IMG/VR virus record: IMGVR_UViG_3300047564_005910
Coordinates: 1 to 64,000 of that record
Origin: a virus
Direction: 5' to 3' (one strand)
DNA: 64,000 nucleotides
Position numbers and translations under genes: made by a program. The notes beneath the pieces were generated by a model, which was given only the letters and a program-made list of their open reading frames with translations, was not told the origin of the DNA and searched no databases. The first letter of the stretch is position 1, and each line of letters begins with the position of its first letter. Positions 1 through 64,000 of this stretch are shown in pieces.

Positions 1-652
1 ATTTAAAATTTACAGTGATACTGGGTATATTAATGAACCTGAGCTGCAAACCATGCAGAGTGATTATCAAAAAGAAAAAAGCGTGTGGGTAAAAGAAGCC
101 CAGCAAGTAGTTAAGCAGTTTACAAGACAAATTAGAGATACATTTTTAAAGAATATTTTTAAAAAAAGAACAGTGAAAGGGGCACCTCAAAGAAAAATCG
201 ATTACGCTATTAGTACACAAAAAGATGTTCGAGATATTGCGGCTGCTGGTAGTCTTCTTAGAGCTTTAGAAGAATTTTATTTTACTGATTTCGGTTTAAC
301 AGCCGAACAAAAAGCACAAGCATTAACAGTTATAGTAAACAAAAATTATCGAGAAGTTGCAGAAAGATTTAAACCCGAAATAGTAAAATTTTTTAGTGAT
401 TACGAAACAGACTTTAAAAGGGGTTCAGATATTACTTTAAAAGCGGCTGTATTTGCTATGCAAGTATCTGTATATGCATATCAACATTTTAAATATCTTT
501 TTTTAATTAGTAAAGCTACAAAACGGTCAATAGGTCTAAATGCAGAATCGTTTTACAATTTAGCATTAAGATATATTAAAGACTCTCAAGAAGTAGGATT
601 TTCTATTGAAATGGCTGCTGATGAACGAGGAGGCTCACAATTAAATTTTTAA
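1..652 (+). CDS. hypothetical protein (5' truncated)
   Basis: Frame is open from position 2 to the stop at 652; no recognisable motif. Confidence 0.6.
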   Translation, partial: FKIYSDTGYINEPELQTMQSDYQKEKSVWVKEAQQVVKQFTRQIRDTFLKNIFKKRTVKGAPQRKIDYAISTQKDVRDIAAAGSLLRALEEFYFTDFGLTAEQKAQALTVIVNKNYREVAERFKPEIVKFFSDYETDFKRGSDITLKAAVFAMQVSVYAYQHFKYLFLISKATKRSIGLNAESFYNLALRYIKDSQEVGFSIEMAADERGGSQLNF

Positions 653-653
653 T

Positions 654-1199
654 ATGTCTTTTAAGCAGTATTTTGAAGAAAAAAAGTCTATTCATGACCC
701 TGTTCGTCCTGGCATTTTAAAACGTCAGGTAAAAGGTAAAATGACATGCACAAAAGCTAGGTCTTTAAAATCTAAGCAAAAAAATAAAGGTAACAATACA
801 GCTAAAGCTGCACAACGCTATCTCAATTACCACTGTAATGAGCAACAAATACAACAGCCTCAGCAAACACAATCTAAACTTAATCAATTACAAGCAGCAT
901 TAGACGTCGCAGGGTTTGAACCATCTATCGGTACAGGGGCCGATGCAACAAATACAGTTATATCAGGTCTTAGAGCGGCTCTAGCTAAAGAACCCGATGA
1001 GCGTAAAAAACACCTTATAAATGCCGGTATTTCAGCTATATCATTAGTTCCATTTGCAGATGTAATAAAACTTTTAAAAGTACGTAAGTTAGGGAAACCG
1101 GCTACTCAGTTAGCTACCCAAGGAGCTAGAAACGTAAAGACTTGGGGCAAACAACAGCAAACAACAGATCGCTTTAATACAAACACAGCAGTAGCATAA
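654..1199 (+). CDS. putative head-packaged protein with pre-toxin TG-like helical segment
   Basis: N-term MSFKQYFEE resembles T4 capsid-targeting leaders; LDVAGFEPSIGTGADATN...AGISAISLVPFAD resembles PT-TG-type segments. Confidence 0.45.
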   Translation: MSFKQYFEEKKSIHDPVRPGILKRQVKGKMTCTKARSLKSKQKNKGNNTAKAAQRYLNYHCNEQQIQQPQQTQSKLNQLQAALDVAGFEPSIGTGADATNTVISGLRAALAKEPDERKKHLINAGISAISLVPFADVIKLLKVRKLGKPATQLATQGARNVKTWGKQQQTTDRFNTNTAVA

Positions 1200-1207
1200 A
1201 TATTGTT

Positions 1208-1546
1208 GTGACAGCCTTCGAATATAACGAAGATCTGAAAGAGTGCTGCATATTATTTGGAGCATCCCACGCTGTTACTATATTTTTTAAGAACGGTGTA
1301 CCTATTATGCCTGAACCGTTTTATGAAACGGTTATTTTTATACCATCTGATATAAAACGTACCACTATAGCGGTAATCATTAAAACAATAAAATTCTACC
1401 TCGAAAAATTAGAAAGAAACAAGATGTTTTGTGCTGATATAATAGTGGACTTTAAACGAAAATCCCCAACTATTATTACTTACACAGTTTTTGTAAAAGA
1501 AAAACAGTTTACAAAAAACAAACTAAAATATCTTAACGTCTCTTAA
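1208..1546 (+). CDS. hypothetical protein
   Basis: GTG start preceded by TAAATA; 112 aa. Confidence 0.55.
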   Translation: MTAFEYNEDLKECCILFGASHAVTIFFKNGVPIMPEPFYETVIFIPSDIKRTTIAVIIKTIKFYLEKLERNKMFCADIIVDFKRKSPTIITYTVFVKEKQFTKNKLKYLNVS

Positions 1547-1760
1547 GGTAATTAGCGATACCTATTAGAGTAGGAGCCCATAACCCAACAAATAATGCTA
1601 ATCTTTGATTGTGGGCAGATTCTAAATCTGTGCTACCACCAAATAAAAGCATAATCGTTAAAGAAAAAAATACTGATAGTACACCGAATGTAAAGCATAC
1701 TTTTTCAAGTATATATAAAGAGTTTTTTGGGTCTAATAAAAAACGGATCTTTTGTTTCAT
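1533..1760 (-). CDS. small two-TM membrane protein
   Basis: Two hydrophobic helices; LALFVGLWAPTL; overlaps the stop of the upstream gene. Confidence 0.6.
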   Translation of the reverse strand: MKQKIRFLLDPKNSLYILEKVCFTFGVLSVFFSLTIMLLFGGSTDLESAHNQRLALFVGLWAPTLIGIANYLKRR

Positions 1761-2380
1761 TCTATATAACCGGCCATTATTCCGGCTTCTCGTTTTAAAT
1801 TTTCAAGTTCTTGATTGTTTAATTTTATGATGTCATGTATGGAGTCTAGACACATAATACCTACTATATTGTCTTGTATATCTAACATAGATAAAGCAAG
1901 AAAACTCTTTATACCTCGGGATTCGAAAAACCCTTGTAGAGATGAACTACCTGCATCCCCTGTTACGGTAGTATCTAATATTTGAAACATACCCTTATCT
2001 GCTATCTCTCTAAAAAGAGTAACAAAAAGAGACGTCGGTAAATTTTGAGTGTTGGAACCTTCATTAGATACTCCCTTTTTAGTTGTTTCATAAACAAGAG
2101 AAAATTTTTGTAAACTTTTACCTGTAAAAGTATGTGAACCGTTATGAAAAATTGCAACCCATACTCTATCAACGTTATATTTTTTGCGTATTTTTTCTAA
2201 TCTATCAACTATAATACCTTCTTGGTGTAGCTTTTCAATAATTGTTGGTTCTTTTTTTTCTGGGTATCTTGCTCGGTTTAACAAATATTTCATTAACTGC
2301 AACAAAACCGGCGCCACAACACTTGTTATTACGGCTACCAAAATTAAAGTAAAATGATACGAATCTAAACTATCTGGCAT
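1757..2380 (-). CDS. single-TM protein with GAF-like C-terminal domain (T4 holin T-like architecture)
   Basis: N-terminal TM helix, then RVWVAIFHNG...FSLVYE...GIKSFLALSM...IVGIMCLD GAF-like pattern. Confidence 0.55.
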   Translation of the reverse strand: MPDSLDSYHFTLILVAVITSVVAPVLLQLMKYLLNRARYPEKKEPTIIEKLHQEGIIVDRLEKIRKKYNVDRVWVAIFHNGSHTFTGKSLQKFSLVYETTKKGVSNEGSNTQNLPTSLFVTLFREIADKGMFQILDTTVTGDAGSSSLQGFFESRGIKSFLALSMLDIQDNIVGIMCLDSIHDIIKLNNQELENLKREAGIMAGYIE

Positions 2381-2443
2381 ACCAATATTTATTTAAAGTT
2401 GTTGTTGTCAGTAATATTTAAGCAAAAAGAAGTTATAAAGTGC

Positions 2444-2473
2444 TTGCATTTTTAAATAGTTCAGCTATAAATA
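2444..2473 (+). promoter_or_regulatory. promoter of the tRNA array (TTGCAT-16-TATAAA; also a perfect T4-late TATAAATA)
   Basis: ttgcat 2444-2449, tataaata 2466-2473. Confidence 0.6.
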
Positions 2474-2488
2474 ATAGTACATTCATAA

Positions 2489-2563
2489 ATGAAACATACA
2501 GATACACGTTCAATTGTGGTAAGCCCATGTCTCTTTGGGACCTGGACACCTTACTCTTTTTAA
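2489..2563 (+). CDS. putative leader peptide MKHTDTRSIVVSPCLFGTWTPYSF
   Basis: 24-codon ORF directly after the promoter; its stop overlaps the first arm of alternative hairpins. Confidence 0.55.
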   Translation: MKHTDTRSIVVSPCLFGTWTPYSF

Positions 2564-2626
2564 GCGGGTATTTTAAATTTTTTACTTGATATACCCGCTG
2601 AACTCAATAAAATGAGCAGCGGGTTT
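2563..2626 (+). promoter_or_regulatory. attenuator-like mutually exclusive hairpins
   Basis: A agcgggtat 2563-2571 and C cagcgggt 2617-2624 both complement B atacccgctg 2591-2600. Confidence 0.6.
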
Positions 2627-2725
2627 AAAATTCTAGAGGTTTGTTGGAAGATGTACCTGAAACATCGAAAGAACCACCGTGAATCCGTGGGTGACGTTAG
2701 TCAGAGGTGTAGGTTCATAAAAAAA

Positions 2726-2796
2726 GCGGATGTGATGTAATGGTAGCCTGGAACCTTGCCAAGGTTCTCGCGAGGGTTCGATTCCCTCTATCCGCT
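2726..2796 (+). tRNA. tRNA-Gly(GCC)
   Basis: Cloverleaf; anticodon loop ttgccaa; TTCGA T-loop. Confidence 0.92.
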
Positions 2797-2808
2797 CATT
2801 AATTTCAT

Positions 2809-2888
2809 GCCAGTGTGGCTCAGCGGCGACAGCACCGCTTTTGTAAAGCGGTATACAAACAACGGGGGTTCGAGTCCCTCCACTGGCT
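2809..2888 (+). tRNA. tRNA-Thr(TGT), enlarged variable loop
   Basis: gccagtg/cactggc acceptor; loop tttgtaa. Confidence 0.9.
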
Positions 2889-2897
2889 CTTTTTAAT

Positions 2898-2974
2898 GCA
2901 CCAGAAGCTAAAGTCGTCAAAGCGTCGGTCTGCAAAACCTTCATTAGTCAGTGCGAGTCTGACCTGGTGCTCCA
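2898..2974 (+). tRNA. tRNA-Cys(GCA)
   Basis: gcaccag/ctggtgc acceptor; loop ctgcaaa; U73 plus encoded CCA; atypical T-loop TGCGAGT. Confidence 0.85.
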
Positions 2975-3011
2975 TTTAAACGGACCTGGCTGCAGCAAAT
3001 AAACCAGGTCC

Positions 3012-3196
3012 AGGTAAGATAGTCGTTGCCTGTTAGTGTGTTAGGGCTACTTACTGTTGCTGGACGAGTTAGGCTGCATAAAGCATTGACTCCAAGCATT
3101 TAGATTAACACAGGCTAGACGGATGATTCCGGGCTCCATGCCCGGTCTCGTTGAGGAAGGGACAATTCCTAGGACAAAACCCTTCACATACTACCT
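3012..3196 (+). ncRNA. minimal RNase P-like RNA (candidate)
   Basis: P1 aggta/tacct; P2-like agtcgtt/gatgatt; ctagacggatgatt (CR-IV-like); acaaaacccttcac (CR-V-like) pairing with gtgttaggg (P4-like with bulged U). Confidence 0.5.
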
Positions 3197-3228
3197 TAAC
3201 TTTTTAAAAACTCTTCTTAAATAACAGT

Positions 3229-3438
3229 ATGAACGTTGTTAATATTATATTAACAATAATCGCGCTATTTACAGGCACGGTTATCGGGGTAGCTCTGTTT
3301 AATTTCTTAATAAAATTTTATCTAAAGCACAAAAAAACGAAACTACCATCAGGTATTATTTGTAATAGACGTCATAGAGATCGTCGTTCTTTATTAAGAA
3401 GAAAAGTTGATTTGATTAAACAATTTTTATCGAAATAA
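3229..3438 (+). CDS. small membrane protein with basic tail
   Basis: N-terminal TM helix; TAAATA upstream. Confidence 0.55.
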   Translation: MNVVNIILTIIALFTGTVIGVALFNFLIKFYLKHKKTKLPSGIICNRRHRDRRSLLRRKVDLIKQFLSK

Positions 3439-3444
3439 TATTCA

Positions 3445-3518
<74 letters not shown>

Positions 3519-3527
3519 TACTTTAAT

Positions 3528-3603
3528 GTTGCTCGTGGTGTAACGGTTAGCATTACAGATTGTGATTCTGTTAGAGAGGGTTCGAGTCCCTTCGAGCAAC
3601 CCA
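3528..3603 (+). tRNA. tRNA-His(GTG)
   Basis: 8-bp acceptor with G-1:C73; loop ttgtgat; encoded CCA. Confidence 0.92.
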
Positions 3604-3704
3604 AATTTGGGCTAATCTTATAAATGGAGCCGACATTCCTTACTATTACGTAGGGTTAAGATTATTCCTGGGACGTCGCGGGTAAACCTGTCCCACTTTT
3701 TTTC

Positions 3705-3776
3705 GGGGAATTAGTTAAGTGGCTATAACTCCTGATTTGCATTCAGGTGTCACCGGTTCGACTCCGGTATTCTCCA
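3705..3776 (+). tRNA. tRNA-Ala(TGC)
   Basis: G3:U70 acceptor; loop tttgcat. Confidence 0.92.
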
Positions 3777-3784
3777 TATTTTTA

Positions 3785-3866
3785 GCTCTAGTGGTGAAAT
3801 TGGCAGACACGACAGACTTAGGATCTGTTGCTTTACGGCATGGGGGTTCGAGTCCCTCCTGGAGCA
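3785..3866 (+). tRNA. tRNA-Leu(TAG)
   Basis: Class II variable arm; loop cttagga; A73. Confidence 0.92.
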
Positions 3867-3873
3867 CATTTTA

Positions 3874-3960
3874 GGAAGTGTGGCCGAGCGGTTTAAGGCA
3901 GAAGTTTACTAAACTTCCGAGGTATCCACTCCTCCGTGGGTTCGAATCCCACTGCTTCCG
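3874..3960 (+). tRNA. tRNA-Ser(ACT), A34 anticodon
   Basis: gaagt-ttactaa-acttc anticodon arm; long variable arm; G73. Confidence 0.88.
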
Positions 3961-3976
3961 TTTTACAAAATTTTAT

Positions 3977-4067
3977 GGGCAGATGGCTGAGCTGGTCTAA
4001 GGCGTCCGACTTGAAATCGGAAGTGGTTTTATCGCCACCGTGGGTTCGAATCCTACTCTGCCCGCCA
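3977..4067 (+). tRNA. tRNA-Ser(TGA)
   Basis: Loop cttgaaa; long variable arm; G73 plus CCA. Confidence 0.93.
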
Positions 4068-4086
4068 TTTTAATATAAATACCTTT

Positions 4087-4314
4087 ATGACATTCAAAAC
4101 ATACTTTACAGAGCAATTATCTAAAGGCATGTCTTTAGAGGATATTGCTAAAAAACATAATGTTGACGTAGCTGAACTTCAGAATGAATTAGAAAAAGGT
4201 ACTAAAGTTGAGCACGAACACACTAATTCTGAAGAACATGCTAAAAGAGTAGCTATGGATCATTTAGTTGAAGATCCAAAATACTATACAAAACTTTCAA
4301 AAGCTGGTCTTTAA
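4087..4314 (+). CDS. DUF5661-like small phage protein
   Basis: GTKVEHEHT...VAMDHLVEDPKYYTKL motif; MTFKTYFTE leader. Confidence 0.7.
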   Translation: MTFKTYFTEQLSKGMSLEDIAKKHNVDVAELQNELEKGTKVEHEHTNSEEHAKRVAMDHLVEDPKYYTKLSKAGL

Positions 4315-4315
4315 T

Positions 4316-4388
4316 TGCGGGATAGAATTCCGGTGAGTTCAGGTGTCTCATAAGCATCTCTAGGTGGGTTCGACCCCCACTCCCGCTA
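4316..4388 (+). tRNA. tRNA-Met(CAT), probably initiator-like (1:72 mismatch)
   Basis: Loop ctcataa; U1xU72; lacks the three G-C pairs in the anticodon stem. Confidence 0.8.
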
Positions 4389-4396
4389 CTTTTAAC

Positions 4397-4471
4397 ACGT
4401 TGGTGGCAGACAAGCAATGCAGCAGTCTCCAAAACTGCCTTATGTGGGCGCGATACCCACCCAACGTGCCA
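4397..4471 (+). tRNA. tRNA-Trp(CCA)
   Basis: acgttgg/ccaacgt acceptor; loop ctccaaa; G73 plus CCA; atypical T-loop CGCGATA. Confidence 0.85.
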
Positions 4472-4475
4472 TTTT

Positions 4476-4549
4476 GCGGTGGTAGTATAATAGTAGTACA
4501 GTAGTCTTCCAAACTTCGGGCCTCGGAGCGTAACCGTGTCACCGCACCA
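4476..4549 (+). tRNA. tRNA-Gly(TCC)
   Basis: gcggtgg/tcaccgc acceptor; loop cttccaa; CCA; atypical T-loop AGCGTAA. Confidence 0.8.
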
Positions 4550-4553
4550 TTTT

Positions 4554-4627
4554 GGAGTTGTAGCTCAATCGGTCAGAGCACTGCCCTGTCACGGCAGGGG
4601 TTGCGGGTTCGAGTCCCGTCGACTCCG
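4554..4627 (+). tRNA. tRNA-Asp(GTC)
   Basis: Canonical cloverleaf; loop ctgtcac; G73. Confidence 0.94.
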
Positions 4628-4632
4628 TATTC

Positions 4633-4706
4633 AGAGGTGTAGCTCAACTGGTTAGAGCACCGCTTTGATAAGGCGGGGGTTGTAGGTTCAAGTCCTACCA
4701 TCTCTA
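4633..4706 (+). tRNA. tRNA-Ile(GAT)
   Basis: Canonical cloverleaf; loop ttgataa. Confidence 0.93.
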
Positions 4707-4712
4707 TTTTTT

Positions 4713-4785
4713 GGATCCTTAGTGAAATGGATTATCACTTAACGCTACGGACGTTACATTCTAGGTTCGAATCCTGGAGGATCCA
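4713..4785 (+). tRNA. tRNA-Arg(ACG)
   Basis: ggatcct/aggatcc acceptor; loop ctacgga. Confidence 0.92.
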
Positions 4786-4796
4786 TAAATAATATT

Positions 4797-5201
4797 ATGA
4801 AATGGTGGCCTACTTTATTACTGGCCATTGCTGCTTTTTTCTTTTTTGACACTTATTCATTAAAAGTACCAAAAAAATATGAAATGCTCGATGATGGTTG
4901 TTTAGTACAATCGCTATATTTTCAACAAGTAATACAAGCTAAACAAATGCTTGAGTTTAATATGTGGTCTCGGGTGTTGTGTATACACTTTTACGGTATG
5001 ATAGAGGGTCACGCTGTAACTGCTTTTGTTTATAAAAATATAACATGGGTATACGACCCTAACCGTGGCTCTTTTCCGGTAGCTCATTTCTCTTTATACG
5101 ACCCTTTAATGATTGCTGAATTAGCATTTCCAAAATTATCTATAAAAAAGGCTTATTACATAGAACCTACAATGCTTTTACATTATCAAAAAAATTTTTA
5201 A
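4797..5201 (+). CDS. exported/membrane-anchored transglutaminase/papain-like fold protein
   Basis: Hydrophobic N-terminus; DGC...GHAV...WVYDPN Cys-His-Asp spacing. Confidence 0.45.
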   Translation: MKWWPTLLLAIAAFFFFDTYSLKVPKKYEMLDDGCLVQSLYFQQVIQAKQMLEFNMWSRVLCIHFYGMIEGHAVTAFVYKNITWVYDPNRGSFPVAHFSLYDPLMIAELAFPKLSIKKAYYIEPTMLLHYQKNF

Positions 5202-5249
5202 AAAATACTATTTTTTGTTAAAAAACAACACCTTTGAGAATAAATATAT

Positions 5250-5283
5250 ATGAACGCAAAAACGTTCATGATCTTTAAAAATT
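5250..5283 (+). promoter_or_regulatory. boxB-like hairpin plus boxA-like element after a TAAATA promoter
   Basis: taaata 5241-5246; atgaacg-caaaaa-cgttcat hairpin; tgatctttaaaaat resembles rrn boxA. Confidence 0.35.
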
Positions 5284-5318
5284 AAAAAAGGACGTTTCAG
5301 TGGTGCTCAGGATCGGTG

Positions 5319-5399
5319 AGTTCAGTGCGGCTAGGACGAGGTGCTAGCGACATAAGTAACCACCATGCATTTATTATGGTTCGAATCCATACTGGATTT
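5319..5399 (+). ncRNA. tRNA-like RNA with 11-nt anticodon-position loop
   Basis: Acceptor agttcag/ctggatt; D-like arm gctag/ctagc; ataagt/atttat arm; perfect T-arm tatgg-ttcgaat-ccata. Confidence 0.55.
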
Positions 5400-5475
5400 T
5401 CAGACAAAGAAAAAACAACGGTACCCAGGAGGCACATTTGCATTCCTGGGTACCACTAAAGCGACTTTTTTTTAT

Positions 5476-5504
5476 AACCGCAACAATAGTTGCGGTTTTT
5501 TTTT
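5476..5504 (+). terminator. intrinsic terminator
   Basis: aaccgcaac-aata-gttgcggtt followed by a T run. Confidence 0.85.
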
Positions 5505-5536
5505 GCATTTTTTCCGAGTTCCTTTATACTTTAATA

Positions 5537-5800
5537 ATGATTTTAGCAAAAGAAATAGCAGGTATCATAATGATGCTGTGTTTTATGTTTTGTTACATAC
5601 CACAGATTGTTAAAATCTTTCAGAATAAATCATCAAAGGATGTTTCCTTAGCCTTAATTCTTATGTCTATTGGAGGATATATATCTGGTATGGTTTATAT
5701 GTTTTTAGGTACGTTTGGACTTTGGTGGTTCTTAAATTATTGTGTCGGGCTTATTATGTGCTCGATTCTTGTATACGCCTGGTTTAAGTATAATAAGTAA
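5537..5800 (+). CDS. PQ-loop / SemiSWEET-type 3-TM transporter
   Basis: YIPQIVKIFQNKSSKDVSL PQ-loop motif and three TM helices; start reassigned to ATG 5537, downstream of the terminator. Confidence 0.8.
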   Translation: MILAKEIAGIIMMLCFMFCYIPQIVKIFQNKSSKDVSLALILMSIGGYISGMVYMFLGTFGLWWFLNYCVGLIMCSILVYAWFKYNK

Positions 5801-5801
5801 C

Positions 5802-5876
5802 GCGCGGTTAGCTTAGCGGTAGAGCAGGTCCTTTACACGGACAAGGTCGGGGGTTCAATCCCCTCACCGCGCACCA
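5802..5876 (+). tRNA. tRNA-Val(TAC)
   Basis: gcgcggt/accgcgc acceptor; loop tttacac; CCA. Confidence 0.93.
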
Positions 5877-5881
5877 CTTTT

Positions 5882-6283
5882 ATGAAAAAAGTAATGACAG
5901 TTGATTTCGATGACACTTTAGCCGCTACAATTACTAGTGGTTGGGGAGGTACATCTTTAAAACCTATACCTCGTATTATGAACTTTGTATTCGATAAAGT
6001 TCGTTCTGGGGAATGGGAGGCCCATATCGTTTCCTTTCGTTCTGATAAGGATAAACAAGAGGTAATAGACTTTGTAAAGGGCTACAAATTACCGATTAAA
6101 ACAATAATTTGTACTAACTCTAAGAATAAAACACCGTTCTTAAAGAGTTTAAACTCAAGTCTCCATATAGATGACGATGTTTCAGCATGTACTTTAGCGT
6201 TTATGGCAGGAATTGAGTGTTTATTAGTAGATCACGGCCAAGGAGATACAAATTCTATGGCTAATTTATTCCCGAAAATCTGA
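5882..6283 (+). CDS. HAD-superfamily phosphatase-like protein
   Basis: DFDDT motif I, HIVS motif II, K, HIDDD motif IV. Confidence 0.75.
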   Translation: MKKVMTVDFDDTLAATITSGWGGTSLKPIPRIMNFVFDKVRSGEWEAHIVSFRSDKDKQEVIDFVKGYKLPIKTIICTNSKNKTPFLKSLNSSLHIDDDVSACTLAFMAGIECLLVDHGQGDTNSMANLFPKI

Positions 6284-6291
6284 CTTTCTTC

Positions 6292-6326
6292 TTGCAGTTC
6301 AGTTTGAATTCCGTATAATTGGAGGT
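6292..6326 (+). promoter_or_regulatory. sigma70-type early promoter and SD
   Basis: TTGCAG-16-TATAAT (6292-6319); GGAGGT 6321-6326. Confidence 0.7.
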
Positions 6327-6331
6327 GCAAT

Positions 6332-7402
6332 ATGAATGCAACATTAATCAAAGACTACAACAAAAGGTCAAACATCGTTCGGGAGAGCATTTCGCACTAC
6401 CGAAAAAATCCGGTCCGTCTTTCGCAAATCCGCAAAGATGGAAAAATATTTAAAGTTAACAATGTAGAAGTTACCTCTAAAGCTCTCAACGATCTGTCGA
6501 ATATCTTTTCGATTAAGTCAGCTCTTGTCGATCAAGTTGAAAATGATCGCGAACAATGGCAGCCGCTGCAAAACGCCCTGACCAACATTAAGAAAGATCG
6601 CACCATCACTGCGATCGTTAACGACGGTTCGAACTCTCGGCCGTTTATTACTAAGTTTGTCGATGCACCGATTGAAGAGCAAGAGCCTCTCAGTCTTAAT
6701 AGCGGTCTTGAAAAGATTGGTGGTTACCTTGAGACGGCTGAAGGAGATCTTGAAATTCGAGACTTTTATTTCAATCCTGAAAGCCTGTCTCTTGAGATTA
6801 ATATCCGTAACAAGTCTAATAACATTGACGTATTTGGTGACGGAGACGACATCTGGAACTCCGGCTTCGGTATTCACTATTACGAAAAGAAGACTTCAGT
6901 CGCTCCTTACTACCTCCGCCTGGTCTGTACTAACGGTATGACGGCAGCACATGAAATCTTTCAGCGCTACTTCAGTAATAAGGGTATGAAACAAGAATCG
7001 TTCAACAAACTTGTTAACAATGTTGTTGATCGGGACATCCAACAGATCTGCCGGGCTAATAGCCGTCGGTTGAAGGACGTTAGCGGGTCTCTTCGTGAGT
7101 TCTTTGCTGCTCGCAGTCTGCTAAGCGGTAAAAAGGATCTACAGAAGCGATATTTCGACGATAGCGAAATCCAAGAAGCTTATAAGCCTTACGGCATCCG
7201 TTATCGCAACAAGCGTTGGCTGTCTTCTGCAAATAGTAACGTGAACGGTTACGATCTGTTCAATCATCTGACTCACGCTGCTTCGCATAACCCGACCCTT
7301 CCAATGAACACAAGAACAGCCTTGAACGCTCTAGCATCTGAGATGTTCTTTAAGGGACCGGACCTTGCGTTCCAAGCACCTAACCCGTTCAGTAAGAACT
7401 AA
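6332..7402 (+). CDS. DUF932/DUF945-like protein
   Basis: YLRLVCTNGM signature; C-terminal YDLFNHLTHAASH helix. Confidence 0.7.
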   Translation: MNATLIKDYNKRSNIVRESISHYRKNPVRLSQIRKDGKIFKVNNVEVTSKALNDLSNIFSIKSALVDQVENDREQWQPLQNALTNIKKDRTITAIVNDGSNSRPFITKFVDAPIEEQEPLSLNSGLEKIGGYLETAEGDLEIRDFYFNPESLSLEINIRNKSNNIDVFGDGDDIWNSGFGIHYYEKKTSVAPYYLRLVCTNGMTAAHEIFQRYFSNKGMKQESFNKLVNNVVDRDIQQICRANSRRLKDVSGSLREFFAARSLLSGKKDLQKRYFDDSEIQEAYKPYGIRYRNKRWLSSANSNVNGYDLFNHLTHAASHNPTLPMNTRTALNALASEMFFKGPDLAFQAPNPFSKN

Positions 7403-7451
7403 AAATATACTGGCTCTAGAATAAATATAGGGCTAGGTTGTAATACTAGCA

Positions 7452-7487
7452 CCCCTTGGTAGCTGCGGTTGCCAAGGGGTTCGCTTT
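7452..7487 (+). terminator. GC-rich hairpin, probable terminator
   Basis: ccccttggtagc-tgcg-gttgccaagggg followed by ttcgctttt. Confidence 0.6.
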
Positions 7488-7517
7488 TATATCTAAATAT
7501 GATTAAATAAAAAAAAT

Positions 7518-7691
7518 ATGAGTCCAGTAGATATTGAAGCTATTATTGATAACGGTATAGATGAAATTGTCGCAACAGCGTTCGAAGAACACTTTACCAC
7601 TAAAAAAGAGATACAACACGCTTTAGATTATTTAAAAGAAAGAATAAACAGTCTAGAAACTGAGGACTTCGAAGATCTAATAGAAGATTAA
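7518..7691 (+). CDS. small acidic protein (57 aa, not in the ORF track)
   Basis: MSPVDIEAIIDNGIDEIV...FEDLIED*; TAAATA upstream. Confidence 0.6.
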   Translation: MSPVDIEAIIDNGIDEIVATAFEEHFTTKKEIQHALDYLKERINSLETEDFEDLIED

Positions 7692-8239
7692 TTACCTTGC
7701 ATGTATTGCCCGGTGTTTGATACTGGTGCTGGTGGTGGTGTCCCGCCTGGTGGAGTAGCTTGTGGTAATTCAGATGGCGGGTTTTGACTTAACTCTGCAG
7801 GAATATCTACTCCAGGTTGTTGATCGTTTTGTTGAGCCGTTTCAAATTTCTTTTGTTCAATATAATCAGCAATTTCTGATATAGAAGTCTCTTCGTGAGT
7901 ATTTTCAATAGTCTTTGGTGGCTCGTTTGTATTGATTAAGTCGTAAATCTTAACAGATAGGTTATTAACGCTTTTTTCTGAAGCGTTTTCAGCATCAAAG
8001 ATAAAAGCTATCTTAAAAGACAGATCATTTTCTTCGTCAATAAAGTTAAAGTACCCATCTCTTAGTATTTGCATTGCTGTTTTACGTAAATCCCCCATCT
8101 TTTTAGGGTTAAGTAAGTTACGTTGCAAGAATTGCTGTAATAGTATTACTATATAGTCGTAAAACGCAGGGTCATTACGGTCTTCCACGTTAAATTCAGT
8201 TAAAATACAGTCTAATAGAGAGTCAAACTTGGTTGTCAT
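7688..8239 (-). CDS. hypothetical, putative head-packaged protein
   Basis: Start reassigned to ATG 8239 after TATAAATA; MTTKFDSLLDCILTE leader; Pro/Gln-rich tail. Confidence 0.6.
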   Translation of the reverse strand: MTTKFDSLLDCILTEFNVEDRNDPAFYDYIVILLQQFLQRNLLNPKKMGDLRKTAMQILRDGYFNFIDEENDLSFKIAFIFDAENASEKSVNNLSVKIYDLINTNEPPKTIENTHEETSISEIADYIEQKKFETAQQNDQQPGVDIPAELSQNPPSELPQATPPGGTPPPAPVSNTGQYMQGN

Positions 8240-8250
8240 TTGTTTATTAT

Positions 8251-8958
8251 TTATAGATAAGCGAATTGAAAATGCATCCAATCAAAGTTACGTTCTTTAC
8301 CTAAACTAGTACCGCCTTCTTCTTTAACAAACGTCCAGAACGGTTCATACACTGATTTCGCGAGGGTAGCCCTGTCTCTCCCCCATTTTAATTGGTTATT
8401 ATCAGGATCTATGTCAATAGCGGCTCCCCATGAATGTATTGAATAACTACTACCTCCACGCATTTTGCGTACATTTAGGCAACCACCAAAAGAATCTAGT
8501 TTTAATTTCTTAATTTCTGCCTCACCGTAATGTTTTAATGTCTTTTCAAAGACATTGTAAAACGCTTTTGTACATTTTTCATTACACATCATCTTTTTAA
8601 TAGTAACATTTTTATCCCATGCCAGTTTAAACTGATAAGGAAGCTCTAATAGTGTCTGATTTTCTCCAACTGGGCCGTAAAAGTTACACATTGATGTATA
8701 TCCTTGTTGAGGCCACTTTTGGGATAGTGGGGTATTTTCAGAAACTTTTGTAACGAAGTTCCAAGTTTTGGGACCAACAACACCATCAGCCTTTAAGCCG
8801 TTCTTTAACTGAAATTTAAGTGTTTCTCTTTCTGTTTGAGGCCCGAACGCACCGTCTACAAACGGTACTTTATAACCAGCTGACTGTAAAAACAGTTGCC
8901 ACTGTTTTACTTCTTCTCCAAAACTACCTTTCTTAAGAGGTTCCATATTATTCCCCAC
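8251..8958 (-). CDS. endolysin: PG-binding domain plus M15 (L-Ala-D-Glu-type) peptidase
   Basis: LKKGSFG...DGAFGPQT...GLKADGVVGPKTW; SIHSWGAAIDID and DWMHFQ Zn motifs. Confidence 0.9.
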   Translation of the reverse strand: MGNNMEPLKKGSFGEEVKQWQLFLQSAGYKVPFVDGAFGPQTERETLKFQLKNGLKADGVVGPKTWNFVTKVSENTPLSQKWPQQGYTSMCNFYGPVGENQTLLELPYQFKLAWDKNVTIKKMMCNEKCTKAFYNVFEKTLKHYGEAEIKKLKLDSFGGCLNVRKMRGGSSYSIHSWGAAIDIDPDNNQLKWGRDRATLAKSVYEPFWTFVKEEGGTSLGKERNFDWMHFQFAYL

Positions 8959-9439
8959 CTCCTTGGGAATAAACCCATTCTAATGGTGCATATGAAGGCT
9001 CATCTTTGTATTTTTCAGCATATCTAACTGTTGTTTCTTGAATAATTTTTTCTTCTCTTTGATCTGATGTTAAAACTGCGTCAAAATTAGTACTAGATAA
9101 ACTACCATACTTGAGATCAACAACAGCCTGTATGCCTATATACGATGCTACAATAATTGCTAAAATTTCTATTGTTTTTGTAAAAATTGTAACGTAACCT
9201 GCAATAAGTTCGTTTTTTGAAGGTAATAAAAACAAGATACCGACTGAAGTAAAGTAAAAAATTAGTAAACCTATAAACGATGAAAACGCTAAAAAGAATT
9301 TTTTAGACTTAAAGTGGTTTTCTCTACGTAACGAGTCTTGTAACTCAACAGGAGTACCAGGGGGTACCATGTTACTCGATAGAAATGAGGCTGCGCTTTT
9401 TAAAATATTGCTAATACCTGCTATCATAAAAGGAACCAA
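8948..9439 (-). CDS. holin candidate (2 TM)
   Basis: FKSKKFFLAF then two TM helices; immediately upstream of the endolysin. Confidence 0.6.
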   Translation of the reverse strand: MVPFMIAGISNILKSAASFLSSNMVPPGTPVELQDSLRRENHFKSKKFFLAFSSFIGLLIFYFTSVGILFLLPSKNELIAGYVTIFTKTIEILAIIVASYIGIQAVVDLKYGSLSSTNFDAVLTSDQREEKIIQETTVRYAEKYKDEPSYAPLEWVYSQGGGE

Positions 9440-9942
9440 ACTAAACTTGCAAACAATAAAGCGCCTCCAGTGGGTACACCTAAGTTATACGGTGGTGGAG
9501 CTAAATTCATAAACTGTAAACCGACAAGTACACCAACAGCTGCAGCAATAACAGCTGCAATTATTTTAAGTCTGTGATATCTCTTAACAGCTTTGTTGTA
9601 CTTTTCCATAAACTTCTGAGCCTCTGCTTGTTGTATGACCCCCCACTCTTTAAGAGCGTCAGCTGACTTTTGTACTTCTACTGTTTTAGCTTCGGCTGTC
9701 TTAGTTTGTTGTACGGCTTTATCGAGAGAAGCTTTAAGTTTTGTATTTTCTTCTTTTGCTGCCTTAAGCTCAGCTGCAATACCTTTTACTAATTCTCTAC
9801 CCTCACTAATTGTTGGTTTTGGTGTGGGTTTAGCTACGGCAACCGGGGTAGGTTGGGGTTTAGGTTGTTTTTTACCAAAAGGCCAGGCTTGGGTAGTGGT
9901 GGTTAAAATTAAAACCATTAGGATAGGTAGTATATATTTCAT
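9424..9942 (-). CDS. inner-membrane spanin-like coiled-coil protein
   Basis: Signal peptide, Pro/Lys linker, coiled coil, C-terminal TM helices; within the lysis cassette. Confidence 0.5.
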   Translation of the reverse strand: MKYILPILMVLILTTTTQAWPFGKKQPKPQPTPVAVAKPTPKPTISEGRELVKGIAAELKAAKEENTKLKASLDKAVQQTKTAEAKTVEVQKSADALKEWGVIQQAEAQKFMEKYNKAVKRYHRLKIIAAVIAAAVGVLVGLQFMNLAPPPYNLGVPTGGALLFASLVWFLL

Positions 9943-9943
9943 A

Positions 9944-10213
9944 TTATGGATTGATTACGTTTTTGTTTGTTTGTTGTTCAGCTTCTTTTTCGATTTGTTC
10001 GAGTAAAGCGTCTAATCTTTCAGCTAAAGTTAAAGCTTTATCGATTTTTTGGGCTACAACTGTATTTTGTTCCCCCGCTTCTTTAAGAGTTTCTTTGGTT
10101 TCAGTTAGAGATTCGATAACACGGGCAGTAGATACTGTAGGCGGAGATATTTGTTTAGTCGTTTGACAACCTACACAAAATAATAGTACAAAAATAAATA
10201 AAAGTATCTTCAT
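9944..10213 (-). CDS. lipoprotein, outer-membrane spanin candidate
   Basis: True start 10213: MKILLFIFVLLFCVGC lipobox followed by a coiled coil. Confidence 0.6.
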   Translation of the reverse strand: MKILLFIFVLLFCVGCQTTKQISPPTVSTARVIESLTETKETLKEAGEQNTVVAQKIDKALTLAERLDALLEQIEKEAEQQTNKNVINP

Positions 10214-10268
10214 AAAATTATTTAAGCTTGTTTTAATAGAAAAAAGTATATAAAATATACAACAAAAT

Positions 10269-10520
10269 ATGACCCCGTCTTTAGAGCCTCGTAATTTATA
10301 CGCCTTTACTAAGTACCGTCGAGGGGAGTTTCTTCTTTTAATTGAAATTAAAGATGAGGTATATTCTTTTATGCAGTTACCAGACAGGTACCAACTTAAA
10401 CTAACAAAGCAAGACACGCTCAAAGGAATTAAAACAGGGTTATTGGACTTTGTAGAAAAAATACCAGAAGAAGTATTTGAAGTGAGCAAGGCTAATATGG
10501 AATTACTGGAAAAAGCTTGA
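10269..10520 (+). CDS. hypothetical protein
   Basis: 83 aa; TTGTTT-17-TAAAAT upstream. Confidence 0.65.
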   Translation: MTPSLEPRNLYAFTKYRRGEFLLLIEIKDEVYSFMQLPDRYQLKLTKQDTLKGIKTGLLDFVEKIPEEVFEVSKANMELLEKA

Positions 10521-10545
10521 CACTTTCTTAAAAACCACGTAACAT
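10517..10545 (+). promoter_or_regulatory. sigma70-type promoter
   Basis: TTGACA-17-TAACAT. Confidence 0.6.
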
Positions 10546-10553
10546 TTACAAAC

Positions 10554-10784
10554 ATGAAAAACACTACAACACCAGTCAATATGGAACAAATGTCATTGTA
10601 TCAACTTTGTCGTTGGTCAGCTTTGGAAGAAGCGATAAACATTATCGGTGAAAAATGCGAAGATAGAAATATGGACTTCGATACAGTAGAACTTAAGCCG
10701 TTAGATATTTTGAAATATATTGACACAGCTACAGATAAAATTTACGAAAAGGTTATTAAAACAACAAATGATTCAAAAAATTAA
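10554..10784 (+). CDS. hypothetical protein
   Basis: 76 aa following the promoter. Confidence 0.65.
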   Translation: MKNTTTPVNMEQMSLYQLCRWSALEEAINIIGEKCEDRNMDFDTVELKPLDILKYIDTATDKIYEKVIKTTNDSKN

Positions 10785-11241
10785 AAATCTACTTGCAAAA
10801 GAAACTACTTTAATAGTAGTTCTATCCCTAATAATCACACTAGCTATATGCTCACTTATCGGTATTGCAGGTTATGTACTACTAAATCAATTTTGGGCAT
10901 CTTTTATACTAGCATTTATTGGTCAATTTATAATTTTTGCTATATACAACACTAATTTAATTAGAAAAGATAGAATTGAATATGCGCAATTAGTTAATGA
11001 ACAGTTAAACGCTATAGGTAAATACAACATACAAATATCTTGCGCTTATTGCCGACAAAATAATACAGCCCCGGTGCTGCTAAATCAAGAAAACCGTTTT
11101 ACTTGTGAGTACTGTAGGCAGGTGTCTGGGATAAAAATGCAGTTTATATCAACACAACTTACAATACCGTTGGAAAAAGTGGTACTACCTGGTACTGATG
11201 ATAGTGAAGCTGTAGTATTTAACGTTAATACAACTAGTTAG
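10768..11241 (+). CDS. 2-TM membrane protein with Zn-ribbon
   Basis: Two TM helices, then CAYC...CEYC; start reassigned to ATG 10768. Confidence 0.65.
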   Translation: MIQKIKNLLAKETTLIVVLSLIITLAICSLIGIAGYVLLNQFWASFILAFIGQFIIFAIYNTNLIRKDRIEYAQLVNEQLNAIGKYNIQISCAYCRQNNTAPVLLNQENRFTCEYCRQVSGIKMQFISTQLTIPLEKVVLPGTDDSEAVVFNVNTTS

Positions 11242-11513
11242 ATCCAAAAGTCATCTAAACTACGAGTAAGGTCTCTTACTATAGCCATAGCAGTATTAAT
11301 CTTGTACTGCATTTTTGCTAACCGCTTTTGTCTAAGTGGTGTTAAACTTGTAACATTATTACGTTTTACTACCTCGATACGTTTTCTTATCGTATCTAAA
11401 TTAAAGTAAACATCCGCTAACTGTTCTTCTATATTTTCTAAAGGAAAAGGTAGAAGCTTTTTAGGCTTTGGAGCTAGTTTATCAGGATCTATAAAAGCAG
11501 TAGGGTTGAACAT
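11238..11513 (-). CDS. hypothetical protein
   Basis: 91 aa; TAAATA upstream. Confidence 0.6.
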   Translation of the reverse strand: MFNPTAFIDPDKLAPKPKKLLPFPLENIEEQLADVYFNLDTIRKRIEVVKRNNVTSLTPLRQKRLAKMQYKINTAMAIVRDLTRSLDDFWI

Positions 11514-11546
11514 ATGTGTTTTATTATTTAATTAAGTATATACACA

Positions 11547-11771
11547 ATGTTTTTGCAAATAAACGAGATAAACGTACAGGATAACGGTCGTATCGATATG
11601 CGTTTAGAGTATGACGAAACGTTTCGTCAGGGGGTAGCACGCCATTTTAAAAAAGAAAATGTTTCAAAAAAAGAGATTATGTCTTTTATTCTTGAAAAAC
11701 TTGAGGATCAATTAGCAAAAGACTCTACATTAATTGCAAGATTAAATGATTCAGAGACTTCTTCTGAATAA
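11547..11771 (+). CDS. hypothetical protein
   Basis: 74 aa. Confidence 0.55.
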   Translation: MFLQINEINVQDNGRIDMRLEYDETFRQGVARHFKKENVSKKEIMSFILEKLEDQLAKDSTLIARLNDSETSSE

Positions 11772-12630
11772 ACACTCTTTTCCAATCTTCAATGTCTTTA
11801 ATAAATGTTTTCATTTCAAACTCATCACAAAACTGTTTAAACATAGTTAAGTCAGGTAAAACTTCCTTCATTTGAGTAATAAATTGCTCCTCATAACTTT
11901 CTTTTTCTCCATCTTCTTGTAGGTACGAGTCTTTTAGAGACATAATCTTATAATTTCTTATAAAAATATCTTTATCTTCATCTGTAAGAGTTTCTAATAT
12001 AGTTTTGTACCCTTGGCATGCAAGCTTTTTGCTTTTTTGAGGGCCATACCCCGGTATACCTGGTATATTGTCTGATTTATCCCCCATTAACGCTTTAATA
12101 TTAAGAAAATCCGCTAGGGTTGTATCGACTTCTTGTTCGAAGTTTTCTTCTGTTATAAGAATCTTCTTTAAAGGGTTATAAAACCGTACTTGTCTATTAA
12201 CTAATTGTAATAAGTCTTTATCTATAGTTACAATTGTCGCAGGGGGTACCTTTTCCTGCACTAACCAACTAATAACATCATCAGCTTCTAAAACATACGG
12301 GTATATTTGGTATATTCCGAGTGCTATTAACCACTTTTCCACTACAGCCTGTTGGTCGTGTACTTTTTGGTTTTTAGCATGGTCCCGGTTTTGTTTATAT
12401 TCTTCAGGTAGTAACTGTTTACGGAAGTTTGTTGAAGGGTATTTTATTCTTTTATCCCAGGTAACCCAAACATTTTCAGGTTCGAACTTTTCACACAAAG
12501 ACTTTAACGACTTTAAAAAAATAAAGACAGGACCGGTCCAAACACCTTTTGTGTTTACGAGTGGTTCCCGGGTTTCTGCTACCCAATAGGCTCGGTGCAA
12601 CAAATTTGAGCCATCAATTACTAAATTCAT
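11725..12630 (-). CDS. rnh: T4 RNase H-like 5'-3' exonuclease / flap endonuclease
   Basis: IDGSN, YKQNR, EADD, DKDLLQL, MGDKSDNIPGIPGYG H3TH motifs. Confidence 0.92.
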   Translation of the reverse strand: MNLVIDGSNLLHRAYWVAETREPLVNTKGVWTGPVFIFLKSLKSLCEKFEPENVWVTWDKRIKYPSTNFRKQLLPEEYKQNRDHAKNQKVHDQQAVVEKWLIALGIYQIYPYVLEADDVISWLVQEKVPPATIVTIDKDLLQLVNRQVRFYNPLKKILITEENFEQEVDTTLADFLNIKALMGDKSDNIPGIPGYGPQKSKKLACQGYKTILETLTDEDKDIFIRNYKIMSLKDSYLQEDGEKESYEEQFITQMKEVLPDLTMFKQFCDEFEMKTFIKDIEDWKRVFIQKKSLNHLILQLM

Positions 12631-12693
12631 GTTTACATTCTATATAAAAAAATAGGTATTGCAATTTATTTGTTTGTATATTAGTATTAGTGT

Positions 12694-12948
12694 ATGGAAA
12701 CAACAAAAGACACATTAAAAGAGCAGCTAAAAACAAGTATTCTTAATGTAACCTTTCGAAAGAAAGACGATACTATAAGAGATATGAAATGTACTTTGTT
12801 AGAAACATATCTACCTAAGTTGGAACAAAAAAGCGAAGTAAAAAAAGAAAAAGCTGAAAACAATAATAATATTTCTGTGTGGGATATTGATAAAAATTCG
12901 TGGAGATCTTTTCGTTTGGATAGTATAATTAAAATTGAAACAGTATGA
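12694..12948 (+). CDS. SH3 beta-barrel (WYL_2-like) phage protein
   Basis: VTFRKKDDTIRDMKCTL...VWDIDKNSWRSFR. Confidence 0.75.
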   Translation: METTKDTLKEQLKTSILNVTFRKKDDTIRDMKCTLLETYLPKLEQKSEVKKEKAENNNNISVWDIDKNSWRSFRLDSIIKIETV

Positions 12949-13229
12949 ACGAACAAAAACCTACAGTATATAAAGTTCGCCCAGAACAACTCGGGGGACA
13001 AGATGTAAATGATTTTTTAAATCAGTGTATTGCAAAAGAATTTGCAGGACAAGAATATTTCATTGTTAATGAAAGTGTATTAGATCGTGTAACACCTGAA
13101 TTCCCAACTCAGCTTCGTAAAATAAAAGCATATTCAGTAAACGTAAATGGCGCAGCAGTAGCTCTTTATTTTGATATTACAGAAGTGCAAAGCACATACG
13201 GTAGTTCTTGGCTTGGCGGATCTCGATGA
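12945..13229 (+). CDS. hypothetical protein
   Basis: 94 aa, overlaps flanking start/stop codons. Confidence 0.65.
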   Translation: MNEQKPTVYKVRPEQLGGQDVNDFLNQCIAKEFAGQEYFIVNESVLDRVTPEFPTQLRKIKAYSVNVNGAAVALYFDITEVQSTYGSSWLGGSR

Positions 13230-13522
13230 ATAACGAGTTTATAACTTCCGCAACAACTACCATAAAAGAAGTCGCGCAAACCATGCAAGAGCGTGGTTCG
13301 CAGTATGCTGACTCGTGGGGAAAGGATAGTATCTGGTTACTAACTAAAGCTATTATTAAAAAATACACCGACGTTGATGTAGATGATGAAACATGCAAAG
13401 CTATTGGTCTAGCAGTCTTTATTGATCAAAAGTATTCTCGTTTTATAGGGGGATATAAAAGAGATACCGCTATAGATTTAGTACCATATTTAGCTGCACT
13501 TGCAGAAAAAGTAAAAAATTAA
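13226..13522 (+). CDS. nucleotide-modification-associated (DUF1599/DUF6378-like) helical protein
   Basis: ERGSQYADSW...KYSRF...DTAIDLVPY; start reassigned to 13226. Confidence 0.5.
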   Translation: MNNEFITSATTTIKEVAQTMQERGSQYADSWGKDSIWLLTKAIIKKYTDVDVDDETCKAIGLAVFIDQKYSRFIGGYKRDTAIDLVPYLAALAEKVKN

Positions 13523-14229
13523 TTTACGTCTCCAGGTCCGTCAAAATAACCATAAGGTTCAGATAAGTTATTTGTCTGGTAGTTAAAGATTTCACATCTC
13601 GCTTTTTTATCCGCACTATCTTCATACGGTGGTGGGAACTCTGCTGAAATAGTACCATTGAGTGTGCTGCCGTATTCCCCACTATCATTAATTTGGACGT
13701 TAAGTGGCTCAGGCTCTGTACCAGGCTCGGATGAGTATTCCCATCTCTTACATTTTATAACCCAAATGTAGTGTCCAGCTAATGTATTAGCATTAAATTG
13801 AAGGTTTTGATCATCCCTCTCAGTTATTTCATATATGGGAGCCCCACGGCCATTAGGTCTGTCCCCTGTTCCCCCGTATTCTTTGAGTTCGATTAGGTCC
13901 CCTGCTTTTGGTTCAGTACCTGGACCGAATCTATCCCAATAAGAAGACAAATGTATAATAGCAGTCATATCACAATCTGCCATTATACCAAATTTTGATA
14001 GCATAATAGCATCATTTGTAATATCTGTTAGCATTATTACTTCGCCGTATTTTTGGAACTGGGACGTCGGGTCTTCACCGTATATAAAGTCATGACCAGA
14101 AAGACGGTAGCCGTGAGTAAAGTAATTTACCGTTGTACCGTAATGTTCGATTTGTTCTCTCCACCAACGACTAAAGTTTTCACGTTCGTTAGTATTGATG
14201 TTTTTGTTTAAATAACGAACCTGTTCCAT
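13519..14229 (-). CDS. neck / head-closure protein (T4 gp14-like)
   Basis: EQIEHYG, IYGEDP, LSKFGI, PKAGDLI, WEYSSE motifs. Confidence 0.75.
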   Translation of the reverse strand: MEQVRYLNKNINTNERENFSRWWREQIEHYGTTVNYFTHGYRLSGHDFIYGEDPTSQFQKYGEVIMLTDITNDAIMLSKFGIMADCDMTAIIHLSSYWDRFGPGTEPKAGDLIELKEYGGTGDRPNGRGAPIYEITERDDQNLQFNANTLAGHYIWVIKCKRWEYSSEPGTEPEPLNVQINDSGEYGSTLNGTISAEFPPPYEDSADKKARCEIFNYQTNNLSEPYGYFDGPGDVN

Positions 14230-14231
14230 TT

Positions 14232-14795
14232 TTAGACTTTTGTTATATTATTGATACCTTTTTTAAGTGTGTGTTTTTTCTTTTTAGGTAGTTTAGCAAT
14301 TTTTTCTATTGAAGACTCACCTAAAAATCTTGGTTTTTTTAGCCATTTTTGAGAATACGGATGATAAACACTTTCATATTCTTCTAGATCAAACTTACGA
14401 ACTGTAGGTATAAAAACTATAGGGTGTTGTGTACCTGGTAATAGTTTTTCGTTAAAATCTTTTATCATGTTTAAAATATGTTCTTTTAAAAGATCTGTTA
14501 AGTTGTTTGTAAATAATTTTACTTTTATTACTACAGGTGCTTTATCAGAGCTGTTTTCTTTTAAAGAAGGACCGACCATAAAATAATCTTCTACCCGTGG
14601 AAGCACTGGACCGGCCTCAATGCTGTTGATTAAATCAATATTGTTAGCAATAACAGCGCGATGGCCAGGTAATAATATCGGGTCTCCGCCTTCAGGTGGG
14701 AAATAAAATAAACGAGGGTCTAAACTATTAGGAATAATAACCTTTTCATGGTACTTTAGGTATTCGTTTTTATAAGTTTTTTCGAAAAGAGTCAT
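14232..14795 (-). CDS. degenerate Pol-beta-type nucleotidyltransferase-fold protein
   Basis: LDPRLF...DYFMVGPSL...LPGTQHPI...VYHPYSQKWLKKP; canonical GS and DxD are missing. Confidence 0.4.
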   Translation of the reverse strand: MTLFEKTYKNEYLKYHEKVIIPNSLDPRLFYFPPEGGDPILLPGHRAVIANNIDLINSIEAGPVLPRVEDYFMVGPSLKENSSDKAPVVIKVKLFTNNLTDLLKEHILNMIKDFNEKLLPGTQHPIVFIPTVRKFDLEEYESVYHPYSQKWLKKPRFLGESSIEKIAKLPKKKKHTLKKGINNITKV

Positions 14796-14825
14796 AAAAG
14801 TATTTAATCAACATCTAAAACAGAA

Positions 14826-14845
14826 ACAGCCCCTTTCGGGGCTGT
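14826..14845 (-). terminator. intrinsic terminator (GAAA tetraloop)
   Basis: acagcccc-tttc-ggggctgt; T-rich run downstream on the - strand. Confidence 0.75.
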
Positions 14846-14871
14846 AACTTATTTTATATTTACTATTAAAA

Positions 14872-15693
14872 TTATTTCTTAAAGAAATCCCCAGCTTTAA
14901 TTGTGCTGCTTACTTCTGGTTTGCTTTTTGGGCTTTGAAGTGATTTATCAAATGATTTAGCTGGTTTTAATTTATCATCTGAATCAATATTGCCGCTGTT
15001 TGCTTTACCTTTTGATACAGGTACGGCACCCTTAACTTCTTTTGAACCAGGTTTTTGTAAATCTGTACCTGCTTTTAGGTTATGAAGAGCATGTCCTTTT
15101 TCTTCAGCATCTACTGCTTCTTCTACTTTTTCTTCGTCTTCATTTTCTTCGTCTTCGTCTTTTGACTCTTCACGAATTTCGTTTTCAACTTCATCTTTTG
15201 CTTCTTCAGATGATTCATCTTCAAATGATTCTTCTTCTGAATTTTCTTCTTCGTTACCAATTTTATCTAAAATTGTTTGTAGAGAGTCGATAATACCCTT
15301 AAGATCAGAAGCTAAATCAGAAACTTCATCTTCTGTTTCACCGATTTCATCAGCCATATCATCGTTTGTCGTCGGAACTTCTGGTTCAAACGGATTCATC
15401 GAACCACCAAATTCTTCATTAAGAGTAGCTTTGAAAAGCTTTTCAAAAGCCCCTTCAAATCCTGCTTCTTCTTTTAAAGAAACTTTTTTAGCTTTACCGC
15501 CATCAGAATATTCTTTTGATTCCTTAGCTTTTGGAACATCTTTTTTAACTTTTTCATCACCGCCAGATTTTGCTACAGGTACTTTACCACCTTTAGCAAT
15601 TTCTTGTTGACCAGGTTTTACAACTACGTTACTCTTTGCTGCTTCTTGTAAAAGAATTTTTTCGGAGTAGATATCTGATAGAGGGTTTTTCAT
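14872..15693 (-). CDS. acidic/basic low-complexity prohead core or scaffold-like protein
   Basis: E-rich tract, (L/I)xE protease-type sites, own promoter and terminator. Confidence 0.45.
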   Translation of the reverse strand: MKNPLSDIYSEKILLQEAAKSNVVVKPGQQEIAKGGKVPVAKSGGDEKVKKDVPKAKESKEYSDGGKAKKVSLKEEAGFEGAFEKLFKATLNEEFGGSMNPFEPEVPTTNDDMADEIGETEDEVSDLASDLKGIIDSLQTILDKIGNEEENSEEESFEDESSEEAKDEVENEIREESKDEDEENEDEEKVEEAVDAEEKGHALHNLKAGTDLQKPGSKEVKGAVPVSKGKANSGNIDSDDKLKPAKSFDKSLQSPKSKPEVSSTIKAGDFFKK

Positions 15694-15751
15694 ATTTGTT
15701 ATATATTTATTTATTCAAATTGTGCTTATTTTATAGGTTATATTATTATTT

Positions 15752-18511
15752 TTAATATGTTATTCCAAAAGGATCAAGTGCACCAGATCTCGGGAAAAAT
15801 CTCGGATACGATGCGGTCCGTATTTTAGAATCTCTGCTATTAAATGCGTTTCTGGCATCTACAGGGAATGTAAAAAGATCGGTTACAGTCTTAAGTGTCA
15901 AATCAGTATGAGCTGCGCAGTAATTGTTTAATCCCATACATACAACACTACTCAATCTAAAATTTGTACACTCCATATAGCTTGTAAATATATTTTGATT
16001 ACCCTCTATATAAACTGCTAAATTAGCTGCGTTTATTACGTTATTAGATGACGGATAGTTTGTAAAAGTAATAGAAGTATTTGTATTTTCCGTTAAACCA
16101 ATACCTACATTAGCTCGGCTTATAAAAATATTTTGTAATGCTAAATTTGCATTCGGGTTAACCTTAATAGCGGTAGGAGCGTCAAATATACTAGTATTTT
16201 TTATAGTTAAATGATTATTTGATGTATTAATGCCGATGCCATATCTTTGATTATCAATTGAATTGTTACGTGTGCTAAACAACGTTACATAATCTAAATA
16301 ACCCGTGCTTGTATCTTCTATTTTTATAGTCGAACCACTTAAAGCATTCTTAACAAGACTAACTTCTTCTAATGTAAGTGAGCTGTTTTGAGAAATTGTA
16401 ATACCGTTAGCTTCTCTATCTATTGTACTGTTGCAGTAAATTAAATTAGGAGAGTAGTACGGGTAAGGTTGTACGTCAGGACTAATACCTGTATTCTGTA
16501 AAAGCTTTGGTGTAATAGTTAGACTAGAATTATGTGTACATAATGCTCCGTAGCGGTTACCTATTAGATTAATGCTACCTATACTTACGTTAGAATAACT
16601 TTTTGCAGTAATACCTGCATCTCCATTATGAAATATATCAACAAACTGTAAATATGCTTTTGAGTTGTTTTGTACAACCAAACCATTACGGAAATTTTGA
16701 GCTATAATCAACCGAGAGCCGTTTGTGAGTAAGGAGCTATCGTTTTCAATAATTGCACCTATAGAGTTATCTGTAATTGTTAAAGCGTTTCTTATATGTA
16801 CTGGGTTTGTAACGTCTCCTTCTACAATTATAGATGAGCTATTTGTTGCATGTAGACCGATACTAAAGTTAGCAATTGCAGAATCTGAATCAATTACGGC
16901 TATACTATTATTACTTGCTTGTACCCCAATATTTTCTGTATCAATAATATCAACAGTGTTAACTGCTGTTCTTGGGCCCCGCACATAAACATTTTGTAAA
17001 TGAAGACTTGTGCCTATTAATTTAAATCCTGCACTTCCAGTGTTTGTAAACCAAATTGTCGTTGGAAGAGGTTGTATATATGTTAAACCTGAACCTACGG
17101 GCATTTTAATACTAAAAGAGCGTGGTATCTTTATGTTGCTTAATAGGGTATTATATTTTGAATTAGCTGTAGCACGTTGATAGTTACCAGCTGATGCCTG
17201 TATTGTTACAGAATCATATTCTACCCGGTCGTATACACCGCGATATAGTTCAAAAAACGTTTTTTCAAAAAACGGTACCGAACCAACTACACCCTGTACT
17301 GAAACGTTTGTAGGGTCAAGTTGAGTTTTTGAGCTTAATCGTTCTGTAAATAGAGAACCGACGTCATCTAAATAAACTCTACCGGTATAATTGTTATTAA
17401 CTGATGATAATTGATATGCTTTAACAACTAAAGCCGCTTTACCGTTAAAATGAAATATATTACCTGTTTCAAATTTAGTATTACCAGGTGAGTACGGCAC
17501 AGGTGGGGACGCGTTATTTTGAGCAGTAACAATAACTACGTTAGTATTATAAGACGCATAATCATTTGTGTTATTAGCAGCAGATAATCTTTGTAATGTA
17601 TCTGTGGCTGAATAATGCCAGTTATTTTTATTACCAATAAACACCGGTACACCCGATACTGTACTACTAAACGGTGTAGTTACTTCAAAATAATTGTCAT
17701 TGGTTACTCTTTCTATTTGTTTTACTTCGTTGCCCGCAATAATGTAATTGTAATATCGATCATTTTGTATATCTTCAATTCCGTTTATAGCGCTTAACAA
17801 GCGCTTAAATGATGGGGCATTAAACCCGTGCACACCCTTAAGCCCTGAGCTATAAGTTACATAACCTGGTATAGGTATTGCATTTTTTCCGAATGTTTGA
17901 TAGACTTTTAAGGATCTATAATCTTTTAATTTCTGTTCACCAAGTGAAGTATCAAAAACAAAATTTGGTATCACATCATCGTCATGAAACGTTGTTGATG
18001 GTTGTACCATAGTTGCAGTAATAGTATCTGACATAGTACTACCAACAATGTGTACCGTGCCTGGTATATTTGCTAATGTAACTGTACTAGATAATTGATA
18101 AACTGCCGGGTCTTTTAGAAAAATGTAAAAATCATTTCGTTTATTAATTTTTGAAGGGTCCGTTGGTGTATTTTTTGCAACGTTGGTAATTTCGTTTATT
18201 GCTTTATCTAAAGTTAGGTAAGGAAAGGCTATAGAGCCTTTTTCTGAATCATTACCTGTTAAACTAACATAAAATGCATTTGGAGAATAAAATACACCTC
18301 TGTCATTAAGACGTATATTGATATCTCGTACCCCTGTTAAGGCAGCTGTAACTAGCTCTAAAGCAAGGTTTGTTTCAAAATTAATACTAGCGATAACAGC
18401 GCTTAGAGTTTGTTGCTGACTATCTAAACCTTGAAAGTTACCGTTAATCTTTTCTAAAGATTCCCCGATATATTCATCTCCGTCAATTTCTGTTGTGTAA
18501 ATTCTTGCCAT
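15752..18511 (-). CDS. tailspike/fibre with right-handed beta-helix
   Basis: EYIGESLEKINGNF anchor; YVSLTGND...PYLTLDKA cap; C-terminal GxxxxNNS beta-helix repeats. Confidence 0.75.
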   Translation of the reverse strand: MARIYTTEIDGDEYIGESLEKINGNFQGLDSQQQTLSAVIASINFETNLALELVTAALTGVRDINIRLNDRGVFYSPNAFYVSLTGNDSEKGSIAFPYLTLDKAINEITNVAKNTPTDPSKINKRNDFYIFLKDPAVYQLSSTVTLANIPGTVHIVGSTMSDTITATMVQPSTTFHDDDVIPNFVFDTSLGEQKLKDYRSLKVYQTFGKNAIPIPGYVTYSSGLKGVHGFNAPSFKRLLSAINGIEDIQNDRYYNYIIAGNEVKQIERVTNDNYFEVTTPFSSTVSGVPVFIGNKNNWHYSATDTLQRLSAANNTNDYASYNTNVVIVTAQNNASPPVPYSPGNTKFETGNIFHFNGKAALVVKAYQLSSVNNNYTGRVYLDDVGSLFTERLSSKTQLDPTNVSVQGVVGSVPFFEKTFFELYRGVYDRVEYDSVTIQASAGNYQRATANSKYNTLLSNIKIPRSFSIKMPVGSGLTYIQPLPTTIWFTNTGSAGFKLIGTSLHLQNVYVRGPRTAVNTVDIIDTENIGVQASNNSIAVIDSDSAIANFSIGLHATNSSSIIVEGDVTNPVHIRNALTITDNSIGAIIENDSSLLTNGSRLIIAQNFRNGLVVQNNSKAYLQFVDIFHNGDAGITAKSYSNVSIGSINLIGNRYGALCTHNSSLTITPKLLQNTGISPDVQPYPYYSPNLIYCNSTIDREANGITISQNSSLTLEEVSLVKNALSGSTIKIEDTSTGYLDYVTLFSTRNNSIDNQRYGIGINTSNNHLTIKNTSIFDAPTAIKVNPNANLALQNIFISRANVGIGLTENTNTSITFTNYPSSNNVINAANLAVYIEGNQNIFTSYMECTNFRLSSVVCMGLNNYCAAHTDLTLKTVTDLFTFPVDARNAFNSRDSKIRTASYPRFFPRSGALDPFGITY

Positions 18512-18530
18512 TGTTAATATTTATAGTTGT

Positions 18531-19733
18531 TTAATTTACAACGAAGTAATTAATTGTGCTAGTATCGTTTGCTCTTGTTGTAGGATCAGATAATGAGCTA
18601 ATTATTACTGTATTGGTTGTACAGCGTGCAGATAAATGACCGAGAGTGCCTTGAGGTGTTGCTCTTGTTACAAATACACGGCTATTAGTTGTTACCCCTG
18701 TGACTGTTATTTCTGTAGCACCGTTCGGGTACGGGGTGCCTAAAGTTGCCTGACCAACAGCTGCAGGATTACTACCTGCTGCAGCAAACGAAACACGACC
18801 TGCTAGTGTTACAACAGACCCTGTATCGCTAATATTACTATCTGTAAGTGTGTCAACAGTACCAGACCCTGACCACTTCGGAATCGAGTTACCGGTTCCG
18901 GATCCATCTACTAGGGCTGTGCCCCACACCTTAGGGTCAATTTCATCGGTTACAACAACGTTATTTGAGCTTAAAACAACAACTGTATTTTCAATCGCAG
19001 TACCTGGTGCAATACCATTAATTTTTACGACATCACTACTATCAGTACCTAAAACAGTGTCTCCGTCGACAGTTAAGTTTATTGTAGTATAAAGTGAGCC
19101 TTCTATAGTTAAACGATTGGCCGCATTACGATATAGTTTAACTGGTGTTGTTGTACCTATGATTATTGCATTATTTGTATCTAGAGTATTTTTAAAGGTT
19201 GTATTACCCGATTCAACGGTTACATTTTTAGTTGAATTTAGCCCTATTACAGCGTTACCTGATAAAAAGAAATTACCTTCAATGGCTGCGTTGTTTGTTA
19301 CGTAAAAGTTGCCATCTGTACGAAGAGTATCATTAAGTTGGCCGTCTTTGTACAGGTTTGTAACCATGGCGTTTGTCGGGGTACCGACATCACCGCTGTT
19401 TCGATGACCAAAAATTAAAGCACTTTGTCTAGAAATAGCTCTAGAAATATAAACAGGGTATGCCTGTATTAAAATATACTCGCCGCGATTAGTATTAGAA
19501 CCAAAAACAGATGTACCTTCTGCTCGAAACGTATCCTTAACACTAGCAGCTCCGGATACCTGTAAATTATTAGTAACTACTTGACTTCTAAGGGAGGTAA
19601 TAAAATCATCTATTTGTATGTATTTTGCAGATAGAGTTACCGGTAGTTTTTGTAGGTTTAAAAAGTTTTGATTAATTTTCCCTAAAGAATTACCTATATA
19701 CTCATAGGGTGATATGGTTGTTATTGCGTCCAT
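18531..19733 (-). CDS. tail fibre protein
   Basis: EYIGNSLGKINQNF anchor; LTVDGDTVLG shaft repeats; GTGNSIPKW...LTDSNISDTG. Confidence 0.75.
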   Translation of the reverse strand: MDAITTISPYEYIGNSLGKINQNFLNLQKLPVTLSAKYIQIDDFITSLRSQVVTNNLQVSGAASVKDTFRAEGTSVFGSNTNRGEYILIQAYPVYISRAISRQSALIFGHRNSGDVGTPTNAMVTNLYKDGQLNDTLRTDGNFYVTNNAAIEGNFFLSGNAVIGLNSTKNVTVESGNTTFKNTLDTNNAIIIGTTTPVKLYRNAANRLTIEGSLYTTINLTVDGDTVLGTDSSDVVKINGIAPGTAIENTVVVLSSNNVVVTDEIDPKVWGTALVDGSGTGNSIPKWSGSGTVDTLTDSNISDTGSVVTLAGRVSFAAAGSNPAAVGQATLGTPYPNGATEITVTGVTTNSRVFVTRATPQGTLGHLSARCTTNTVIISSLSDPTTRANDTSTINYFVVN

Positions 19734-19782
19734 TTATTATAATATATTTATACGAAGGTTATCGTGCATCAATGTAATCATA

Positions 19783-22596
19783 TTAAAGACTTTTTTCAGC
19801 TAAAATATAAGAGCTACCCGGGCACCATGTTTTTGCTGTTTCAACCCACACAGGTAAGTTATTTTCTACATAAACAGGGTCAGCATCACACAATGTTGGT
19901 CCTTCTACAAAAAAGTTAATAGTGCTAGGATCTAAATGGTAGCTATAGTTTGGGTTATATGACTCTTTCTGCGGTATAACCGTACCAGTTATCGATAATG
20001 CTTCCTCTTGGCCGACAATCATACTACGTGCTTTACTGATTTTTTCGTTTCCTAAAATTTTAACAATAAATTCAGGATATGTGGCATCTCCTACAAAACC
20101 TAATGAAAAATAAGCTTCGGCTGCATCTTCTTCAACCGGCGGCTGCCCGTTGTTGCCTGTAACACTCGAGGTTTGAGTACTAATTGTGGTTAGCATTTGT
20201 CTCGCTGTAAGAGATTCTACATCTGTTAGTAAATCTCTGTAATTTAGCATATTTTTAATAGCATTAATATTGTGCCAAAGTTTTTCTATATTACGATTAA
20301 CTACATCAGTTGTAACAATTTCGTTTTGACCAAAAACTATAGTGCTTTTTTCAAAAAGTTTTAAATTATCAAAATCTCTTTTAGTAAAATACTTTGTTAT
20401 ATAGCTACCAGTAACAACGTTCATTTTTTTAACTACACTTTTACGGACTAACTCAATGTTATCCCACATACGCTGAAAACTACGGTTATATGTTATGTCT
20501 TGTACTATTTCTTCCTTATTAATAAAAATGTCGTTTAGTTCCCAGTAATACTCTTCTTTAAGCTCATCTCCTAAATACAAAAAGTTTGTATTAACAAGTA
20601 GTTTTTGCAAATATCCTCCAACAGTAATGTATAAGTTACGTGTTTGATCAATACACCCGCTATAGATATTAAAGTCTAAATTCGAATTACTACTATCTCC
20701 CTCTAACCGGGTTGTTTGATTGCCCCATGTTTTACTGTACTGGGCTTGAAAACCCGTATCATTCCAGGTTATGCTTACTGGGTTAAGATCTAAACTTTGT
20801 GCACAGCTTAAAGCATCCCAAGACCAGTAAAAATTATACAAATCTTGACAAGGTAAAAAATAATCTGATTCTGCGATACTTACATTTTCTGAACCATAAA
20901 TGGTTGCAATATATTTACCACTTTTATGATATTTTTGTACCTTTGTACGGTATATAACAAATAAAAAGTCGCGACGAGGCTCAGTTATTATCTTAATTGG
21001 TATAGAGTCAGGGTTAAAGAGTTTATATTCTAAAATAGTATTTGTTTCGCTATCAACTTTAGCTACAGTTTTTGGCTTAAGAATGTGATAATTGTAATCA
21101 CTATCTGTTAACCCGTTTATTATTGTATTATCAAATAGCTCAGATATCATAGTTGTTAGCCACGTACCGTCGTTACTATATTTTTTAATAACACCATTAC
21201 CTGTGTCAACGACGTGTAAGTTGTCGTAGTTATCTAAAAAAATACTATTAGGTAATAAAAACTTGTTTTTGGCATTACGTCCACCGGTTCCGCCAAAATA
21301 AAGCTGATTGGTCCAAGTTGATGATGTTCTTGTAAAGTTCTTTTGAAAAATACCTATTCGAGATGCCCCGGCGTCAAGAACAAACATTTTTTTCTTAGAA
21401 TCTAGTACAACATTTTTAATATTTAAAAACGGAGCACCTTCATTAAAGTTTTTTATTTTAGCTGTTATACTTGTGTTGTAAAGTTTTGTTAATTCGTGTA
21501 TAGTATTATCTTTAATATAATAAAACTCATAATCTGTTGCAAAAACATCAACAATAGGTGTTTGGTTTTCAATAGGTTCAAAATATTCGTATGAACCATT
21601 AACATTATTTACATATGTGTTCCAAACATATTTGTTAGTGTTATACCAACCTATTCTTTTTGTAACAGCAGGGTTTACAATTTTTTGCTCAAGTAGAAAT
21701 CTCTCCAGGCAATCGTGCATTTTACGAAATACAGAGTTTATATTATCCTCAATTACAAATTCGTTTGGTGCAATATACGGAGGTATATCGTCGACCTTTA
21801 CAAAATCATCAACAAAGCGTAATTTATCTACTGTGTTATAATCTTCATAAACTTCTTGCACATTTAAAATATCTTCGTGCATAAGTTTTAACTCTTTTAT
21901 TAAAAAGTCATCATTAAAATATAATGTTACGATAATATCTTTTTTACCGAGTGTAGAGTATTTTACATGAAATGTTGCCGGGGTATAATCACCGACAAAA
22001 GTTATTCTATTTTCTTCTGATTCAATTGTACCTTTTTGTATATAGCTTGTAGTATTAGATATAGCTATACCTTGTATAGTTTGTTCTTTATTTTTTAAGA
22101 TGAGGTAATCATTTGTGTATAACTTATACGGGGCGGTACAAAAAACGTTTTTCGAAACTTGATTATCGATTTTGTTTTTACCTTTTAAGTAGTCTGGTAA
22201 ATAGGCTACTGTAAGTTTAAAAAGAGATGTATCTAATGTATATTTTTTGGTGTTTACATTTTTATTTTCAAGTATTTTTATAGTTATTTTAGCAACCCGG
22301 GCGGCTGGATAAGCTGCTCCGAATTCTATAGGGTCCCCGTTAGCATCGTAAACAAAAACACTATTTAAAAAAACCTTCTTAAAGCCGTCTTCTTCATCGT
22401 TATAAAAAAAGCTATCAGGTTCTATTGACCACGATAGAATTGAATTTATATCAATATTATATTCGTTGTAGTTACCTTCTTCATCGTAATAAACTGTAAA
22501 AGCTTCTACATCTATACTTACCCCGCCTTTAAAATAGGTGTAATTAGCGGGACGCATCCCAAGATCTTTTGGTGTTATATAAGGTGCTATTGCCAT
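19783..22596 (-). CDS. virion protein with NHL-type beta-propeller
   Basis: FVLDAGASRI, FLLPNSI...VVDTGNGVIKKY NHL repeats; three (N/E)E(F/I)V...N...(K/R)(M/L) repeats. Confidence 0.7.
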   Translation of the reverse strand: MAIAPYITPKDLGMRPANYTYFKGGVSIDVEAFTVYYDEEGNYNEYNIDINSILSWSIEPDSFFYNDEEDGFKKVFLNSVFVYDANGDPIEFGAAYPAARVAKITIKILENKNVNTKKYTLDTSLFKLTVAYLPDYLKGKNKIDNQVSKNVFCTAPYKLYTNDYLILKNKEQTIQGIAISNTTSYIQKGTIESEENRITFVGDYTPATFHVKYSTLGKKDIIVTLYFNDDFLIKELKLMHEDILNVQEVYEDYNTVDKLRFVDDFVKVDDIPPYIAPNEFVIEDNINSVFRKMHDCLERFLLEQKIVNPAVTKRIGWYNTNKYVWNTYVNNVNGSYEYFEPIENQTPIVDVFATDYEFYYIKDNTIHELTKLYNTSITAKIKNFNEGAPFLNIKNVVLDSKKKMFVLDAGASRIGIFQKNFTRTSSTWTNQLYFGGTGGRNAKNKFLLPNSIFLDNYDNLHVVDTGNGVIKKYSNDGTWLTTMISELFDNTIINGLTDSDYNYHILKPKTVAKVDSETNTILEYKLFNPDSIPIKIITEPRRDFLFVIYRTKVQKYHKSGKYIATIYGSENVSIAESDYFLPCQDLYNFYWSWDALSCAQSLDLNPVSITWNDTGFQAQYSKTWGNQTTRLEGDSSNSNLDFNIYSGCIDQTRNLYITVGGYLQKLLVNTNFLYLGDELKEEYYWELNDIFINKEEIVQDITYNRSFQRMWDNIELVRKSVVKKMNVVTGSYITKYFTKRDFDNLKLFEKSTIVFGQNEIVTTDVVNRNIEKLWHNINAIKNMLNYRDLLTDVESLTARQMLTTISTQTSSVTGNNGQPPVEEDAAEAYFSLGFVGDATYPEFIVKILGNEKISKARSMIVGQEEALSITGTVIPQKESYNPNYSYHLDPSTINFFVEGPTLCDADPVYVENNLPVWVETAKTWCPGSSYILAEKSL

Positions 22597-25271
22597 ATGA
22601 CTTTATAGTGCTGAGTATACCCAGGCATTGTTTTATTAATTATTTTTTCGATTTGTTTTTCGATTTGCTCTCTAATAGCAGGAGAATATACACCATTATC
22701 CTGTATTTTAATATTATAGAAATTACTTTTGCTACCTGGTACGCGATGTTTAAAGAAACGTTCGATTTCTTCGATATAATATTGATCTTTTACATTTACG
22801 TTCCAGTATAAATCGTTTTGAGGGGTGCTTTCTTTTAAAAGAAAAATAACATCCTCATCTTCTAAAGCTCGAGAGTATAGTTTTATGCCGTGCATGTAGC
22901 CGTTGAATTGTAAGCTTTGTGTTTTTAATTCATCGTTAATACTAGCTGTTTTACCAGGGGGTTGACCAATAAAGATATTATTCTTAAAACCAATCGGTAC
23001 TTCATAATAAGAAGGTATTTCAATTTTTTCACTTAATTTTGCATTTAAATATATTTTTAATGTATTATCTTTATAGCTACATGTAACCATATACCATTTC
23101 TTATCTAAAAAGCTGTTTACATTAATTTTTGTTTCAAAAATTTTCGCACTATAATCGTTTGTATACGCTTTTACTTTAAAAACTATAAAATTATCATTCT
23201 GGTACTTAAATTGCTTGTACCGGTAGCCAGTTATATCTTTTTTAGTAACAAAAGAGCTAGTGTATTTAAAGTTATTAATATCGAACAAGCCTGTGAGAGT
23301 TATATCCTTTTTATGATTACCGTCTAAAAATACTTCATAAAAACAATTTTCTATATTACTTACAAACAGTATTGTTGTCTCAATTTTTTTCGAAACACGA
23401 TTATATCTTTTAATAAAGTCAAAATTAGTAACCGGTTCTTTGGTCATAACTCTATCTGTTTTATATTTTGTTATTAGCGTTGTAGGGTCATTCCATACCC
23501 CTTCCCAAGGATACTCTAAAACTTCTTTATTTTGGGTGTAGGATAAAGTTAACAAAAGGTCTCCATCTGTATTACGTAGCACGTGTTCCCAGCGATTTAA
23601 ATTTGTATTCCACTCAACGAATAAATTACGAACTATTCTTGCACCGAATGTATCTTTTGTAAAATATTTTTTAAAATAACGGTTTTTGCCATTATATGTT
23701 TCGGTTTGTTCGTACTCTTTAGTTTCACCGTTTAAAAATGATGATGTAACTAAAAGATTTGCAAATCTATCTTGTATTTCGGAGTTTGTGAAATTAAACT
23801 GTCTAATAAGCTTTTCAGTTCTTATTAAGAAAACACTCATTGTGTTGTTACCGCTTAATACCCATAACTGATCGTCCAGTACTTGTATTTTATGTATGGT
23901 TTTTGAAGTGGTCATTCGGGTACGTTTATTATTTTTATAAACGGTACGCGATCTTGCAAAATATATATTATTATTAAGATCAACAGTAACACAGTTCGAT
24001 GTTACATCAAAATAAAATATTTTACCGTTGTTGTCTATAAACAAAGTTTTATTAATGAACGTTCCAAATATTGTTTCTCGTAATTTAAAATCCTTAGTAT
24101 ATATGTGCTGTCTATCATCTGATATGATTACAAAATCATTATTAGGGTACAACGATATGTCGTTTATACGGAACGGAGTTTTTACTTCATTTAGAAGAGA
24201 CCCGGTAAAATCATATTTTTGTATAACAGAATTAAAGTCGTCGTAATAACCAACAACAATAGTGTTATTATCTGTATCTTGCAATGTTATTTGTGGGGTG
24301 TACTCAACGTAAGCGTTATAATAATTTTCGTTATCTAAATTAAAGAACGCAATTTTTTTCTGCTCTACTAAAGATAATGTATAGTAAATAAAACTATTCT
24401 TATTTTCATAAGAAACCTCGAAACTACTTTTATCTAAATTACCTACTAACGTGCTATTCAAGCTCTGAGACCATTCGTTATGGGATACCCAAAATACGCA
24501 ACCAAGTTCATTTCTATCAAAAGACAGAGCCGTTGTATACTGCACAAACGTATTAAGATAGTTTGTAGAAAAATCTAAACTGTTTTTACCTACAAACGGG
24601 CTAAAGTCGATTAACGTATTAATATTTCGACTATTAAAACGGTTAGAGTAACGACTGCCATCTACAAATCGAGTCCCGCTTTGCTCTAGAGTAAAGGTTA
24701 ATAGTTTTTTTTGATCCCCGCTTATTGTTTCAATAGTTTTTTGTATCTTTTTATTTCCAATATGATAAAAAGAGTACCAGCTGCCAGGTTCTAGAAGTAG
24801 TCTAGATGGTAAGTCGAATATTGCTGGTGTATTTTCAATAAAAACAGGAGGGGTATACTTTTGATTTATAGCTTCACTATAACTTGTATGACCCGGATTG
24901 TAAAATCTATCAAGCCATACAGGTCTTTGTTCAGAGGATGAAAGATAAAGCCAGCTACACAACCATTCTCCATCTTTTGGACCGGTAGAGTTGCCGTAAT
25001 TAGTGTATTTACCGTAATTGCCTTGTTTTTTAAAGACTTTATCGCTGTTATACGGTGTTAAACCGCCTATAGCACCTGCTTCTATAAAACCGCTATCATT
25101 AATATGGGTTGTATAACTAAAATACGGTACGTGAAAATAAGTCGTTTTATCTTTGTTAAAGATTAACTCAGTTGTTTCAGCATTATACGATAGAAATATA
25201 TTTTGATACCCGTCTTTTTGTGGGGGCCCTACAAAAATCTTATGATAATTACGTAAATAAAGCTGCTCCAT
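22587..25271 (-). CDS. virion protein with LamG/concanavalin-like domain and propeller
   Basis: WYMVTCSY...LKIYLNA...IFIG...FNGYMHGIKLYSRAL. Confidence 0.7.
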   Translation of the reverse strand: MEQLYLRNYHKIFVGPPQKDGYQNIFLSYNAETTELIFNKDKTTYFHVPYFSYTTHINDSGFIEAGAIGGLTPYNSDKVFKKQGNYGKYTNYGNSTGPKDGEWLCSWLYLSSSEQRPVWLDRFYNPGHTSYSEAINQKYTPPVFIENTPAIFDLPSRLLLEPGSWYSFYHIGNKKIQKTIETISGDQKKLLTFTLEQSGTRFVDGSRYSNRFNSRNINTLIDFSPFVGKNSLDFSTNYLNTFVQYTTALSFDRNELGCVFWVSHNEWSQSLNSTLVGNLDKSSFEVSYENKNSFIYYTLSLVEQKKIAFFNLDNENYYNAYVEYTPQITLQDTDNNTIVVGYYDDFNSVIQKYDFTGSLLNEVKTPFRINDISLYPNNDFVIISDDRQHIYTKDFKLRETIFGTFINKTLFIDNNGKIFYFDVTSNCVTVDLNNNIYFARSRTVYKNNKRTRMTTSKTIHKIQVLDDQLWVLSGNNTMSVFLIRTEKLIRQFNFTNSEIQDRFANLLVTSSFLNGETKEYEQTETYNGKNRYFKKYFTKDTFGARIVRNLFVEWNTNLNRWEHVLRNTDGDLLLTLSYTQNKEVLEYPWEGVWNDPTTLITKYKTDRVMTKEPVTNFDFIKRYNRVSKKIETTILFVSNIENCFYEVFLDGNHKKDITLTGLFDINNFKYTSSFVTKKDITGYRYKQFKYQNDNFIVFKVKAYTNDYSAKIFETKINVNSFLDKKWYMVTCSYKDNTLKIYLNAKLSEKIEIPSYYEVPIGFKNNIFIGQPPGKTASINDELKTQSLQFNGYMHGIKLYSRALEDEDVIFLLKESTPQNDLYWNVNVKDQYYIEEIERFFKHRVPGSKSNFYNIKIQDNGVYSPAIREQIEKQIEKIINKTMPGYTQHYKVIWQ

Positions 25272-25298
25272 TGTATTATAAGTATTTAAGTCTAAAAC

Positions 25299-28200
25299 TT
25301 AAATATCAAACGCTGTTATAGTGTATGTAAGGGTATTTCTTGCGGTTGCATAACTAAAATTACTTTTAGCCGCTATTTGTTTCCAAAGAATTTTTGGTGG
25401 GGGTACCGCAGTTATAGAATCAATTAAAGACGTAGGCTGATACGGTGTAGCAAATGGTCCGTGTTCTATTTGAAACCCGTATATACCTATTTGACCTGCA
25501 GCTGCAGCCTGTAAATATAGCTCTCGGCGAATAGGTGGTGCGGGTGTTCTAAATGTCGTTATACAGCGTATCCAGTCATTTTTATAAAACTCTATACGAG
25601 ATGTGTTACCTGTTACAACTCTTTTAGAAGCTAAATCAAAAATACCTGACTTAATACCATATTCACTTCTTAAAATAGATGGGAGCTCCCATTTAACAAA
25701 AGGTATATCGTAATATTTTAAAAAGACACTCATTGTGTATGTTTCGTTTACTCGAAGCTCCCCGCCTTGTACAGCTGGTTTAATATAATAATTGTTACTA
25801 GCTTGTTCGACAGTTATAATTGCTGCATCTTTTGTACCAAACGGGCTATCTATTACATTAGCGTTTGTTCTAACGTTACCACCACCGATAGTCCAAGATG
25901 CAATTCTGTTACTTTCTAAAACAATGTTACCAGAACTTTGCGGAACCTGGGTTAAGTTAAAGAAAGAAGCGTTTTTAATACCCTGACCTAATTGACCTAA
26001 ATTACAATTACCTGAAACAAATAAGTTACCGCCTGATAAAGCTAGTAGATGATGCTTACCTGCTGCAATATCATCCCATTTTCCGGGTATCTGTAACCAT
26101 TGTCTGTTAACAGGGTTAATAGTTGTTGTTCCTAGTTCACCGAAGTCATTTGAGCCAACTGCAAATAAATCCCCGGTTTCAGCTAATGCATAAGACGTTG
26201 TATCCCCAGCTTCTATTTTACGCCACGGGCTATATAAAGATTCTCCAGTTGCAGGATCTGTACCTGTAATTGGTGGTACCACCGTACACTCTTGCCACTC
26301 ATAAACAGTATCCACGTCTTCAACACCTAGCTCTCCTTTATCGTTCAAACCTGTGCTGTATATTTTACCGTCTCCGGCTAATCCAATAGAGTGCTTTATA
26401 CCTGCTGCGATATCAAGCCACTCTGAACCACCAGGTAAAATATTCCACCCTCTAACAATTTTAGTATTTTCACCCATACCTAATTGACCCTCTTCATTTT
26501 GGCCTGTTACATATAGCTTATTATCACTCTTTATACCTAAAGTATGGGTGATTCCCCCTACTATTTTTTTAAACACAGTACCATCTTCTTGTATTTGTTG
26601 AGAGATATCCCATCTGTTTATAAAGTTTCTTGGTAAATCAGCTCTACCTAACTGAAAATCTCTATTATCTCCTGCTCCGTATAAATTGCCGTCAAAATCT
26701 ACTGCAAAAGAACAGTTATGGGTAGTAAATATATCTCTCCACTTACCTGGTATTTGTTTTGGTGTCGAAACAATTATTTCTCGTTCTGGTGACGTTGCAA
26801 TTTGCCCGTAAGTGTTGTTACCGCCTGCATATAGGTCTGTGCCACTTAAAAGCAAGGCATGTGTTGCACCTAAAGAAATCTTTGTCCAACCACCTGTTAA
26901 TGTTTGAGTTAAAACTAATACATCAGAAGAACCTCCATTTAGTAGTTGACCATTGGAGTTTCTTCCGGCAACAAAAATATTACTTAGAGGTACGTTAATT
27001 GTCACATCAATAATAGGTAGTGGTGGCTCAACAATAGGTTGCCCTGTTTCAGGGTCTATAGAAGATACTCCTTCATAGATTGTTTTACCGTAAAAATTTT
27101 GGCCTAAAATATACGGAAACACAGGTCTTTGAGTTGCAGGATCAATGGTAAGAAAATATGCATATGTACCGTTAGGGTATTCTGGTGTAACACAATAACG
27201 ACCGTTGTAAGCGTCTAAATCACCATAACTAGGGTTATAGTTATAATCTTGTACAAAATACCCGAGGGGGTATGAACTTAGAGGAGGACGATATTTAGGT
27301 ACACTTGATAATACCCGGTAAGAACTACGTAAGGCAGTAACACGGGAAAGACTATCGTCTGGTTTTTTATACCCATAAGGTCCGTAAATCGGAAAACCGT
27401 CTAATGCTACACCAAATATTTTTGAGTGACCGTTATAATGTTCAGTACTAAAATTATAATAATCATTTAAGCCTAAAAACTCTTCCCAAGTGTCGTTAAA
27501 TAAAAATTCTCCAGTGTAGTATTTGTATAAATTATTTTTATCAGGGGCACCACCTGCAAAATCAATACCTGAAAGTTTTGTATAAACCAAATCAAAATTA
27601 TATATATTGCGGTTGTTCGAGCCTGTTAACGTTTCTGTTGAACAAAAATTATTTAAATAAACACCGTTGCTTGCAATACCGATTATTCGGTTTTTAGTTT
27701 CTGCAGGAAATCTTTCTCGAGTATTTTTACCACCGTTATACGGTAAAATAAAATTGTAACTTTGCGGTTCAACAGAAAAGCGATATTCGTTTGTAGGAAA
27801 TGTTCCCTTTTTAAAGATAGTCGATGGTATGCTTTTAGCATCAATTATTAGATTACTTTGTTCGGAATCATATCTAGCATCAATGTCTAAATCAAAAAAT
27901 ATAGAGGCCGGGTTAAAGCCTGTAAAGGAAGGTGGTTTAGGTTTTTTTGCAACTGTATAAGAAGGTGTTAATATATTTTTTAAGGCTACTATTTCGGCAT
28001 CAATATCAAAAAATTGCTGTTTATCTTTATTAGTTAAGTCAGTGCTGTTTTTATACGGTACATGTACTAAAAAATTAATATCATTAACCGGTATTTTATT
28101 AGCTATCTCAGTATTTGTTGTATTTGTATCTTGAAAATTATTGTAATATTCTACTGCGTAGCTTTGTGGTATGTAATCAGGGGTGTAAAAACTATCTACT

Positions 28201-28850
28201 CTTCTCTCTAAAACCATATAATACTCACTAACACGTAAATCAGATAAATGTAACCCTGTTGCTCGTAAAACTTTTGTAATTGGACTATAACTAACGTATC
28301 TTTTTGTTTCTTTATTAGTCTTTTTATCAATAACCCGAGACAATAATATAATACGATTTTCTTCCTGAGTAAATGCAAACGACTGTTGTTGATAGTAATC
28401 AATATTCTTTTTTGGTTCGAGTGTTATATTATAAGGGTATTCTCGAGATACAGTAAAATATAAATCATTATGTATTAAAGATATACTGTTATTGGTAATT
28501 TTAAAATATATAAAATCGTCCGTCGTATATACATGAGAAACATTAATATTTTTATCTTTAAATGTTACATAATAGTTTGAGTCTTGAAAATACAAGTAAG
28601 CATAATCATTAAGCTTAAAAGAATCAATAACTCGTTTAGGACTTTTATATAATGATTGAATATTATTACCTTTTGTTAAAATAAGTCCGCTATCTTTCTG
28701 CAAAGATGCGTCTTGTATATTATTAAAAACGTCATATGTAAAATGGGTATACCCATCAGATGTTTGGGTGTATACACCTTTAAGGTTTAAAGCGTTTTTT
28801 AGCTTAATAGGAAAAATCGGTACCTGATCGATTGTTTTTATAGTAAGCAT
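25299..28850 (-). CDS. virion protein: YHYH-like domain, RCC1 repeats and C-terminal CBM/head-spike-like domain
   Basis: IGIASNGV, HSKIFGVALDGFPIYGPYG, LDAYNGRYCVTPEYPNGTYAYF; GxNxxGQLG repeats; YTMSVFLK...YGFQIE. Confidence 0.8.
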   Translation of the reverse strand: MLTIKTIDQVPIFPIKLKNALNLKGVYTQTSDGYTHFTYDVFNNIQDASLQKDSGLILTKGNNIQSLYKSPKRVIDSFKLNDYAYLYFQDSNYYVTFKDKNINVSHVYTTDDFIYFKITNNSISLIHNDLYFTVSREYPYNITLEPKKNIDYYQQQSFAFTQEENRIILLSRVIDKKTNKETKRYVSYSPITKVLRATGLHLSDLRVSEYYMVLERRVDSFYTPDYIPQSYAVEYYNNFQDTNTTNTEIANKIPVNDINFLVHVPYKNSTDLTNKDKQQFFDIDAEIVALKNILTPSYTVAKKPKPPSFTGFNPASIFFDLDIDARYDSEQSNLIIDAKSIPSTIFKKGTFPTNEYRFSVEPQSYNFILPYNGGKNTRERFPAETKNRIIGIASNGVYLNNFCSTETLTGSNNRNIYNFDLVYTKLSGIDFAGGAPDKNNLYKYYTGEFLFNDTWEEFLGLNDYYNFSTEHYNGHSKIFGVALDGFPIYGPYGYKKPDDSLSRVTALRSSYRVLSSVPKYRPPLSSYPLGYFVQDYNYNPSYGDLDAYNGRYCVTPEYPNGTYAYFLTIDPATQRPVFPYILGQNFYGKTIYEGVSSIDPETGQPIVEPPLPIIDVTINVPLSNIFVAGRNSNGQLLNGGSSDVLVLTQTLTGGWTKISLGATHALLLSGTDLYAGGNNTYGQIATSPEREIIVSTPKQIPGKWRDIFTTHNCSFAVDFDGNLYGAGDNRDFQLGRADLPRNFINRWDISQQIQEDGTVFKKIVGGITHTLGIKSDNKLYVTGQNEEGQLGMGENTKIVRGWNILPGGSEWLDIAAGIKHSIGLAGDGKIYSTGLNDKGELGVEDVDTVYEWQECTVVPPITGTDPATGESLYSPWRKIEAGDTTSYALAETGDLFAVGSNDFGELGTTTINPVNRQWLQIPGKWDDIAAGKHHLLALSGGNLFVSGNCNLGQLGQGIKNASFFNLTQVPQSSGNIVLESNRIASWTIGGGNVRTNANVIDSPFGTKDAAIITVEQASNNYYIKPAVQGGELRVNETYTMSVFLKYYDIPFVKWELPSILRSEYGIKSGIFDLASKRVVTGNTSRIEFYKNDWIRCITTFRTPAPPIRRELYLQAAAAGQIGIYGFQIEHGPFATPYQPTSLIDSITAVPPPKILWKQIAAKSNFSYATARNTLTYTITAFDI

Positions 28851-28851
28851 A

Positions 28852-31704
28852 TTATAATTTTATTAACTCCTTAAAGCCTAGACCTGTGTTTTGTGCAACG
28901 TTTGTACCTAAATCGTTCTCGTAAACAATCCGGTTTGGTGGTTGTAGTGGTTTTTCACTAGTTAAAGTTGTAAGTTCTTTTTTATACTTATTATCTTTGC
29001 GAAGAACTGCTGCTTGTCCTTGAAAATCAAATACAAAGGTTGCATTGTTATTTACACCATAAAAATTTGTCTTTATGATGTCTTTTTGTGGTTTAGCTTT
29101 TAGTCCTATAGGGCCTATTTCTCGAGAGCAGCTACTATGAGCATCTGTGACAGCACTATATGCTGTAATAGAAGGATAAAAGGTTCTAGGATCAGTAAAA
29201 GTTGATCGAGTGTATGTATGACGAACGTTATAGTTTCGAGGATCTTCTAAATCTTTTACAGTTGGGTTTATTGTAAAAATAATATTCGAATCTCCTGTTA
29301 ATGTAGTGTGTCTCGATATTGTTACTAAAGGTGTACCGTCTCCAAAGTCCCAGTCTATTCTCTCAATAGGAAACGAACCGGGTTTTGTGCTACGAGGGGT
29401 AAACTCTATTGTAAGTGGGCTAAACCCGTAATCTGTAGAAAGAACTGCAAAGTTAGCAGTAGGACCAATTTCATCTAAACGTACTGCATCATAATCTGCA
29501 TCTTCATCATCGTAAATATAGTTATTCTCTAGATCTGCGGTTACTTTTACGCATAAGGACGGGGTATAAGTTTGTGGTACGGTATAGACGTGTTCTATTT
29601 CTGCATCTGCACTGTAGCCCTCTCTTAACCAAAGTTTTGGGTTGTCTCCGGTTCTTAATGTTTCGTCCCATCTATATTTTTTCCACGAAGGGTCTGTTGA
29701 GCCCCAGCCTATATCAATATAGGATTGAGCATATTGCTGCCACCAGCGAGCTTCAAAATAATATATTTTTTCTTTTTGAAGTAGTAAACTTTTTCGTTGT
29801 AGAGATGAACGATCCCAATGCTTTTGACTTTCAGGGTATATAGTATCGCCGTTATACGGGTAATTACGACATATTAAGTAGTCAAACGGGTAATCTTGCA
29901 AGTCTGTTTCGTTAGGTTCTTCACAATATAGTAAAACAGAATCACAATCAGAACCTAATGAAAAGGTATGATAGCTTGTCTCTTGAGGTTTAAAGTACCA
30001 TGAAATACGATGCACTTTACCTTCGGGGTTGTTAATAGTGTTTATAGCAGGTACTGATGGTATAAGTGCTGAAAATCTCGAATTGTTAATATCTGTTAAC
30101 AATAATAGTTGCGGTTCCCATACTAAAATATATTTGCCAAAAGGATCAGCATTTTCAAAGAAAACGTTATTGGCAGAAGTTTGTATATTTAAAGAATAGT
30201 TGTTTGTATCTAAAATAGAAAACCCGTATGTACAGGTGCCAGTATACTGCGCTGTACCGGTCATTGCTAAATAATACCACCCATCTCCTACATCTTGTAT
30301 TTGATAAGCGGTAACATTACCCTTTTTTTGTAAAAGAATACCTGATTGAAGATCCCAGTCTGTAAAGCATGGGGTTGTTAAAAAGCACGGACCACCTAAA
30401 TTTAGTCTTACTTTAAATACGCTACCTAGAGGTTTAACAAAAATACTAGCTATTAAAGAGCTACCTGCATTAAAGACTTGACCCGTCGGTTGTGTGATAC
30501 TGTAAAAGCTTTTTTCTGGTGGGCCCTGCATACGTATTAAACATGCATCTCTGGAAGATAAACTGGCTGTCGAATTAGGGGCAAACCCCGCATAGTTAAT
30601 TGCATCTACACCGTTTAATAACCAGTTAGAAGGGGCAAATTCAAGAGCAGGTTCAACTAATGTCGGAGCTATTCGAGACGGCTCTCTAAGCTTATTGCGA
30701 CTGTAAATTAAATTAGCATCGTTACGATCATATCCGTTTATATGAAGACTTTGTACAGGTAATAAGGAGACCGGGTTTACTGTCTGTATAACAGGGTCTC
30801 TAACACCGCCTTCTTGTATAGTTAAATTAAACTGCTCTCTTGTAAGATTAGCTGATGCTTGCGGAACGTTTAATTTGCTTGCTAAGTCATCTGTATAATT
30901 TAACTTTTTAAAAATAATTTTTAAGCTTGTTGCACAAGAAGAAAACGTATTTACAGAAGATACTGTACCTGCAAATTCTGGATTACGAGATAAAAATGTA
31001 GTAGGGGCTTCTTCTCGTAAATAAAGACGTCTATTAAAACTTGGTATAAGGCTCGGAGGGGTTGATTTTAGTGTTTCTACGGTTGCTAATAAATCTGGGG
31101 GTGTTGTATATACCTGGGCCCAGCGCTCGTACAATACAGGTCTTTGAGATGAATCCGTATATTCAATTGTACCAATATTATCACCAAACTGCAGCAGGCT
31201 ACCTGAAAGTTCTTTTACCATGTTAATCGCACCTCTTGGAGGCACAACGCTAAGTAAATTTACAACAGTTTCCGGGTATTCAAAAATATCTAAATCGTTA
31301 TCTAATGAATCAGAAATTTTAATTGCTTCATCAGCAGCTGAATAGTAATGAGTCAGGGTGCTTCTAACCCTATAGCCATTTGTGGCTTGTCCCGCCCATG
31401 ACCAAACTGCTCCATATCGGTCTTCAAAAGGGTGAAACGGCTCTCTAGGGTTAAAGGACGTTATATTATTTGTTTCAGTGTAATAGTTATCTGCATTAAA
31501 CGTTAAGAAAGTTTGTAAACGAAATCTAGGAACAACATCCGTGGTAATAAGATAACGTACTTTTGTTACCGGTGCATATCCCGAAACAAAATTGTTTATA
31601 GATTCTAGAGGTTTAAAAGATACAGGTAGCCCTCGATCCCAATTGTAACCGTCTTCTACTGTTAAACCGCTTATAACTGCAAAATTACTACGTAGTATTA
31701 TCAC
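28852..31704 (-). CDS. virion protein with CBM-like, PA14-like and PKD domains
   Basis: SIFVK...GDGWYYL; FKPQETSYHTFSLGSDCDS; WDFGDG. Confidence 0.7.
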   Translation of the reverse strand: MIILRSNFAVISGLTVEDGYNWDRGLPVSFKPLESINNFVSGYAPVTKVRYLITTDVVPRFRLQTFLTFNADNYYTETNNITSFNPREPFHPFEDRYGAVWSWAGQATNGYRVRSTLTHYYSAADEAIKISDSLDNDLDIFEYPETVVNLLSVVPPRGAINMVKELSGSLLQFGDNIGTIEYTDSSQRPVLYERWAQVYTTPPDLLATVETLKSTPPSLIPSFNRRLYLREEAPTTFLSRNPEFAGTVSSVNTFSSCATSLKIIFKKLNYTDDLASKLNVPQASANLTREQFNLTIQEGGVRDPVIQTVNPVSLLPVQSLHINGYDRNDANLIYSRNKLREPSRIAPTLVEPALEFAPSNWLLNGVDAINYAGFAPNSTASLSSRDACLIRMQGPPEKSFYSITQPTGQVFNAGSSLIASIFVKPLGSVFKVRLNLGGPCFLTTPCFTDWDLQSGILLQKKGNVTAYQIQDVGDGWYYLAMTGTAQYTGTCTYGFSILDTNNYSLNIQTSANNVFFENADPFGKYILVWEPQLLLLTDINNSRFSALIPSVPAINTINNPEGKVHRISWYFKPQETSYHTFSLGSDCDSVLLYCEEPNETDLQDYPFDYLICRNYPYNGDTIYPESQKHWDRSSLQRKSLLLQKEKIYYFEARWWQQYAQSYIDIGWGSTDPSWKKYRWDETLRTGDNPKLWLREGYSADAEIEHVYTVPQTYTPSLCVKVTADLENNYIYDDEDADYDAVRLDEIGPTANFAVLSTDYGFSPLTIEFTPRSTKPGSFPIERIDWDFGDGTPLVTISRHTTLTGDSNIIFTINPTVKDLEDPRNYNVRHTYTRSTFTDPRTFYPSITAYSAVTDAHSSCSREIGPIGLKAKPQKDIIKTNFYGVNNNATFVFDFQGQAAVLRKDNKYKKELTTLTSEKPLQPPNRIVYENDLGTNVAQNTGLGFKELIKL

Positions 31705-31716
31705 AATAATATTTAA

Positions 31717-34700
31717 TTACTGTTCACGCCATGTTAAACCGGCATATACCTTAGCTTTTGGATAAACCGGTGTAGGCGGCAGTACTAATCTTCTTACAAA
31801 TGTAGCATCCTTACTTAAATATGCCGATAGTACCGTACTTCGGGTTTCACAGTATATAGGGGATCCTGATAAAGGTAACACTTGACCGAGAGTTAACTTA
31901 AATCTATTATCTTTTGCGGCAGTTATTAATGCAATATTATTAATAAGAGGGTGTCTATTGTTTATTGAAGTCCACGTTGATGTGTATAAATCTTCAGTTG
32001 ACCCCGTGCAAGCTAATAATTCGGTAGTTAAATGCTGTAATTCCCAACGACTGTTAATCTCGTTCCAATATAACTTAACCCCTGTAGCTCCAATGACCCC
32101 TGTGTAAAGTTTTTTAGGTACGGTGTATTCATAGCTACTAGCGGCACCAAAAGCCGCTACTGTTATACTTTCGCTACTTGCAGTAGAAAACGTTACTGTG
32201 TATGTATTTACTTTAAACCCTGATAATTCTGTTGGTAAAGATACAGACGAAATACCATATCTATCTAAGGTACCGTTGTACGCAAAATTAGCACTTAGAG
32301 ACGTTAAAGGGGTATTATTGACCATTACAAATGTCTGAGCGGTGGGGTCATAACCTGCCCCTGTTAAGCTTAAAGATATACTCGTTAACGTATAACGCGT
32401 GACACTTGTTTCTGGGCCAGTTTCATACAAAGAGCTTAACCCCGCCAAGGGAGTACTCCAATTTATACTAATAACCTCTCTAGCATTAGCAAAAACCTGT
32501 ATATCACCCGGTACTGTTACTGGCGAGGCATCAAAACCAGGATATATAACACTAACTATATCTTTTTCAGCAGATAAACCAAGTTGACCGTATGTATTGT
32601 TACCGGCAGTAAATAAACTTGTACCGCATAAAATAGCTGTGTGGGTATCACCGCATATAGCATCAAGATCTTTGTTTGTAACAACAACCTTTTGAGGGGT
32701 GTTGTAGTTTTGATACGAATTTAAGCCTAACTGACCGTATTGGTTGTCTCCAGTAGCGTATAATACGTGATATATATTATCAGAAGATAATAATAAAGTG
32801 TGGTTACCTCTGGCTGCAGCTTTTGTCCAACCTTGGTTATTGCCTATTAAGGTAAATAGGTTGCGGTTATTATTATCCCCTAAACCTAATTGACCGCTTG
32901 TATTAAGCCCGCAGCTATATGCATTATAAGTGGATAACGATATAACTCTAGAAGTTGTTATTGTCGGAAAGTCATCATCTTCTACAACAGAAACAACCCT
33001 TACCGGTACACTTGATAGAGGCCCGGCGCTAAGAGCTATTGTATGTTGGTTACCGCATACTATATCCTTCCAGTTACCGGGGTTAGCAGGATTGAGGTCA
33101 TTTAATCTCTGAAATGTTGTATAACTATTGCCATACGAGCCAATTCCTAGCTGCCCGTATGTGTTATCCCCTGTTGCGTACCAAACATTTTGATTAGAAA
33201 ATCTTGTTTTTGCAAATGTACATGCACTTCCAGGTACAATCTGGGTGTATAATGTTTCTGATAACGGGGTAAAAGCTGTAACATTATTTGTATGGCCTAA
33301 ACCTAACTGACCGTAACCGTTTTCTCCTGATACAAACCATGTATCTTCTGTAGCTGATAATAAAAATGTGTTATTTTTACCGCATACAACGTCTTTAAAT
33401 GATCCTGTTAAAGATCTAAACAACGAAACACTAGGTATAGATAGTGGTAGACCTAACTGACCGTGACTATTCGATCCGGCTACAAAGACTTGGTTGTTAT
33501 TATCAATAACAATAACATGTCGATCCCCAACACCAATTTTTTTATACGATCTTTGTAATTCAGTAAACTTATATTTGTTACTGCTGTCGTTATTTAAACC
33601 AAACTGAGAATTTAAATTGTAACCTGTAGCCGCAATGTCTTTTGGTTTAAAGTCATTAATGTCAAATCCCGATACGGTGGTCCGAGCTGTAATATAAACA
33701 GAATTCCATGGCTGAGATTCTTTTTTCTTTAATGTATTTGAAAGATATTCTGCTACAAGACCAAAATACGGGCTTATATCATACTGGATAACTTCACCTT
33801 TAGGTACGTAAAACGCTGCTATTGTACGAGTAGCCATATTTTCGCGATATTTACCGTTTTTAATATCAGAAGCGGTTATAAACCCTTTGTCATAAAGTGG
33901 TTGTGATGATTGAAAATCTAGTTTTGCCGCAGTACCGGGCATGTCTTTGAGTACTACAAAGTTAGGAGGCTGGGTTAACGCATTACTTTTACCTGGGTAC
34001 ACACACGATAAACCAGGTGTACCGGTTAACATCCTGCTTGTAACAATATCAACAGGTGTTAAGCGTACAGAAGAAAGTGGTATCCATGTCGGGCTCACAG
34101 TTTGTTGATCCTGTGTCCAGTAATCAGATATAACTACACAGTCTTTAATACTTGCTCCTTTATGTCCAATAAAAACTAAACGCCACGGTTCGCCAATTTC
34201 TCTTGGTTGAGCACCTGATCTATTACCTTTAGGTGGTAAATCCTTCCACCCGTTAACATTATCAATACCTTTAGTTTGAGGTTGAAGAAACCCTATAGAC
34301 ATGTGAGTGTTTACTGCAGATGCATGAGCGAAAAGAATACCTGGTCGACCTGCATCGTATGTGAAGGGTTGAAATTTAGTATTTTTTCTTTGGTTTGCAG
34401 TTTGGTTTCGTATATCGTACCAAGGTTCTCTAAGGGCTACTCTTGAAAGACCTCGAGGATATATTTGTAAAGTAGGTCCTCCACCTTCAGTTAATGAAAC
34501 TCTATCAATTGGAAGACCATATTGTGGGAACGCACCTCTGTTTTTAACATTATTAACACTAGGTCTATAAGGGTACGGATAAACGTTTATATTTGTAAGA
34601 GGTATATAATCTGGTAAAGTATCTTTTATTATATAAACTTTACTATTTGTAAGCCCTGTAAATAAGAAAGGCATATACACAGTGTTAACATTTTGTGTAT

Positions 34701-37695
34701 ACGGTACACCAAAAGATCCATTAACTTTCAGTGTAAATGCATAATCTGATAATATTTCTTGAACTTGGTATTTTTTAGTTCTATCGTTTGTTTGTGCTAA
34801 CTGATTATCCGGCACAGTAGGTTGCTCTACGGCGTGTACAAAAGTAAATACTTCCCCTTTCTTAAGCATGTGTGGTAACTCTGTGCAAATAACCGGTATG
34901 GGGTTAGTTGTAGGGTCAGGGGAGCCCATATTGTCAATGTACCGGACATAATTTCGTAAAAAGTAACGACCTATATAACCTTCGTATGTAGGTGTATTTG
35001 CGTAATAGCGATCTTCTCTTAACGGTCCTTGATGGGAAGACCCTAAATTACAGCTAATCCAATACTCCTCTTTACCATTAAAGGTTTCGCGAGATATTGC
35101 CTGGCGGTCAAGTATTTCTAAATTAAATTCAAACATAGACCCGGTTACATAAGGGTATACACTGACAAACGCATGACCAAAATTGTTTCTAGATGAATTT
35201 GTAGGGTTTAGTTCGGGTCCAAGAGTCGCCTGATCCTCCCATACGGTATGAGGACCGGTTGTTCCAGTTTCAGCCCCGATACCGTAACCCCCGGGCATAC
35301 GTTCATTGAACATATTCATGTTTGCCCAGCCACTTAATGGGCTAGACAGCCATATTACGTCTCCTTTTACGCATGTTTTAAACCAGTCATCAGGTCCCTT
35401 TGTAGGGTCAAAGTCTCCTACAGCAGAAATATAGGTATTAAAAATACCTGTTCTAGTGCGAGGGGAATTAACCCAGGGGTCCCCGGTTGGGTTTCTTTCA
35501 TCGTAAACAACAAAATCATTATCTTCAACCTTACCGGGCGGTAATCTAGAATCAGACCATAGACCTACTACCCCTGGGTAATCGTCAGATGTTGCAAATG
35601 GGTCCCACCATTTAAATTGAAATCTATTACATGCAATATTTGTATCGCTTTGAAAAATACGAGCTCCAACTAAAACTTCTCGGGCTGCTGAACCTGAAAT
35701 ACCAAATGTACCCGATAAGGCCCGTAAATTGTACGCTCCCCATTCTTCGTGTGCTCCTGCTGAGTCTGTTTCATCGTAACCTGTATAACCGCTATCTTCT
35801 GCAGATAAGAGAAAAAAGGCTGCAGGGTTATTTGCTAAAATAGTTCCAGAAATTGACGGGTGTGGTATATTAAGTGGTTGCAACTCCGCGCCTTTTGTAA
35901 TACCTTGTACCAAGTTACTTGTTGGTTTCCAAACTACTTCTACTAAGCAGTTTTCAGATGTACTAATATTAATAAGGGACGGTAATATTAGCTTACTATT
36001 AGGTATCATTTCACCAAATGAGCTTTTTATTGCATCTGTTGTTGAAATACCTACTAGAGGTACCGGGTCTTGACTTACTTCTTTTAAAATGTCAGTGTAA
36101 CGGGTATTTTGTATCATTGTGCCTTCGTCGGCCCCTTCAATATACGACGAAACACCGTACTTCTTAAGAGAAACCCGTGCACCTGCTCGTGCAAAAGTAA
36201 AATACTTAATTTGCATTACCGGGCTATTTAAAACCGGTTCTTTAAATAACTGACCGCCTTCAATTTCGTGTAGACATACCCATTCAGCCTTGTCATTATC
36301 TTGGTTAAGGTATGCAAAAAATCTAGCGCCAGCTGCACCGTACCAACTAAACTCTATTTTGTACATTGTTACCTTATCAAAATCTATAACCGATCCTGAG
36401 GGGCCTTTGCCATCAACTGTATCATTCTTAAAGTCTTTTTGATAGACTTTAGTTAACTCTGGCGCATCCGGGTCAATACTAACAAATTTAGTTGCGGCCG
36501 GTGAAACGCAATAAAATGGATCATCAGGGTATGTACCTAATGTGCTTGTTGATTGAACATTGTTATAGTCGGTCTGTATGCCCCATGTTTTTACCGTTAA
36601 ATTACTATCCCCGCGGTAATGTCTACGACGGTTAACAGAAAAAGCCACTTCACTTAACGTACCCTGTCTTCCATTACCGGATAATTCAAAATAATATGCG
36701 TCACTTGCGTTACCTACACCCCAACGCGTGATATTACCTGGAGGGCTTTCATAAAAATCTTCATTACCTAATTCATACGCTTGTAAAACCTGCTCATCAG
36801 ATAAACTATAGGCGTTGTCAACACGAGCTTTAATACCGAACGTAAATACATTAGCGCGGCCCGGTAGATACTTAAATGATCTTTGAGTTTCCAGCATTTG
36901 AAAACCGAAACCTGCAGGGTGCAGGCCTGGAAATAAAGACTCGATCTGTGGACCAAGAAAATAAGGAGCACTTTCTGCAGCTAACTCTACAAAAAGCTCA
37001 ACACAGGATTCGTCTCCGCGAAACTGCAAACCAGTGCCGCGATAATAGTTCGGAAAATCAGGTAGTACATATTTATCAATAGCGGCGGATACCTCAGGTG
37101 TTATTGTTCTTGGAGAGTTAAACCACGTACTACTTTCACCCCACGGGTATGACATAGTGTACCAGCCACGGTGTTGCCAAATCACTGAATTGATACCGTA
37201 CCTTGTTACCTCTTCAATTTGTGTTGATGTTTCTTCTTCCCGAGGTATACCTAACATTGATATATCTACTTCTGTTTGTATACCAAAATCGTTTTTTTCT
37301 TTTTCAATTATTATATACCGGTCTATAGGTAAATTAATAGAAAGAGCGACATCTTTGTAATTTTGTTTTTTACGAACCGGCCCGACTATAGAGCTACGTT
37401 TTACAATATAACCGTTACTACAAAGTGTTGTGTAATTTGTTGTATCAATAGGTATACTAAATCTACGACCGTCAATCACGGTTGCAGGATACTCAATAAA
37501 GTTTATAAAAGGATTAGTACCGTTATCATAAACGGTAATTACGTCTAAATCTCCGTATAAACCGTGGTTTTTTTCAGTAGCAATTACCGTAGCACTACCC
37601 GGTACAACAGCAGAAATAGCTATTTTTGTAAATGTTGTATTTTCGCCGGGTAAATATTTTCTATTAAACGGTACTGTTACTTTGGTATCTGCCAT
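31717..37695 (-). CDS. giant virion structural/fibre protein with RCC1 repeats
   Basis: ISMLGIPRE, FKYLPGR, DFDKVTMYKIEFSWYGAAGA; many GxNxYGQLG repeats; ends LTWREQ. Confidence 0.75.
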   Translation of the reverse strand: MADTKVTVPFNRKYLPGENTTFTKIAISAVVPGSATVIATEKNHGLYGDLDVITVYDNGTNPFINFIEYPATVIDGRRFSIPIDTTNYTTLCSNGYIVKRSSIVGPVRKKQNYKDVALSINLPIDRYIIIEKEKNDFGIQTEVDISMLGIPREEETSTQIEEVTRYGINSVIWQHRGWYTMSYPWGESSTWFNSPRTITPEVSAAIDKYVLPDFPNYYRGTGLQFRGDESCVELFVELAAESAPYFLGPQIESLFPGLHPAGFGFQMLETQRSFKYLPGRANVFTFGIKARVDNAYSLSDEQVLQAYELGNEDFYESPPGNITRWGVGNASDAYYFELSGNGRQGTLSEVAFSVNRRRHYRGDSNLTVKTWGIQTDYNNVQSTSTLGTYPDDPFYCVSPAATKFVSIDPDAPELTKVYQKDFKNDTVDGKGPSGSVIDFDKVTMYKIEFSWYGAAGARFFAYLNQDNDKAEWVCLHEIEGGQLFKEPVLNSPVMQIKYFTFARAGARVSLKKYGVSSYIEGADEGTMIQNTRYTDILKEVSQDPVPLVGISTTDAIKSSFGEMIPNSKLILPSLINISTSENCLVEVVWKPTSNLVQGITKGAELQPLNIPHPSISGTILANNPAAFFLLSAEDSGYTGYDETDSAGAHEEWGAYNLRALSGTFGISGSAAREVLVGARIFQSDTNIACNRFQFKWWDPFATSDDYPGVVGLWSDSRLPPGKVEDNDFVVYDERNPTGDPWVNSPRTRTGIFNTYISAVGDFDPTKGPDDWFKTCVKGDVIWLSSPLSGWANMNMFNERMPGGYGIGAETGTTGPHTVWEDQATLGPELNPTNSSRNNFGHAFVSVYPYVTGSMFEFNLEILDRQAISRETFNGKEEYWISCNLGSSHQGPLREDRYYANTPTYEGYIGRYFLRNYVRYIDNMGSPDPTTNPIPVICTELPHMLKKGEVFTFVHAVEQPTVPDNQLAQTNDRTKKYQVQEILSDYAFTLKVNGSFGVPYTQNVNTVYMPFLFTGLTNSKVYIIKDTLPDYIPLTNINVYPYPYRPSVNNVKNRGAFPQYGLPIDRVSLTEGGGPTLQIYPRGLSRVALREPWYDIRNQTANQRKNTKFQPFTYDAGRPGILFAHASAVNTHMSIGFLQPQTKGIDNVNGWKDLPPKGNRSGAQPREIGEPWRLVFIGHKGASIKDCVVISDYWTQDQQTVSPTWIPLSSVRLTPVDIVTSRMLTGTPGLSCVYPGKSNALTQPPNFVVLKDMPGTAAKLDFQSSQPLYDKGFITASDIKNGKYRENMATRTIAAFYVPKGEVIQYDISPYFGLVAEYLSNTLKKKESQPWNSVYITARTTVSGFDINDFKPKDIAATGYNLNSQFGLNNDSSNKYKFTELQRSYKKIGVGDRHVIVIDNNNQVFVAGSNSHGQLGLPLSIPSVSLFRSLTGSFKDVVCGKNNTFLLSATEDTWFVSGENGYGQLGLGHTNNVTAFTPLSETLYTQIVPGSACTFAKTRFSNQNVWYATGDNTYGQLGIGSYGNSYTTFQRLNDLNPANPGNWKDIVCGNQHTIALSAGPLSSVPVRVVSVVEDDDFPTITTSRVISLSTYNAYSCGLNTSGQLGLGDNNNRNLFTLIGNNQGWTKAAARGNHTLLLSSDNIYHVLYATGDNQYGQLGLNSYQNYNTPQKVVVTNKDLDAICGDTHTAILCGTSLFTAGNNTYGQLGLSAEKDIVSVIYPGFDASPVTVPGDIQVFANAREVISINWSTPLAGLSSLYETGPETSVTRYTLTSISLSLTGAGYDPTAQTFVMVNNTPLTSLSANFAYNGTLDRYGISSVSLPTELSGFKVNTYTVTFSTASSESITVAAFGAASSYEYTVPKKLYTGVIGATGVKLYWNEINSRWELQHLTTELLACTGSTEDLYTSTWTSINNRHPLINNIALITAAKDNRFKLTLGQVLPLSGSPIYCETRSTVLSAYLSKDATFVRRLVLPPTPVYPKAKVYAGLTWREQ

Positions 37696-37698
37696 GGA

Positions 37699-40600
37699 CT
37701 ACTGTTCCTCCCATGTCATGCTACCTCCACCAACAGCTATTGTATCCTTACCGTCGAGTGCACGTGCTGTTAAGAATAACATATCAGGGTCTCCACCTTC
37801 TACAAGCGGAAAAGATAGATATTGCTTGTCAAAGCCAAAGTATGGTGATAGATCTAGATCAACGCCGCCGGTTGCAACGTTAAATGAAGCTAATACCTCT
37901 CCTGTGGCTGGTACTGGTGTTCTCTGCTCATATATATCTTCTTCTACAGCTATTAATGGTCGATCTTCTTGCCATGCAGCTGTTGAAGCATTATAAATAA
38001 TTTCACTATCCCCTCTCATAGGTAGTTCAGGTATAAATGCCCCACGTTTTAATGTGCGTCTGACACCCGTTTGCCCGACTCCGTCGTAATCACTCTCGTC
38101 GTTACATCCATTTACTGTCTTAGGGTTACCTGCAGCGAGTCTTCTAAAGGAGAAGGTAGCATTAAACATCGGTATACCGCCAATTAGCTGATAGTTATCT
38201 TCTAATACATCGGCTTCACTACTTAAATCCTCACAGCCAAACGATTTAAGTTTTAGTATACCCTTAATGCCATAGAATGAACCAAGCACGGCTTTGCCTA
38301 GATTCTCTCGAATAAGCGGGATAACGCAGTTGTTTCTGTTAAAATATACCACTGTTGAAAAGAGTACTTCTTCTGTACTAGCAGGTATTTCAAATGCTGC
38401 TGTCCACTTATTTACTAGATCAAATCTTGATAAGCCTTCTTTCCACGCTCTAGCTGTTAGAGGAGGAATTGAATATGCATACGGACCGTATTGTGTCCCG
38501 CCTTGTGTTATGTAGTTCCAAGATGAATGGTAATCTATACCTGCTTGAAGCCCTGGGCCAGGGTTTGTAGCGTTTACGGTTAGTGATCGTGCAGGTGTCG
38601 TTCCATCCACACTTATTTGAGAGGTATGCCATATAAACGCTGGTAGTAGATTAGATGGAGATGCGATACCTGACAAGGATGCAAAATACGGGTTTTTTAC
38701 AAGTTGTAGTAAGACAGGCTTACTTGTACCAAAACTTAAACGGGTAGGATAAACCTGGGAACGGTTACGTATATTGTTAATTTGATTTTTAACACGAATA
38801 CCTAGTACAGGTGTTCCACGACCTGTTACTGCTGTTAGCTGAACACTGACAGCTGAAACACCGACAGGTTTGTTCTCTGTAATAAATGCCAAACGACCAT
38901 CGTGAGATATATCACTAATCGATACACCTGGATAAACTTGATTACCGTTTATGTCGGTGCCGTACAAGCGTGCACCAATATGCCAACTTGAGAAAATACC
39001 TCTTGTTTCAAACCCTGTTGTGCCTTCTATTGGACGGACCTCAACACCAGATAAGAAGTTTACAACTTCATTATTTTGTAAATTATTAAGATCGACAATG
39101 CCGTTATTTACTTCATTAGCACTCAAAGTGTTAACAGTAAGTACTTGTCTGTCTGGGTAAATTCTTTTTTCGTTATCTGTTGCAACGGTATTAATATTTA
39201 CAGTACCTTTATCGCCACCGTCAATAAGGTAAGATGCACCGTATTTGTTTACACGCTGAACAATTTTATCTCCATCCTCAATGTTACCTGCACCACCAAT
39301 ATTGAGATAGGTAAACGGTAGAGTAGGGTTACCTAAACTTGGTGACCCGATTTGGTTTGATACTCGTAAATGGTGTATGCGTACCCAGCGAGCTAAACTA
39401 TTACTTACAGGTACATATGCTAAAAACTGAGCACCGACAGCGCCGTACCAGCTGTACTCAATTTTATACATAGTTACTTTTGTGAAATCGAGATTTTTGA
39501 CTGATTGAACATATACGTCTTGGCCGTCCTCTTGTACAACCTGTCCCGTAACGTTACCATCAAAATAATCGCTCCAGCGTCTTAGGTTGCTCTCTCCGTT
39601 CATGTTGTCAAAGTTAAAACATGAACGCGGAACACGGTATTCGTAAACGTTTGCGTACTCTTTTTTAACAGCAATTGGTTTATTAGCAACACCGCTGCCG
39701 TTGTCGAACGGAGCCCAGGCATAATACAGATCTTGTAAAAATTGATCCCAACGAGTACGTCCTACACTTGTTGAACCAAAGTTTTTCCAATGGTAGTCAT
39801 AAAACGCAACTAAATCTGGGGGAGGTAACTCCTGACCCGTTTCATAACCTACGTAAGGCATAATATACGTTATATTTGGCGGGCTTTGATTTTGATCTGC
39901 AGAGGTTGCCAGCATTGTTGTATCAAACAAAGCAGCATGGAATAATACTAATTTATCTCTAACAATAATAGCGTGTTCCCCTGCAATACCAGCATAAAGA
40001 CGAGCTGTTTGTGCGTTTGGATGACTGCCTGTAACGACATCAGGTGACCACTGACCTGGTCGTGCATAAATGGGGTTAGGTGGTATCGAATTTGTACGTC
40101 TGACTACTAAAAAGTTGTCCCGGTTACCGTCTCCGCGAGCTTCAAAATAATAACCGTTTAAGTTATCAAAACATCCCCACTTCTTACATGTTGAGTTGCG
40201 ATTATATACTGTAATACTCACACCCTCACCACCAGCATCTGTATCGTCAATGGTTGTGGCTTTACTTAGCCCGGCGGGTGCGCCTTCTAATGATGTGTCT
40301 AAACGGACGCCAAATGTACCAGAACTTACACGGCCCGGCTGATATCTAAAATAACGTTTTGATGTTAACCGAGAAAAATAAAGTATACCTCTTCCTGGTT
40401 CATAAAAACCGAGAGGGCAGCTTATTTGTGCTGCTGATTCTGCAGATAAGTGTTTAACGCCCCAAACGTTTGCTAAATTACCTGTAATTTGAGGATAACT
40501 TGTCCATTCTAAAGGATTAACATCATACGTATTAACGTCACCGAAAATACCTAAAGCTACTTCAGAACGCGGAATACCAAGCAAAGATAAACTTACTTGC

Positions 40601-40821
40601 GTAGCTTCTTTATTTACCTCTCTTACCGGAACTGGTAATTGATCTGTTGCAACTACAACAGGTACTGACGAGGCTGCTACTGTAGGTCCTAAATCTAGAG
40701 GTGTACCCCCGATTGTGCGTACTGTTATTTTCTTTGTTACGCCATTATTAACAATAGGTAGTAAATCTGCAGGGTCTAAGCCTTCAGCCGTTGGTAAAAG
40801 AGAGATAGGTAGATCAGCCAT
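37699..40821 (-). CDS. virion structural/fibre protein, paralogue of 31717-37695
   Basis: MADLPISLLP...KKIT anchor; LSLLGIPRSE, FRYQPGR, DFTKVTMYKIEYSWYGAVGA; ends MTWEEQ. Confidence 0.75.
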   Translation of the reverse strand: MADLPISLLPTAEGLDPADLLPIVNNGVTKKITVRTIGGTPLDLGPTVAASSVPVVVATDQLPVPVREVNKEATQVSLSLLGIPRSEVALGIFGDVNTYDVNPLEWTSYPQITGNLANVWGVKHLSAESAAQISCPLGFYEPGRGILYFSRLTSKRYFRYQPGRVSSGTFGVRLDTSLEGAPAGLSKATTIDDTDAGGEGVSITVYNRNSTCKKWGCFDNLNGYYFEARGDGNRDNFLVVRRTNSIPPNPIYARPGQWSPDVVTGSHPNAQTARLYAGIAGEHAIIVRDKLVLFHAALFDTTMLATSADQNQSPPNITYIMPYVGYETGQELPPPDLVAFYDYHWKNFGSTSVGRTRWDQFLQDLYYAWAPFDNGSGVANKPIAVKKEYANVYEYRVPRSCFNFDNMNGESNLRRWSDYFDGNVTGQVVQEDGQDVYVQSVKNLDFTKVTMYKIEYSWYGAVGAQFLAYVPVSNSLARWVRIHHLRVSNQIGSPSLGNPTLPFTYLNIGGAGNIEDGDKIVQRVNKYGASYLIDGGDKGTVNINTVATDNEKRIYPDRQVLTVNTLSANEVNNGIVDLNNLQNNEVVNFLSGVEVRPIEGTTGFETRGIFSSWHIGARLYGTDINGNQVYPGVSISDISHDGRLAFITENKPVGVSAVSVQLTAVTGRGTPVLGIRVKNQINNIRNRSQVYPTRLSFGTSKPVLLQLVKNPYFASLSGIASPSNLLPAFIWHTSQISVDGTTPARSLTVNATNPGPGLQAGIDYHSSWNYITQGGTQYGPYAYSIPPLTARAWKEGLSRFDLVNKWTAAFEIPASTEEVLFSTVVYFNRNNCVIPLIRENLGKAVLGSFYGIKGILKLKSFGCEDLSSEADVLEDNYQLIGGIPMFNATFSFRRLAAGNPKTVNGCNDESDYDGVGQTGVRRTLKRGAFIPELPMRGDSEIIYNASTAAWQEDRPLIAVEEDIYEQRTPVPATGEVLASFNVATGGVDLDLSPYFGFDKQYLSFPLVEGGDPDMLFLTARALDGKDTIAVGGGSMTWEEQ

Positions 40822-40846
40822 GTTGTATTATATTTATTTAAATTAT

Positions 40847-43800
40847 TTATTGCTCAACTTCAATAAAGTGACCATCATCTAAATTATAATTATCATAATA
40901 GTCGGTAATAAACGACTCTTGTAACATATAATCATTGTTTTCTTGTAATAGTACTACGTTTTCGTAAGGAAGTATTACTTCAATATCGTCTAGCTCAAAA
41001 GTAGGTTTTTGTTTTAGATATATGTTAATCATAACTCCGTAAACAGTTTTAACAATTTTTTTAGCAAACGGTTTAAAGTTTTTTGCTAACTGAGGCTGAG
41101 CATCAACAATTAATGTAAGTACAGCTGTTTTAGAATCATTATTATAAGCAAACGCTGTAGATGTAATATTTGTTATATACAAGTTTTTAAGAGCTTGAAA
41201 CTGAGTTAGGTTAGTATCTTTTAACGGGTAAACCCGCTTGTAAGTAAAGTCTATTAAGTTGAAAGCGTATAGTATTGGAGTAAAACCTTGATATACTTCT
41301 CCGTCATAATATGGCAGTATATAACTAAAATAAATTTGTTGTTCATTAGGTTCAAGCCAAGAACCTATGTATCGATAATCGCTAAATGTGTGTAATATTG
41401 CGTGTTTTGATTTAGCAATGTTATAAACAGGTACTGGGTCAAACCCTATTAGAAATGGTTTTGAGTCACTGTTAATCCCGTAAATTAAATTGTAATCATA
41501 AGCTTGTGGTATATTAACACCAGAGACAACAAATGTCTTTGAGTTAAAAACGTCCGTAACAACATAGTCTAAATCGGGTAGTATGCCGTTTGTTTTAAAG
41601 AGTTTAAATTTAGAGTTTTTCTTTAAAAAGTGATCTGTAATTGTAGTGAATGTTGCAGAGTAGATGTACGTGTGTTTATATTTTTCATCGTTATATGCAT
41701 CAAAATCGGCTTCTCCGTCTCCCCAGACAATGGTAACCGGTGCACTGTTATTGGTTTTAATACTAACCCCGGAAAGTACTCCTTCAGGAGGCATGTTGTG
41801 GCTAAGAACGGGTATTGAGAATTCATGAGCTGAAGATGAAGTAGTACCAGCGAATTTCGTCGAGTAACCATCTCCCCAGAAAATTTCAGTTTCCATTCCC
41901 GATAGTGTATCAACTGTTAGCTTATTAATAGAGGCAGGGGTATTATGTTTTAGTGTCCAGTATGTAACATAATCTCCGTACTTATCTATAAGCATATTTG
42001 TAATAGATATTTTGTTAACTATACGTGGTGGGAATTCAACGTTTTGTAAAAGTAGCCCTGTAGGTATCGAAGTTGGTACTTCAATTTGCAATGCACCGTT
42101 TTCTTTTTCGTAGTCTATAAAGTTAGAATCTTCGAGTATATTCTTAAAGACGCCTTTTTCATAATCATAATCTAGACGTAACAATATCATTCCTCCCTTC
42201 ATTAAGAGGAACAAAACATCATAAAAAACTTCAATGTCTTGTATTTCGTTGCTAGTTAGATATTTGTGTAGAGTTGTATATTTGAAATTATCATATATAG
42301 ACGATAACATAAACGACGCAGTTTTTACATCGTCACCCAGATTTTTTACCCATACAGACCCTTCAACAATTTTTTGTTCTTTTAACGAACTGGTAATATT
42401 TGGTTTATAAAGACTGTATTGATTTCCGTAAATGTCAGTTGTCCATTTATATAGAATGTTATCGTCAAGGTAGCCTATTTGATTTGTCTTCCAGTAATCT
42501 GTATTAATAAGCCCTCGAAAATCTGGTTTAAAGTTTTTCGAAACTACCCATGTATCATTTTTTGGGCCGTTCCAGGGGGATTGTCTTGTTTTTGTAGTTG
42601 TAACCCCGGTGTTAGAAACTCGGGATGATTCTTCTTTGGCCTGATAACCTAAGAATTTCGGATATGTTTTTGTTATTTCAGGACTTGTTAAACTAGTTGA
42701 AACGTACGGAGCTTCTTTAAGCCAACTACTATTTGTTGTATCATAGACATAACCACCACTGAGTGTTTCTTTTGATAGGCCACGGCTTGCAATACCGTAA
42801 CTATTACTAAAGTTTGATGCAGAAATATTTGGAGCTTCAAACGTGTTTATTGGTTTTGTTTTTATGTTGTTTGTGGCATATTTGAGTAAGCCGAGATTTT
42901 TATAGGTAAAATAACCTCCAAGATCTTCGTGAGAAAAAAGAGAATTAATATTATTAATGCTTGCGATCGTGGGGTAGTGAGCATTAGTTAAGTTAGCGTA
43001 ATCAAAATCAGGTGTAAAGGGAGTACCGGTAATTGCGTTAACATTGCTACCAGAAACGTATAAGAAGTTAGGATTAATAGTACTGAGTGTAAAATTAATA
43101 GATAAGTCTGTTTTAGACGTAAAAAATACATATTTTACCATCTCCCCGGCGTTTGTTTGTTCGATTACCATGTCTGATATACATGGGGTAGGGTATGTAG
43201 TTGTAGCTTTTGTTAGATAATCACTATAGTTAGTATTTTCAGTTATTGGTATATTTTTATCTACAACAATGTTTATTTTTTTCCATTTTTTAGAATTGTC
43301 TGTTAAGTTGTAATAGATTGGTTGTATCCAGTTTATAATATTGTTACCAGCGTTAGTGTATGAAATTTCTTGACCCCCGTAGATATAATCGTTTGCTGGT
43401 CGCGGTTGAGAATAAAAATTATATTCATCTACAAATTCAAATTCATTATTTTGAACAAGTAAGCCGTTAGCAGGGGCTGTTTTTACCCAAAACGGTTTCA
43501 TGTGAGGGGCTGAGCTTAACGGTCTATATGCACAAATATCCCATCCGGAAACGGGTACATTTAACATAAAGTTTGCTTTAGGGTATTCTCTAACTGCGTC
43601 GACTTTTGTTTCTCGTTGCAACGGAATACATGTAACAGCAGGGCATGCTGGTGTAAAGGTAACTGTACCATAGCTGCTTCCCGCATAATGTCTTATTGTA
43701 AGACTCTGTATTGAGTATTTACCGGTTGTTACCGGCACAAAAGGTAATGTTACACCATAGTTTGCAGGGATTTGCCCTGGGGGAGATGTATAATTAAAAA

Positions 43801-46645
43801 TTGTTGGACCTGTATAATCAGATGGTGGTTCAGTTAATCTTATTTGCCAATCAACACCTGAAATTCTAAAATATTGAATACTATTTAAATTTTGGCGTTG
43901 ACCGGTATATACAGCTACATTCGGTTCATTAGGAATTAAAAAGTTAACCAACTCATCAGGGGTTACATAATCGTAATCGCTCCATATAGTGTTTGACACC
44001 TTTGTAGCCGTTGGCGAGTCGGTAAATACTGATGATACTTGTCTATATGTTACACTGTAACTATTTTTATGATCGTATATATAAAACTCACCGGGGCTAA
44101 AAACCATATCAGAAGTAAGATTTGTAGTTCTCCAAGTACCATCTGCAGATAACACAGCTTTAATCCATATAGAGTCAGCTCCTATATCACCTTGACGGTA
44201 CTTTGCAACATAATACGGTAGTTGTAAATTTATATCTTCTGGGCTTCTTTTTAGATTATTTCTAAAATAATAGTAACGGGCACCGGCACTTAAGGCCATA
44301 GTTGAAGGTTCCCCACCAAAATTAACCCACTTACCGTAACTCCATCCTACATCATCGTTATTAGGGGTTAACTGATACCAGGCAAAATTATTAAGCCCGT
44401 AATCTCGTATACTACTCATTACAGCAAATAGAGAAGGGCCCTGTATATAGTAATATTTTTCTTTCTTATCGACATCCAGTAAGTCTGCAGAAATTGTTCT
44501 ATAGAACGGCACAAAAAGACTACTAAGAGCACTTAACCCTTCATGATCTGTACCATACATTTGCGGGTACGTTAATAACCATTCAGCTAAATTAAACTTT
44601 GACGGAAAACCGCTTTCAGCTCCTGCTGCAGAAAAGTATCTATCATCAAGAACAATAAAATCCGCGCTACTATTATAATCAGTAAATTTTTGCCCGGGGT
44701 GACCAAACGGTGAAAAATTTACAGCTTTACAATTACAGGCATTAAAAGGAGTTAAAGTGTTTTTAGAAGATTTTAAAACAGAAATCTCGTAGAGTTTTTC
44801 TTTACGGTCAAGTTGAAGATATTCACAATCTAGAGAATGTTCTATGGTTTTAAAAACAGAAGAAAGCGGTACAGCTGTTATAGCTGCAACAGAATTCCAA
44901 ATAAATGGTGTATAGTCCCCTGCGTTAAAGCGGGCTGTAAAACTAGGTTGCTGAGGGCCGTCAGCTTTACTGTATTTTGTATAATCTGTTTGGTAGTCAC
45001 TTAAGTTTTTTGAGGAAAGCCATGCAACCTCTGTAGCTTCTTCTGTTGTAGCTTGCGGGTATGGTATTTTGTAGATAACATCCCCTTTTTTAAATTCAGT
45101 AGCAGCAGTTGCATATGGTATTTTTATCTCGTTTAATAGTCGCGGTGTACACCAGTTGTCTGTTATCGTAAAAGGTATAGTTTCTTTTTCAATATCTTCA
45201 TCTGTAAACTTAAAAATCGGCCAATATATTCTATTTTCTCCACCTACAATAGATAAATCAGTTTTATTACCGGCGTAATACCAATATTCTTGATGAGAAT
45301 TTACGGCGCTGCTTTGGGTGTTTAATAATATTTTATCTGATTCAGAATACTGCTCTGTAGCATTAGCTCTAAAAACGTTTATGTCTTGTATATATAACGG
45401 GTCAAATGATGTTGTTGTGGGAGTGTAGCTCCAGTATTGTTTTAATATCTCTGTTTTTTCTTCAGGTTCAAGTGTTGTAAAAATCAACGAATTTTCTACC
45501 AAACTAGGACCAGTCCAAGGTAGTCCTTCACCGATTAAACCAAAGCCAGGGTATGGAAACTTGAATTTTACTTGCTTACCAACAGGTAAGTTTGTTACCA
45601 TGTATGTTTGTAATTTCTTTTGAGAAGATTCTTCAAGCCATGCCCCTTCAATATCTAATTTTGTGACCTTATAAATTTTATCAACAAAAGGAAACCGTAG
45701 GGTAGGTGTTGTGGGGGCTGATAAAAAGTCGCTCTCGTTTAGTTTTACCGGGGCAGTTATTATTTCATAGTTTGGATTTATATTATCAAAACTTGTTGTC
45801 CAATAAAAAAGTGTGCTACCGGGCTTAAAGTCTAAAGTTTGATTAGTTGTTGTTACTGCTTTTTGACTTGCTTCTTTAATAACATCAACAATAAATGTTG
45901 AAGAACCGGAAAACTTTTTCTTTCGTACAGAATTTACTAATTCTGTAAAAAATGTCGTATTTACCCCTGTACTATAAAGCCAGTTGAGATCGTTTATATC
46001 TATATTTTTACTATTAAAAAATTCTTGAGTTTTACTGGAAGTTAAATCAAAATAATTAGTAATGGGTTGATTTGGGGAAATATCAAAGTAGTTATGGGTA
46101 TCGTAAAGCTCTTCTACACTTACTTTAAAACGATTCGATATTGCACTTAATTGTGGTATCTGATTATAAAAGTATGTTCCTGCTACATTAACAGCATAAT
46201 TCTTTTTTGTAAAAGCAGTTAAAATATAACCGTAAAGTATATTTTCTAACCCTTTGTTCGTGCCTGCTACTTCAGATTTAGTCTTAATACCTTTAAGCTC
46301 TTCTCTCTGTTCGGTAAAAAAGACTGCAATATCTTTTAATTTACGACTAAAATAAGGTATAGAAAGTATAAGCTCGTCTTCGCTATCAAGATCTATAGTA
46401 GAATACCATTTTTCAGTTTCTTCATCTGAAAAGAAAACCTGTATTTTTGAAAGTAGGTCAAGATATTCTTGACGTAAAACGTACAAACCGTCAGTAACGA
46501 GTTTTGTTGTCTTATTACTCTCATACCATTCTTTTACGTAGCGATTATATAGATAAAAGCTTTGTTTGGTGTTTACATTAGGATTATAAAGTAACCACTC
46601 TTTATAAGGCAAAGGTATGTTTTTTTTATGTGTTATAGGTTCCAT
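40847..46645 (-). CDS. giant baseplate-associated structural protein
   Basis: 1932 aa in the structural operon; PKD-like WGDG repeats; C-terminal LLQENNDYMLQE motif. Confidence 0.6.
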   Translation of the reverse strand: MEPITHKKNIPLPYKEWLLYNPNVNTKQSFYLYNRYVKEWYESNKTTKLVTDGLYVLRQEYLDLLSKIQVFFSDEETEKWYSTIDLDSEDELILSIPYFSRKLKDIAVFFTEQREELKGIKTKSEVAGTNKGLENILYGYILTAFTKKNYAVNVAGTYFYNQIPQLSAISNRFKVSVEELYDTHNYFDISPNQPITNYFDLTSSKTQEFFNSKNIDINDLNWLYSTGVNTTFFTELVNSVRKKKFSGSSTFIVDVIKEASQKAVTTTNQTLDFKPGSTLFYWTTSFDNINPNYEIITAPVKLNESDFLSAPTTPTLRFPFVDKIYKVTKLDIEGAWLEESSQKKLQTYMVTNLPVGKQVKFKFPYPGFGLIGEGLPWTGPSLVENSLIFTTLEPEEKTEILKQYWSYTPTTTSFDPLYIQDINVFRANATEQYSESDKILLNTQSSAVNSHQEYWYYAGNKTDLSIVGGENRIYWPIFKFTDEDIEKETIPFTITDNWCTPRLLNEIKIPYATAATEFKKGDVIYKIPYPQATTEEATEVAWLSSKNLSDYQTDYTKYSKADGPQQPSFTARFNAGDYTPFIWNSVAAITAVPLSSVFKTIEHSLDCEYLQLDRKEKLYEISVLKSSKNTLTPFNACNCKAVNFSPFGHPGQKFTDYNSSADFIVLDDRYFSAAGAESGFPSKFNLAEWLLTYPQMYGTDHEGLSALSSLFVPFYRTISADLLDVDKKEKYYYIQGPSLFAVMSSIRDYGLNNFAWYQLTPNNDDVGWSYGKWVNFGGEPSTMALSAGARYYYFRNNLKRSPEDINLQLPYYVAKYRQGDIGADSIWIKAVLSADGTWRTTNLTSDMVFSPGEFYIYDHKNSYSVTYRQVSSVFTDSPTATKVSNTIWSDYDYVTPDELVNFLIPNEPNVAVYTGQRQNLNSIQYFRISGVDWQIRLTEPPSDYTGPTIFNYTSPPGQIPANYGVTLPFVPVTTGKYSIQSLTIRHYAGSSYGTVTFTPACPAVTCIPLQRETKVDAVREYPKANFMLNVPVSGWDICAYRPLSSAPHMKPFWVKTAPANGLLVQNNEFEFVDEYNFYSQPRPANDYIYGGQEISYTNAGNNIINWIQPIYYNLTDNSKKWKKINIVVDKNIPITENTNYSDYLTKATTTYPTPCISDMVIEQTNAGEMVKYVFFTSKTDLSINFTLSTINPNFLYVSGSNVNAITGTPFTPDFDYANLTNAHYPTIASINNINSLFSHEDLGGYFTYKNLGLLKYATNNIKTKPINTFEAPNISASNFSNSYGIASRGLSKETLSGGYVYDTTNSSWLKEAPYVSTSLTSPEITKTYPKFLGYQAKEESSRVSNTGVTTTKTRQSPWNGPKNDTWVVSKNFKPDFRGLINTDYWKTNQIGYLDDNILYKWTTDIYGNQYSLYKPNITSSLKEQKIVEGSVWVKNLGDDVKTASFMLSSIYDNFKYTTLHKYLTSNEIQDIEVFYDVLFLLMKGGMILLRLDYDYEKGVFKNILEDSNFIDYEKENGALQIEVPTSIPTGLLLQNVEFPPRIVNKISITNMLIDKYGDYVTYWTLKHNTPASINKLTVDTLSGMETEIFWGDGYSTKFAGTTSSSAHEFSIPVLSHNMPPEGVLSGVSIKTNNSAPVTIVWGDGEADFDAYNDEKYKHTYIYSATFTTITDHFLKKNSKFKLFKTNGILPDLDYVVTDVFNSKTFVVSGVNIPQAYDYNLIYGINSDSKPFLIGFDPVPVYNIAKSKHAILHTFSDYRYIGSWLEPNEQQIYFSYILPYYDGEVYQGFTPILYAFNLIDFTYKRVYPLKDTNLTQFQALKNLYITNITSTAFAYNNDSKTAVLTLIVDAQPQLAKNFKPFAKKIVKTVYGVMINIYLKQKPTFELDDIEVILPYENVVLLQENNDYMLQESFITDYYDNYNLDDGHFIEVEQ

Positions 46646-46657
46646 GCCTTAAGATAT

Positions 46658-49600
46658 TTATGTTAGTAAGTTTTTGGTTAAAACGTAGTTAAACATTTCT
46701 TCCACTACCCCTTCGTCTTTATACCAGTCATTAACTTGAGTACTAGACAATAAAACAGTAGAAGGATTGTTCCAATCTATAAACGTATTATTTAAATTAT
46801 TAGTGTTTGAATATGTAACTCTATATATTTCTAATACATCAAACATATAATCTTGCAATTGTGGTATTTTTAAAATGGAGTATGGTATTGGTGTGTCTGT
46901 AGATAAAAAGAAGCCTGCAGAATTTGTTGAAACAGGTACAATATAGGTAAATTGACTGCGTGTTATAGGTTCTTTAATAAGAAGTATTTCCCCTGCAGTA
47001 ACAAAAGAATACGTAGTATTAATAGGTTCTAAATAAGCTGTGCTTAATTCAGTGTTCTTTGCAGAATAACCAAAAAGTTTTTTAAACGGTATGGATACCG
47101 TATTTATTAATCTTTTAATTTCAGCGGGTAGTTTTAGTTTCGACAGACCTTGTTCAATTTCAACGTCCAGCATTTGACCTAAGCTGTATAAACCGTCTAT
47201 ATTGGCATAATCAATATCACTGTGATAACGGGTAAAGTTAGCAATTTTTTCGAATAATACTCTACCTATATTTTCTCTGCTATCGTCTACATTACCTAAA
47301 ATAGAACCAAAAAAGTCTTCAAACAGCACTGTATTTTGGTTTAAGATTTCAGGTAAAGCATATGACCTTATTTGTTCAGCGGCATCAAAACTTTCGTTTT
47401 TAACCCGGTAGTAGTGTTGATTTTGTAGTGGGTTTACGGTAAAGGTGTTACTTTGACCGGTGAGTAAGTACATCGATGTTTTTTCTACTTCAGGTATAAC
47501 GTATTTTTGGAACCAAACGTTACCTGTAGGATCTCCAAAGGATTGTGTAAGTCTATGACGTTCATTTAGAGAATTACGTAAATTCGCGTTATAGGATCTA
47601 TAGTTCTTTGTTAAATTAGGGGCATAAAATGTATATATTTTTTGTTTGTCGTTTGATACTAGCCAAATTCTGTTAAACATATCTACATGCAAACCTCTAA
47701 TGCCGTTATTGAAGACGTGCTCTTTATTAGTTGTGCTGTTAGGCTCTAATTCGGAACTTAGTATTTTAGTAACCGTAAAGATATAACCAGTATCTGTATC
47801 TATTTTCCATGTTTGGTAATAATCTGTAACAGGATCGAGGACTGTAAAATGGTTATAGTTATGTGTAAACCATATCTTATTTGTATTATCTGAAATAATA
47901 CTTTCGGGCCGTTCAAATTTTTTAGTGTAGTTTTTAACTAAATCGCCCGCAGAGTTAAAACAATATATACTGCCATAGTTGCCGGGTATAACCTGACGAA
48001 CACTTGTAATCGGGTCATTAATTGAACTAATCTGATTAGTAGTAAGGTCGTTTTCGCTAGCATAAAGCGGAGACGTAAAAAAGTTAGTAGATATATTTGT
48101 ACCGCTACTTGTTGTAATAGTATTGTACCGGTAGTTTGCATATTCGGTAAACGTATTTGCAAAACTATAAACGTTTTGAGTATAGTAATCAAAATTATAA
48201 ATTCTAAAAAATAGACCTGGTACATAACCGGGTATAATACTAGCGAGAGGTAAAGCCGATACAGGGTATGTTGCACTTCGAAGCTGTTCGTCTAAAGTTG
48301 CTGTAAATAAAATAAGTGCTCTGTTTCCCTCTAAATATACCACATCGTAACTAGGGTTCATGGCAGTAACTCTTTGTATTGTAGTAGCACTGTTAAGTGG
48401 GTTAGTAGTAATTGCTGAAGGTCTATTAACCCGGGTGGTCCCGTAACCTAAAGATTTTGGTAAGTAATTGTAAGCTTTTCTTTGTTGTGGTACTTCAATC
48501 ATTATTCTAGTACCTGCGGTAATATAATCTGTTTCAGTGTTGTATAGACCGGGCCAATACCTATTAATGTATGAAGGTATTGTCATTATTATGTTAGCAG
48601 TAATTGGCGGTATTATGCTTTGGGTTTCAAGAGAAGTAACTACATTAATACCAGAAACAGGTATATGAGCTACAAAGGTAGACAAGAACGGTGTTGTAAT
48701 AGATGATAATCTCATTATTTCAAACCTATAATCTACCCCGCGAGCAGTTATATCAGGCATTATAGAACTGAGAGAGCTAACTGGTGATGTACGAGCTGAA
48801 TACGATACAGAAAATGTATAATTCGTTTTTAAAGACTCCCCGTTAAACGCTTCTCGGTTCCAAGTTTTTGGATACATACCAGCTGGGTAAATTTCTCTTT
48901 CTACTACCCAGTTTGTTAAACCTACAAATCTTGTATCTCTCCATCTTAAGGGGGCATTTTTACTAGGACGTAAATTAAACCAGTCCCAATAATGACCGTA
49001 ACGATCTTGAGACGGTTTTATTAAGTATGGTGTAACGGCTACTGTTAACCAAACGTTATCTTTTCTATCAATATAGATAGAAGTAGGATTATAAATTGTT
49101 GGTAAAATAATAGTTGAAAGTAGACTACCCGTTGAACTGTACTTACGAAGCTCATTATATAGGTATTCTGTATGGGTACTCCAAATATTATTTTGGCTGT
49201 CCGTATCAATTAAAGAGTAAACTGATAAGTTTCTTTCTTTAAGTGGTTCGCTAACAGGTGGTGCGTCTTTATTAATAGAGGTATGTGCCGTTCTAAATAA
49301 AATGTCTCCATCTCTGTTAAGTTTTATAAGTCTTAGTTCATCATAAAAACTTACCCAAACATCTCTATTTTTATCAAGTTTTACCTGTAAGGGAGCACTA
49401 CGATCAAACGGTCGTTTATTCTTGTTAAGATATCTAGGATCCGTATCAAAGTATGACATTAGGCTTATAGCTGTTAGCACTTGATGATCTTTGTTAAGAC
49501 GATATATATTATTTGTGTCTGGATCTGCAACCCAATAAATTCGATCGACGGGGTCATACGCAACACTATGAGGGGTATTTAGGGTAGGGTATGCTGTTGT

Positions 49601-51052
49601 TTTAGAAGTAAAAGTTTTTTCTAAGTCGGTAGATTCTAACCATTCAGTTTCTAAAACTTTATCATAAATTAGCTTATTATGTACTATACTTTTATTTGTA
49701 TGTGGTAAATTAAAGTTTTTATTTACGAGTTTGACCTCCGGGTTATATACATTTAAATACGTCGTATTAAAAAAGCTTGGTTTGTATGATGTTGCAGGTA
49801 TCATAAGCGTTGCGCTTAATGTAACTGCTCGCTTTTCCGGTGAATATATTTTTACAGAATCGAAAGCAAACCCCGCTACAGGTAGCCCCTGTATATTGTG
49901 CTTATAAAACCGTACAGGGATGTTTGGATATTCTTCAAGTATAACTTCTTCTTTAATAAAAAAATCAATTTTAACACTGGTTGGCGTAATAGAAGACAAA
50001 GAATAATTACCCCAAATACCCGTTAAAAACGCGCTAGATGTTTCTGCGGTTTTAATGGCTGATGATGTGTACGTATTAAACGTGTTTGTAACCTTTCTGT
50101 TTAAAGATAAGGATGGTGTATCAGAGTCTGGGTAAGAAAAATTTATTGTATCATTTTGTCGTTTTAAAATGTTAACGGGGTAATAGTCTACATTTTGTGG
50201 TGTATTTTTGTTTATTTTATAACCTTCTCTATTCCAAGCTAATGTTACTAAATACGGAATTTTTATTCCTGACCACTTTGTTTGGTAGATATTACTAATA
50301 ACCGTTTCTGAAATTTTTAAGTGTGTTGGTAGGGGTTTATCCGTGTACCAAAATGTTGCTTTTTGTATGGTGTTTTGAGTGCTGTTTAAACGATCGTTTT
50401 CTTGAGTGGTAGTTTTTAATGTAGCAAAAATTACTGTTGGTTGTTCTAAATACGGATCGTTAATACCTATATCTTCAGTAAAATAAAAGTTAACTGAACC
50501 TTTATAACCAATTAATATATTTTCAAAATATACAGGGGTATAATTTGTGGCAGTTAATTCTGTTACAACATTACCACTTAAATCATGAAACATCCATCGA
50601 GGAATTAATTGGTTCCAGGTTGGTTTAATTGGTGCATTATACGGGATTGATCTAGAATTATCAGCATATAGGGATATAACAGGGTCTCTTCCAGTTATAG
50701 TGGTTGTAAAGCTTACCTTTATAGGAGTATCTGTTTTTTGACCCGAACCAACAAAATAATCCGGTATGTGGTCAAAATATATTGTGTCACTTAAAAATTG
50801 ACGTACACTAACAGTAATAGTGGTGCTTTGTTGTTTATTTTCTTCGTCCCAAATAGTTAACCTAACAGTATAGGTACCACTATTAAAAAATTTATGCGTA
50901 ATTTTAGGGGTATTATGATACGAAGTACCGTCACTTATAACCCAAAGATATTTTTGTATAGAAGTATTTGTTACAGAGCGACTTTCAAATACAAATTCTG
51001 TAAAATTTGTATAGCCTGTTCTAAACTTTGTATATATAAGTGCTTGTAACAT
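46658..51052 (-). CDS. baseplate-associated protein with PKD and beta-propeller repeats (gp7 position)
   Basis: YLWVISDG...HKFFNSGTYTVRL PKD; DxxxNVW propeller repeats; directly follows gp6. Confidence 0.65.
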   Translation of the reverse strand: MLQALIYTKFRTGYTNFTEFVFESRSVTNTSIQKYLWVISDGTSYHNTPKITHKFFNSGTYTVRLTIWDEENKQQSTTITVSVRQFLSDTIYFDHIPDYFVGSGQKTDTPIKVSFTTTITGRDPVISLYADNSRSIPYNAPIKPTWNQLIPRWMFHDLSGNVVTELTATNYTPVYFENILIGYKGSVNFYFTEDIGINDPYLEQPTVIFATLKTTTQENDRLNSTQNTIQKATFWYTDKPLPTHLKISETVISNIYQTKWSGIKIPYLVTLAWNREGYKINKNTPQNVDYYPVNILKRQNDTINFSYPDSDTPSLSLNRKVTNTFNTYTSSAIKTAETSSAFLTGIWGNYSLSSITPTSVKIDFFIKEEVILEEYPNIPVRFYKHNIQGLPVAGFAFDSVKIYSPEKRAVTLSATLMIPATSYKPSFFNTTYLNVYNPEVKLVNKNFNLPHTNKSIVHNKLIYDKVLETEWLESTDLEKTFTSKTTAYPTLNTPHSVAYDPVDRIYWVADPDTNNIYRLNKDHQVLTAISLMSYFDTDPRYLNKNKRPFDRSAPLQVKLDKNRDVWVSFYDELRLIKLNRDGDILFRTAHTSINKDAPPVSEPLKERNLSVYSLIDTDSQNNIWSTHTEYLYNELRKYSSTGSLLSTIILPTIYNPTSIYIDRKDNVWLTVAVTPYLIKPSQDRYGHYWDWFNLRPSKNAPLRWRDTRFVGLTNWVVEREIYPAGMYPKTWNREAFNGESLKTNYTFSVSYSARTSPVSSLSSIMPDITARGVDYRFEIMRLSSITTPFLSTFVAHIPVSGINVVTSLETQSIIPPITANIIMTIPSYINRYWPGLYNTETDYITAGTRIMIEVPQQRKAYNYLPKSLGYGTTRVNRPSAITTNPLNSATTIQRVTAMNPSYDVVYLEGNRALILFTATLDEQLRSATYPVSALPLASIIPGYVPGLFFRIYNFDYYTQNVYSFANTFTEYANYRYNTITTSSGTNISTNFFTSPLYASENDLTTNQISSINDPITSVRQVIPGNYGSIYCFNSAGDLVKNYTKKFERPESIISDNTNKIWFTHNYNHFTVLDPVTDYYQTWKIDTDTGYIFTVTKILSSELEPNSTTNKEHVFNNGIRGLHVDMFNRIWLVSNDKQKIYTFYAPNLTKNYRSYNANLRNSLNERHRLTQSFGDPTGNVWFQKYVIPEVEKTSMYLLTGQSNTFTVNPLQNQHYYRVKNESFDAAEQIRSYALPEILNQNTVLFEDFFGSILGNVDDSRENIGRVLFEKIANFTRYHSDIDYANIDGLYSLGQMLDVEIEQGLSKLKLPAEIKRLINTVSIPFKKLFGYSAKNTELSTAYLEPINTTYSFVTAGEILLIKEPITRSQFTYIVPVSTNSAGFFLSTDTPIPYSILKIPQLQDYMFDVLEIYRVTYSNTNNLNNTFIDWNNPSTVLLSSTQVNDWYKDEGVVEEMFNYVLTKNLLT

Positions 51053-51056
51053 GATT

Positions 51057-52880
51057 CTAGTATTCTAGAACTTGATACGTTATATTTTTTGTTTCAAGCT
51101 CAACTTTATTTACAATATAATCAATGTTGTAAAAGTACACAAACTCAAAATCTTTTACTTTATAGTTAGTACTAACAACTTGTTTATCTCTTTCCGGGTA
51201 TGTTGGGTTCCAAACAAAAAACGATAAACCTGATGTAATAATTGTTTGTTCGTCTTCTGTTACTCTTTGTGTGTAAACATCAGACACCCCATCGATAGAA
51301 ACGATATCACTATATAGCTGTCTTAAGTCGAGCAATTCCCCGAACATTCTACTGGATGTAAAGAAACTTTTAATAACCTCTATTACCCTATTTTTAATAT
51401 AACTATCATCTATAGCTACATTTAGATCTCTTTTTATAACTAATTTACAGCTTTGTTCATTTTCTAAGTCAATATCCCCAAAAGTATTTGTTACGCCAAA
51501 TGTTATAGCTTTATAAACAGGGTCTACAAAAACAATTTCTGAGGTTGAAGTTTTACGTTCTTGTAATGCATCGATTATTAATTGTTTTAAACTAGGTTGT
51601 ACAAAGTTAACTGTACCGTTTTGTAGTCTTGGGGCTAATAAGATATAAATGTTGTTAAAATTACATGAATCTGCAAAATAAATTTGATTAAAAAGCGGTC
51701 TATCGGTTTTATCTAAATCTTGTAACCCGATATCTTTATAGTACTTCAAATACGTTGTTAGGTAGGTCCAGTTGTTTATAACTTTTACATCCGTTAAGAG
51801 GTAAGAGTATCTTTCTCTTATAAAAGATTCATAATCAGTTAGAGAGACAAGTCTGTTAGCAGACCGAAAACTTTTTGGTGCGTTTGTACGAATTTCTTCA
51901 ACGTCTTCTGCAGATGAAAATGGAGTCGATCCTTGCGGGTTTGATAGAATAAAGTTATTTGCTAAATTTGAATTTAAGCTATTAAGTTGTTGTTTTTGGG
52001 TGTCATTGTATACCTGATTAAACAACGGGGTATTAAAGATGTTTAATGATGTTTGGCGTAATGCGTAAGGACCGACCTCACCTAATTTACCGGTGCTTGC
52101 TAAATAATAAACCTGTACAATATCTCCTTCGTTTAGTTTATTACCGTATATGCTATTACCAAATTTTAATTCTATTTGTTTATATTCGTTTACTCTTGGT
52201 TCGAATACCATAGACGTATTTGTTTCGTAAAAAATGTTAGCAGTACGTTCATATTTTATATATGAATTTTGAGCTTTAGGTTTTATATAAACGTCTAAAT
52301 TATTGTAATCAACAATATCTTTAGTATTAATTACAAACGTTTCAAAATTTTCCCCTGTAGCTACAAACGCTGGGTGTTCAATCCAAGTACCTTCAAATAA
52401 AAGTTTACGTCGGGATAAGTCTTCTAAATAAACAACTCCTTCTTGTGGTTTGTAAAAATTTACATCTTCAACAAACGAATAACGAGTACGGTTTGTAAAA
52501 ACATAACTATAACGAGGTATAGTGTAGCTACCTATAGGTAAAAAGCTTTTAGCTGATGCTTCAAAAGAAAGAGTTGCTGTCTGATCCCCTACAGGTTTGT
52601 AATTAATAAGTTTTACAATACGATTTATATTTTCATATAACTCCGCTTCAGAAAACAATGTTTCGGTGGAAGTTTTATTTAGGTAATATATTAATGTATG
52701 ATAAGAATACGATATGATATCAATAATTGAAGCAAGATTACTACCTATATAGTTTTGATCTGTAAAATTACTGTTTTCACTTAATCTGTCTATGATTAAC
52801 TGTCTTAATGATAGAGCGTCAAACGCAGCGTAGCCGTTTTTAGGGATTGTAAAGTCTGATTGTATTTGCTGATCTTTCAT
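51057..52880 (-). CDS. baseplate wedge subunit, T4 gp6-like
   Basis: FTDQNYIGSNL, NINRIVKLINYKP, LKFGNSIYG, EEIRTNAPKSFRSANRLVSLTDYE. Confidence 0.9.
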   Translation of the reverse strand: MKDQQIQSDFTIPKNGYAAFDALSLRQLIIDRLSENSNFTDQNYIGSNLASIIDIISYSYHTLIYYLNKTSTETLFSEAELYENINRIVKLINYKPVGDQTATLSFEASAKSFLPIGSYTIPRYSYVFTNRTRYSFVEDVNFYKPQEGVVYLEDLSRRKLLFEGTWIEHPAFVATGENFETFVINTKDIVDYNNLDVYIKPKAQNSYIKYERTANIFYETNTSMVFEPRVNEYKQIELKFGNSIYGNKLNEGDIVQVYYLASTGKLGEVGPYALRQTSLNIFNTPLFNQVYNDTQKQQLNSLNSNLANNFILSNPQGSTPFSSAEDVEEIRTNAPKSFRSANRLVSLTDYESFIRERYSYLLTDVKVINNWTYLTTYLKYYKDIGLQDLDKTDRPLFNQIYFADSCNFNNIYILLAPRLQNGTVNFVQPSLKQLIIDALQERKTSTSEIVFVDPVYKAITFGVTNTFGDIDLENEQSCKLVIKRDLNVAIDDSYIKNRVIEVIKSFFTSSRMFGELLDLRQLYSDIVSIDGVSDVYTQRVTEDEQTIITSGLSFFVWNPTYPERDKQVVSTNYKVKDFEFVYFYNIDYIVNKVELETKNITYQVLEY

Positions 52881-52885
52881 GTTTG

Positions 52886-53383
52886 TTATTTGTTACGAGA
52901 TGTAGGTATAGAAATTATTGATTGACGTTTTAAGTCAAAGTTATAAAGTGTTTCAAAATTGGTTCTAAGTACAGGTATTTCTAAAAATATTGATATTATA
53001 TAAGCATTTTCATCAGGCTTACCATCTACTATTATTTTTCTTACAATAACTCTTGGTTCAAATTTTTTAATAGCTGTGTGCATTTTGTTACCTATCATTT
53101 GAGCTGTTGTTTCAGTTATAGGTTCGAACAAAAACTGATATAAATCTAAGCCATATTCCGGAAACAAGAATCTTTGTCCCGGTAGAGTATTGAAAAGATT
53201 TGTTAGAGAGTTAATAATAGCTTTTGTATCAAAACTAGCTTGAATATCGGAACCAGGAACCGAGTTTTCGAAGCCCGGTTGTATTATTTTTGTTTGAGAA
53301 ACATCTAAGGTTAAATCTTTATAAAAGAAGTCCGTATTGATCTCGGTTGCTATTTTTTCAAGAGTCTGTATTTTGATAGCCAT
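52886..53383 (-). CDS. baseplate wedge subunit, T4 gp25-like
   Basis: AIINSLTNLFNTLPGQRFLFPEYG...FEPRV. Confidence 0.9.
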   Translation of the reverse strand: MAIKIQTLEKIATEINTDFFYKDLTLDVSQTKIIQPGFENSVPGSDIQASFDTKAIINSLTNLFNTLPGQRFLFPEYGLDLYQFLFEPITETTAQMIGNKMHTAIKKFEPRVIVRKIIVDGKPDENAYIISIFLEIPVLRTNFETLYNFDLKRQSIISIPTSRNK

Positions 53384-53421
53384 TTTACACTATTATTTAG
53401 GGCTAGAACACATAAATAATA

Positions 53422-53985
53422 ATGATTCACATGGAAACACAATTTAATCTTTTATACGAGAATTTACTAGAACGTTATCAACAAGGTGGGTATCTAATCG
53501 GGGATCGTGTTAGATTTCGCAAAGATTGTCTTAATCTTGAGTTCTTTAAAGGTAAGGCTAAAGGGTTTATTGATTTAATAAGAAGTTGTATGGATGAAAA
53601 CTTTGATCTTAATTTAAGAATTAGTGCTCTAAAAAGTATTTACCCTACAACAACCCAAAACTATCGCGGCGGGACTGAATCTCCAGATTGTGTCTACGCT
53701 GATGTAATAATAGAGTACGCCCCTGGTTTATATCGCAACCCGATGACAGTACCTATTGAATCGTTTGAATTAATGGAAGATGGCGTTAATACAGGGCCAG
53801 TACCTGATAGTATTAAGCGTAAAGGAGATATCGATATTAAACCAGTACCGGTTAGTACAAAAGGTACAGAAAATTTTGAAGTAAATCTCACTAACAAAAA
53901 TACACAATTGCCAGGGGGTAGTAGATACAACGATTCAAAGCCATCGGCTAATTGGAAACCTCTTCCAAAGAATAAAAAGCACTAA
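53422..53985 (+). CDS. hypothetical protein, putative head-packaged
   Basis: METQFNLLYENLLE leader; TAAATA upstream. Confidence 0.6.
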   Translation: MIHMETQFNLLYENLLERYQQGGYLIGDRVRFRKDCLNLEFFKGKAKGFIDLIRSCMDENFDLNLRISALKSIYPTTTQNYRGGTESPDCVYADVIIEYAPGLYRNPMTVPIESFELMEDGVNTGPVPDSIKRKGDIDIKPVPVSTKGTENFEVNLTNKNTQLPGGSRYNDSKPSANWKPLPKNKKH

Positions 53986-54040
53986 TATTTGTAGCAATTC
54001 TAGCTTTTGTGGCTAAACTGGCATAAATTAATTTACATTT

Positions 54041-56029
54041 ATGGCTACATACGTTTCTGATCTTTTACCCGAACCATTTTTAAAGCAGTACCAAGATAAA
54101 ACACCACCATGGGGTTTTAATGGGTTAGGTTATATAGTGTATAAAAGAACATACGCTCGTAAATTAGAGGGTACAGATCAAACGGAAGAATGGTGGCAGA
54201 CAGTGGCTCGTTGTATTAATGGAGCACAAGAAATTGGAGCTGATTATACTCAGGCTGAAGCACAAAGGTTATACGACCTTATTTTTAATCTTAAATGCAA
54301 TTTTGCAGGGCGTATGCTTTGGCAGCTTGGTACAGAGACTGTAAAAAAGTTTGGTGCTAATTCATTACTGAATTGCTGGTATGTATCTATTAATGACCCA
54401 AAGACTTTTCTTTTTATATTTGAAAACTTAATGCTTGGTGGTGGTGTTGGCTTCTCTATTCGTAGAGAAGATATTCATGAACTACCTAAGATTAAAAAAG
54501 GAGTAACTGTAGAACATCAATGTACTAAAGACGCAGATTTTATTGTACCTGATTCTCGTTCAGGGTGGGTTGAATTACTTCGTAAGGTGCTAGAGGCATA
54601 TTATAATACCGGTAAATCATTTTCTTATTCCACTATTCTCATAAGAGGGGCCGGTGAAAGAATAACCGGTTTTGGTGGAACAGCATCTGGACCGGGTATT
54701 TTAATTGAAGGTATCGGTAAAATTTCTCAAATACTTCAACAAAGAGAAGGTAAAAAACTTCGCTCTACCGATGTATTAGATATCTGTAATATAATTGGTT
54801 CGATTGTAGTTGCTGGAAACGTAAGACGCTCAGCACAAATAGCTTTAGGTGACCCTGATGATTATCTCTATCTTAGAGCTAAAAACTGGTCATTAGGTAA
54901 TATTCCAAACTGGAGAGCTATGTCTAATAACACGATATATGCCGATGACTTTTCCCATATTTCTAGTGAAATATGGTCTAACGGTTACGTAACTGATAAA
55001 GAAACAGGGTTTGCAAAAGGGGAACCGTATGGATTCTTTAATTTGCCTTTATCTCAAAAATATGGCCGCCTTAAAGACGGGCAAATGAAAAAGTCTAAAC
55101 TTTATCCTACTGATGAAGATAATGTTTTGGGTACTAATCCTTGTGCAGAAATTTCATTAAATTCCTATGAATGTTGCAACCTTTCAGAACTTTATCTAAA
55201 CAATATTACTTCTGCAGAAGAGTTGGTAGAATGCGCAACACTTCTTTATAAAACACAAAAAGCAACTGCGGCAATGCCGTTTATACACGACGAAACAAAT
55301 AAAATCGTTCATAAAAACATGAGATTGGGTCTCGGTGTTACAGGTATTTGTCAGTGTACTGATGAAAAAATAGAGTGGTTAGACAAAGGGTACGAAGCTT
55401 TACGTAAGTTTGATAAAGAATGGTCTAAACACAAGGGATACCCTGAATCTATTAAGTTAACCACTGTTAAACCTTCAGGTACTCTATCCCTTCTTGCAGG
55501 GTCAACACCCGGGGTACACCCGGCTTATTCGCCATTTTATATTCGCCGAGTAAGAATGGGATCTGGGGATAAACTTGTAAATATCTGTCGAGATCTTGGG
55601 TATCATGTTGAATTTGTTCGTGGCTTTGATGGTAAAGAAGATCATTCGACCATAGTTGTTGAGTTTCCGTGTTATGCGGGCGGTAATTGTGTTGTAGCTA
55701 AAAATATGACCGCAGTACAGCAGCTTGACCTTGTTAAAAAACTTCAAACTTACTGGTCTGATAATGCCGTATCAGTAACTGTATATTACAGACAGGATGA
55801 ACTTGAAGAAATTAAAGCTTGGTTGGAAGTAAATTATGAAACATCAATAAAATCAGTTTCATTTTTACTACACAACGAACACGGGTTTGCTCAAGCCCCG
55901 TACGAAGAAATAACTGAAGAAGAGTATAATAAGTCTGTTGAGAGGGTTAAATCAATAACTACAATCAATATCGGGCAAGGGGAAATTGAAAGTATGGAAT
56001 GTGTTGGCGGGGTTTGCCCTATTAAATAG
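54041..56029 (+). CDS. nrdJ: class II (adenosylcobalamin-dependent) ribonucleotide reductase, RTPR type
   Basis: YKRTYAR, LLNC, GGGVG, VAGNVRRSA, TNPCAE, TTVKPSGT, C-terminal CVGGVCPIK. Confidence 0.95.
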   Translation: MATYVSDLLPEPFLKQYQDKTPPWGFNGLGYIVYKRTYARKLEGTDQTEEWWQTVARCINGAQEIGADYTQAEAQRLYDLIFNLKCNFAGRMLWQLGTETVKKFGANSLLNCWYVSINDPKTFLFIFENLMLGGGVGFSIRREDIHELPKIKKGVTVEHQCTKDADFIVPDSRSGWVELLRKVLEAYYNTGKSFSYSTILIRGAGERITGFGGTASGPGILIEGIGKISQILQQREGKKLRSTDVLDICNIIGSIVVAGNVRRSAQIALGDPDDYLYLRAKNWSLGNIPNWRAMSNNTIYADDFSHISSEIWSNGYVTDKETGFAKGEPYGFFNLPLSQKYGRLKDGQMKKSKLYPTDEDNVLGTNPCAEISLNSYECCNLSELYLNNITSAEELVECATLLYKTQKATAAMPFIHDETNKIVHKNMRLGLGVTGICQCTDEKIEWLDKGYEALRKFDKEWSKHKGYPESIKLTTVKPSGTLSLLAGSTPGVHPAYSPFYIRRVRMGSGDKLVNICRDLGYHVEFVRGFDGKEDHSTIVVEFPCYAGGNCVVAKNMTAVQQLDLVKKLQTYWSDNAVSVTVYYRQDELEEIKAWLEVNYETSIKSVSFLLHNEHGFAQAPYEEITEEEYNKSVERVKSITTINIGQGEIESMECVGGVCPIK

Positions 56030-56525
56030 TTTCTTCGCTAATAACTTCACTATCTAAAATAGTTATAGGCTCAACTTCTTTTTCAGCTTCTAATAACTGT
56101 TTAATAATTTCTTCCCGGGAAGCGATTAAAACATTTGTATTATTAGTAACATTATTATTTGGTAACATACCAGCAACCGCTTTACGGCCTGCTATATCAA
56201 TTTCTTTTAATTCTCTATCGGTTTTTGCTTTCTTGTTTTGTAGATTAATACGATTTAACGCTTCCAATGCTTTAGTTGTCGAAGATATAAGTTCTGATAA
56301 GGCTGCTATTTCATCAGGGTTTTGTCCTTGTACTATAAAATCTTTTAAATCTTCTACCGCCCCTAAGCCTGAGTTAATTAACTTACTGGCTTTTTTAAGT
56401 ATAAATTCGTTTATATTTTCGTCTGTTAAATCGTTATTTTGTTCTGCTCTAACAGGTTTTTGAGTATTTGTCGGTAACTGAAAACTAGACAATTCATCTA
56501 GTAATGTGTTTAAATCATCTGACAT
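56022..56525 (-). CDS. terminase small subunit, T4 gp16-like
   Basis: PDEIAALSELISS...LQNKK...NVTNNTNVLIASREEIIKQL resembles the gp16 pattern. Confidence 0.6.
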   Translation of the reverse strand: MSDDLNTLLDELSSFQLPTNTQKPVRAEQNNDLTDENINEFILKKASKLINSGLGAVEDLKDFIVQGQNPDEIAALSELISSTTKALEALNRINLQNKKAKTDRELKEIDIAGRKAVAGMLPNNNVTNNTNVLIASREEIIKQLLEAEKEVEPITILDSEVISEETI

Positions 56526-56582
56526 AAAATTAATTAAGGTAAAAGTTGAATCTTTTATACAAGGTTGTATAATATATAAATT

Positions 56583-56750
56583 ATGGAAATTATAGTCAAC
56601 ACCTTATATGGTACTTATATTGTACCAGCAAGTAAAGCAGATCAATTAGTAGCGTGGCTGCAACAAAACGCTGTGAAGCAAGGTCAGCAACCTATCGGTG
56701 AAATAAAACAAGACGGAAATTACTTAGGTAAACAGCTTATTAATGAATAA
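56583..56750 (+). CDS. small hypothetical protein (55 aa, not in the ORF track)
   Basis: MEIIVNTLYGTYIVP...KQLINE*; TTGAAT-16-TATAAT at 56546-56573; overlaps the dut start. Confidence 0.6.
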   Translation: MEIIVNTLYGTYIVPASKADQLVAWLQQNAVKQGQQPIGEIKQDGNYLGKQLINE

Positions 56751-57246
56751 TTCATTTACAACATATACATCTCCACAATACGATCCTAAATCGTTAGATC
56801 TTAGTAGTTGGAAAATAAAGTTTTTAAAAACACATACAGACGCTATTTTACCAGAAAGAAAGCATGACGATACGTTTACCGGGGATAGCGGATACGACGT
56901 AACAGCGGTAGAAGATAAAATTATTCCTGCAAGAGGAGCAGCTATCGTCGAGGTTGGCCTAAAGTTAGCTTATGTTCCTCCTGGTTTGTGGATACGGGTA
57001 GAAAGTAGATCCGGGCTGCAATTTAAACACGGAATATCTGCTTTTAACGGTATTATTGATAACTCATATCGTGGGGATTGCGGTATTCGTTTAATAAACA
57101 ATAGCGACAAAGACTATGAAGTAAAAAAGGGTGACCGTATAGCTCAATTTGTAGTCTATACTTTAGTAGCTCCGCAAACAGACTGGGCAGAAGAAGTACA
57201 AGAAACTGTGCGCGGGGAAAAAGGTTTTGGAAGTAGCGGTCGTTGA
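56743..57246 (+). CDS. dut: trimeric dUTPase
   Basis: SGYD, RSG, GIIDNSYRG, GDRIAQ, RGEKGFGSSG. Confidence 0.96.
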   Translation: MNNSFTTYTSPQYDPKSLDLSSWKIKFLKTHTDAILPERKHDDTFTGDSGYDVTAVEDKIIPARGAAIVEVGLKLAYVPPGLWIRVESRSGLQFKHGISAFNGIIDNSYRGDCGIRLINNSDKDYEVKKGDRIAQFVVYTLVAPQTDWAEEVQETVRGEKGFGSSGR

Positions 57247-57261
57247 TAGTATAATACAACT

Positions 57262-58182
57262 ATGTTTGATAACCTGTATATTGAGAGATATCGCCCTAAA
57301 ACTTTAGACGATATTATTTTAACTAAAGAAGAAAAAAATTACTTTCTCTCTTTAAAAGACAAGAAAGAAATACCTCATCTTCTTTTTACAGGTTCGCCCG
57401 GGACAGGTAAAACGTCTTTAGCAAAAATATTGGTAACGGACGTCTTAAATTGTCAATACCTTTACATTAATGCTTCAGATGAGAATGGTATTGATACTAT
57501 TAGAAGTAAAGTTATAGGGTTTTCTCAAACAAAGTCCTTTGATGGGGGCTTGAAGGTTGTCTTGTTTGATGAGTGCGATTCTATAACGTTTGATGCACAA
57601 AAAGCCTTAAGAAATGTTATAGAAGAATATTCGTCTAATACTCGTTTTATTTTTACTTGTAACTATCTTTTTAAGATTATACCGGCTTTAAAATCTAGAT
57701 GTCAAGTTTTTGAATTTGCACCACCTATAGATTTGATAGTCGGTCGGGTATCTGAGATTCTCAAGACAGAAAAAATAACAGTGCCGGAGACTGAAAAAGG
57801 TAAACTAATTGAATTAGTAAGAAAAAATTACCCAGATATTAGACGTATAATTAACGACGTACAAAAATATTCGTATTCAGGATCTTTACTGATAAAAGAA
57901 AAACAAATAACAACTCTTACAGATAAAATAGTAACTTCAGTTCTTACTAAACAAAACCTATTTAGTTTACGTAAACAGATTATAGAAAATGAAGTTGAGT
58001 TTTCGAGTGACTATCATTTTCTATTAAAAGAAATGTTTGAGTGTATTTTTAATAAAGAAATCCCGGAAGATAAAAAAACTAATCTTCTTTTAACTATTTC
58101 TGAAGCGATGTATCAAGACGCTCTTGTTGTTGATAAAGAAATAAACTGGTTTAGTTGTTGTTTAAAACTTTCTTCTTACTAG
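57262..58182 (+). CDS. clamp loader ATPase subunit (T4 gp44 / RFC small)
   Basis: ERYRP, GSPGTGKT, INASDENGID, DECD, SRC. Confidence 0.95.
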   Translation: MFDNLYIERYRPKTLDDIILTKEEKNYFLSLKDKKEIPHLLFTGSPGTGKTSLAKILVTDVLNCQYLYINASDENGIDTIRSKVIGFSQTKSFDGGLKVVLFDECDSITFDAQKALRNVIEEYSSNTRFIFTCNYLFKIIPALKSRCQVFEFAPPIDLIVGRVSEILKTEKITVPETEKGKLIELVRKNYPDIRRIINDVQKYSYSGSLLIKEKQITTLTDKIVTSVLTKQNLFSLRKQIIENEVEFSSDYHFLLKEMFECIFNKEIPEDKKTNLLLTISEAMYQDALVVDKEINWFSCCLKLSSY

Positions 58183-58385
58183 CGGCCACAACATCTACTT
58201 GTTGGAGCTGCAGCTTCTTGAGTAGATGTTTGTGTTTGCTGAGTAATAAACCCTTGTACTGCCGCAGCTGCGGCTTGATGAGAGTCATATAAACCTGTTA
58301 AATGTACAGGGGTACCGGTATTAGAGTCTTTAACAACCCCGCATATTTTATTATTTACAACTTCGTACTCTACAATATATGTCAT
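58179..58385 (-). CDS. hypothetical protein
   Basis: 68 aa ending SRCCGR. Confidence 0.55.
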   Translation of the reverse strand: MTYIVEYEVVNNKICGVVKDSNTGTPVHLTGLYDSHQAAAAAVQGFITQQTQTSTQEAAAPTSRCCGR

Positions 58386-58388
58386 GTT

Positions 58389-60881
58389 TTAGTAACCTAA
58401 TACTGTTTTACGACGTTGAACACTAAATTCGGCACGTACAGGACGTGGACGGCGGCGATATACTGTTGTCGGCCAGTGTAACTTACCAACGTTTGATACC
58501 TGAATAACCGGTTCACTGTAAATTATTGTTGGCTGGTAGTTATAAGGTGCACGAGCAGTTGAACCTACGTGCATTTGGAATCCAGCAGAATAAGTTTGAC
58601 CGAAGTGATTGTATTGGGAAATACCAATACTTTGAGGTGGGTTTATTGTAATAACCTCATATGCACCAATGCCTCTTCTCATATCTAGAACAGGTACTAA
58701 TTCTTCATTAACTTTAGTATGTGCTATATGATTTACAACAGGGTATGTTGTTTTATCACCGAGAATTGTACGGATACGGTCGTTGTTTGTCGGGCCGCTA
58801 AATACAATTGCTAAGTTACGGTATATTTGAGATGTTCTAAGAACATTAGCAGGTATTTGACCTGTTGCGTATGTAATATTAGGTGCATTCTGAGAAGTAA
58901 GCGGTGCAGTACGTACATACGTACCTGTTGCTGGTAATGTACCAAGTGTGAATACGTTAAATGCTGGCAAGTATCTATTTGTTGTTTGTATTGCACTGCC
59001 GCTCATTGCAACTATTGGAGTTCTTACTGCAAATCTTGTAGGAGGTATAACAACTCTGGCGTTATACTTTGTCTTGTACTGAGATGTAAGACTTGGCATT
59101 TGACTTGCTACGAATGAACCTGAAGCCCATATAAAGATTGTACCTGAAAGAACACGATCACTGTGTATTGTTTGTGCAATATAATCAGTTACAAAGGTAA
59201 CGTTTTGTATATCAAGCGCTGTTAACGGTATACGGCCTGTTGCAGTTAGATCTGTAACAGATATGGTTGTTACAGGAGCTTTATCAATATATGTCTCGTA
59301 TTTACCGAATTTAGTACCTGTATTTACTATTTTGTAATTATCAGGTGTATTAATATTAAGACTAATAGCTGATAATATAACATTTTTAAACGACGATGTT
59401 GTAACGAAGTTAGTAGACGTTAGTCGACCTGTTTTTGTAAAATGCTCTAAACCAGGAGCTGATGTATAGACTACCCAGGTAGATAGTTCTGGGTGATACA
59501 TAGTCCAAGAACCGACCCGTCTAAAATCAACAGCTACAGGCTGTTTTGTAACAACTACTGTATTGACTGAAGGATCAAAGTTAAACATTTGCAGTGCTGA
59601 AACCGGTAGAGAAGATAATGTTCTCCAATGGGATAGGTACTTGTTAATAACTGTTGTATATGAACGACGGAAGTGCTTACTCTTTGCGTACGCTACATCA
59701 ACAGCGGACCAAGCAGAGGTTTTATCAGCAAAAGTGCGTGTTGGTACACCTTGTATTAAGCTCTGTCTTGATGTAGGTACTTTTGTTAAAAATGCACCGT
59801 GGTTACCTACAACGATATCAGCTGGGCCTCTATAAACACCAGCGTGACTTATTGGCATATGCCATCTGTATTTTGTACCCGTTAGTAGATCAAACATTGT
59901 TCTTATATCAGCGGTCTTAGGGTATGGCTTATAAGAATAAAATGCTGATAAGAATTGTTGAGCTGTTTCTCCAGTTGGAAGTGTTTTATTGAAAATACCA
60001 CTGCTTGATAACACTTTATGCAGCTGTGTTAAGTAACCTTGTTTCGAATAACTTTCTTGATCCGGTTTTGTTTGTAAAAATGCATCAAGTTCATAAACAT
60101 CACTAGGAACTAATACCGTAGTTGGGTTAGCATACCCTACTAAGTTTGAGCTAACTGCGCCTACTGTGTTTGCGTATATATTGAACTTAGGCTTACTACC
60201 GTTTATGCGTTGACCGGATGACATTTGGGTCATACTGACATACGCTAAAAAGCTTTCTATCCATACGAATGATGTGACTAACGGATTAGTTGTATCTTGA
60301 CGTATAGTTTTATTACTGTACGGTGTTTGTAATTCAATAGCAACACCGGTTGTTGTTGTCCAGAATGTTAGTTTTGGTCTACTTAACTCAATGCCAGCAG
60401 GAGAAACGTACCATTCATTTATTGGTGTTAATTTTTTAGGAGATTCGTTTGAATATTTTGGGTAATGTATTACAACCGGTATTGGGTTACCTGATGGCGG
60501 TACAACATAAAACCAAAATGGTTGGTTGCGTGTGTTATCAATAAATGATTGACTTATGTATTGGGCACTTGCACCTAAAGTTAAGTTCGACCACGGTACA
60601 CATTTTCCATATGCTTCCTGAATATTATTAGGCTGTACGGTTTCAGGATACCCTGAAACTTGACGGTTTGCAGACGATAAATAGTAGCTTTTAGCAGTAG
60701 TAAAGCCATCATATGTTGGATCGAGTAAAAACCATGGATAACCGATGCCGGGTACACTAAATAATGCATCTGTGAACGGTCTGGTTGCGGAAAGTTTTGT
60801 TAATCTACCTTCTGTAAATAATGAGTTATACTCTTTAAGAGAATACTTCGAGGAACTTAATGTAGGTGCTGCTATTGCCAT
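58389..60881 (-). CDS. Thr/Ser/Pro-rich probable virion protein
   Basis: 830 aa; TAAATA upstream; beta-rich composition; no family recognised. Confidence 0.55.
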   Translation of the reverse strand: MAIAAPTLSSSKYSLKEYNSLFTEGRLTKLSATRPFTDALFSVPGIGYPWFLLDPTYDGFTTAKSYYLSSANRQVSGYPETVQPNNIQEAYGKCVPWSNLTLGASAQYISQSFIDNTRNQPFWFYVVPPSGNPIPVVIHYPKYSNESPKKLTPINEWYVSPAGIELSRPKLTFWTTTTGVAIELQTPYSNKTIRQDTTNPLVTSFVWIESFLAYVSMTQMSSGQRINGSKPKFNIYANTVGAVSSNLVGYANPTTVLVPSDVYELDAFLQTKPDQESYSKQGYLTQLHKVLSSSGIFNKTLPTGETAQQFLSAFYSYKPYPKTADIRTMFDLLTGTKYRWHMPISHAGVYRGPADIVVGNHGAFLTKVPTSRQSLIQGVPTRTFADKTSAWSAVDVAYAKSKHFRRSYTTVINKYLSHWRTLSSLPVSALQMFNFDPSVNTVVVTKQPVAVDFRRVGSWTMYHPELSTWVVYTSAPGLEHFTKTGRLTSTNFVTTSSFKNVILSAISLNINTPDNYKIVNTGTKFGKYETYIDKAPVTTISVTDLTATGRIPLTALDIQNVTFVTDYIAQTIHSDRVLSGTIFIWASGSFVASQMPSLTSQYKTKYNARVVIPPTRFAVRTPIVAMSGSAIQTTNRYLPAFNVFTLGTLPATGTYVRTAPLTSQNAPNITYATGQIPANVLRTSQIYRNLAIVFSGPTNNDRIRTILGDKTTYPVVNHIAHTKVNEELVPVLDMRRGIGAYEVITINPPQSIGISQYNHFGQTYSAGFQMHVGSTARAPYNYQPTIIYSEPVIQVSNVGKLHWPTTVYRRRPRPVRAEFSVQRRKTVLGY

Positions 60882-60910
60882 ATAATATATTTAATATTTT
60901 TTGTATTATT

Positions 60911-62668
60911 TTATATTGTATCTTGAAAGGTTTTTTCGGCTTTTTGAAACCTGTGCAGCTTAACTGCAGTTATGTCATTATAGTAAATTTCAGCTTCAAA
61001 TATATGTTTTACGTTAATTACAAACCATTGCCCGTAAAACTTATTTTGAAAATCGCCGTCTTCAACACCCTCTGTTCTATCAATACCTATAAAACGGCCC
61101 GGCTCTCTAAATGTTAAACCTAAGCACCGGAAGTTAATAGCAGCGTTTTGAAAAAGACCGGTGTATAGTAAGTTATGTAAACCAGATGATTGACGTATTA
61201 AAGCGCCTCCATCAGCCACATTGTCACCGTAGTTAGAAAAAATAGGATTCATATTGTTATGTTCTCTATCTTTATCAATAGTTATTAAAAATAAATCTTC
61301 CGCTGTACCGTTTTTATAAAGTTTATCGATGTATTTTTTTGACATAAAAGTACGAGCAGCTTTTACGCTATTATTTTGAAACTCTACTTTGTACAATCGT
61401 TGATTATAATCAAATGAATAGACTGGTCTATTAGCAAATTCACGTGTATTTGTATGAGCTGCAATATCTACAAAACGATAGTTAGTAATTTGATTATATT
61501 TTAAAGATTTAACGTCAACCTTATCACTTGTTGAGTTTTTAGAAAGAGGTGCTTTATGTAGTTTAGTTGGTGTGTTTTTATCCCCGGTATACCCTTGTAA
61601 GAAAAAGTGTTCTATTTGGTAATCCCCTGGGTCTTCGGCTCCGTTACCAGCCTTTTCAAAGAAATGAGATACCGGTCTTAGTGTTAGATAACCTTGATCT
61701 TTTTCGTTAGGGCCTTTTTCTTTAATTAAAAGACTAAAATCATTACTTGAACCTTCAGCTACTTGACTAATATGGCGCTCAAGAACGTATTGTAAACTTT
61801 CATAAGCTGAAACTTCTGTTGGGGTTGTGTAAAATATTTTAGCAGGTCCCTCCTCCCACTCTTCTCCTATATCTGCCGTAAAAGAATATGGCATATTTAA
61901 ATTTGCTTCTGGTGTAACTGTGCCTGCAACCGGCATAGTTTTAGTTTCGCTTAACGCTACATCGATAATTTCTTTCATTGCTCGACCCGTGTTTATTAAA
62001 CCTTGTTGTTCGTAGCCGGTAGATTTGTCACCTTCTATATTAGCTGAAGAAGATAAAGCTGTAGAATATTCTATAACTGTGTTTGAAAGTTTTTGAAAAA
62101 TATAATCCCAAAAATACAGCTTTAAACATTTAATAGTTGCTGATGCGGCATTTTGTGCACCGGGTGGTAGATCAACGTCCTCCATATCATATACCGAAAA
62201 TACATGGGATATTGTCCAGAATTTTTTATCTGAAATAACTAAATCAGGAACAGCTATTTGCCCGGTTATTGCGGAGTTTTGTGCTTGGGTATTTGGAACA
62301 ATTCTAATGCGAAGCCTGTCGTTTCCGTCATTTCGAAAGCTATAAAATTGACCAGTGCCAGAATTAAGACCCGTAGCAGCCGAACTTGATTGACCAGTAT
62401 CGCTATTTGTACTACCAGCCTCACCTTCAGGGTTAAACATAAACGTTAACGTACCACGAGTAACCCAGTCAGATAAAGTATCTTCTATTGTTAAGTTAAC
62501 AATAGCGTTAGGGTTAATAGTGTACCTATCTGTTAAAGAATTACCGTTTGTATTATCTAGGTATATTTCAACAAGGTGTTTAACTTGGTTATACTTTGTT
62601 TCGATTTCTTCATTATCTAGCAACGAACTAGTAGTAGATGTAGGGTTTAATGAAAGATTACTAGCCAT
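60911..62668 (-). CDS. baseplate hub protein (gp27/VgrG-like)
   Basis: NLTIEDTL...GTLTF; GLTFREPGRFI...GQWFVINVKHIF. Confidence 0.65.
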   Translation of the reverse strand: MASNLSLNPTSTTSSLLDNEEIETKYNQVKHLVEIYLDNTNGNSLTDRYTINPNAIVNLTIEDTLSDWVTRGTLTFMFNPEGEAGSTNSDTGQSSSAATGLNSGTGQFYSFRNDGNDRLRIRIVPNTQAQNSAITGQIAVPDLVISDKKFWTISHVFSVYDMEDVDLPPGAQNAASATIKCLKLYFWDYIFQKLSNTVIEYSTALSSSANIEGDKSTGYEQQGLINTGRAMKEIIDVALSETKTMPVAGTVTPEANLNMPYSFTADIGEEWEEGPAKIFYTTPTEVSAYESLQYVLERHISQVAEGSSNDFSLLIKEKGPNEKDQGYLTLRPVSHFFEKAGNGAEDPGDYQIEHFFLQGYTGDKNTPTKLHKAPLSKNSTSDKVDVKSLKYNQITNYRFVDIAAHTNTREFANRPVYSFDYNQRLYKVEFQNNSVKAARTFMSKKYIDKLYKNGTAEDLFLITIDKDREHNNMNPIFSNYGDNVADGGALIRQSSGLHNLLYTGLFQNAAINFRCLGLTFREPGRFIGIDRTEGVEDGDFQNKFYGQWFVINVKHIFEAEIYYNDITAVKLHRFQKAEKTFQDTI

Positions 62669-62671
62669 GAC

Positions 62672-63025
62672 TTAGTATTTTGATGTTTGAGTTAATATAC
62701 TTTGAACAACTTCAAATATAGGTACGTCTAAATTTGTACCCGGTTCGAGAAGAGGGATGGGGTTATCGATTTTGTTAAATGTAGTTATTACCCACCACAA
62801 GTTCGGGGTATTATATACTTTATACGATATAAACGGGTAGGTATCACCTATTTTTGTAGTATAGGTATAGTAAAAATTTTTAGGTAATCTGTCAGGAAAC
62901 TTTACTGACTGTAATATATTGTAGTAGTAACGATTGTTTTCATCTACGTTAACTGAAAAAATATTTTCGTAATTTTCAGTGCGTAGACGAGGTAAATCTT
63001 TAATTTGATTTTGTTTGCTAATCAT
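62672..63025 (-). CDS. LysM-like baseplate wedge protein (gp53-like)
   Basis: GDTYPFISYKVYNTPNLWWVITTFNKIDNP. Confidence 0.8.
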   Translation of the reverse strand: MISKQNQIKDLPRLRTENYENIFSVNVDENNRYYYNILQSVKFPDRLPKNFYYTYTTKIGDTYPFISYKVYNTPNLWWVITTFNKIDNPIPLLEPGTNLDVPIFEVVQSILTQTSKY

Positions 63026-64000
63026 GAGTTATCTCCGACAATTATATCTATTACATCCCGTGCCCCTTCAGATAAAGAATCTCCGACCGTGTCAGTTGTT
63101 TCTGATCGAGTTGATTGGGATACTTTTCCTACTACGGTTTGTTCATTTATTGTTTGAAAAAGATTTTTACTAGGCATAACCATATCTGTTAAGGTTATAT
63201 TAACTTCATAGACGTCAGGAACGTTACATTTATTACCTGCAGAATCAGTTAATAATCTAACATTGCCGCGGTTATTAACCGTTATATTTGTTACGCATGA
63301 TGCGTAGCTATAGTGTTGTCCTGGTACAGTAACTTCGTAGTAAACGGGTGGTATACCGGTAATAAAATCTCTCTTATTAAAAAGATTTTGATTAATAAAA
63401 AGAAAGCATAGCTCTCGGTTTACTTCCCAGTCTTCTGTATAATATTTTGTAGTATTTTGTTTTGTATTAAAGAGAGGAAATTTAATTGTGTAAGATCTAA
63501 AATCGTGACTCTCCCATAATTTAGGTCGATCCATAATACCTACTTTCGGGTAACCTAACGAGAGCCCTGCTAGTATAGCACCACCAGCAAATTCTTTAGC
63601 TTTATCAACAAATTTTGCAGCTCCTTTTCCCATAACTGTACCTGCAAATCCTTCAACAGCGTTACCGGCGGCTTCTAAAGTATCGAGGGACTTCCATTGC
63701 GGGGTGTTTAACTCGAAATTTATGTCAGTAAAAAACGGCATTCTGTAAACAAACCCTGTTTCTTGATCTCTCGGAAAAAGCTCAGCGTAAGGAGCTAATC
63801 TATCCCCACCACCAACAAAATTAGCAGCTCCTGCAGTATAAAAAAACAACTGCCGCTTTATTGCGCTTTCATTTACAGCATATTCCTTTAAAACAATATA
63901 CGGTGCACGCTCTCTTGCTTTATAACTATAAGTCCAAGGAAACTGGCCATGCACATCAATATAAGCAGAACCACCTGCTGGTACAAACTCATTAGCTAAC
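63022..64000 (-). CDS. baseplate tail-tube initiator (gp48/gp54-like), 5' truncated
   Basis: RSYTIKFPLFNT...PPVYYEV...VTNITVN...PDVYEVNITL; frame is open to the window end. Confidence 0.6.
   Translation of the reverse strand, partial: LANEFVPAGGSAYIDVHGQFPWTYSYKARERAPYIVLKEYAVNESAIKRQLFFYTAGAANFVGGGDRLAPYAELFPRDQETGFVYRMPFFTDINFELNTPQWKSLDTLEAAGNAVEGFAGTVMGKGAAKFVDKAKEFAGGAILAGLSLGYPKVGIMDRPKLWESHDFRSYTIKFPLFNTKQNTTKYYTEDWEVNRELCFLFINQNLFNKRDFITGIPPVYYEVTVPGQHYSYASCVTNITVNNRGNVRLLTDSAGNKCNVPDVYEVNITLTDMVMPSKNLFQTINEQTVVGKVSQSTRSETTDTVGDSLSEGARDVIDIIVGDNS

Follow-up and report, generated by a model that had tools for sequence, protein, structure and literature searches.

How the transcription of a phage tRNA operon might be matched to the demand for its products is the question raised by the tRNA array of a freshwater T4-like phage, found within a window of 64,000 nucleotides (positions 1 to 64,000 of IMG/VR record IMGVR_UViG_3300047564_005910). 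To our knowledge, the regulation of phage tRNA genes is essentially undescribed. The genes themselves are now seen as a means of countering host shut-off as well as host defences that cleave tRNAs (PMC10264068, PMC11464382, PMC11555353). An earlier note on this DNA had proposed that the array is preceded by an attenuator that senses the tRNA pool, and comparison with other loci supports that reading through a conserved open reading frame (ORF), conserved pairings and a match between the codons of the leader and the tRNAs of the array. We put the probability that a ribosome-mediated (leader-peptide) transcription attenuator heads the operon at about 0.6; with such a switch the phage would probably make more tRNAs as tRNAs become scarcer for ribosomes. 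The locus is laid out as follows.

2444–2473, + strand: promoter-like site P1 (TTGCAT at 2444–2449, a 16-nt spacer and TATAAA at 2466–2471).
2489–2563, + strand: putative leader ORF of 24 codons, with ATG at 2489, TAA at 2561–2563 and the peptide MKHTDTRSIVVSPCLFGTWTPYSF.
2563–2571, + strand: segment A ('2'), AGCGGGTAT, 5′ arm of the candidate antiterminator; it overlaps the stop codon by one base.
2591–2600, + strand: segment B ('3'), ATACCCGCTG, the arm common to both helices, with A or C as its partner.
2603–2616, + strand: inner part of the B:C hairpin, with stem CTCA/TGAG and loop ATAAAA.
2617–2632, + strand: segment C ('4', CAGCGGGT, 2617–2624) and a short T-tract, TTTAAAAT; with B, a candidate intrinsic terminator.
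2630–2720, + strand: conserved structured RNA element of ~90 nt, separating the switch from the first tRNA.
2726–5876, + strand: array of 16 tRNAs for 14 amino acids, with small protein genes in between.

A promoter-like site does lie at the head of the leader, as claimed, and its −10 part, read as TATAAATA (2466–2473), is the T4 late-promoter consensus, but P1 is absent from the output of a simple sigma-70 scan because its −35 matches at three of six positions only. The motif TATAAATA is rare, with six copies in the window, four of which are situated 5–15 nt 5′ of an ATG. Similarity among the close relatives starts at the −35 of P1, and TTGCnn, a spacer of 16–17 nt and an A/T-rich −10 are kept in all of them; we infer that transcription of the putative leader would start from this site. 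The ATG of the ORF, confirmed directly from the sequence together with its 24 codons, stands ~15 nt past the −10 motif and has no Shine-Dalgarno sequence, which is normal in this phage since most of its genes also lack one, and the promoter-to-ATG arrangement is common to leader and genes, an upstream context that lends indirect support to translation of the ORF.

Relatives of the leader were reached through DNA patterns, none having been found via the flanking 207-aa neighbour protein, and the 11 close relatives make up a close group for which counts are given as n/12, these members not being independent samples. The ATG ORF is open in 12/12 with a length of 23–25 codons, its ATG is invariant, its indels are multiples of three, and it ends with TAA, TAG or TGA at one shared position abutting A. 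The peptide sequence drifts, with many non-synonymous changes, as is expected of a leader peptide, and one further reading frame is also stop-free in the close group. Judged from these patterns of change, the putative leader ORF is one kept by selection, as in a ribosome-mediated attenuator.

The segments A, B and C stand where the earlier note had placed them, and the sequence confirms that A:B and B:C exclude one another. A:B consists of 9 perfect pairs, with a duplex energy of −14.6 kcal/mol where shuffles average −7.2 (1/300 equal or better). In B:C (−17.2 kcal/mol) an AA bulge separates 8 pairs from 4 inner ones, and the hairpin is followed by TTTAAAATT. B:C dominates the RNAfold prediction for the leader, which folds better than shuffles (z = −2.7), and when C is blocked the predicted fold flips to A:B at modest cost (−31.7 versus −36.5 kcal/mol in the window); the two helices are mutually exclusive in the way of a predicted antiterminator (2:3) and terminator (3:4). 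The overlap of the stop codon with A is likewise as claimed, TAA occupying 2561–2563 and A running from 2563, so sited that a terminating ribosome would mask segment 2. The doubt raised about the U-tract was well placed: only 3–4 T follow C in the window before the sequence becomes A-rich, and a terminator scan does not flag B:C because this tract is too short.

Within the close group the core of A, AGCGGG(T), is kept in 12/12, and B:C is 99% paired, with a compensatory change from CTCA/TGAG to CCCA/TGGG in three relatives and one bulge shift. The two outer A:B pairs of the window are not conserved, and the A:B core gives no covariation signal by itself because it never varies. G-U pairs are tolerated in both A:B and B:C, which together with the compensatory pair in B:C argues for pairing of RNA rather than for a DNA site. 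Two accessory structures lie within the ORF.

2500–2510, + strand: segment Z (candidate '1'), AGATAC.CGTT, codons 4–8, whose partner is A with its 3′ extension (2563–2573).
2518–2555, + strand: hairpin H1 (GGTAAG/CTTACT, CCA/TGG, GTCTC/GGGAC), inside the ORF.

Z:A is present in the minimum free energy folds of most close-group members, where 78% of cells are paired against 27–52% in slid controls and one pair covaries; in the window itself it is not significant, 93/500 shuffles being equal or better. Z may pair with A as 1 pairs with 2 in trp, which would make the untranslated state 'off'. A hairpin is found at the position of H1 in every close relative, with compensatory changes seen by eye (GGTAAG/CTTACT versus CATGG/CCATG, and TGTTCG/CGGACA versus TGTTCA/TGGACA), and it is possibly a pause or spacing hairpin.

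The same design recurs in three further groups of phage loci whose leader sequences are unrelated to those of the close group: an ATG ORF of 29–59 codons, a stop codon within a ribosome footprint of A, complementarity of A to the 5′ arm of a hairpin, and then T5–T7. The ORF has 36 codons in the group of L011 and L013, 29 codons in L020, and 56–59 codons in a soil group (L017, L019, L025 and L061); the ORF frame holds no stops in these groups and the remaining two frames hold 1–4 (3–4 in the soil group). Complementarity of A and B is better than in shuffled upstream controls in all four groups, at −13.3 kcal/mol in L011 (1/300 equal or better), −12.6 kcal/mol in L020 (0/300) and −14.4 to −18.8 kcal/mol in the soil group (0–1/300). 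Relative to the last base of the stop, A is confined to −15 to +8 nt in 4/4 groups (−1 to +8 in the window, and 0 to +8, −15 to −5 and −13 to −2 in the others), and B begins 23–34 nt past the stop. T5–T7 comes directly after the C stem in the three other groups, against the 3–4 T of the window. A profile search added 13 soil-group leader peptides; no relatives of the soil group were found in viral contigs. The one soil-group array covered, that of L061, is interrupted by the end of its contig.

There are at least four sequence-unrelated versions of this arrangement, in freshwater, marine and soil viral contigs, and such recurrence would also make it useful for recognising regulated tRNA operons during annotation. 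The earlier note had suggested looking in related phages for a conserved short ORF with its stop next to A, and for covariation in the two helices. The former is found in the 11 close relatives and in the three sequence-unrelated groups; the latter is seen as pairings that persist across groups with their sequence replaced, and within the close group as the one compensatory pair in B:C.

If the switch responds to decoding, then the codons of the leader should bear some relation to the tRNAs downstream, which the note had also proposed. The array runs in the order Gly-GCC, Thr-UGU, Cys-GCA, Pro, His, Ala, Leu-UAG, Ser-ACU, Ser-UGA, CAU, Trp, Gly-UCC, Asp, Ile-GAU, Arg-ACG, Val-UAC, with 13 tRNAs called by ARAGORN and three by Rfam, the latter read as Cys-GCA, CAT and Gly-UCC. 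The idea of another attenuator within the array was rejected, the gap at 2975–3445 containing a hairpin without a T-tract and a gene for a 69-aa membrane protein, and no leader. The leader peptide does use 16 different amino acids, with no run of a single residue, and does cover 13 of the 14 amino acids of the array (Ala is missing), as had been noted. By strict-wobble decoding the 16 array tRNAs read 41% of the codons in phage genes and 61–83% of those in the leaders, that is, 14–19 of 22–23 codons in the close group and 15/23 in the window. For the stall zone, taken as roughly codons 5–20 with limits set after the data were seen, ~80% of codons are read by array tRNA species (13/16 in the window, 16/17 in L036 and 15/16 in L012).

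Among windows drawn from the phage's own genes, the 15/23 of the leader is reached by 2.9% of those 23 codons long and the 13/16 by 0.22% of those 16 codons long, and none reaches 19/23 or 15/16. Whichever of three nulls is used (binomial, composition-preserving shuffles or own-gene windows), the close-group enrichment is strong; it holds at the amino-acid level and, for synonymous choice given the amino acid, in 5/8 leaders, and persists in lineages that differ at most codons of the middle of the ORF. The putative regulatory codons correspond to the product that would be regulated, though as single codons without a tandem run. The codon set of this array shows no enrichment in leaders from the other groups. 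Leaders of the second group show no significant codon enrichment, and the codon test is powerless there because the array of that group covers most codons.

Taken as an attenuator, the leader would operate as follows. Transcription would begin at P1, and translation would start without a Shine-Dalgarno sequence from the AUG at 2489, close to the promoter. A ribosome that reaches the stop codon at 2561–2563 would hold A under its footprint, leaving B to pair with C, and the polymerase would halt at about 2625–2632 (off). A ribosome stalled at about codons 5–20 would leave A free to take B once B is made, 28 nt later, and with A:B formed and C unpaired transcription would run on into the RNA element and the tRNA genes (on). 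When no ribosome is present, Z may hold A, with termination as in trp. Because ~80% of stall-zone codons can be read by the array, the circuit would amount to feedback, in which scarcity of any array-type tRNA, whether the host or the phage copy, would raise transcription of the array and sufficiency would turn it off. Classical attenuators have tandem codons, at which stalling is stronger than at a single hungry codon, and this counts against the scheme. Logan metatranscriptome contigs from two relatives (runs X19 and X20) extend from the end of the ORF or from A through B:C to tRNA-Gly, although DNA carry-over could account for them and contigs show no ends.

A more specific proposal is that the leader acts as a generalist sensor of tRNA depletion, in which the loss or cleavage of any of about a dozen host tRNAs (through anticodon nucleases, PARIS, retron effectors or Schlafen-type tRNases, for instance) would stall the ribosome at the corresponding single leader codon and so induce replacement tRNAs on demand. 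The RNA element would then take part in this response, for instance by rendering the polymerase resistant to termination along the untranslated array, or by guiding processing. We regard the proposal as tentative and on balance doubtful; a simple feedback on the supply of tRNAs fits no less well than a trigger by anticodon nucleases. The element itself has the following parts.

2650–2666, + strand: stem-loop GATGT/ACATC.
2674–2692, + strand: invariant 19-mer.
2693–2702, + strand: small hairpin GAC/GTC.
2703–2710, + strand: tail, AGAGGTGT.

An AU-rich stretch and this element come after C. The element is present in ~25 viral and metagenomic loci, and in each of those long enough to show a tRNA array it adjoins that array or lies within it; a covariance model gives 27 hits, 25 of them at E ≤ 6e-5 and one per locus; in the first stem 5/5 pairs covary. 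A gapped pattern for the 19-mer with its stem left free yielded 14 new loci, all judged by context to be chance, and because it gave no new true members there is no evidence of covariation for the 19-mer stem. The element has no Rfam match, either in the window or in seven related loci, and no blastn match in INPHARED. Likenesses seen by eye to 16S helix 45, 5S rRNA, a T-loop and the HDV, hammerhead and hatchet ribozymes did not hold, as judged against Rfam only. A widespread RNA element with an invariant 19-mer is thus also brought to light by this locus.

The alternative that survives best, although we think it unlikely, keeps the attenuator but has it report general translation status, such as ribosome availability, transcription-translation coupling, amino-acid starvation or the timing of host shut-off, with the codon match as a by-product. 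Such a role would suit leaders that contain no run of one regulatory codon and use at least 12 amino acids, and the lack of significant codon enrichment in the second group; attenuators that respond to general translation inhibition do exist, mef/msr and the tylosin-responsive yxjB being examples (PMC4335068, PMC6851288). It sits poorly with the close group, where the enrichment in array codons is strong against all three nulls, reaches synonymous choice, and survives in lineages with most of the middle codons of the ORF changed.

A further site within the hairpin bears on whether there is a switch at all.

2586–2613, + strand: rival promoter P2, sigma-70-like (TTGATA, 16 nt, TAAAAT), within B and the hairpin loop.

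The ORF could be a mini-gene with B:C as its own terminator, the array being transcribed from P2 and the likeness of A to C arising by chance or duplication. The conservation of the peptide is not that of a protein, and A:B complementarity exceeds chance in four groups, both of which render this improbable. P2 is nonetheless a good match, agreeing with the consensus at 10/12 positions and ranking joint-best among sigma-70 matches in 1500–7000 (5.5 kb); its −35 TTG and −10 TAAAAT are kept in 11/12 of the close group and the hairpin loop is invariant. The conserved TTG, however, also lengthens the A:B helix, and in the hairpins of the three other groups no equivalent of P2 is evident by eye although the A/B/C logic is kept.

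It is also conceivable, with a low probability, that the leader is a structured non-coding RNA concerned with the processing or stability of tRNA precursors (through RNase III, E or P), with B:C as a processing hairpin and the ORF incidental. This would account for a leader that is strongly structured (H1, Z:A and B:C), for the AU-rich stretch and conserved element 3′ of C, and for a T-tract whose shortness speaks against a strong terminator in the close group; but in-frame indels, three different stop codons at one position and an invariant ATG are properties of a reading frame, the frame of the soil group is open for 56–59 codons where the other frames have 3–4 stops, the other groups have a clear T5–T7, and the codon match is left unexplained. 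We give almost no weight to, and rejected, the idea that AGCGGGT (two direct copies and one inverted) is a repressor's DNA operator flanking a promoter, since in spite of three copies in 62 bp and the bracketing of the P2 spacer and start by B and C, the rest of the window shows no enrichment of the motif (4 other copies, each at a long distance from the leader, versus 3.5 expected in total), G-U pairs are tolerated, and in the other groups the pairing logic is preserved by unrelated sequences and accompanied by terminator T-tracts.

The preferred reading, a leader-peptide attenuator, invites comparison with the enterobacterial leader-peptide attenuators trpL, hisL, leuL and pheL, and with the multivalent thrL and ilvGMEDA leaders. 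In common with the trpL type, the phage leader has a short ORF, mutually exclusive predicted antiterminator and terminator hairpins, a possible 1:2 pairing, a stop codon sited so that a terminating ribosome would mask segment 2, and ~60–70 nt between that stop codon and the terminator end. It differs in that it belongs to a phage and would control tRNA genes and an RNA element rather than biosynthetic enzymes, in having no tandem codons and instead a wide range of single codons matching the downstream tRNA repertoire, in lacking a Shine-Dalgarno sequence with its ATG ~15 nt past the −10, and, in the close group, in its short U-tract. A trp/his-type attenuator in the narrow sense has tandem codons and heads a biosynthetic or aminoacyl-tRNA synthetase operon; here the leader uses 16 amino acids and has tRNAs downstream, which places it outside that class.

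The attenuator of phenylalanyl-tRNA synthetase, pheST with its pheM leader, is similar in that a component of the translation apparatus is attenuated through the ribosome by the supply of charged tRNA, but it senses one amino acid, through Phe codons, and regulates a protein gene rather than tRNAs. T-box riboswitches also sense the status of tRNA and choose between terminator and antiterminator, but bind the tRNA directly, with neither ribosome nor ORF; a search of 1500–7000 against Rfam gave no family other than tRNA at gathering score, no match at E ≤ 1 in 2444–2725 and no T-box, and the seven related loci likewise gave no match to leader or element at E ≤ 0.5. In mef/msr(D) and the tylosin-responsive yxjB (PMC4335068, PMC6851288), a stall in the leader ORF also frees an antiterminator without being tied to one amino acid, but that stall depends on a drug and a particular nascent peptide, whereas the phage peptide is unconserved and its codon set apparently selected. 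The trn operon of Anabaena sp. PCC 7120, a long array of tRNAs that is induced on translational stress (PMC8421152) and subject to the TrcR repressor (PMC10272220), resembles the phage operon in that an accessory tRNA array is kept low and comes on when translation is impaired, but it resides on a cellular megaplasmid and not in a phage, and the text of PMC8421152 does not contain 'attenuat', 'leader' or 'terminator'.

Among the cultured phages of INPHARED, tRNAs were the only blastn matches, and the clamp loader reaches no more than 40% identity with T4-like phages; we found no published attenuator controlling tRNA genes in the literature. If the reading is correct, the leader would provide direct feedback from decoding speed to the transcription of tRNA genes, written in the codons of the very tRNAs that it controls, and a mechanism known in textbooks from amino-acid and synthetase operons would be extended to the tRNAs themselves.

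The likeliest mechanism by which the region ahead of the tRNA array acts is a leader-peptide attenuator. Direct reading of positions 2200-3000 bears out the earlier note, in that all of the elements it listed there are present in the sequence:

2444-2471, plus strand: promoter-like site, TTGCAT (2444-2449), 16-nt spacer, TATAAA (2466-2471)
2489-2563, plus strand: leader ORF of 24 codons, ATG at 2489, TAA at 2561-2563
2563-2571: segment A, AGCGGGTAT
2591-2600: segment B, ATACCCGCTG
2617-2624: segment C, CAGCGGGT

A:B comprises nine pairs, all perfect, and B:C eight pairs, an AA bulge and four inner pairs, with TTTAAAATT directly 3′; this T-tract is weak, as the earlier note had cautioned. RNAfold gives B:C as the dominant hairpin of the window leader, which folds better than its shuffles (z about -2.7), and when C is barred from pairing the prediction changes to A:B (-31.7 vs -36.5 kcal/mol); in several relatives A:B is the minimum free energy structure already. 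A ribosome terminating at the leader stop would mask A, B:C would form and transcription would halt; a ribosome stalled at codons 5-20 would leave A free, A:B would form and the polymerase would continue. Because the array tRNAs read codons of this stall zone, the circuit would constitute feedback from the supply of array tRNAs to their own transcription. With no ribosome on the leader, pairing of A with an early ORF segment, Z (2500-2510 in the window), may likewise favor termination. In the untranslated leader of most members this early segment pairs with A plus the flank 3′ of it, and the helix encloses a hairpin within the ORF (H1). The trp-like 1:2 pairing (Z:A) is 78% paired in group 1 (the window and its close relatives) vs 27-52% in slid controls, with one covarying pair; tested member by member it reaches significance only in some (L003, L036 and L020), the window not being among them.

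The window is the initial 64 kb of a 112-kb IMG/VR contig (G+C 30-41%, estimated to be about half complete) that encodes T4-type replication and baseplate proteins in this part, and DNA near-identical to it is present in freshwater and lake metagenomes. The TATAAA at 2466, extended to TATAAATA, corresponds to the T4 late-promoter consensus. There are six copies of TATAAATA in the window, which is below chance expectation, and four of these lie 5-15 nt 5′ of an ATG, the leader ATG being one of the four; the leader ORF thus shares its promoter-to-ATG arrangement with real genes of the phage. Most of the phage's genes lack a Shine-Dalgarno sequence, so that its absence at the leader ORF is no argument against translation. 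What the sequences themselves show is the conserved ORF, its geometry relative to A, the alternative pairings and the codon match; start site, translation, termination and the direction of control are inferred. Late-type motifs (TATAAATA, also ATAAATA) are found 5-15 nt ahead of start codons at, for example, 2466, 4074, 18525(-) and 19752(-), and together with the near absence of Shine-Dalgarno sequences this suggests that many of the phage's mRNAs would be leaderless or nearly so.

Scanning viral and metagenome contigs for DNA patterns yielded eleven further group 1 loci with the leader unit (L002, L003, L007, L010, L012, L014, L016, L036, L038, L052 and L054). The earlier note had proposed testing for a conserved short ORF, and an ATG ORF of 23, 24 or 25 codons is present in all group 1 loci with its stop always abutting A (TAA in ten, TAG in L014, TGA in L036), although one additional reading frame is also stop-free; the length differences are 3-nt indels, and the peptide drifts, with window and L002 differing at 19 of 24 codons. 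Covariation, which it had proposed to look for in both helices, is seen in B:C, which is 99% paired, with one compensatory pair (CCCA/TGGG in place of CTCA/TGAG, three sequences) and pairing restored by a bulge shift in L012. It is not seen in A:B, whose core of 6-7 pairs never varies and is thus uninformative by itself; the window's two outer A:B pairs are not conserved in group 1. Similarity among these loci begins at the -35 site, and the upstream neighbor varies: several relatives have an HNH endonuclease gene there, the window a divergent gene. In L002, L003, L007, L012 and L016 the HNH gene ends just 5′ of the leader promoter, unlike in the window; the genes preceding the array module thus differ between loci, and their exchange was possibly driven by a homing endonuclease.

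Three groups with leaders unrelated in sequence came in through the anchor of the metagenome scan. Group 2 (L011, L013 and copies) has a 36-codon ORF with TATAAATA or CATAAATA 6-7 nt 5′ of the ATG; the ORF ends in GGTCGATTTTAG or GGGTCTATTTTAG, and its last codons are complementary to TTGACCTT or TAGACCT, a segment overlapping the 5′ arm of a hairpin (GACCTTGGC/GCCAAGGT) that is followed by T5-T7, with an array of 25 tRNA genes (ARAGORN) starting ~450 nt downstream. Just 5′ of the L011 leader (~200 nt upstream) is a direct repeat of ~105 nt with a TATAAT-like site. Group 4, L020, has TTGACC, 17 nt and TAATAT, then a 29-codon ORF; GAGCGAC immediately after its TAA pairs with GTCGCTC in a hairpin (GGGTCGCTC/GAGCGGCCC) followed by T7. 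The soil loci of group 3 (L017, L019, L025, L061) have ORFs of 56-59 codons ending in GGT(A/G)(A/G)GCAGGTAA, and these terminal codons are complementary to CCCTGCTTACC, which forms the 5′ arm of a hairpin with T6-T7 after it. A profile search added 13 group 3 leader peptides: in nine the stop follows the shared terminal Arg codon, in two it comes one codon further on, and the remaining two read through. In the last two (P0005 and P0008) the ORF continues across A, B and C (peptide ...TLLTGMEAGFF...), which may reflect a decayed switch, a constitutive variant or an error of assembly. The ORF frame is stop-free throughout groups 2-4, vs 1-4 stops in each other frame. The soil loci also contain extra conserved sequence in the ~230 nt between the terminator and the conserved RNA element described below; the motif AACGAAAGGCA and a hairpin (GACGTC.../...GATGTC) are part of it, and Rfam has no match.

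A:B duplex energy set against 300 shuffled versions of each upstream stretch
Window: -14.6 kcal/mol; shuffled mean -7.2; 1 of 300 as good
L011: -13.3 kcal/mol; 1 of 300 as good
L013: -9.5 kcal/mol; 13 of 300 as good
L020: -12.6 kcal/mol; 0 of 300 as good
Group 3: -14.4 to -18.8 kcal/mol; 0-1 of 300 as good

B:C energies range from -12.7 to -19.4 across loci. Counted from the final base of the stop, A occupies -1 to +8, 0 to +8, -15 to -5 and -13 to -2 in the four groups, always within the stretch covered by a terminating ribosome, and B starts 23-34 nt 3′ of the stop.

Under strict wobble rules the 16 array tRNAs decode 31 codons; in 26 long window ORFs these add up to 41% of all codons. The proposal that leader codons track the array holds in group 1, where 14-19 of 22-23 leader codons are decodable vs the 41% background (binomial P 0.047 to <0.001; composition-preserving shuffles, P 0.17 to <0.001). 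We defined the stall zone, in which a ribosome that stalls would keep A unmasked, as extending from codon 5 to four codons short of the stop.

Decodable codons in the stall zone
Window: 13/16
L002: 13/16
L003: 10/16
L007: 13/15
L012: 15/16
L014: 12/16
L036: 16/17

The last four codons of group 1 leaders show no clear enrichment (0 to 4 of 4 decodable). Stall-zone enrichment is present at the amino-acid level (14-17 of 15-17 vs 67% background) and in synonymous choice in five of eight leaders (e.g. L012, 15/15 vs 61.5%). Among the phage's own genes, 23-codon stretches have at least 15 decodable codons in 2.9% of cases, at least 17 in 0.3% and 19 in none, and 16-codon stretches at least 13 in 0.22% and 15 in none; these comparisons involve related group 1 sequences, a zone set post hoc, and codons that RNA structure also constrains. 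The group 2 and 4 leaders are not enriched for the codon set of the window array (51% and 43%). Group 2 arrays have no Asp or Trp tRNA according to ARAGORN (which missed three of 16 in the window), and two group 2 leaders contain zero Asp and one Trp in 70 codons, a suggestive parallel from a test of little power.

A serious variant of the attenuator is that it senses general translation status instead of array tRNAs. A rival is a sigma-70-like promoter, P2, within the B:C region (TTGATA, 16 nt, TAAAAT; 2586-2613), which is the joint-best sigma-70 match in 5.5 kb and largely kept in group 1, but no counterpart is evident by eye in the other groups and its TTG doubles as an extension of the A:B helix. 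Were the leader purely non-coding, both the conservation of the frame and the codon match would go unexplained. G-U pairs are tolerated in A:B as well as B:C, which fits RNA pairing and not a DNA site, and AGCGGGT is unlikely to be a DNA operator, its four other copies in 64 kb being scattered, far from the leader and at chance level.

Between C and the first tRNA, at about 2630-2720, is a conserved structured element of ~90 nt. Its parts, from 5′ to 3′, are an AU-rich flank with AAAGG, a 5-bp stem capped by a loop of the RCCUGAA type, CGAAA, a 19-mer, a hairpin and AGAGGUGU. The first stem covaries in five of five pairs, the 19-mer (2674-2692) is invariant, and the hairpin 3′ of it varies in length with compensatory changes. 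About 25 loci of freshwater, marine and soil origin carry it in one copy each (besides the window, including L011, L013, L017, L019, L020, L025, L028, L030, L044 and L061), either heading a tRNA array or within it (L028, L030). No counterpart was found in Rfam, and no variants of the 19-mer stem in IMG/VR. It might promote processive antitermination along an operon that is not translated, act as a processing signal or form a stable small RNA.

The array itself contains 16 tRNAs for 14 amino acids, 13 called by ARAGORN and three more by Rfam, and includes the following:

2898-2971: tRNA (Rfam only), anticodon read as GCA (Cys)
3229-3438: gene between tRNAs, 69-aa protein with hydrophobic N-terminal half and basic tail
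3874-3960: tRNA-Ser with unusual anticodon ACU (ARAGORN)
4087-4314: gene between tRNAs, 75-aa DUF5661/IF2_N-like protein, ending 2 nt ahead of a tRNA
4316-4388: tRNA (Rfam only), anticodon read as CAU (Met or Ile2)
4476-4546: tRNA (Rfam only), anticodon read as UCC (Gly), U-U mismatch in the anticodon stem
5438-5800: gene between tRNAs, 120-aa PQ-loop membrane protein

Directly 3′ of tRNA-Cys is a perfect 8-bp hairpin (GGACCTGG/CCAGGTCC, 2982-3011) with no T-tract, followed by ~190 nt of non-coding sequence (3012-3200); Rfam at E <= 1 gives no match in this stretch. A non-coding unit inside the array (5240-5500) combines a hairpin (ATGAACG.../...CGTTCAT) with a stretch that resembles a tRNA but is not called by any tool, and it also includes a strong terminator (5476-5497) with T9 after it.

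A full-text literature search found no report in which attenuation of the leader-peptide or ribosome-mediated kind is linked with tRNA genes or phage tRNA arrays, and 'attenuat', 'leader' and 'terminator' are absent from the text of the Anabaena trn paper (PMC8421152). The nearest case is that Anabaena trn array, which is induced under translational stress and is controlled by promoter repeats and a repressor (PMC8421152, PMC10272220).
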